Shown here piece after piece: positions 1-35,630 of a stretch of 35,630 bases of DNA. The notes beneath the pieces were generated by a model. That model did not search any database. It was not told where the DNA came from and saw nothing but the letters and a program-made list of their open reading frames with translations. Numbering within the stretch: the stretch's first letter is position 1; every line of letters starts with the position of its first letter. This DNA is from Rhizaria sp. SCN 62-66 (taxonomy: Eukaryota), in assembly GCA_001724265.1 (NCBI GenBank), contig MEDY01000316.1, positions 1 through 35,630 of the forward strand, in the 5' to 3' direction. Made by a program: the position numbers and the translations under genes.

Positions 1-220
1 TGTGTCTCTGATATTATAAATTGTTATTGTTGTTTTCACAGAAAAGAGAAGTCTGTGTTCACAGGAAACGCCACCTTTATATGCCCGCCCCGAAACGACT
101 GTGGGTGGTGTTTGCCCCAGTGTGAGCCTGTGAGACTTGGTGTTTTATGCAGAATGTCGGTTGTGACATTTGTGTTCTATTTGAAGTAGGAACTCTTGTG
201 CTGAGACCAAAACAGACACG

Positions 221-2683
221 ATGGCGAGCGACCCTAGTCAAATGACTCCGTCACAGCTTCAATACTTCGCTCTCCTGCACACCGAAATTAGCCGCGCCAT
301 TGATCTGACGCCAGATTGCAGCGCTTTGTCGAAGCTTAGCAGTGCCCTTTTCTGCTCTCCTCATGTTGACGTGCTTTGCTAAAGTGGGGTTGTTCAACTC
401 CTTCTGCAGTCGCTGATATTCTCTGGTGATGTGGAAGCAAACCCAGCTTTCACAGATGCTGTCATGGAACGGTCCAAGATCATCATCAGGTTTCTTGAAC
501 AGGTGCCTATGTACGCTGGTGGTCGTGAACACCTTGCAGACTGCTTCACTGTTGAAAAAATTGCAGCTATTCTGCCTCGTCTCTCGCAACTGGGCCTAGT
601 GAAGGAAATTCTCGAGCTTATTGACAGTCTTTCTCAAAAGATACTCCTCACTATGCCTGTCAGGAGCGCTACTTTGGCGCACCTGCTGACCTTTGTGCGC
701 GAAATGGAGCATTTTGTGCGTCAACAACCGGAATCCGCGCCCGAGTACGACTCTGACATCTTCCCCATCCTGCTTTACTCACTGAGGGAACTTGCATCGA
801 GTCGCTCTGAAGATCCGATTGCCGGACCACAAGCTCCGTACGCATCCGTTGCTGCCTTTGTTCCGCTGATACGTGGCGTTATCCGCCGCAATTTATCGCC
901 CGATGCTAATAGTCAGGCCGCCCGCAATGCTGCCTATAGCGCACTGTTCAAGATTTTCCTTAACGACGGCAATAGCAGCGATGATAATGATAGCAACGGT
1001 AGTAACAATGAAGACGCTGTGCAGCGCCGAAACGGTTTGTTGGATTTTGTTCTCAGTGACGACTTTGAGCACCTCCTAGACTTATCGGACTCTGGGTCAG
1101 TGGGAGACCTGTGGTCACTGCTTCTTTGTTTTGATGACGCCACGTTTCCGCTTGTATTTACCCAGCAGCGCGTTGAGCGCATGCTCACATCATTGGACGC
1201 AAACCACTGGGGCTCTACGGACAAACTTTCTGTCTTTATGAGCGTGCTTGCGCTGCTGGCAGAACAGATTCCTGTGTTTGCTCAAAAACTTCCTTATGAG
1301 CCTGATTTTGGAAAGATTCTTGGTTTTATTCAAGATAACATCTCGTATGATGATTTGATTGCTCAGAGTTTACTGCCGATTCACACTGTGGAAGTACTTG
1401 ACAGAATTTTAAGCGCTAGCTCTGATGAAACGCACGTGGCACACCAGTTGCTTTCTTATGGCGCTGTCAAGCTTTGCTGCATACTATTGAGATATTATCT
1501 TGTTTCAGATCGCAGTTCGTTGGGAGAGCACCATAACACGCTGCGCCTTCGTGTTCTACGTGTTCTTCTTAGCTCCAGTACCGCCCCGTCTAACCTTGCT
1601 GTTCACGACAGCGATGCTGCTCCGGAGAACCCATTCTTGACCGAGTTTATTAGAGCTCGAGGGCCGCAAGCGCTCGAGCTGCTGCGCTATGATGACTGCA
1701 TGCAAAAAAACGACGGTGGCTCAGCTCTGCCTGAGCTATTGCAGCTGCGCGTTCTGCTTGCGAACAGTGACGCTGGTGTGCATGATATAGCTGCAACTAA
1801 TGAGCTGTGCGTCCAGACTACCGCAGAGATGCGTGTGTTTGTGCAGCCGACAAGTGGATGGCAAGACGCCTTTGATGCGCACATTGCGTGCAGTCTGGAA
1901 GAGAGTGGCTTCCCGCGTCGGGTTAAGTATGATCACAGCGCTGATGATTATCAGACTCTGCCAGCTCCCCTGCGGGCCAACTGCGTGCCATCGACAGCTG
2001 CAGTGGCTCTGCTGCAAGCCAGGGCGCGCGAGCGCATTTTGCTTTATAGCCGTGATAACATTGTTGCTTGCCACAGGATATCGGATGTCGTAATGGGAAT
2101 GAAATTTGTTGGTTCGTTGCAGAGCGAGTACTGCAAGGTGATCCGACTCGACAACAAGAGGTTCCCCTGCAATGCTGCACACTTTTGTGTGGCAGCAGGA
2201 CAGGCTCTCATTGGCAACCGCATCCATACGTGCTTTGTGCCGCCTGGGGTGACATCGCTGCCGTATGTCACGTTCTACCACAGTAGTGACTATGCCCCCT
2301 GTGCCTCCGCGCCTCTGAGGCTTCCTGACAGCGACATTGTCTATGGCGAGTACACTGAGCCGCATGTGGTTGCTGACACGGGCGAGACCGCGACATATGC
2401 CGTCGGTACTGTGCTGATGTATCCCCGTGCCGTCCTACCAGTGCAGTCAACGGACACACCGTGGTTCATCGTTTTCAAACCTTGCGCGATAAGCCTTCTG
2501 CGGGGTGCCGTACCCGTCGGTCGCGTCATTTCGTGTGTTGAAGGAAACGAGCCTAGACTTCATGACAGTGGGTCTGAGCCCTTCAACGCTGCAGTGTTGC
2601 GATGCTTCGAGTCGCAATATGAGGCTAATGAATGCCGAGGTGCGACCATTGCATTTAAGGCATTTAGGGCTGCTGCGCAGTAG
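221..2683 (+). CDS. Uncharacterised protein of ~820 codons with a Leu-rich helical (ARM/HEAT-like) N-terminal region and a beta-rich C-terminal domain; contains an in-frame TAA at 380-382
   Basis: The 750-codon ORF 431-2683 starts at GTG. An ATG at 221 lies in the same frame (MASDPSQMTPSQLQYFALLHTEISRA...), separated only by TAA 380-382. Its context (ACACG-ATG) matches the Sec8 start. The ORF ends at TAG 2681-2683, with an in-frame TGA at 2693-2695. No family was confidently recognised. Confidence 0.7.
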
Positions 2684-3049
2684 CACTCAAATTGACTTTA
2701 TCATATTTATAAACCAGATTTTAGATGTCACTCCATCATTGATTTCAATAATTTTTGTTTTTTTTGTTTGAATATTTTTAAGCTATTTTCTGTCGTTCTA
2801 TTTTTAGATCGCTTGAAAACAATTCAAAATAATCAAACATGCAGTGACTGTAGACTGCAAATGAAGTAAAGAAACAAATATAGTGAATTTATAATTAAAA
2901 AAAGGATTGTGTATTAAAACTTAATGAAATCTACAGTTGTATACGTATTGACAGATAAATATACGTGCATTACCGTATGTAAACACCAATTTTCGCCAGA
3001 CACTCTCAGACTCGAGGCGAGGTGACGTGAGAGACGTTTGTGCGTGAAA

Positions 3050-6000
3050 TTAGAGATAAAGGTCCCTCGCGGCGCGGTCGTGGCACATGTTCTTAATGCT
3101 GCGCAGCGCCTCATACTGGTCGCGCGTAAAAAGACCCTTGTTAGCGGCTTCAAACTCGTCCAGACTCTCCGGCGTCAGCCCCAGCAGCTCGACGTAAGTA
3201 CGCGCGTGGTCAAAGCAGCGCTCGGAAAACTCGGCCACAGCGGGACCCGTGAGCGGGCCCGCGCCCGCGCCGCCCCTGCGGCCCGCGCCGGCCTCCCCCG
3301 CGCCCGCGCCAACGCCGCCGTCGCCGCCGCCGTCGCCACCGACAACATCGAGGTTGACGAGGTTCTGCTGCAGCGCCACGAGCGCGCGCGCGAGGCGGTC
3401 CAGCCCCGCGGGCGAGACTTGCCTGCGGACCAGGTTCGACGTTGCGTGCACCACTACGGCGCTCATCAGCGCCGCCACGCCACCAAAGACGTAGCGCACG
3501 CGCACGGAGCCCGCGGCGTCGCCGCCCCACGCGCGCGCCAGCGACTCGCGCAGCAGCGCCAGGGCCGCGTTGAGCTCCAGCGCCGCCGCGGGCGTCTCGC
3601 CGCCCGACGCGGACGCGTCCACCGTCGCGCCCCCGTCTGCGGCTGCGGCAGCAGCGGCGGCCGCAGCGGCGGCGGCGGCGGCGCGCTCGGCAGCGGCGGC
3701 CGCGGAGCTGTGTCCGTGTCCCTGCGCAGCGGCAGCGCGCACGCAAAAGTCACCGAAGCGGAGCTTGCCGAGGTGGTGTCCGACGAGCGCGCAGACTTCA
3801 AGGCGCAGCGTGTGGTAGCACTGGTTCGCCAGCGCCAGACACTCGCGCGCGAGCCCGTAGCGTTCGTCCTCGAACGCCGTGCGAAGCGGCAGCGCGGCCG
3901 CGGCGGCGCTCGCGTCCGCGGCGTCGGCGTCGGTCGCGCCTGTGTCGTAGCCGGCCACGGCGGTGATGGCCGACGCAGCCGTGCGCGCCATGACGGCCGG
4001 CACCGACAGCACAGCCACGGCGGCGCCCGCGGCGGCGTTGACCACGGCGGCCGCGGTGGAAATCGTCGGCGCCGCCACGGGCTGCAGCGCCGTCGCCGCG
4101 CGGGCCGCCGCGGCGCGCGCCGAGACGGCCTCGCGCTCGCGCTCGCGGATCAAACTCTCGGCGACGACTGCGAGCTCGGGGCCGCGGCGCACGCGGGCCG
4201 CGGCGCCGTCGCCGCGCGCGCCCGCACCGGCGCCGGCCGCGGCCGCGGCCGCGGCAGCGGAGGCGGGCACGGAGGACGCGATGAGCGCAGTGTGCGTGAG
4301 CGACGAGGAAAGGTACCCGTTGGGTACGGAGGGCGCGACGAGGCGTGGGATCGCGGGGGCGCCGAAGAACGCTCTCAGGCGGTCGCTGCCGCTGCTGGCG
4401 CCGACACCGCCCGAGCCTGAGCCAGCGCCCGCACCGTCAGCGCCGACGCCGGCGCCCGCGGAGCCCGAACCCGGACCGGCGACGCTGCCTTCGAGCAACA
4501 CGCTGTCGTCGCCGCAGCAGTCGTCGTCGTCGTCGTCGTCCGCGGCCGCGGTGGGCTGCAGCACGGCTAGCGCGGCCGCGGCCGCCGCAGCGAGTGCCTG
4601 CGGCAACGAGTCCGCGGAGGCCGTGGGCAGCGTGTAGATGGGCACACCGCGCACAACAACCGCGCCCGCGGCCGAGGCGGAGCTGGCGCCCGGCTCGCCC
4701 ATGCCGCCGGCCGCCGCGGCGACAGCGGCAGCGGCGGCGGCGGCGGAGGAGAAGCCCGTGGCGTCGTCGCCGAGCGTGCCGCCGGCGCCGCGCGCGAGGG
4801 CGCGAGACGCGGCGATGGCGGCGGCGGCGGAGCGCGGGGCCACTGTCGCGACTGCGAAGTCAAGCGCACGCACGCGGGCAAGCACGAGCGCGACAGCCGA
4901 GCTCAGCGCGGGGGTCGGCGCGGGCGCGGGCGGCGCGGGGGCCGTGCAGGGCCCGGTGAACGCGCGGAGCGCCAGCGTCGCCTCGAGCAGGGTCGCGGTG
5001 GTCGCGGCGACGGCGACGGCGGAGCGGTCGCACGCCATGCCCGTCGCGGCCGCGGCGGGGCCGGCGGCGGCGCCCGGGAAGGTCACGTGCTGCGCCACGA
5101 GCGCCGAGCGCGGGGTGGTGAACAGCGCAGCCACCGACGCGGGTGCGGGCGCAGTCGCGGCGGCGCCCAGCGAGGCGGCGGATCGGCGCGGCTTGCCCGC
5201 AGCGCCCGCGGCCGAAGCTGAGGACGACGAGGACGCCGCGGCGGCCGCGGCGGCCGCGGCGGAGGGGTGCAGCGGCGCGGGCGGGGGGATGTGCGGGCGC
5301 GGAAGCCGGTAGAGCTGGTCCGACAGCCAGTCGAGCGAGTACCCCAGCAGCGCGAGCGCGGCGGTCGGCCGCGAGGGCCACGGCACCGAGGATGCGGCGA
5401 GGAACGAAGCGCCGCCCGCGCCGGAGTCGCCGCCTGGGACGTCGTCGTAGACGGACGCGTTCGCGCCGCCAGAGGACGCAGTGGGGATCGCGGCGGGCAG
5501 CAGGCGGTGCGCGGGCACGGCCAGCTTGCTGTCGCGGCCGCCAAGGTACAGGAAGCCTAGCACGGGCGAGGCGGGACCGAAAAACGCCTGCACCTCGCTC
5601 TCGTCAAACCCGTCGCCGCCCGCGCCGCCGCCGCCGCCGCCAGCGGAGGAGGAAGCCGCGGAGCCGGTCGAGACCGCCCCGGCCGGCGCGGTGCCACTGC
5701 TGCCGCTAGTCGAGTGCGCGCTGCGGGGCACGCCGCGGAGGTCGCGGAACCACGCGTCGTTGGCGCGCAGCGCGGTCGCCGTCGCGGGCTCGCGGACGAG
5801 CGTCGCGGCCAGGGTCGAGCCCACGGCGGCGGCGGCCGCGGCCGCGGCGGCGGCGGTCGCGGCGGGCGTGGGGGAGGCCGCGCCGCCGCCGGTGACGGTG
5901 TTGCCGTCCGCGGACTCTGCGGCGGCGGCGGCGGCGGCCATGCTGTCGGCGAGTGTCTGCGGGATGACGCTCGTGGTGGCCTGCTGGTAGCGCGCGCGGC

Positions 6001-9000
6001 AGCGGTGTAGCAGCATGCGCACGATCTGGCTAATCACGGCGCTGACGCGCGACGCGTGATGCGGCAGCAGCAGCAAGTCACACATGAGCGCTTCGACCAT
6101 GCCCGCGATGTCGGCGACGCACTTGACCAGCAGGCGCGGGCGCACGGCCGAGCCCCAGGCCAGTCCGCCCCCGCCGCCGCCGCCGTTGCCGTTGGTGGTG
6201 CTATTGCTGCCCGCGCCGCCGCCCCCGCCGCCGAAGCCCAGCTTGGCCACACCGGCGCCGGCGCCCGTGGCAACCGCGCGCCCGCGCGTGCCAGACAGCG
6301 CGCTCGCGAACGCGGCCAGCGCGCGGCCCGGTGCGCTGCCGCCGTTGCCGCTGCCGCCATAGAGGCCGCCGCTGTAGCCGCCGTGTCCGTGTCCGTGGTG
6401 TCCGTCGGTCTGCCACGAGCAAAGGTACGCGGCCGTGCGCGCACCCGCGGGCGGCAGCGTGGCAGCGTCGATGGGGGCGAACGCCGCCGGGTCCGAGAGG
6501 ATGCGCTCGGCGGCGGCCATGGCATCCGCGGCAAGCACGGGCACCACGCTGTGCGTCGCGAAGTGGGCCGCGAAGCGGTGCAGCGGGCGCGGTGAGGCCA
6601 GCGGCAGCAGCGAGAGCAACGAGAGCAGCGGCGTGTCGGCGATCGCGGTCGTCACGCCCAGCTCGGCAGCGCTGCTGCCCGACACGAGCCCGACGCCCGA
6701 GTCGAGCGACGTTGCCGCCGCGCTCGCCGCGCCCAGCGCAGCCCCGGCGGCGCGCGCTTTGTGGAGGTACTGCCACGCCTGGCGCAGCGCCTGCGCGGCG
6801 ACGAGCGCGTCGCCCGGGGTCGCGGCGCGCGGGAGGATGTCCCCGCCGCGCGGGCCCGGCAGCGCGCGCGCCAGCGGGTCGCGCAGCACGTCGAACAGCG
6901 CCGCGTACACGCCCGCGGCCGCAGCGGGCGCCACGGGCGTCGCGGCGTGCGCGGAGACCGCGGCCGTGAGCAGCGACGAGGTACCACTGGCGACGGCGGG
7001 CGGCAACAGCACGCCGCCGCTGCGGACGACGGCCATGAGCGTGCGCTGCAGGTGGCGGGCGGCGCGCGACTGGCCTTTTCTGCCGGTCTCCGGCGCGGCG
7101 AGGCCGAGCGCGGCGGCCCACTCGGCGTCGATGCGCCCCGCCGCGGCGCCGCGCGGGCGCGGCAGCGGCTCCGACGCCAGCAGCAGCGCGGCGCGCAGCA
7201 CCGCACCGGGGGTCGGCGCGGGGACCAGCGGCGCCGCAGCCGCCGCGGCAGAGGCAGAGGCGGAGCCGGAGGACGCGGCTGCGGAGACAGGCCCGGCGGA
7301 GAAGAGCAGCATGTCCGCGGCGGCGACAAGCGCGGGAGTAACCGACATCTGCAGCGCACGGCGCAGAGCCGCCACGGTCACGCCGGCGCGCGCGGCGGCG
7401 ACCGCGGCGGCGGCGGCCGGCGGCAGCGCGGGGCCGCCCGCGCCCGCACTAATGCCCGCCACACTCGCGCTCGCGCTCGCGCCGGTGCTGGCGCTAGCCG
7501 AGGCGGGGTTAGGCCCCTTGACCGGCGACGCAACCAGCGCAGTGGTGCCGGCCGAAGAGGTCACGCCCGCGCCAACGCCAGCGCCGAGGCCGGTGAACGA
7601 GCCCGACGCGTCCGTCGCCGCGACGATCAGCAACGCCGTCAGCGCGGGCGTGAGTCCGGCCAGAGGCTCACCGTCGCCGCTGGCACTGCCACTGGCACTG
7701 CCGCTTAAGCCCGCCGTGGACGCGGAGGCGGAGTCGTCGCCCTCGCTGATGCGCAGCGCGGACTGGAGCTCGAGCTGCTGTTGGCGGCCACGCGCGGCGC
7801 TGGCGCTGGCCTGCATGCGGCGCACGGCGGCCAGTGCGGCGGCGCCGGCAAGCACCTCCGCGGGCGGGCGCAAGTGCGTCTGGCCCGTGGACACGCCGAC
7901 CATGCCGACGCCGAGCCCGACGCCCGCGAGCGCGGGGCCGAGCCCGACGGGCAGGCCGGAGCGCGCCGCCACAGCCTCGGCCACGGGGGCCGACACGCCG
8001 TACAGCGTGCGCGCAGCCAGCGTCGGCGGGAGCGCCAGCACGGGGAGCAGAAGCGCGCCGTCGTCGCCGCCGGAGCTCGCGTCGCCCGACGCCGCCGACG
8101 GAGACGAGGACGAGGACGGGGGCAGCCACAGCTGCAGCGCGGCGGCTGTCGCGGGGCCGATACCGGAGCCGTTATTGGCCACAAGCGCGGCCGCGGCGCC
8201 CGGTGCAGCGGCGGTGGCAAGTGCCATCATCGCGGGCGCGACGCCGTGGCCCGCGAGCGCGAACGTGTCGACCGTCGCCGCGCAAAGCCGCATGAAGCGC
8301 AAGAGCGGCAGGTACAGCGGCACGAACAGCTGCGACGCCGCGGGCAGCGCGCTAGCGTAGACGCCTGCCAGCACCTGAGCGCCCGCAGCAGCGGCAGCTA
8401 AGGTGGAGCCGCGGTGGCGCCGTGCGGCGACGCCGGCGCTGACGCCTGCGGCGCCGTCGACCCCCGCGGCGGCCTCGGCGGCGCGGCGGCGCGCGCGGCG
8501 CAGCAGGAGCTCCACGGCGGCCGGCTCCAGCCCGTCGCTGGCGGCCGCCGATGGCGGGAACGGGTCGCTGTAGGGCTCGTCCAGCGCGCAGAAGAAAGCC
8601 TCCAGCACGGAGCCGGGCCCCGCGGAGCGCGCGGCGTCTTCCTCGGCCGCCACAGCTTCGTCGTCGTCGTCCTCGGAGCCAGGGTCGAGGTCCATGTCAG
8701 AGTCGCTCGAACTGTCGCCATTGCCGCCGGTGCTAGAGGTCTTGCTGCGCTGGGACGCGGAGATGCCGGTCGCCGAGGAGGAAGACTTGGTGCCACCGGA
8801 GGCGCGCTGACGCTTGGCACCGGAGCGAGCGCTCGCGGCGTCGCCCATCAGCACGCCGAGACCGCCGCCGGTAGACACGATGCCCTGCAAGTTTCAAAAC
8901 AAAAGAACAGAGATGAATAGACGTGAGGCAAATTAATGCGATACAGATCTGACTGATCCATGAACACTATCAATAACACGCAATTGTTTTGTCTTAAAAC

Positions 9001-12000
9001 TAGACTAGTGATGTCGTGAATATGTACCTGGTTGCGTAGCGCCTGCGAGGAGCGCTGCCCGTCCGCGAACGAGAACGTGAGGCCGAATGTGGCGCCAGTG
9101 GCGCCACTCGAGCCCGCGTTGCTGTTACCGAAACCGACACCGCCGTTGTTGGCGCCGGCGTTGCTGTGGTTCGCGTTGTTGTTGGTGGTGTTGGTGGAGG
9201 GCCCGTGCAGCAGACTGAGCCCGACGGGCGTCTGTCCCGTGAGAACGTTCTTGACCGTCGTCACGGCGTGGCCGGCCGCAGTCGCGGCACGCTCAGCGGC
9301 CTGGCCCGCGGCTGTGGCGGCGCGCTCGGCCGCAGCGCCCGCGGCGGCGGCGGCGGCCCCGGCGGCGCCCGCGGCGGCAATCAGCGCGGGCGGCGCGCGG
9401 CGCGGCAGCAGCGAGGCGAACAGAAGCGGCGACGGCCCATTGGGGCCCGCGCCGCCGACGGGGGGCGAGAGCATCGGGGACAGCGGCATGCCGTTGGGGC
9501 CGGCCATCATCGCGGCGGCCGCGCCCGGGCCCGAGCCCGCGGCGGCGCTGCCGCCGGGGCCGAGGACTGGGGAGGTGGAGCCCGTCAGTGCGGCGGCCGC
9601 GGCGGCGAGGGCCGTGCCACGGCGCCGGCTGGCAGCCACAAACGCGGCGGCGGCAGCAGCGGCGCGCGAGTTCTACAAAACGGAACAAAAATAAGATAAA
9701 GTAAAACAGTACTGTTGAATAAAACCATCGTGCAATATTGTAAAAGAAGAAAAGAGAATCCTTCCGGGTGGTTGTCAGTCGCTTTTGCTTTTGCGTTGCG
9801 TCGTACCTGGGGGTTTCCGCCGAGTTGCGGGAGCGCGGGGGCGGCGCCGACCGCGGGGACAAGCGCCGAGAGGCCCGTCAGATCCCCTGCGGCCGCAGCG
9901 GCCGCGGCCGAGGTGACCGTGGTAGGGTCAGCCATCAGCGCCGCAGCACGCGCGGCCGCGTCTGCGACCAGCGGCGCCGCCTCTTCGTCCGCGGCTGCGG
10001 CGGCGGACCCGCGGGCCGGCGCGTAGCCGTCCGCGGAGAAGACGTGCCCGACCTGGTAGGGGTCGCAATGCAGCAGCAGCAAACGCTGGACTTCGATCTC
10101 CACCAGCGTCAGCAGGTCGAGCATGTGCCCGTGCGCGCGCGAGACGACATCCGCCGGGAGCCGCGCCGGCGGGGGCAGCACGGGGGCGAGGATCGTCTCG
10201 GTGCCGGCGACCGTGAGCGGCTGCAGCAGACCGGAGGGGCCGAGAAACAGCGCGCCCGCCGGGTCAGACTGCGGGGGCTGGGGAATCGCGGTGACCGAGG
10301 CCGCCGCGGCAGGCGTCGATGCAGAGGCCGTCAGCAGCCAGTGCATCTGCAGCAGAGACTCCGCAGACTAAAACGCGAAACAAAGGTAGGAATACAAAAG
10401 AATGCAATTAGATCATGACATGAGGACGGTATAAAAGAAAAAGAATACCAAATAGAGAGCTTCACTTTGACCCTCGGCATTTGACGTACGTGTTCGATGA
10501 TGCGCGACGTGACGAGGAAGACGCCCGCGAAGAGTGTCGACAGCGCCTGCGACCGCAGCGCCGCCAGCGCGACGGGCGGCAAGTCCAGCACGATCGGCGG
10601 CAGCACTGCGCGCGACGCCAGCGACCGCGCGGCCACCCAGCGCAGCGCAGCGGCCGCCGCAGCAGCCGCGGCCGCGGCGGCCTGCGTCCCCGCCTCGGCC
10701 TCACCCTCGGACGCCGCGGCCGCCGCCGCCGCCTCAGCTGCAGCAGCAGCAGCGGCGGCGGCGGCGGCGCGGGCGGCCTTGCCACGCACCGAGGAGCCCG
10801 GCGCGGCGGCGGAGACGGAGATGCCGGCCTTGGGCGCGCGGCGGCGGGCGGCCCAGCCGAGCGCGGCGGCGAGCCCTGCGGCGTGGTCCGCCCCCGCGGC
10901 GCCGATGCCCGCGCTGCCGGCAGCGAGATAAAGCGCCTGTGCGATCAGCGCGCGCTCGCGGATCACGGCCGCGGAGACAAGGTTCGACGTCACTCCGACC
11001 GTACCGGCGGCGGCAGCGGCGGCAGCGGCGGCGTTTTGCGTCGCCGCGGCGGACGCGGCCGTGCCCGCGGCAGCTGCGGAGGCCGCGGCAGTGGCGGCGG
11101 CGACCGCTGCCGCAGCGCCGGCCTCCGCGCTCGCGTTTGCGGCGTGCGCGCCAAAGGCTGCGGCGAGCAGCGACGCGCCCGGCGCCGCCGTGGCCGCCGC
11201 GGCCGAGGCCGAGGCCGAGGCGGAGGTGACCTCGCGCGTGATGGTCTGCAGCGCGGCCGGGAGCCCGTTGAGCACGGCAAGCGCGGTCGCCAGCAGCGAG
11301 GTGAGCACGCGCGGCGACTCCAGCGGCGCGGCGGCGAGGCGGGGCGAGTTCTCCAGCACAAGCAGGCGGAACACGCCGCGCAGGTCGAAGACCGAGGTCA
11401 CAAAGCGCAGGTAGCGCCGCGTCTGCGCGACGTCGAAGACGAGCTCCACGGGCCGCTTGGCTGCGGCGGCGACGGACGAGCGCGTGATAGCGCCCGACAG
11501 CCCCGCAGCTGCGGCCGTGGCGGCTGCCGTGGCGGCAGCGATGTGGAGCTGTTCGACGACATCGGCCTCGGCCGCGGCGGCGAGGATGGCCACGAAGGGC
11601 GAGAACCGCGATGTCTCGAGCTCGTCACCGTCCGGACTAGCAGCGACGCCGCCACCGTCGCCGCCGCCGTAGGGGTTGCGGCCCGCGTCCGTGCCCGTCG
11701 TGCCGCCGCTGCTGTTGTTGTTGTTGAGCCCCACGGGGAGCGCGGACGCCATAAACGCCGCGACGTTGGCCGTTCCCGCCGCGCCGCCCGTCGTGGAAGC
11801 GCCAGTGCGCCATGCCTGCGCGGCGTCGGTCGGGGCGCCACCCGCGGCGCCCGCGCCCGCGCCGGTGTTGAGCGGCGCAGCGGGGGCGAAGATCGACCGC
11901 ACGCCCGCGCGGCGCCCGGTGAGGCCGCCGCGCACCCCGGCGCCGTCGACAGCGCTGCTGCCGGCTCCGGTGGCCGCGGATGAGGCAGACGCGGAGGCAG

Positions 12001-13831
12001 AAGCGTCGGCGGCGGTGAACCCGGCGCTGCGCGCGGCGTCCGAGTCCGCGAATGGATCGCCGAACGCGTGCACGAACGAGGCGCGCAGCTCAGCGGCGGA
12101 CTCGGCGAACGCGCCGGGGCCCGCGGCGCTGGCGGCGGCGGCGGTCGCGGCAGCGGCGGCGGGCCGGCCCTCCGCCAGCGCGTCGGCGAGCGCGGGGGAC
12201 ACGCCGGCGAGCGCGACCGAGAGCGCGTGGCTGTGGCCGCGCAACACGGCAGAGGCGCCGCGCGCGCGGGCAATGTCATCGCCGCCTACGGCCGCGGCCG
12301 CGGCGGCGCCGGCCGCGGCGGCGGCGGCCGCGGTGGCCGTGGCTGAGGTGGCCGTCGACGCCGTTTGGTAGCGCGCGTCGGCGATCGCGAGCAGCCCTGC
12401 GCCGCGCAGCGCGGGCGCGAGAGACGCGGCGCCCGCAGCGGCGAGGCCCAGCGCGGCCGTCGCGGACAGCGGGCCCGACGCCGCGGTGGCCGCAGAGGCC
12501 GCGGCGGGTGTGGCGGCGTCGGCCGCAGGCGCGGGTGCGCAGAGCGAAGCGTACTGGCCCATGCTCACGGTCGTCGTCGCCAGCAGCTCGATCGTCGCCC
12601 GCTGCGCCGCCTCAGCGTTGAACACGTCAGAGTCCGCGCTGTACGCCGCGGCCGCCGCAGCCGCGCCCGTGGCCGTGCCGCGCCGGCCTGCGGCACCCGT
12701 CGCGGCCGAGGTCGAGGCAGCGGCGATCAGCGGGATGCCAAGCGGGCCGTCGAGCGTGCCGGCCACGAGCGCGTCGCGCGCGGCCATGGAGCGCATGGCT
12801 ACGACATCCGAGAGCACGGCGGCAAACGAGGCCTGAAGCTGCTGGCGGCGGCCGAGCAGCGCGACGCGGAGCTCGTGAAGCGCGCCGATCTGCCGCAGGT
12901 CCGGGTCAGAAAGCAGCGTGAGCGCGTGCTGCAACAGGATGGCGGAGCGCAAGGGCTGGTTGCGGGCGAGATAGTGCTCGACGCGCGCGGGCACGCGGGT
13001 GAGATATTCCACTTTCGCGACGATTTCGATAACGATCGAGTACTTGGCGTGCTCGGCCCACATCTGCGCCAGCGGGGTCTGGTCGGCCAGCACAGACAGC
13101 TCAGCCGAGCCCAGCTCCGTGTGGAGTCGGCGCAGCATGCCCTGCGCGCCCGTGAAGGTGTGCAGCACGGCGCGGAACGACGACGTGGCCTGCTGGAAGC
13201 CCTTAAAGCAGCGCGCGGCGATCACGCGCGTGGCTTCCTCCACGGCGGCACGGTCTCGTTCGAGCGCGTCTTCAGCGCCCAGGTACATCAGCGGGTTGAA
13301 GCGGTCGCGTGTGCGCAGCGGCGCGGGCAGCTCGGCCAGGATCGCCTCAACGCGTGCGGAGACGCCGTCGGTGCTGTTGTCGACGCGGGTGCCGGTGCGG
13401 GCGCCGAAGGTCGTGAGAGTCTTGGTGCCAGCGGCACTGCTAATTTGGTTGTTGTCGCTGTCCGACTGCGAGTCGGAGGAGAGGCTGCTGAGCTCGGAGC
13501 CGGAGGACGGGAGGAACGACTTCTTCTTGGCGCCGCCGGCGTTGGCGCGCGAGGGGGGCGCGTCTTTGCCGTGGTCCTCATCTGAGAGCTCAAGCGAACC
13601 GGACTCGGAGTCCTCTTCGTCGCTGTCCTTCGCGCCCCACGGGCTGCGGCGGGCAGGGGCCCCGCGGGCGGGCGCGGCAGCGCGGCCCCAAGGGTTGCTG
13701 ACGCCACGGCCAGAGGCGGAGGCTCCCGCGCCAGTGGTGCGGCGGGCAGGGATTTCATCCGACTCGTCGCTGTCACTGGGGACGGTGTTGCGCGCGGGAG
13801 CCTTGCCGAAGCCTCCGTAAGCGCGGCTCAT
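3050..13831 (-). CDS. SEC8: Exocyst complex component Sec8/EXOC4, ~3460 aa, greatly expanded by low-complexity inserts; exons 13831-10490, 10367-9807, 9672-9028, 8884-3050
   Basis: N-terminal Sec8-like block: FNPL...FKGFQQATSSF...LAQMWAEH...VEYLTRVPARVE...LRQIGALHELR. Middle block: LALLGYSLDWLSDQL. C-terminal block: CYHTLRLEV...RYVFGGVAALM...LQQNLVNL...FDHARTYVELL...FTRDQYEAL. Four ORFs join in frame through three phase-0 GT-AG introns. Stop is TAA at 3050-3052. Confidence 0.9.
8885..9027 (-). other. Spliceosomal intron 3 of SEC8 (143 nt, phase 0)
   Basis: AACCAG|GTACAT...ACTTGCAG|GGCATC. AT-rich. Removal restores the frame into the 1946-codon ORF. Confidence 0.9.
9673..9806 (-). other. Spliceosomal intron 2 of SEC8 (134 nt, phase 0)
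   Basis: CCCCAG|GTACGA...TTTTGTAG|AACTCG. T-rich 3' tract. Removal restores the frame. Confidence 0.9.
10368..10489 (-). other. Spliceosomal intron 1 of SEC8 (122 nt, phase 0)
   Basis: GAACAC|GTACGT...CGTTTTAG|TCTGCG. AT-rich. Removal joins IIEH to SAESLLQMHW in frame. Confidence 0.9.
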
Positions 13832-14252
13832 CGTGTGTGTTATAAAGTATCACGTCTGATTGAGGAAGTTTAACGCTAAACATGCGAAGTGGGTCGGGGC
13901 CAGAGAACAAATTGGGGTGGACGTGAGGTCGGAGCTGGGCTCATGGTGATTCGAAGAACGATGAGATCAGTCAAAGATACATATCGTCAGTAAGGATTTT
14001 AAAGAATAACCGCAATATAATATATAAATATCGACGCATAAAACTCCGTAATTATTTGAATAACGATCAAACGTCGTCACATATATGCTTTTTCTGGAGG
14101 CACCCGCCAGCCTCTTCGTGGTGCACTTTGGTGACTGTGGGCAGGCCAAGCCGACCATGAATTGACATTTTAAGCTCTGATGACTTGAAGTCGGTGTATT
14201 ATTCTTAAAAAATTGCGCTTTTAGTACGTTCACATTGTTTTTAAACTAGGTC

Positions 14253-17200
14253 TCACTGCTTAATCCGACCTGCAGCGCTGTTAGCGCGTGTACCCGTGCA
14301 GATTGCCTCGTCGTCGGTGAAGTCAGACTCTCCAGCGAGCGTGGTCGCGGCCGTTCCGTCACTTGACCGTGTCCCCACAGTTGCCACAGACCCCACATCA
14401 GAGTCAGAGTCCTCCACGCGCGTGCTCGGGGCACGCCCGCGCTTCGAGCTCATTGTCACAACGTTAGCCCAGCCATCCAACAACGCTGCGCCGCCCGTCC
14501 CACTGCCGCCACTGCCACTGCTACCGCTACTGCTACTGTGACCACTGCCGCTGCTGTTGGCGCTGCTGCGGTCGTCCGCGCCCACCACCTTGCCCGACCC
14601 CAGCGGCGCAAGCGTGCAGAAGCGCGCCAGCGGCGACGCGCGAGCCCCCGTTGCCGCCGCAGCCGCGGCGGCGGCGTTGGCGACCGGCGAACCTGTGCCA
14701 CCGCTGTTGTTGTTGTAGTAGCTCGGTGCAAAGTGATGGGGTGCGTGTGTCGCGCCGGCGCCGGTGGCCGCGCGGAGGAAGCCCGGCGCCGAGAGCCGGT
14801 CGAGCAGCAGCGCGGCCGAGCGGCGGCGCGGGCGGGGCCGCAGCAGACTGACGGGGCTGCCAGCGTCGTGCGCGGCGTGCGCTGCCGTGACGGCGTTCGC
14901 GCCCGCGACGGTCGCTGCGGCCACTGCGAGGCTGGAACGGGGCACGGTCAGCACTGCGCCCATAAGCGCCGCCGCCCAGTCCGCGGGCATGACGTCGAAG
15001 CGGTCGACCGCGTCCTTGGTGGCAGCAGCCTCACTCGTCTTGCCGTTACTAGTGGTGGTGTTGTTGCTGATGATGTCGATGTTATGGACCGCAGGCTTGA
15101 TTAGGCCACCTGTTGCTGCCGGGGCAGCGGCGGCGGGCGCTTGGGCGGTGTCAGCAGGTGTGACCTTAGTTGCAGCAACAGCGGCGTAAGGGGGCGCCTG
15201 AACTAATGAGCTCGCGGTCGCGACGGCAGCAACAGGGGCAGCGCTCAGTGCGGCGGCAGTATGCGCCTGAACGGCGGCGTTTTGCCTCAGACTCGCCGCC
15301 GCCGCAGTGTTGCTGCTGACGGGAGAGAGCCGCTGCACCGCGCCCTGCAGTGAGAGCAGCGGAAAGCCCGTGACCGGGGACAGCGGCGCGAGCCCGCCGC
15401 TGCTGACCGCGCTCGCAGTCGCACTTGCAGTTGCGCTTGCACTCGCGCTCGCGATGTTAGTGACGACGGTCACGGGGCGGGCCGGCACGCGTGCGCGCGG
15501 CGGCGGGTGCGGCGGCGCGCGCGCGGGCACGAGCGGCGCCGCTGCAACGACGGCGGCGTAGCTCGGCGCAGCTCCACCGGCGCCGGTCGCCGTCGCGGTC
15601 GCAGTTGCGGCCGCTGTCGGTGGCAGACGCATCGGCGACGGGTACGACGCGTGGGCAATTCCGCGCGCACGCGCATCGCTGTCACCGGCGGCGACGTTGC
15701 TGCTGCTGCTGTTGCTGGCGGCAGAGGCGATCGATGCGGGTTTGCCGCTGCTGTAGCGCCGCGCGCCGGGATTAGCGTAGCCGTCAAACGCGGCGGGGAA
15801 CGCGCGCGCCACAGGCGAGTCAGCCGCTGTGTTTCCGCTGCCGGCGCCGTTGGCCGTGGAGCCGGAGCCGGGGGCGCGGATGGCGGCAACGCCAACGTGC
15901 GTAATGGCCAGCGCCAGCGGCGGCGCGAGCGCGAGCGCGGGGCACAGCGAGGGCGAGAGCGCGGGCGGAGTGCACACGGCAAGCAGCGCCGGCGACTGCG
16001 CCGCACTGCCACCGCCGCCGCCGCCGCCGCCGAGATTGAGGCCGCCGGTTGTGGTGACCGGCGGCATGCGCAGCAGCGAGCGCGGACGACTGCCGCTGCT
16101 GGCGCCGCGCCGCGCACTACCGCCGCCGTGGCCATTGCCGTAGCCATGGTTGTAGCCGCCGTCGCTTGCAAGGCTCAGCGCGGGACTGCTGGCGCCTGCG
16201 CGCTCGATGGCGACTGTGGCAGCGACAACAGCGGACGCGGAGGCAGATGCAGAGGACGCAGAGGAGGCGGTGCTGCTTGCAATCAGCCCTGCCGTCTCGG
16301 GCGCAGCTGCGGGGGGCACAGGGGCAGTGGGGCCGCGGAGCCGGGACACAGCTTGCTGCGTGACTGCGGCAGTGCTGAGCCAACGAGCTCCGCGGCGACG
16401 GTCGGCGTCATCTGCGCCGGGGCTAACAGGGCTTTGAACCGCGGAGTCGGCATGCGAGTGCGAGCGCCAAACCGGAGCCGCCCAGGGGAGTCCCAGAGCT
16501 CCCACGGTCACGCTGCCGACATTCACCGTGGTCGCGCTCCATTGCTTCGCAACTTCGTCGTCGTTAACGGAATCAGAGTTGCCATCGCTCTCGCGGCTGC
16601 TGGAGTCAGACTGGGATGAGGATGAAACATCGCTAGAGTCGCCGGACAAGTCGCCTTGCAGCCCTGCACTGCTGATGTCGTTTTTACTCTTGCCGGCGCA
16701 GACGGGAATCCAGGCCTGGCACGCGGCGTCCCATTGCGGCTCCACAGCTCCGAGCGCAGTGCTGGTCGCCTTCATCGTCAGGCGCAAGGCCCGTCGTAGC
16801 GCGCGCGCACGGCGGCGCACCACGCGCAGCCTCGATTTCGCCGCGGCCGCGGAAGCCGCGGCGGTCGTGGCTGCGGCGACGGCGGCGGCGCGGTCTGCGG
16901 CGGCTGCCGCGCGGGCTGCGTTGGCGTTCGCGAGGTGCTGCTGCTCGTGAAGCGTGAGCGTGAGCGCGAGCGCAAGCGTGGGCGCTAACGCCGACATCAT
17001 CTCAGTCCTGCAGTCCTCAGGCGCAGCAGCAGCGGCCGTGGCGCAGCTGCAGCGGGAGCAATGCAGCCGCGCTGCAGCCTCTGCGGGCGCAGCGGCGGGC
17101 GGCGGCGGCACAGAGGAGCGGCGCGGCGGCGAGAGCACGACCCGGCCTCTGAGCTTGTCACTGCGCACGGAGACGGACGACGTGCTTGGCAACAGAGCGT

Positions 17201-20200
17201 CTCCGCTCGCGTTGCCAATTACCGTCGCGGCAGCGGCCGTGGCGGAGTCCATAGAGCTGCCTGCGTCGCCATTTGTAGTGCTCCCGCTGCTGCCAGACTG
17301 GTCAGTGCCAGACCGGGACAGCGAGCGCGGCTGCGCCTGCGATTGAGATAGCTGCGACTGAGACAGGTCGACCGCGTAGTATGAAATGCCCATGTTGTCC
17401 TCGTCTTCGCTACCGCTGCCGCTGTCTGTGTCACTGCGCTCGGCCGCGCCGTCGAAGCTGCTGTCGCTGTCCTTGCTTGCTGTGCTGCTGTTGCTGCTGA
17501 TAAGCACAGTCGCAGAACAGCCACCGCGACAGCATAAGCACTCGGGGCCGACCTCACACGCAATCGCGACTTTGACACTGTTACTGTTACCCTCGATATT
17601 ATTGTTGATCATGCTGTTGTTGTCCTCAAAAAGAGTCTCTGATACAGAGGCGTCGACATCGGTGGCCGTCCCGCTCTCAGCATCGGTCGCGTCACCGCGC
17701 TTCTGCGCGGCCGCCGCAGCATCCGCCTCGGAGACAGAGGACGCGCGTTGGGGCCGCACGGCCGGCGGCACCGCAGCTGCGGCAGCGACTGCAGCTGCGG
17801 CGGCAGCGCTCGCGACGGCAGAGACGCCGGCAACAGCAGCGTTGGCCGCGGACGCAGCAGCGGTCGCAGTGGCCGCGGCCGTTGCAGCAGTGGCGGCAGC
17901 GGTGCTCGCCACTATCGATGCCCACGAGGGGCGCTTAGAGACCTGCAGCTGTTGCTGCTGCTGGTGCTGCTGCTGTTGTTGCTGGAGCTGGCCGCCTGGC
18001 GATTGCGGCAGCGGGGGGCGGCCAAGGCTCGCGCTCTGCATAGGCAGAGACGGCGACTGCGAGCGCTGCTGCGCCCACAGCATCTGCTGCTGCTGTTGAT
18101 ACTGTGCTTGGTGCTGCTGCTGGTATTGCTGCTGGTACTGTTGCTGCTGGTATTGTTGCTGATAGTGTTGCTGCTGGTACTGCTGCTGTTGACTGTGCTG
18201 ATGTTGCGGCTGCTGCTGCTGATACTGCTGCTGCTGCAGCTGATAGTACGGGTGCACTGGAGTCGACAGCGACGGCGACTGCAGCGGCGGCGGCAGCGGC
18301 AGCGGCGGCGGCGTCAACGGCGGCGTGGGGCCCACAGCAGACGCTGACTGGCCCAGAGACTGCGCATTGCCCCACCTGGTAGACTGCGGCGCAAGCACCT
18401 GTTGCTCGCCGCGGTAGCCCGCCGCTCTGCTCTGCATCTGCGTCAGCACCATGGGCGACTGCGCCTGCACATTCGCCTGCATGTGCGAGTGCATGTGCGA
18501 CTGCGTGTGCGAGTATGAGTGGAGCTGCGGCTGCAACGGGGTGTCGGGCGCCTGAGGCATAGCTTGGCCCGACTCAAACGACTGCAGTGACCGCAGCGAC
18601 TGCGCCGCCTGAAGCCCGCCGTGCGCAGCGGCGCCATAGCTCTGCTGCTGGTGCTGCTGGTGCGCAAACAGTGAGCCCGACGGCGTGACTGCCGGCCCAG
18701 CGGCAATATAGCCCGATACAGGAGCGGGAGCGCCCACGGCGGAGCCGCCGAGCGAGGGCGCGATGGACGGCGCGAGCGACGGGGCGAGCGAAGGGGAGAT
18801 CGCGGGCGACAGCGGCGGCAGCGACGGCGACAGCGACGCGGGGGCCAGCGCCGGCGACAGCGCGGGGGACAGCGCGGGCGACAGCGAGGGCGAGACGTCT
18901 CGGCCGAAGCGCTGGCCGGGAGAGCTGCCGCGCTGGGTGCGCATCTCGCTACCGCCGCGCGCGCCCAGCAACGCCAGCGCTGCCACGGCAGCGGCGGCGT
19001 TGTTTGCACTGGCCGTGCGCGTAGCGTCGCTTGGTGAGGAGCCTCCCGCGGCGACACCGCCGTTGCCAGGACTCAGGGCGGCACTGTTCGCGTGGCTCAT
19101 GCTGCTGTAGCTGCTGGAGAGGCTGCGCACGGGGCTGTGCGCGCTCGCCGGCGGCAGACCGGGCGCCGCCGTGGCCGCCGCCGCGACTTGCGCGGGCATG
19201 GGGGCGCCGGGGACTGGCAGCGGCACTGGCAGGGGCCCGTGAGCGGAGAGCCGGCGCGGCGGCAGCGGGGGTGTCTGGCCAGGCACCGTCGCTAACATAC
19301 TACTGCCGCCAACAGGGCCCGGGCCCGTCGCAGCCGCGGGGCCGGCGCTGTACGGGGAGGAGACGGAAGCATTAGCGGGAGCGGCGGCGGATGCAGACGC
19401 GGAGACTGGCGGGCGCGGCGGCGGGCCCTGTGCAAGAGCGCTCGGACCCGCAGCATTGGCGTTGGCGGTGGCGTTGTAGGTGTACGTGTTGCTGGCGGTA
19501 AGCGAGCCCGCGCGCGGCGGCGACAGACGGCGCAACGACGGACCGTCGTAGTACTGCTGCTGCGGCGGCCGCTGCAGCTGTCGCTGCTGCTGTTGTTGAA
19601 ACTGCTGCGGGGCTGAGAAGTGTTGGTAATTCGGGGCGGGAATGCGCATCTGCACTTGATGCTGCTGATACGAGTACACATGTTGCTGCTGCATTTGTTG
19701 CTGCTGCTGGGCAAACTGCTGCTGCTGCTGCTGTGGCGCGTAGCTGTGCACTGCCCCCTTGTTCGCACTCTGGTTGGCTGACAGGACTGCTGCGGCGGCG
19801 ATGGCACCAGAGTCACCCTCAGATGCAGACGCCACGAAGCCTCTGCCATGGGCATTGCCGCTGCTGCTACTGCTGCTGTACAGCGCGGCGCTGTCATCCC
19901 CATCCACATTCGCAGCCGCTACGGGATTCATATTGCCCGCGCTTTGCCCGTGACTGCGGCCGTGTGGACTGTGATTGCGCGAAGCAGCCAGGCTCTGAAG
20001 GTTGTTGTGGCTGTGGCTGCGGCTGTAGCTCATCCCATGCGTGCCGACACTATCAACCGTTGTGGTCGCGGCAGAGTCCGCAGCAGTCGTACTCGCCGCT
20101 GTGTGAGCACCGCTGCCGCTGCCGTTGCCGCTGCCGTTGCCGCTGCCGTTGCCGTTGCTGTTGCTGTTGCCATGGACATCGTTTTTGTTGTTTGTGTTGT

Positions 20201-20720
20201 TGTTGCTGCTGTCATCGCTTTTGCTGTTCGCTGCGTATGCAAATGCGCCCAAAGGCAGCATTGCAAACGCGCGACCACCCGTGGCGCCGTAGCCAGATCC
20301 AGAGCCAGATCCAGAGCCAGAGCCTGAGCCGTTGAAACCCTGGCCATGACTGTAGTTGTGGCTGTGGCCACCATGATCGGAACAAGAGTTGCTGTTGAAT
20401 CTTGCACCCACGTTATTACTGCTACTACTGCACCCGCTGCTGTCCCCGAGGCCGTCACGAGTACTTGCAGCGCCGTGGCCGGCCTGATTGTTTGCTGCTG
20501 CAGTGGCGAAAGCATCGCTGGGCAGGACGGTTCTGATGACTTGGGCGGCGATGGGGGCAATCTCGACCACTTCGAACGCCACGCGCGGCTCGGCACGCGC
20601 GGGGGACATGGACGGAAGTGTAGCGTGGCGCTGGTTAACGCGCCGGTGATGCTGTGTGGCGAGCACGAGCTCGGTGAGCGCCGCAGTGAGGGCGCGGCGC
20701 CGCGCCAGGGGACTCAGCAT
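14253..20720 (-). CDS. 2155-aa low-complexity, probably largely disordered protein with polyQ, polyA, S/P-rich and N/G/S-rich tracts; function unknown
   Basis: Uninterrupted 6.5-kb ORF, far longer than any alternative frame, flanked by AT-rich DNA. Start context GCC-ATG, stop TGA. The true start could lie on an upstream exon, since an acceptor-like TTGTCTAG sits in frame at 20760-20767. Confidence 0.8.
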   Translation of the reverse strand: MLSPLARRRALTAALTELVLATQHHRRVNQRHATLPSMSPARAEPRVAFEVVEIAPIAAQVIRTVLPSDAFATAAANNQAGHGAASTRDGLGDSSGCSSSSNNVGARFNSNSCSDHGGHSHNYSHGQGFNGSGSGSGSGSGSGYGATGGRAFAMLPLGAFAYAANSKSDDSSNNNTNNKNDVHGNSNSNGNGSGNGSGNGSGSGAHTAASTTAADSAATTTVDSVGTHGMSYSRSHSHNNLQSLAASRNHSPHGRSHGQSAGNMNPVAAANVDGDDSAALYSSSSSSGNAHGRGFVASASEGDSGAIAAAAVLSANQSANKGAVHSYAPQQQQQQFAQQQQQMQQQHVYSYQQHQVQMRIPAPNYQHFSAPQQFQQQQQRQLQRPPQQQYYDGPSLRRLSPPRAGSLTASNTYTYNATANANAAGPSALAQGPPPRPPVSASASAAAPANASVSSPYSAGPAAATGPGPVGGSSMLATVPGQTPPLPPRRLSAHGPLPVPLPVPGAPMPAQVAAAATAAPGLPPASAHSPVRSLSSSYSSMSHANSAALSPGNGGVAAGGSSPSDATRTASANNAAAAVAALALLGARGGSEMRTQRGSSPGQRFGRDVSPSLSPALSPALSPALAPASLSPSLPPLSPAISPSLAPSLAPSIAPSLGGSAVGAPAPVSGYIAAGPAVTPSGSLFAHQQHQQQSYGAAAHGGLQAAQSLRSLQSFESGQAMPQAPDTPLQPQLHSYSHTQSHMHSHMQANVQAQSPMVLTQMQSRAAGYRGEQQVLAPQSTRWGNAQSLGQSASAVGPTPPLTPPPLPLPPPLQSPSLSTPVHPYYQLQQQQYQQQQPQHQHSQQQQYQQQHYQQQYQQQQYQQQYQQQHQAQYQQQQQMLWAQQRSQSPSLPMQSASLGRPPLPQSPGGQLQQQQQQHQQQQQLQVSKRPSWASIVASTAAATAATAAATATAAASAANAAVAGVSAVASAAAAAAVAAAAAVPPAVRPQRASSVSEADAAAAAQKRGDATDAESGTATDVDASVSETLFEDNNSMINNNIEGNSNSVKVAIACEVGPECLCCRGGCSATVLISSNSSTASKDSDSSFDGAAERSDTDSGSGSEDEDNMGISYYAVDLSQSQLSQSQAQPRSLSRSGTDQSGSSGSTTNGDAGSSMDSATAAAATVIGNASGDALLPSTSSVSVRSDKLRGRVVLSPPRRSSVPPPPAAAPAEAAARLHCSRCSCATAAAAAPEDCRTEMMSALAPTLALALTLTLHEQQHLANANAARAAAAADRAAAVAAATTAAASAAAAKSRLRVVRRRARALRRALRLTMKATSTALGAVEPQWDAACQAWIPVCAGKSKNDISSAGLQGDLSGDSSDVSSSSQSDSSSRESDGNSDSVNDDEVAKQWSATTVNVGSVTVGALGLPWAAPVWRSHSHADSAVQSPVSPGADDADRRRGARWLSTAAVTQQAVSRLRGPTAPVPPAAAPETAGLIASSTASSASSASASASAVVAATVAIERAGASSPALSLASDGGYNHGYGNGHGGGSARRGASSGSRPRSLLRMPPVTTTGGLNLGGGGGGGGSAAQSPALLAVCTPPALSPSLCPALALAPPLALAITHVGVAAIRAPGSGSTANGAGSGNTAADSPVARAFPAAFDGYANPGARRYSSGKPASIASAASNSSSSNVAAGDSDARARGIAHASYPSPMRLPPTAAATATATATGAGGAAPSYAAVVAAAPLVPARAPPHPPPRARVPARPVTVVTNIASASASATASATASAVSSGGLAPLSPVTGFPLLSLQGAVQRLSPVSSNTAAAASLRQNAAVQAHTAAALSAAPVAAVATASSLVQAPPYAAVAATKVTPADTAQAPAAAAPAATGGLIKPAVHNIDIISNNTTTSNGKTSEAAATKDAVDRFDVMPADWAAALMGAVLTVPRSSLAVAAATVAGANAVTAAHAAHDAGSPVSLLRPRPRRRSAALLLDRLSAPGFLRAATGAGATHAPHHFAPSYYNNNSGGTGSPVANAAAAAAAATGARASPLARFCTLAPLGSGKVVGADDRSSANSSGSGHSSSSGSSGSGGSGTGGAALLDGWANVVTMSSKRGRAPSTRVEDSDSDVGSVATVGTRSSDGTAATTLAGESDFTDDEAICTGTRANSAAGRIKQ
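17943..18246 (-). repeat. Coding CAG/CAA trinucleotide tracts encoding polyQ interspersed with Tyr and His
   Basis: Runs of (ctg)n/(ttg)n on the + strand translate as QQQQYQQQHYQQQYQQQQY. Confidence 0.9.
18745..18893 (-). repeat. Imperfect 12-nt coding tandem repeat (SPAL/APSL tetrapeptides)
   Basis: ggcgacagcgcg-like units translate as VSPSLSPALSPALSPALAPASLSPSLPPLSPAISPSLAPSLAPSIAPSL. Confidence 0.8.
19555..19735 (-). repeat. Second polyQ-encoding CAG/CAA region
   Basis: (ctg)n runs on the + strand translate as QQQQQQFAQQQQQMQQQH...QQFQQQQQRQ. Confidence 0.85.
20110..20330 (-). repeat. Hexamer and dodecamer coding microsatellites (GN, GS and NS dipeptide runs)
   Basis: (ccgttg/ccgctg)n at about 20110-20170 and (agagccagatcc)n at about 20291-20330. 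Confidence 0.8.
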
Positions 20721-20821
20721 GGCGAGAGAAGCGAGCCTTGGGATGCGGCAACGCCGGCGCTAGACAAACTTTTTAAGTAAAAAACAAGACATAGTCATTC
20801 GGTGTACAGATTTTACGTGAG

Positions 20822-20835
20822 TATTGAGTTATTGA
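20822..20835 (-). promoter_or_regulatory. Candidate core-promoter/initiator motif TCAATAACTCAATA, copy 1
   Basis: An identical 14-mer occurs at 32003-32016. Both copies lie just upstream of minus-strand start codons in the same orientation. Confidence 0.35.
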
Positions 20836-21451
20836 GCGAGGCTGGCCGTTCAAGAGATGCCGGTTTCTTGCTCCTCTCAACGATGCCGCAGAACTCATCA
20901 GTTTAGAGAGCCTATACCTGCGCTACTTCTTGCAGAATTGCGGTGGCGCCTCATCCCGCCTTATTATAGCACCATCATGCATTATGACAATACTTTGAGG
21001 AGACAGCCCCACATAGTGAACATAAACACAAGTTTAGAGTTCGTTTGTGGTGCACAGCTCCTACAAAACGACTAAGTCAAAAATATAGATACAACAAATC
21101 CGTCGTTTGGAATTTCGAATAAATACACAAAACTAGCGTAATATACGCACACGTATCACAAAATTATACCCAGAATAAAGGACGGGTTACGGATATTGTT
21201 TGTCTTGAAAGCTGGCACGAGTCAAACTCGCGACTGACTCTTGCACACTCGATACAGTTTCTGTTTCTTATCTACTTCTCGGACTCGACCCCTAGAAGGT
21301 TTTTTAAGGCACATTCTACCGATGCTCTATGGCCGTCAGATGATGCATAGCTACTCTATATAGACATTCCATTATGCATTATTTTGCATCACTCCTTACC
21401 CAAGCTCACATATCCCGTTTTGGCTCTACGCTGCTCTTGTCTACGCGAAGC

Positions 21452-22813
21452 ATGAGCTCCCCGTCTCCCAACGCAGGCGCTTCCGGCTGCCCTGTCAACC
21501 ACAAGGCCATGCCTCCTGGTACGTCTCTAACACGCTTTCGACAAAGTCCACTGACCTCTATTATCTTATTTACTCCCTTACACCGTCGCTGTTCTTTGTT
21601 TACATTCTGTACTCCCACTTAGCCGACGGCTGCCCCGTTGCGCATGGCGGCGCTGCCCCTTCCGCCGCCGCCGCCTCTGGCGCCGCGGCTGCCTACCCCG
21701 ACGCGTGCCCCATGTCCAGCAACTCCTCCGCTGTGCTCATGGCTGCCGCTTCCGCCACCGCGGCCTCCGTTGCCGCCCAGCAGCAGAAGCAGCAGGCCCA
21801 GGCTCAGCAGCAGCAGGCTCAGCAACAGGGTTTGCCTCCTCGTGAGTTCCTCCCCGGCGCGCCGACGTTCCCCGTCGCGTACCGCGTGCGCGAGGAGACC
21901 GGCACGGGCGTTGTCGGTGACGTGTTCCCGGACTCGCGCCCCATCGCCGGCCAGCGCCGCCCGCTCTCGACGCTCCCCTCTCGCTCAATCATCCCCAAGG
22001 CCTTCCCGGCCCCCGCCGCCGCCGACGCCGGCGCTAAGCCCGCGCCCGCGCCCGGGGCGCTGCCCGCGACGGCCAGCAACGCTGTCGTACCCGCCGAGCT
22101 TGCGCCCGCCAAGGTCGGGTCGATCGCGCTCACTGGCGCGGCCAATAGCAACAGCAGCAGTGACCCTGCGGCGCTCGTGTGCACCAGCGACGCCATTGGT
22201 GGCGACGCGGTACGTCGAACTTACACTCGATGTTTATCCACCAAATGATTGCCATTTATGGTAATAATGTAATGACGAAATGATATCTTGCGAGTGCGCA
22301 CCCATCTTAACATTGATATTCCGCGTCTCATTTTCATCGACTTATGATTATTTGTTTTCTTAGACTGAGGAGACTTGGACGTTCCCTTCGCAGCAGCGCT
22401 TCTACAACGCGATGAAGAAGAAGGGCTGGAACCCGCGCGAGGAGGACCTGCCGTACATCGTCTCCATTCATAACACCATCAACGAGCAATGCTGGCGCAA
22501 GGTCATGGCCTTCGAGGCACTCCACGCAGACTCGTGCGCAACGCCGAAACTGCTCCGTTTCCAGGGCTTGCCGACCGAGTACTCGCTCAAGGCGCGGTTT
22601 AAGTCGTGGATGGGGTACGTGCTGCCATTCGACCGGCACGACTGGACGGTGGATCGCTGCGGCAAACACGTGCGGTACATCATCGACTTCTACAACGGGC
22701 CCGACGACCCGACGCGCCCGGCCACCGTGTACCTCGACGTGCGGCCCGCGCCCACGCTCGGCGGCGTCGTCGACCGCGCGCGCATGTGGTGGAAGAACCT
22801 CTTCACCATCTGA
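21452..22813 (+). CDS. HCCS: Holocytochrome c synthase (cytochrome c/c1 heme lyase, System III), 367 aa; exons 21452-21518, 21623-22209, 22364-22813
   Basis: N-terminal heme-regulatory CP motifs (GCPVNH, GCPVAH, ACPM). Conserved blocks WTFPSQQRFYNAMKKKGW, IVSIHNTINEQCW (heme-ligand His), PFDRHDWTVDRCGKHVRYIIDFY and YLDVRPA. Stop is TGA. Confidence 0.95.
21519..21622 (+). other. HCCS intron 1 (104 nt, phase 1)
   Basis: CCTG|GTACGT...CCCACTTAG|CCGAC. Pyrimidine-rich. Removal restores the frame. Confidence 0.88.
22210..22363 (+). other. HCCS intron 2 (154 nt, phase 0)
   Basis: GACGCG|GTACGT...TTTTCTTAG|ACTGAG. Removal joins exon 2 to the conserved W-x-F-P-S block. Confidence 0.92.
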
Positions 22814-23293
22814 GTGAGCTATGATACGGGGAAAACACAGCAGTGCGCATGTTTAGGTGTGCGCGCGTGCGTTAGTATTTAAGTTAGTTTGGGTGCTCGG
22901 AGTGGAGCGGCAGGTGACAGCTGCTGTGAGCAGGAGGGCCAAGAATGATATGAGATTGATGAGCTGTGACCGTCATACAACATTTAACATATTGATACGA
23001 ATGTATTTATTGGTATTTCCTATTCATTCCTTTTTGTACTTTGTAAGCTTGTGATAGACGCTCTGCAACCACACTTGAAATTTATACAACATGCACTGCG
23101 TGCGCCGACGCAAATCTTGGCTACTTTATCACGATAACACACAGTCACATCACTTTTAAGACGCATATTTTCTCTTCGCGACATTTATGCGCGTTTATTT
23201 TCATCTGGTTTCTGTAGTTAATCTTAGAACTCCTATTGTAGCTCTGGAGAGACGTTCGGCAAATCCCCGTTCGATCAGACGGGAGCTTTCCCA

Positions 23294-26200
23294 ATGCTCA
23301 ATGCCTCTTCCACCATGCAACGTCGCGTGACACCAGCCGCGCTGCTCATCTTCTTTTTTGCATGCACAGCACTGCCCCATGTTGCCTTTGCGCATCTTGA
23401 GTCTGTGGCCACGCCCACTCTTGCTGTCCCAGCTGGAGCTGAGCCCGGTGAGCCTCCAACTCTATCGCTGTCAGAGCCCTCGCTGCTGCCACTCGAGCTC
23501 GCTGCCCTGCCTGAGCTCCCCACCGCCTCCGCAGGCACCAGCATGGCGACATCGCTCCGCTCCCACCTCCTCGCCGAGTCCCGCGCTCTCCGCGTGCCCG
23601 CCATCGCGTTCTTTCCCCCCGACCGTGCGAGCTCTGGCAAGGCCTCATCTAGCACTGACACCGCTTCGAGTCACAGCGACAAGGCCGCAGAGGCGCCGCT
23701 GTGGGACCTGTTGCCGCTGCTTGCGCGCGGAGGAGCCCCTGGCGCCGCGGAGGCCGAGCCAGTACCCGTGGTTGTGTTGGCCGGCAGTGCAGTGCATAGG
23801 CTGCCCGCCGTCGCCGCTGTCACGCCGAAGCTGCAGCGCCCCAGCTCGAACTCTGACGCCGATGCTGACTCGGACTCGGACTCTGGCGCCGACGCTAGCA
23901 AAGTGCGCTCTGATAATGGAGGCAGTGCGCACGTAGTCGCGCCGTCAGCAGACGCTGTGTTTGCGGCCAAGACACTCAACGCTGTCGCAACAGCGACACG
24001 GTCACACATCTTAGCGGCTCTGAAGAGCAAGGACGCGTTTAATGATGCGAATGATTACGATAACACAGCGAACATTGCAGCACAAACCGAGAACGCCGTG
24101 CGTCGTTACGTTCTTGCTTCCCCACTCTGCCGCGCTCCACTCTCAGCCACAAACATAAACACAAACACAAACACAGCCCCAGGCACAGGGGCGGATGTGG
24201 ATGCAGACGTGGACGTCGCGTTGGATCCCGCTGCGGTTGCGCTCTCCGCAGCGCTGGCGCGTCCGGACCCCTTATCGCCGCGCGCGGTTGCCGCAGCGCT
24301 TGTTCTGCTACACTCCTAGAAGTCAGGCCGCGCCGACTCGAAGTCAAGCCGCGCGCAACGGTGTGCGCACGCCGTGTCTGCGGCAGCGACGGCGCTGTTC
24401 CAGCTCCGGTGCGCCGACGCCGCGGCCGCCGCTCTACTCACAGTCACCTCCACCAGCCGTGTTTCTGGAGACAGTGTTTCCGTCCTGGCTGCGGTGCTGC
24501 GCGAGGGCAGCTCGAACGCCGGCACTGGCACGGTCACCGCACGCGCGCTCGCACTTGCCGCGGCCGCCGCGCTGCCGCCGCTGTCCCCGTGCACCCTTGC
24601 TTTCACCGGCACATACGCTGACGCCGACTCTGAGACTGCAGAGTCTCACCCTGATTCCGAATCAGAGACCGGGACCGGCGGCAGTGACGCTCTCTGCTTT
24701 CTGTCCGCGCCCACGCTCTCCACCGCGGTGCGCACGCTCCTGTGCCCAGCGGCGCGGCTGCGGCACGTGGAGGCCTCGGTCGCGGGCCGCGTACTGCGCT
24801 TCCGCGACGGCGCCGCGCCGCTGCGCCCGCTCACTCTCGCGGACGCCTTCGTCGCCACTGCCGACTCTGCCTAGTTAAGCACCGCGCAGTCTAGCGCGCA
24901 GCACTTTGCCGGTGAGGCGGAGGCGCAGGCTGCGGCCGCGGCAGCCACGTCACAGCTGTACCAGCGCCACGCCTGGGCCCAGGATGTTCTTTACGCACGC
25001 TCACAGCCGCAACCGCAGTCATCCCCGAGTGTCCGCGGCGCGAGCAGTGCGCCCAACGGCGACATCGGCGCGGTCGCCGCGGTGCGCAGTGAACGCAACG
25101 GGCGGCTGTGGATGCAGCGCGACTTGCACAGCGTTCCAGCCGCGGCCGCCATGGTCGCCACAGGCGCCGTCGCAGCCGGCGCTGCGGGCGCAACGCAGTC
25201 TCCGGCGGCACGGCCCGCAGCGACTGCAAGTGCCGGTATGGACAGTGTGCCCGCGGACAAGGACGGCGGAGGAACTGTGCGCGGTGTCGCTTTTGGCGCT
25301 TTGCCGGACTGGGAGGCGTGTTTGATTGCGCGGCAGCGCGAGCGTGTCGGCGCGCCTTGGCGGCCCCCGTCCTCTCTTGCACTGTATTCACACCAGCAGC
25401 AACAACAGCTGCAAGAGAGTCAATACTGCGCTGCACCTTGTGTCTATGTCTCTGCCTCGGGTGCGGTGGGCCCCATTGCAGCGCTGGCGGCTGCGGCTGA
25501 CTTGTTTGCGCCCCGTTGCTGGTCGCATCATTTCCTCGCTGCCTCATATCCTCCAATTTTGACAGCGAAACGCGCCGTGAACACCAAATTGGCCCGCAGC
25601 ACAACTGCAGCGCACAACAACGACGGTGTATCACAGTACGACGAGAGCTCTGGCCCGTGGCTTTACGTCCACACCTCCGTCCCGTCTCTTCCGGCCTCTC
25701 TGCGCGCCCCCCTGCTCCCGCCGCAGCGCCTCGCTATCTCGCTGGCCGACGCCAACGCCGCGGCGCAGCTCCCCGGCGCGCCCGCCGCGCTGGCGACCGC
25801 GCTGGCTGGCGGATCGGGGCTGGACTGGCTGTGCGCCGGGCTGGGCCGCCAGCAGCACGGGTATGCCGCGGCGGCCACGCAGGCGAACGTGTGGGTCGGC
25901 GGCCGCGGCGTCACCACGCACTTGCACACCGACGCGTTTCACAACCTCTACGCGCAGATCGCGGGCCGCAAGCGGTTTGTGTTGTTTCCGCCGCGCAGTA
26001 TTATCACCGCGTCCGCCGCCGCGGCCCGCAAGGCAGCGCGCCGCCGTCCCGCTCGGGACAGCAATAACAGTAGCAGTAGCAGCACGAACGCCGGCGCTGC
26101 TGCGACAACTGCGGTGCCGTGGAGCGGCGACGGGGGCGGCTATGGCGGGCGTTGGCTGCATTCGCATTCGCGCTTGCATCCGCACGTGCACCAGAGCACT

Positions 26201-28290
26201 GTCGAAGGTACGGAAGAGCTGATGCACGGCTATTTAGTCTGGGCTGCGGCGCGTGAAAGTGCAAAAACCGCGCGCAATGCGCGCCATGAGCAAGCGAGTG
26301 ACCGTGAGCGGACTGGGGGGCAGTGGGCGTCGTTTGACCCTGTCACCGGCCTAGCGCTGGCGGCGCGCTCTCCCGGCTCGGTGACTATGCCCCCAGTTTG
26401 GGCCTACGTGCGCTGGCTCGAGGCCCGGCACTCTACTCACAGTTACAGTCAGAGTCGCAATGCCCACAGTCATGTTAACCGAGACTCAGTTAGCGCATTT
26501 GCCAACCACAGCTCGCCTGTTGCGGCCGCCGCCTTTGCGCCGGCGCCGAGTGTGCCACGCGCGTGCCAGCTGCCTTGCCCACTCTCTTTCAGACCCACCG
26601 ACAAGGACAGCAAGAGCACTGCGACAAAGATGACGAAGGAGTCTGTGGCGGCGCACTGCCGCGCGTGGTGCGCGATTGCAGGCTCCGGCCACTGGCCCTA
26701 CTGGCGCAAGGCAATCACTGACACCGGCGCGCGCGCTGCCACCGAAGCCGCCGCCCGCGCCAGTCGACGCAACAGCAATACCAACGGCACCGCTGGCGCG
26801 CACAGCAACACTGACTCTGTCTCTGTCGGCGGCGCTGACTCGAGCGACGACACTGCGGAAGACTACGGTGCCGACGACGCCGCCGTGCCCGGGTGGCGGC
26901 CGCTCGTGGTGACTCTGTCCCCCGGTGACGTGCTATATCTCCCGCCGCTGTGGGCCCACCACGTCACCGCGATCGGCGCCCAGCCGCAAATCGCGGACAC
27001 TGTGGCGGACACGGCGCTGCACCGGCACCGCGCTGAGGCGACGGTTGACGCCGCGGTGAATGCGGGCGCGGTGAGTGCGAGTGTGAATCTGTGGTGCCCG
27101 TCTGAGCTGCACAGGCTGGGCACAATCCTCCAGAGCTCCGTGTCAAAACCCTTTGAAGTACGTCTATAACATCGATATTTCGTATCAAACAAAGGTATTA
27201 TGAACGCCATATAGCTATCTCTGTTTTATTAAAGTTATCATACTAATCATTGTTCTGGTTTCTATTGGAAATTCTCACTTGTTCCCAGCCCGAGTGGCCG
27301 CCGCTGCTGCGCGTCGCGCTGACGCGAGTCTGGCTTTCTCTGTTGCTGCCGCTTCATTTCGGCGCCACGAGGCCCGTGCTTGGCGAGCTGCTACTAGCGC
27401 GCCACACTGACGCAGTGCACGAACACTTCTCACTGCACCACGCGCGCTACAACGTGCAACACCCGCTTCCGCGCAAAACCAAGAGCAAGAGCAGCAGTAG
27501 GGCCAACAAGAAAAGTGAAGACGAGACCGGCGTTGCTGGTGTTGCTGCGTCTGCGCGCGCGACCGGCGGTCCGGCGCCGGTGCTGGATGCCATCTACACC
27601 GAGGAGCGCGCGCTGGCGCTGCTGGCGCACGTGGCGCGGCTGCTGCCCGGCGACCGCGACTGGAACAGGGGCAAGAGTCAGGAGAAGAAGCAAAGCAAGA
27701 ACAAAGATGCGACTAGGCCTGATGTTGCCGTGCTGGCCGGTGCGCAGCGTAGCCTACAGCAGCAGACCCGCGCGTTTGTGCACTCAAGCCCTTACTACTC
27801 CAAACTGTTCAGCAACAGCGACACGTCTGAAGCAGCATCTGTCACCAAGGACAACAGCGAAGCGGCGTCGCAGTTACACCGCGCACCGGGCGCGCCCGTG
27901 GCGAACGACCCTTCCCAGCCGTTCCACTTCGACATCCCGGCGCCGGAGCCGACGCAGCTGCTGGCGACGGCGTGCGCGGCGCCCTCGGCCGACGCCGCGC
28001 TGGCCGCGCTGCCGTTCGTGGCCGACTTCGCGGAACGCATGGGCATGCGTGCGGCGGCCATGGAGGCCGCGCAGGTCGTGGCGGACCACCCCGAGGGAAC
28101 AAACCCGGCCGCGCCTGCTCTGGGGCTCGCGGAGAAGGAGACAGCGCTACTGGACTATGTCGAGCGCGTGCTGATGGAGGCGCTGGGGGCGGAGTATGCG
28201 CACTTGTATGAGCCGCTGGTGCTGGGGTGCTTCTACGGGGATTTGCTCAAGGCTCATGCGCGGTTGCATGCGATTGAGGGGCTTGTGTGA
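23294..28290 (+). CDS. JmjC-domain (cupin-like; FIH/JMJD5/HSPBAP1-type) 2-oxoglutarate/Fe(II) oxygenase with a putative signal peptide; ~1620 codons with two in-frame TAGs; exons 23294-27157 and 27289-28290
   Basis: Catalytic blocks NVWVGGRGVTTHLHTDAFHNLYAQIAGRKRFVLFPP (HxD, 2OG-binding Lys) and LSPGDVLYLPPLWAHHV...SASVNLW (distal His). ORFs 23294-24319, 24374-24874 and 25082-27169 share one frame, broken only by TAG 24317-24319 and TAG 24872-24874. The N-terminus is hydrophobic (ALLIFFFACTALPHVAFA). An alternative start CCACC-ATG lies at 23315. It could be a recent pseudogene. Confidence 0.8.
27158..27288 (+). other. JmjC gene intron (131 nt, phase 0)
   Basis: TTTGAA|GTACGT...TACTAAT...GTTCCCAG|CCCGAG. 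AT-rich with a branch-point-like CTAAT. Removal joins KPFE to PEWPP. Confidence 0.9.
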
Positions 28291-28817
28291 TTATGCACAG
28301 AGAATCCAATTCCCACTTTGAAAGTGGTACCGAGATCTGAGCCATAGTTCATCCTGAAGACTCTCGCTTAAAGTTGAGACCTGCTCCCATCCAAACTGAA
28401 ATCGCCTGCATTGGCTGGCCAGATGCGAGCGGGTGCGTTATTAAAGTTGAAATTAGTTTAAAATCTATCTATTATAGTCATTAACCAATTATCTGGACAA
28501 ATAAATACGTTTTTCATCTACTTTAACTCAACATTCCGGTACTGCAGGTTACGAAAGTGATTTGTGGTGGGATGCCTACTCCGGTTGAACGCCAGCAGTG
28601 AAGCTTTTGCTACGTCATTTTTGCCCTGAATGGTCGTCGGTTGATGTTCGCATTCCGACAATCGGTCTCCTTTGCTTGCAAAAGAGCCCGTATCAATTTA
28701 CCTTTGGCCTCTTGTTTTCACAAAGCCTTCTCTATTCCCTCCACTTCGTCCCGCTCCACCATCCACCACAATCAATTGTCTCGTCATCGCCCACATGCAT
28801 TCAAACGCAGCCCCCCA

Positions 28818-29972
28818 ATGAGCTGTTCGTCTCCTCTCGACAGCAGCTGTCTCTCCCCGCTTCCCACCGATCTCCCGGTGATTGCGGTCTACGACTTCGA
28901 CTCGACGATCTTCTCCCAGGATGTCGACTCCGTCGCCCTCGAGATGCACGAGGAACTTATCGGCCCCCTCAGCCAGAAGAATTACCCGGTGTGGACCGAC
29001 TACATGTCCGCCTGCCTCGCCAATCTCCACACCGCGGGCGTCACCCCCGAGGCGCTGCAGCAGCGTCTGCGCAACTACCCGCTGAACCCTGGCATGGCGG
29101 CCACCATCCGCGCCTTCGCCGCCGCGGGCGTCCCGCAGTTCATTCTCTCCGACGCCAACACGCTGCTCATCTCGGCCGTGCTCGCGATCCACGGGCTCAA
29201 GCGCTTCTTCCCCGACGCGCACGTGCTGACGAACCACGCCGTGGTGGACCGCGAGACGGGCCTCATCACGCTGCATTACCACCACCGCAACGTCTGGTCC
29301 TCGCGCTCCCCCAAGAACATGTGCAAGGGCGTCGGCATCCTCTCCCTCTGGTCGCGCATCGCCTCGGGCGCGCTCCCGGTCCCGGCCCCGCGCGCCGCCG
29401 CGCCCAGCGAGGATCGCGACACCGAGCCCTTCGACATGCGCGCCCCCAGGGCCTTTGCTCCCGGCACGTCGCTGATCGACGCCGCCAAGTTCGCCGGGTA
29501 CCAGGGCCACACGGCCTACTTCGGCGACGGCGGCAACGACTTCCTGCCCTGCGCGCAGCTTGGCCCGCGCGACTGGGTGTGTGCGCGCCGCGGTTATGTG
29601 CTCGAGGAATGGATTGACCACGGTCTCGGCCGCGCCCCATCTCCCTACCAGCGCACCGAGGAGGAAATCGCGGCCGGCGCGCCTGAGTGGCCCCGCGGCA
29701 CATGCGCCGCTGTCGCCGCGCGCGTCATGCGCTGGGGCTCGTACACCGACTCCACGGGGGCGGAGCTGCGCGCGATCGTCGAGGAGGTCGTCCGGGAGAC
29801 CCGCAGCGGCGCGGCCGTCTGGTGGGACGGTCTGGCCCCCGTCGGGCTTTCGGCGGCGACGGCGACCGTGGTGCCCGCGGTCGCCGAGGCCGTCGCACAG
29901 GCGGAGCTGGCCGCGACCGCTATCGACGCCAACATTGCGGAGGCGCACCCCGCCGCCAAGGCGCAGGTGTAA
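28818..29972 (+). CDS. HAD-superfamily phosphatase of the PHOSPHO1/PHOSPHO2 type (pyridoxal-phosphate/phosphoethanolamine phosphatase-like), 384 aa
   Basis: Motif I VYDFDSTI, motif II ILSDAN, VLTN, motif III NMCKG, motif IV YFGDGGNDFLPC, and ARRGYVL. The first in-frame ATG in GC-rich context is at 28818. The gene ends TAA-TGA. Confidence 0.9.
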   Translation: MSCSSPLDSSCLSPLPTDLPVIAVYDFDSTIFSQDVDSVALEMHEELIGPLSQKNYPVWTDYMSACLANLHTAGVTPEALQQRLRNYPLNPGMAATIRAFAAAGVPQFILSDANTLLISAVLAIHGLKRFFPDAHVLTNHAVVDRETGLITLHYHHRNVWSSRSPKNMCKGVGILSLWSRIASGALPVPAPRAAAPSEDRDTEPFDMRAPRAFAPGTSLIDAAKFAGYQGHTAYFGDGGNDFLPCAQLGPRDWVCARRGYVLEEWIDHGLGRAPSPYQRTEEEIAAGAPEWPRGTCAAVAARVMRWGSYTDSTGAELRAIVEEVVRETRSGAAVWWDGLAPVGLSAATATVVPAVAEAVAQAELAATAIDANIAEAHPAAKAQV

Positions 29973-30590
29973 TGAGATCTCTCAACCCTTACAGTTAACA
30001 ACAAACGGCGCGCAACATGAGCTTTTTTATCCGAAGCATGTGATTGTGCGTTGTGTGTTCCTTGTCAGATCGGTGATCGTCGCCGTCTTTGTAGTAGTTG
30101 TTTCGTATAAGTGTGTCTGCTTGCTCCAATGATGTCCTAGCATCATCGTTGCATCTACCTCTTGTATGTCGTTTTGTCTTTGTCCAAGTTTTTCTCTCTT
30201 ATTCGTTTGTCTACGCTTATCATCACACTGCTTCGTCGGGTGCTCCTTTTAGATTCGATCGCTCTGCGTCGCTTTTCTTTCTTGCTAATATCGTTTATAA
30301 TGCTGTTTTTGTTGCAAAATACTATCTTCTTAACTCGTAACATAAGATTCAAAAACAAATCAAAAAAAAACAATGTCAAAAAAAGAATGAACTTCTTTGA
30401 ACAACAAGGTCTATTGTTGTTCCTATATGCTTCTCGCATCTCCAAACAAAACAGCTATCAGCTAACAATAAAACATGTCTCTTCGCTACTTCAACTTCTC
30501 TTCTCTATTTAGATCGCTCTTCAACTGCTTACTTTTACCTTCTTGCATTGTCTCAACTCTTGTCATACTGCAAACCACCAGCAAGTGACT

Positions 30591-31949
30591 TCACTCGTCG
30601 CGACCGTACTTGTAGTCGTCACCTGACTGACGCAGATTGCCGCCCTCGTGCGGCGCCTGACGCTGCGTGTCCTCTGTGCGGTTCTTCTTCTCCGCCCTCT
30701 CGCGCAACGCAGTGCTGTCGCGCGCCGCCCGCAGCAGCATCCTCAGCACCGCGTCATCAACCTCGCCCGCAGCAGCCGCCACACCGCCGACGGACGCGTC
30801 ACCCGTCATACCCGCACCGGCCGCTTTCACACTGGTGTTGTTGACGTGGGCGGTGCTCAGACGGCGGGCGCCGGTCATGGAGGCCATGTGTACCGGGCTC
30901 CGGCCGCGGCTGTCAAGTACCCTCGCATCAGCCCGCGCGCCCAGCAGCAGCGCCGTGATCGCGTAACTGCCCTGCGCGGCCGCATGGTGGAGCGCGGTCT
31001 CGCCGTCGCAGTCAGTGGCGTTCACGGCCGCGCCTGCGCCCGCCGCCAGCAGCGCCGCGGTGGCCTCGACGCTGTCCGCCAGCGCCGCGCGATGCAGCGC
31101 GGTGGCGCCAGCGGCGACGGCGTGCGCAGGAGCGCGCAAGCACGGGTCGGCGCGCGCGTCGAGCAGCATGCGCGTGCGCGGGATGCTATGTTTGATTCAA
31201 AGCAATGAAGCATGAGCGGGAATAACAACTTGAAGAGCAGTAATTCAACGGTAGATGCCGATCTAAAAAATGATGCAATTTTGCTCCAAAAGTGAAAGTA
31301 TAATATTACTTAATGTGAAAGGCTTTGAAACGTACGAGTTTTGTGCGAGTGCGATGAAGAGCGGAGGGCCAGTGCGGCCGTCGTCGTTGCTGTTGGGGTC
31401 CGCGCCGCGTTCAAGCAGCATGCGCACAGTGGCGTCTCCAGCCGATGACAGCGCAACCTCGAGCGGGCGACGACCGTGTTCGTCGCGTGCGTTGGCATCG
31501 GCACCGAGCGAAAGCAGCCGCGAGACAAGCTCAGGTTGATCAGTGGCCGCCGCTGCGTGCAGCGGGGTTTGTCCCGTGGCTGTGCGCGCAGACACTCTAG
31601 CGCCAGCTGCAAGCAGCGAGTTGGCAGCCGCGTCATGCGCGTTTGTGATAGCGATGTGCAGCGGACTCCACCCGTCTTCGTCTGCCCCGGCGTTAGGATT
31701 CGCACCCTGCGCGAGCAGTGAGTCCACAGCGAGAGTCTGACCTTCCTTCGCAGCACGGTATAGTGCGGTGTAACCGGATACATCAGGAAAATCAATTGAA
31801 AGGTTGGGCGCGCGCACCACAGACTGCTGATCGGGCGTCGCAGAGTGGGAGGCGGCATCCAGAATTGCCAACGCCGAGGTTGCATCCCGACGGTGAATTG
31901 CGGCTAAATACTCCTTGTGGAGCTCATTAATTCTCTTACCGTTGCTCAT
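30591..31949 (-). CDS. Ankyrin-repeat protein (~8 repeats), 402 aa; exons 31949-31336 and 31185-30591
   Basis: Repeated G-x-T/S-P/A-L-H-x-A...LL-x-x-GA-D/N units (GYTALYRAA, GWSPLHIA, GQTPLHAAA, GRRPLEVA, GATALHRAA, GETALHHAA, GRSPVHMA). Stop is TGA. Confidence 0.92.
31186..31335 (-). other. Ankyrin gene intron (150 nt, phase 2)
   Basis: AACTC|GTACGT...AAACATAG|CATCCCG. Removal completes an ankyrin repeat (PPLFIALAQNSIPRTRMLLDARADP). Confidence 0.88.
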
Positions 31950-32002
31950 CTTCTCGGGATCAAGTACTCTTAGTTGACTATATTAACTGTTAGCGGCTAG
32001 AT

Positions 32003-32016
32003 TATTGAGTTATTGA
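32003..32016 (-). promoter_or_regulatory. Candidate core-promoter/initiator motif TCAATAACTCAATA, copy 2
   Basis: Identical to 20822-20835. It lies about 54 nt upstream of the ankyrin gene ATG. Confidence 0.35.
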
Positions 32017-32230
32017 ACGTTCGTGTTGTGATGACTTGAAGGATCAACTTGAAGATGACGACTGTGAGCGGTCATAACAAAAAATCCAAACACAATCAAT
32101 GCGTCCTTAAAATAATTATAACTTGATATATGTTACAAACCTGCATCTTTTTATTCGTCAATATTTTGCTAGATAAATGAAAACTATGTAATTTGATCTT
32201 CTCGGCAGTGTACGCTCGCGCTGATACGTA

Positions 32231-34543
32231 TTAAAAATCAAGGTCGTCACAGTCGTCGTCACTGCCACTGTCTCTAAAGTTAAGCCTGCGACGCTCCTTG
32301 GCAGCAGCAGCATCCCTGCGCTTCATTTCGGCCTCGTGTAGCGTGCGATAGTACGCCAGTACGCGCGGGTGCGCCCTGACCGCGGACGGATCGAAGCCGA
32401 TGAGGTATAGTCCCTGCAGCGAGCGCACGCGACTCAGCGCGACATACGCCTGACCGTACTCGAAGACGCTGTTGAGCGAGACCACGGCCTGATCGAGCGA
32501 CATGCCCTGTGACTTGTGCACCGACACAGCCCAGGCCAGCTCCAGCGGAACCTGCTCGCGCGTGGCCTCGACTACAGTGCCCAGACGCACGGACCAAGTC
32601 TCGCGGGCAACCAAAATCGTTTTGTTCGCAGAGGGGAAGTACACGATCGGCTCGTCCTGCGTGTTGAAAGCCGTGACTTGGCCGCGCGTGCCGTTGCATA
32701 GACCCTCGGCCACGGACACGTTTTTCATCAGCAGAACCTGAGCGCCAACCTTGAGATCGATTGCCGCGCGCACTGGCGTTGCCTTGTCAAGCAGTTCAGT
32801 GCGGCCCACGTCGCGCGCGCGCATCGTCACCGTATCGCCCGTCAACCGCGCCAACTGGCTCGCGTTCCGCGCGTCCACTTCATGCTTGCGCGTCAGCAGC
32901 CATGTCGCGCTCGCGCCTTCCTCGTAGTCACCCGCTGCATCGTTCGCGCTCCCGCTGTAGCCGCCACGTTTGCGTGCAGCGAGGAGACGACCACCGCGCT
33001 CCATTGCGGGCCGAAGCACGCGCATAACCTCGTCGCCGCAGTCGCCCTCGCGGACGGCGTGAAGCGCATCCGCGAATGTGTCGTCGCGCTGGCGGTACAC
33101 GCGCGCGAGCAGCACCGTGCGTTCGGGCGGGAAACACGCGCCCCACGCAGGCGCCTCGAACGCGAACGCGGACTCGAGCTCCTGGTCGGAGCACGCCATC
33201 TGCGCGCTCGCGCCACCGTCGTGAAACCCGCCGGAGCCGGTGCCGCCGCGGGAGACGGGTGGCAGCTGGAAAAAGTCTCCGCACACGACGAGCTGAATGC
33301 CGCCAAACGGCGCGTTGTTGCCGCGGATTGCGCGCGCCACGGCCTCCAGCAGCGAGAAGAGCTGCGCCGACATCATCGACGCTTCATCGATCACGAGAAC
33401 TTCCGTACGCCGCCAGCGGGCCTCCGTGTCGGGCGTGCGGCGCACGCGCGCGACGGCAGCCGAGATGTAGTCCTTGACCGACACGCCCGGCTCGCGTTGC
33501 GCGGCGCCCAGCCCGGCCCAGTGCAGCAGCGTGGTGCCGCCGATGTGCACCGCGGTGACACCCGTGGTCGAGGTGAAGAAGGCGCGCCGCGCGGGGCCCG
33601 CGCTGCCGCCGCCGCGCGACGGTGGGGGCGTGCCAGCGCTGCTGTTGAGCAGCTTCGCCACGGCCTGTAGCAGGTGCGACTTACCAGTGCCTGCGGAGCC
33701 GGTGAAGTAGACGCTGCTGCCCTCAGCGACGCGGTCGAGCACGAGCTGCTGCTGTGCGCTCAGCGTGTCCGCCGCGGCGTCGCCCAGTACAGCGCGCCAG
33801 TTTAGCGCCGGCCGCGCGCCCGCAGCAAGACCAGACTGCACGGCGGACGACACGGAGCCGGCGCCGAAGCCGTTGCTGGTGCTTGACGACGACGACGCGA
33901 ACATGGCGTTGGAGTTGGGCGAGAGCGATGCTTTGGCAGACGCAGGCCCGCCGGCGCGCTGGGGAGTCACGGGGCCAAACGCGTGATTGTGGCCGAGCCG
34001 CGCGGCGCCGGAGACGGGCGCAAGCGGGGCGCGCGGCGGCAGCTGGACGTTGCCGGAGCCGCGAGTGAGGAAAATCGAGCTCTGTGCGACGCGCGACTTC
34101 TTTGGGTCCCTGGCGTCTTCAATCGCCAAGCGGGCATTGTATACGTTCTCTTTGCGCTCACTTTCCTCGCGCTCGCGTTTGAGGCGGCGGCGCAGCACCT
34201 CGGCGGCTTGCTCGCGGGCCTGGGGCGTCGCACCGGGAGCATACTGGGCCGCAAGCACGGCGAACTCCTTCAGCATGGAGACGTCGAGCTTAGACATGAG
34301 GATCTGGCAGCGCGGGCGCGAACACATTAGTGTCATCATGCCGCTCTCCCAGCGTGCTGTAATGACGCGTGAGAGTCCGCTGGCAAGGGGGATGTGGACT
34401 GGGGTTTTGTTCTTGTGTAGCAGAATGTGCGCCTCGGCCCGCGACTCTGGTGCGACGATCTCAACCTGCGGGGACCGCCAAGACCCGCGCAAGGAGCCTG
34501 TGTTTGAGATGTCTTCAACCAAAATGCTTCCTGTGATCTTCAT
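32231..34543 (-). CDS. PIF1: ATP-dependent 5'-3' DNA helicase PIF1 (SF1B), 770 aa, intronless
   Basis: Walker A FTGSAGTGKS, then IGGTTL.HWAG, IDEASM, PFGGIQLVVCGDFFQLPPV, VYRQ.D..F, LKVGAQVLLMKN, LCNGTRG, QVPLELAWAVSVHKSQGMSLD and FEYGQAYVALSRV. First in-frame ATG at 34543 (MKITGSILVED). Stop is TAA. Confidence 0.96.
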   Translation of the reverse strand: MKITGSILVEDISNTGSLRGSWRSPQVEIVAPESRAEAHILLHKNKTPVHIPLASGLSRVITARWESGMMTLMCSRPRCQILMSKLDVSMLKEFAVLAAQYAPGATPQAREQAAEVLRRRLKREREESERKENVYNARLAIEDARDPKKSRVAQSSIFLTRGSGNVQLPPRAPLAPVSGAARLGHNHAFGPVTPQRAGGPASAKASLSPNSNAMFASSSSSTSNGFGAGSVSSAVQSGLAAGARPALNWRAVLGDAAADTLSAQQQLVLDRVAEGSSVYFTGSAGTGKSHLLQAVAKLLNSSAGTPPPSRGGGSAGPARRAFFTSTTGVTAVHIGGTTLLHWAGLGAAQREPGVSVKDYISAAVARVRRTPDTEARWRRTEVLVIDEASMMSAQLFSLLEAVARAIRGNNAPFGGIQLVVCGDFFQLPPVSRGGTGSGGFHDGGASAQMACSDQELESAFAFEAPAWGACFPPERTVLLARVYRQRDDTFADALHAVREGDCGDEVMRVLRPAMERGGRLLAARKRGGYSGSANDAAGDYEEGASATWLLTRKHEVDARNASQLARLTGDTVTMRARDVGRTELLDKATPVRAAIDLKVGAQVLLMKNVSVAEGLCNGTRGQVTAFNTQDEPIVYFPSANKTILVARETWSVRLGTVVEATREQVPLELAWAVSVHKSQGMSLDQAVVSLNSVFEYGQAYVALSRVRSLQGLYLIGFDPSAVRAHPRVLAYYRTLHEAEMKRRDAAAAKERRRLNFRDSGSDDDCDDLDF

Positions 34544-35630
34544 GTGACGAAGCAAGGGGTCTGCAGAGTTCAGCGAGGGAACAGAAGAAGCAACGGCCAA
34601 CGGTTAGCGGAGTCCTTCATTGGTATGCAGATCTAACATCATAGACACATTGGAGTTTAAATATTATTATAAAATCAAATGTATCAACAAGTTTTAAAAT
34701 CATTTAACGTAATAACATTTTGCTTGACGAACATTATGGTTCGCATAGCTGTTGATTCGGATTGCGCATCACGCAGGTCGCGTGCAACGGCTATCAAAGC
34801 GACCATGTGACTTTAAGCATCAGACCTGACCCGTTATGGCATCACACACTGTCAATGCAAGGAGAAAACATAAAAAATTCCCAAAACATTCATATTAACA
34901 CACTTCCCTTGGCTTGGTGTTGGTTTTATTTCCTGAAACAGGCTAAAACAGCGCACCAAAACTTGTCTCACCGGTAGAGGCTTCCTTGCATGAAGAGAAA
35001 GAGAAGACATGGATGGTCTTGTGCGTTGCTTGTCACGGCGAATCTGAAAAAGGCGGCGTCGAGATCAACCTGGGACATCGCAGTTCGCAATAGAGGCAGT
35101 GTAGAGCAAGTGCAGTGCGATTATGCGGCGCTACACTGAAGAAATACGTTGAGGAGCGCGAGGAATACGTTGTGCTTGTGCGCAGGAACAGCGACATGGC
35201 AAGTGTGATTGCCACCACGCGTCACTGCACACTGTCTTTGCGACTTGCCGCCTGCAAGGTTGATGCAACCTGTAACGAGTGGCGATGTCACTTGCAAGAG
35301 CAGCGGAGAAGCGGACCAGCGAGTCACATGTGTATCATTACGCAGCGTCTTCAGGCAGGCGCGATTTGCGTTCCATCTTTCATGTAGGCGAGTTGTGACG
35401 CAAAAGATGCACTCCTCATTTGGGGGAGACGCAGATAATTGAAACAGAGCGTCAGAGGGCGGTGCAGCTATTGAGCACCATTGCGCGTCGCGCAAAAGAC
35501 TTCGGCTATGTTACGTCGAACGAGGCCGCAAATGATATTTTGAGAACCCCAACGGAAGGGACGGGGCAGGTGGTGTCGAAGAGTGCGCAACTACAATGTG
35601 AGATTGCTAACCATTTGCGCACAAACACGA

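Follow-up and report, generated by a model that had tools for sequence, protein, structure and literature searches.

In-frame TAG codons in a JmjC gene of an uncultured wastewater eukaryote suggest a nuclear code in which UAG probably specifies glutamate

Nuclear genetic codes that split UAG from UAA are rare. In the rhizarian exLh (UAG = Leu) and in Iotanema spirale (UAG = Gln), UAG is a sense codon, UAA and UGA are stops, and the account in PMC5304391 gives a CUA-anticodon tRNA as predicted (Panek et al. 2017). Phyllopharyngeans likewise belong among the UAG-only codes. The UAG-only codes described in 2024 (PMC11687900) use CUA tRNAs that derive from the normal tRNA of the new residue. Glutamate has been assigned to UAG where UAA is also sense: UAA is likewise Glu in peritrich ciliates and Blastocrithidia (PMC11687900, PMC5304391), whereas in Oligohymenophorea sp. 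PL0344, which reads UAG as Glu through tRNA-Glu-derived CUA tRNAs, UAA is Lys and UGA is the sole stop (McGowan et al. 2023, PMC10553269). As far as the accounts in PMC5304391 and PMC11687900 go, UAG has become Leu or Gln where UAA was kept as a stop. Our literature search, which covered few subscription papers and no supplements, found no earlier report of UAG = Glu with UAA as a stop.

The DNA described here comes from an uncultured single-celled eukaryote from wastewater. It resembles exLh and Iotanema in its apparent use of UAG as sense with UAA and UGA as stops, and the host, like exLh, is probably rhizarian; the same eRF1 position is changed as in Iotanema (Thr32 to Ser here, to Gly there), while Leu69 is unchanged, unlike in exLh. 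It differs from these systems, to the extent that PMC5304391 describes them, in the residue, which is most likely Glu, in that the gene for the CUA tRNA is available, and in usage, as UAG makes up about 0.4% of the residue's codons compared with about 8% in Iotanema. Its CUA tRNA resembles the normal tRNA of the proposed residue, as in the codes of PMC11687900, but those concern other residues and lineages and, in that account, place UAG in 78–91% of genes, against 0.17 per 1000 codons here. PL0344 is reported to have 10 CUA genes with 69–93% identity to tRNA-Glu (PMC10553269); our host has one, at 64%.

The JmjC/Cupin_8 gene and its two TAG codons

The window, a contiguous stretch of 35,630 nt, contains a JmjC/Cupin_8 gene (Table 1) in which an earlier note had described three consecutive ORFs that share one frame and are separated by single TAGs. 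We confirmed this arrangement (23228–24319, 24320–24874, and 24875–27169), with the peptide contexts LLHS*KSGRAD and ADSA*LSTAQ at the first and second TAG. The linkers hold no other stop or frameshift, as had been claimed: the 1288 codons of 23294–27157 include 2 TAG, 0 TAA, and 0 TGA, and all 13 of its 300-nt windows favor this frame as coding, 20–64 bits above the best alternative. The coding score is 13 and 15 bits on the two sides of TAG 2. The protein has a signal-peptide-like start (maximum 12-residue hydropathy 2.62) and a low-complexity N-terminal half. The HxD...H core downstream of both TAGs is intact, and a Cupin_8 (PF13621) match lies past them (E 1.8e-22). The N-terminal JmjC motif proposed in the same note is less secure than described there: the stretch resembles the consensus of a profile from 112 homologues, but switching the filters off still brought no scored match. 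After the intron, exon 2 keeps the frame and weakly matches the C-terminus of the homologue profile (E 6.6e-5). One sister-lineage orthologue (55% identity) was found, which aligns from residue 730 on only, and homologues are lacking for everything upstream of residue ~730. None of the 1.84 billion representatives searched spans the TAG sites, where the residue is not readable from homologues. With UAG read as sense, the gene would be intact, with one protein of about 1620 residues as its predicted product.

Table 1. Positions of the features discussed (window coordinates unless a contig is given)
Feature	Position	Strand	Remarks
TAG three codons ahead of TGA, end of ORF 383-2683	2681..2695	+	
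JmjC/Cupin_8 exon 1	23294..27157	+	1288 codons if TAG is sense; hydrophobic signal-peptide-like start
PVVVL stretch PVVVLAGSAVHRLPAV	23765..23812	+	likeness only to the family N-terminal motif
In-frame TAG 1	24317..24319	+	codon 342, TCC TAG AAG; seen in DNA run and RNA-library contig
In-frame TAG 2	24872..24874	+	codon 527, GCC TAG TTA; seen in DNA run
HxD iron-binding motif (His-Thr-Asp)	25925..25933	+	
Distal His of facial triad	26957..26959	+	
GT-AG intron, JmjC gene	27158..27288	+	131 nt, about 32% GC; true intron
JmjC exon 2	27289..28290	+	ends TGA
tRNA(CUA), single copy	G000:C84:76008-76080	minus	ARAGORN 117.8; Rfam tRNA 58 bits; poly-T after gene

The two TAGs are genuine. In a DNA run of another study, one contig over 24219–25316 shows no differing letter and no gap, and this letter-identical DNA disfavors the sequencing error that had been left open (runs with a share of 0.11 or less were left out). 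In a polyA RNA library, which may contain DNA, a contig spans 24219–24587 and passes TAG 1 unspliced and unedited; none of the RNA pieces listed covers TAG 2, and the RNA contigs are too thin to judge splicing or expression of this gene.

Use of TAG, TAA, and TGA across the genome

Across 500 kb of genome taken without selection, coding goes on past 11 of 21 TAG, 0 of 45 TAA, and 2 of 37 TGA (Fisher p 1.1e-7), and TAA is the commonest stop. Matches to PF00069 carry a lone TAG in 9 of 142 cases, a lone TAA in one, and a lone TGA in none; five of the nine TAGs are internal, and the other four lie at the edge of the match as splice acceptors. Other internal TAGs lie in eRF1, UBE2J1, a Brr2/ASCC3-like helicase, a DDX46-like helicase, a ubiquitin domain, MORN, zf-PARP, and an ABCA transporter. 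Aligned in-frame UAG sites in unrelated conserved genes number 10 in Pfam domains plus two in helicases. Searches with PF07714, DEAD (one TAG in 43, an acceptor), ABC (0 of 20), and HSP70 (1 of 18, a weak edge match) added no new internal site. As for gene ends, TAA closes eRF1, PIF1, and the phosphatase, and TGA closes HCCS and the JmjC gene. Five TAGs were classed as plain gene ends, none of which looked credible when read; the corresponding ends number 46 for TAA and 31 for TGA, 77 that were counted without one-by-one reading, in a sample of less than 3% of the 34.9 Mb genome. UAA and UGA appear to be kept as stops. No sense codon is rarer than UAG (11 of 63,219 codons, 0.17 per 1000, and 0.4% of Glu codons); the AT-rich GAA accounts for 12% of Glu codons. 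The caveat raised earlier, that the other genes of the window lack internal TAGs, holds except at ORF 383-2683, which ends in TAG just before a TGA; this TAG may be a sense UAG close to the end of the gene, or else the single candidate UAG stop that we saw.

Two known types of code do not fit these counts. A context-dependent code, as in Blastocrithidia and Condylostoma, makes all three stops also sense, and here TAA and TGA inside coding sequence are at noise level; the codes of peritrichs (UAA and UAG = Glu) and PL0344 (UAA = Lys, UAG = Glu) use UAA as sense, which is not the case in this genome.

The JmjC TAGs could in principle be 3' splice acceptors of in-frame introns, as both read CTAG and weak in-frame GTGCG donors lie upstream at 24098 and 24728, or they could be edited in the mRNA. 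We regard this as very improbable: the putative introns are 63% and 77% GC and coding-like, whereas four real introns are 32–52% GC, the RNA-library contig (which could be DNA) passes TAG 1 unchanged, and eRF1 and UBE2J1 align without gaps over their own TAGs, where splicing is no explanation. The splice-acceptor alternative of the earlier note is thereby disfavored, and so is its CAG>TAG pseudogenization, given that eRF1 and other essential single genes contain TAG. A further account, in which two nonsense mutations have made the JmjC gene a pseudogene and the remaining TAGs are scattered nonsense alleles, is to us the least credible of all. It would suit the lack of homologues over the two JmjC TAG sites and the low-complexity N-terminal half, but nonsense mutation should also yield TAA and TGA, of which the 1288 codons hold none; moreover, coding goes on past only 2 of 82 TAA/TGA in the genome sample, the sole eRF1 found has its TAG ahead of its functional motifs, and a dedicated CUA tRNA is present. 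These results support the view that the JmjC TAGs reflect a genome-wide code rather than a broken gene, and both are most likely sense codons for Glu.

The CUA tRNA, the release factor, and the residue at UAG

A single gene for a CUA-anticodon tRNA, which the earlier note had proposed to search for, was found (Table 1), and its body is of the Glu type. Compared with the host's own tRNAs, it is most similar to tRNA-Glu(CTC) (47 of 73 letters, 64%), followed by the next best at 40, and two tRNA-Gln share 29 and 33; it has the first five acceptor pairs and the entire T-stem in common with tRNA-Glu(CTC), of which there are 8 gene copies. It retains U11-A24, U13.G22, A46, the absence of base 47, U35, and A37, all of which are Glu identity elements in E. 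coli, where charging of U35 amber tRNAs with Gln or Lys is also on record (PMC9976931). C36, another E. coli Glu identity base, is missing. The cloverleaf is based on ARAGORN and Rfam, and minimum-energy folding was not significant (z -1.53); ARAGORN labels any CUA tRNA as pyrrolysine, a reading that the ordinary Glu-type cloverleaf speaks against. No UUA-anticodon tRNA occurred among five pattern matches, by a pattern that would miss genes whose introns are long or whose T-arms are unusual. Of 506 candidates, the Rfam tRNA search scored 63, the CUA gene not among them, and the tRNA set is incomplete.

The eRF1 gene, which had also been flagged for inspection, proved to be altered in its decoding motifs: T32S, M34V, G57S, T58K, L124M, L126M, and K130Q (human-type numbering) fall at positions that are 94–100% conserved among 116 homologues, while E55, NIKS, S70, L69, Y125, C127, and F131 are unchanged. 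In human eRF1, T32S leaves activity largely unaffected at all three stops (PMC3632111). The gene itself has TAG at codon 111, ahead of YxCxxxF and GGQ, followed by AAA, the sole AAA among 16 exon Lys codons; at the genome rate, a TAG in a 435-codon gene has an expected chance of about 6–7%. This is the sole eRF1 found, a second PF03463 locus being Pelota-like. Among metagenome contigs, the eRF1 scan gave a single identical copy of genomic DNA, with TAG and introns kept, and 31 distant loci, but no sister-species eRF1 DNA. The changes suggest that this eRF1 has lost most of its UAG recognition.

We consider it quite likely that the residue is Glu, mainly on the strength of the tRNA, because Pfam cannot part Glu, Gln, and Lys and several sites are Gln-like. 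Summed over 10 Pfam sites, K (903.9), E (903.8), and Q (902.1) are not separable, and Leu, Tyr, Trp, and Ser are disfavored. Leu, the residue in exLh and TARA ciliates and one of the two that the earlier note cited as precedents, scores 16.5 bits below Glu, and the tRNA has a 4-base variable loop rather than a long variable arm; Gln, the other, which UAG encodes in Iotanema, Hartmannula, and Trochilia, is probably not the answer either, as the tRNA is Glu-type. The eRF1 TAG column holds E 106 and D 10 in 116 homologues, and E 19, Q 3, and K 1 in 23 metagenome loci with the motif; the UBE2J1 column holds D 57, S 14, E 13, Q 0, and K 0 in 120 homologues, and at the TAG of kinase L110 two paralogues have D. 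None of the TAG sites is an invariant catalytic Glu. Neighbor-residue composition at 22 TAG sites did not discriminate among residues, and at the TAG column the CaMK and Brr2/ASCC3 structures gave no information. The nearest eRF1 (84% identical), from the sister lineage, carries Val where the host has TAG, which implies that constraint there is relaxed in this lineage. That sister lineage, whose eIF4AIII is 87% identical, has T58K in common with the host but lacks T32S.

It is improbable that UAG is instead Gln or a Glu/Gln mix, with GlnRS charging the Glu-derived tRNA(CUA) through U35, as E. coli amber tRNAs receive Gln (PMC9976931), or tRNA-Gln(CUG) reading UAG by first-position wobble. The Pfam sum for Q is just 1.7 bits below E, and the context is Q-type at sites in ubiquitin (Q in the host's own paralogues), NEK (Q in human NEK1), the DDX46-like helicase (Q in DDX5/DDX17), and MORN (K and Q preferred over E), as well as in Gln runs, where 3–4 TAGs sit. 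However, such contexts are expected under UAG = Glu because CAG>TAG is a single transition, and polyQ tracts contain TAG (3) no more often than the non-synonymous GAG (3), against 180 synonymous CAA. In addition, the two tRNA-Gln are the least similar to tRNA(CUA), and Q is absent from the TAG site in all 116 eRF1 and 120 UBE2J1 homologues.

A probable variant code, its origin, and its host

The genome-wide in-frame TAGs, the CUA tRNA, and the altered eRF1 support the earlier proposal of an amino acid meaning for UAG in this lineage. We think it likely that its nuclear code reads UAG as glutamate and UAA and UGA as stops. A tRNA-Glu gene would have been duplicated and one copy would have gained the CUA anticodon, one change from CUC. 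This tRNA is predicted to be expressed, would pair with UAG and not with UAA, would presumably be charged with Glu by GluRS, and could outcompete at UAG an eRF1 with changed stop-reading motifs. The rare UAGs could arise by GAG>TAG, which would be silent, or by CAG>TAG, a tolerated Gln-to-Glu change.

A reading that would modify this code rather than displace it, and which we hold possible though unlikely, is leaky suppression, in which eRF1 would still read UAG substantially, so that full-length (Glu) and truncated products mix and some genes may end in UAG. The low share of UAG among Glu codons compared with 6.5–32% in published UAG-only codes, one tRNA(CUA) copy against eight of tRNA-Glu(CTC), the intact core eRF1 residues for UAG reading, and the end of ORF 383-2683 would all agree with it. 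Against this, no credible TAG gene end was met among the cases read, UAG is tolerated in eRF1, in spliceosomal-type helicases, and twice in the single JmjC gene, and eRF1 carries seven changes at highly conserved positions; the rarity of UAG could equally mark a young reassignment in a GC-rich genome. Bacterial RF2 is subject to a frameshift feedback in its own mRNA that senses termination strength. By analogy, a more doubtful proposal is an ambiguous-intermediate stage, with tRNA-Glu(CUA) competing against a partly UAG-terminating eRF1 and the internal UAG of eRF1 acting as a feedback sensor; surplus eRF1 would truncate its own synthesis and so set the level of UAG readthrough. The Val of the nearest eRF1 relative at this site speaks against a long-conserved switch. 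In plants, as described in PMC5397192, eRF1 mRNA senses termination through readthrough of its terminal stop and NMD, whereas the candidate sensor here is an internal reassigned codon.

If true, UAG = Glu with two working stops would be a new code, found outside the ciliates and with the tRNA and release factor genes both in hand, and if the host is a rhizarian, it would be a second, independent UAG reassignment in Rhizaria. Usage of UAG is about 15 to 80 times lower than in the published cases, which offers a direct test between codon capture and an ambiguous intermediate. The host eRF1 would be a naturally occurring variant that has to terminate at UAA and UGA yet let UAG pass, a specificity wanted for eukaryotic genetic code expansion.

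The host is probably a divergent rhizarian. The first five eIF4AIII matches with a species name are rhizarians, and ubiquitin begins MSMQIF; a one-residue insertion serves as a test for Rhizaria, and no polyubiquitin junction was seen. The eRF1 and UBE2J1 matches gave no rhizarian signal, the 18S is very divergent, and an eIF4AIII tree from a quick, unfinished search shows long branches meeting, without resolution. At least three further studies have the host in their wastewater samples, and it should therefore be obtainable. Standard gene callers fragment its genes, and the protein collection carries the JmjC gene as separate pieces.

In-frame TAG codons in the JmjC gene and genome-wide

The earlier note described three same-frame ORFs in the JmjC gene, separated by two TAGs (24317-24319 and 24872-24874) in linkers free of other stops and frameshifts. 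Our ORF reading of the window bore this out: the long first exon contains two TAGs and no TAA, TGA, or frameshift, and a coding model trained on the host assembly (G000) preferred its frame in 13/13 windows of 300 nt. The two TAGs are not assembly errors, because identical contigs were recovered from a DNA run of a separate study (24219-25316, both TAGs unchanged) and from a polyA library in which DNA is possibly present (24219-24587). Downstream of both TAGs, where the note had placed the core, lie a match to Cupin_8 and the HxD...H triad. Its N-terminal PVV motif stands as a resemblance but gained no homology support, as no homologue spanned the gene upstream of residue ~730; therefore, the JmjC gene alone cannot reveal the UAG residue. 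At 23395, in the part 5' of both TAGs, two other runs carry a silent T>C at a third codon position.

Features of the window (JmjC gene and low-GC ORF) and of the host assembly, with TAG read as sense in JmjC exon 1
Feature	Location	Strand	Details
Low-GC ORF	window 383-2695	+	766 codons; end order TAG, three codons, TGA
JmjC exon 1	window 23294-27157	+	single frame, 1288 codons
JmjC intron	window, directly 3' of 27157	+	GT-AG, 131 nt
JmjC last exon	window, to 28290	+	TGA stop
tRNA, anticodon CUA	L126:1489-1561 (G000:C84:76008-76080)	-	single copy; Glu-type acceptor stem and T-arm
eRF1 in-frame TAG	L001:1594-1596 (G000:C63)	-	normally Glu position
18S rRNA gene	L034:1501-5945 (G000:C706)		~4.4 kb, AT-rich, very divergent, several large insertions
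MORN3-like protein gene	L121:673-1152	-	matches axonemal MORN proteins

Stops preceded by 30 coding-like codons were then counted in an unselected 500 kb from 10 contigs. Coding continues past 11/21 TAGs, 0/45 TAAs, and 2/37 TGAs (p = 1.1e-7), and past 24/49, 2/95, and 4/78, respectively, when family-selected loci are included. Under the same filter, TAG is the rarest sense codon (11 of 63,219, beside ATA 28, AGA 36, GAA 329, and GAG 2338). Stops classed as plain gene ends comprised 46 TAA, 31 TGA, and five TAG, and the five on reading were wrong frames or introns, the 77 TAA/TGA ends being counted by class and not individually. One ambiguous TAG gene end lies in the window (2681), in the low-GC ORF, which had no Pfam match and which Atlas (0.90) linked weakly to DUF3689/armadillo-like families; what we take to be a 2A-like stretch without the final GP lies 5' of its first ATG. 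Among 142 kinase matches, nine held a lone TAG (five internal, four splice acceptors at the match edge), one a candidate lone TAA (in a match longer than the domain), none a lone TGA, and four mixed stops. Further internal TAGs occur in UBE2J1, two helicases, a ubiquitin domain, MORN, zf-PARP, and an ABCA transporter; none was confirmed among 81 DEAD, ABC, and HSP70 domain matches. Together with the CUA tRNA and altered eRF1 described below, the internal TAGs support and extend the note's inference that this lineage decodes UAG as an amino acid, and we consider it highly probable that UAG is a sense codon across the genome.

The CUA tRNA and eRF1

A pattern search of G000 for CUA tRNAs gave three matches, one of them a tRNA with this anticodon (ARAGORN 117.8; Rfam 58 bits; T run directly after) on contig C84, where an ordinary kinase gene is found as well; the five matches of a UUA search included no UUA tRNA. 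Of the 27 other tRNA types found, Glu(CTC) is closest to the CUA tRNA (47/73 identical); His and Glu(TTC) reach 40, and Gln 29-33. Its acceptor and T-arm frame, used as a query, matched eight tRNA-Glu(CTC) and one tRNA-Glu(TTC) besides the tRNA itself, and no others. Most E. coli Glu identity elements are kept and C36 is lost, according to the element list in PMC9976931.

The most telling genome-wide evidence is the TAG in the middle of the N domain of the single eRF1 gene found, which itself ends in TAA. Its letters are identical in a second assembly, it precedes YxCxxxF and GGQ, and the next codon is the only AAA Lys of the exon. The decoding domain is altered: against 116 homologues it carries T32S, M34V, G57S, T58K, and L124M, at positions otherwise invariant, as well as L126M and K130Q, while E55, NIKS, L69, S70, Y125, C127, and F131 are kept. 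Thr32 touches the G of UAG, and Iotanema has Gly at this position (PMC5304391), in contrast to Ser here; human T32S is largely harmless (PMC3632111); and the accessible part of PMC12440015 holds nothing bearing on T58K. Loss of UAG recognition by this eRF1 is plausible from these substitutions.

Three JGI proteins (P0007, P0249, and P0372) represent a sister lineage in public metagenomes (eRF1 84%, eIF4AIII 87%, and JmjC 55% identical). Its eRF1 has M34V, T58K, and L126M in common with G000, so the variant code may be shared; it lacks T32S. Other metagenome eRF1s (L193, L195-L197, L200-L203, and L208-L212) have strongly altered TASNIKS or YxCxxxF motifs and are candidates for further variant codes.

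The residue at UAG

We think it probable that UAG gives Glu. Besides the tRNA, we counted for Glu the eRF1 column (E 106, D 10 in 116 homologues; E 19, Q 3, K 1 in 23 further loci), the UBE2J1 column (D 57, S 14, E 13, Q 0, K 0 of 120), Asp in two paralogues at the TAG site of kinase L110, and the polyQ tracts (TAG 3, GAG 3, CAA 180). Counted against it were the Pfam scores summed across 10 sites (E 903.8, K 903.9, Q 902.1, S 896.4, Y 887.6, L 887.3, W 880.4), Gln at the TAG site in the host's own ubiquitin and in NEK1 and DDX5/17, a preference for K or Q in MORN, and Val in the nearest eRF1 relative. The Gln sites, MORN, and a Pfam sum for Q near that for E would suit Gln, or a mixture, at UAG; we regard this as quite improbable, since the tRNA sides with Glu(CTC) against Gln, Q is absent from both the UBE2J1 and eRF1 (0/116) columns, and TAG is as rare as GAG in polyQ. 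Moreover, if UAG is Glu, mixed E-type and Q-type contexts would follow, as a single transition turns CAG into TAG and the resulting exchange is conservative. Gln would instead give almost only Q-type contexts; the mixture seen thus fits Glu. The complete code, with UAG as Glu and UAA and UGA as stops, appears likely, if marginally less so.

As far as the accessible parts of the sources go, UAG-only codes have been described with Leu (exLh and three TARA ciliates) and Gln (Iotanema, Hartmannula, and Trochilia); the host code is likewise UAG-only but its residue is likely Glu. In all codes described there with Glu at UAG, UAA is a sense codon as well (peritrichs, Blastocrithidia, and PL0344), whereas UAA is a stop in the host. 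A literature search that covered few subscription articles did not find UAG as Glu with UAA as stop. The accessible part of the Rosculus vilicus genome paper (37.7% GC; PMC10770858) does not mention the genetic code.

Under the Glu reading, the anticodon of a spare tRNA-Glu would have changed from CUC to CUA, reading UAG and not UAA; the hold of eRF1 on UAG would have weakened, and gene ends would be TAA or TGA. New UAGs would appear rarely and then be translated, and the JmjC gene, with its weak codon bias, would have accumulated two. Because UAG is strongly avoided, the CUA tRNA gene is present once, and the core of eRF1 is intact, partial termination at UAG may persist, which we nevertheless hold to be somewhat unlikely. 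If it does persist, the UAG inside the eRF1 gene could conceivably, although this is doubtful, be a feedback sensor, which would differ from the eRF1 loop of plants (PMC5397192).

The host genome

In G000 (34.9 Mb, 714 contigs), exons are GC-rich and introns, at 130-290 nt, richer in AT. It occurs in runs from bioreactor, wastewater, and activated-sludge samples, and its presence is backed by long near-identical pieces in three studies besides the possible source study. The host is likely a divergent rhizarian, judging from gene comparisons: the top five species-named eIF4AIII matches are all rhizarians (Plasmodiophora, Amorphochlora, Paulinella, Gymnochlora, and Bigelowiella), and the ubiquitin N-terminus (MSMQIF) is reminiscent of the one-residue insertion given as a rhizarian feature in PMC6133090. 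The eIF4AIII tree did not resolve its position, and the eRF1 and UBE2J1 matches carried no rhizarian signal. The MORN3-like protein hints that the host may be flagellated.

To us, the large 18S insertions resemble group I introns. The first of them, near 2089, has an ORF whose His/Cys-rich stretch suggests a homing endonuclease, and a second ribozyme may be nested in it. The ubiquitin genes (L158, L159, L161, and L162) are unusually divergent, with two tandem copies ending in a short tail; L159, with a TAG at the expected start codon and many changes, is probably a dead copy. Long insertions rich in Ala, Ser, and Gln are present in many housekeeping and helicase genes, and a single exon can run to thousands of codons (both in L144, L145/L146, and L143/L150). 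In the window, the HCCS gene (21364-22813, +) has a long low-complexity exon 1, one intron, and a TGA end.
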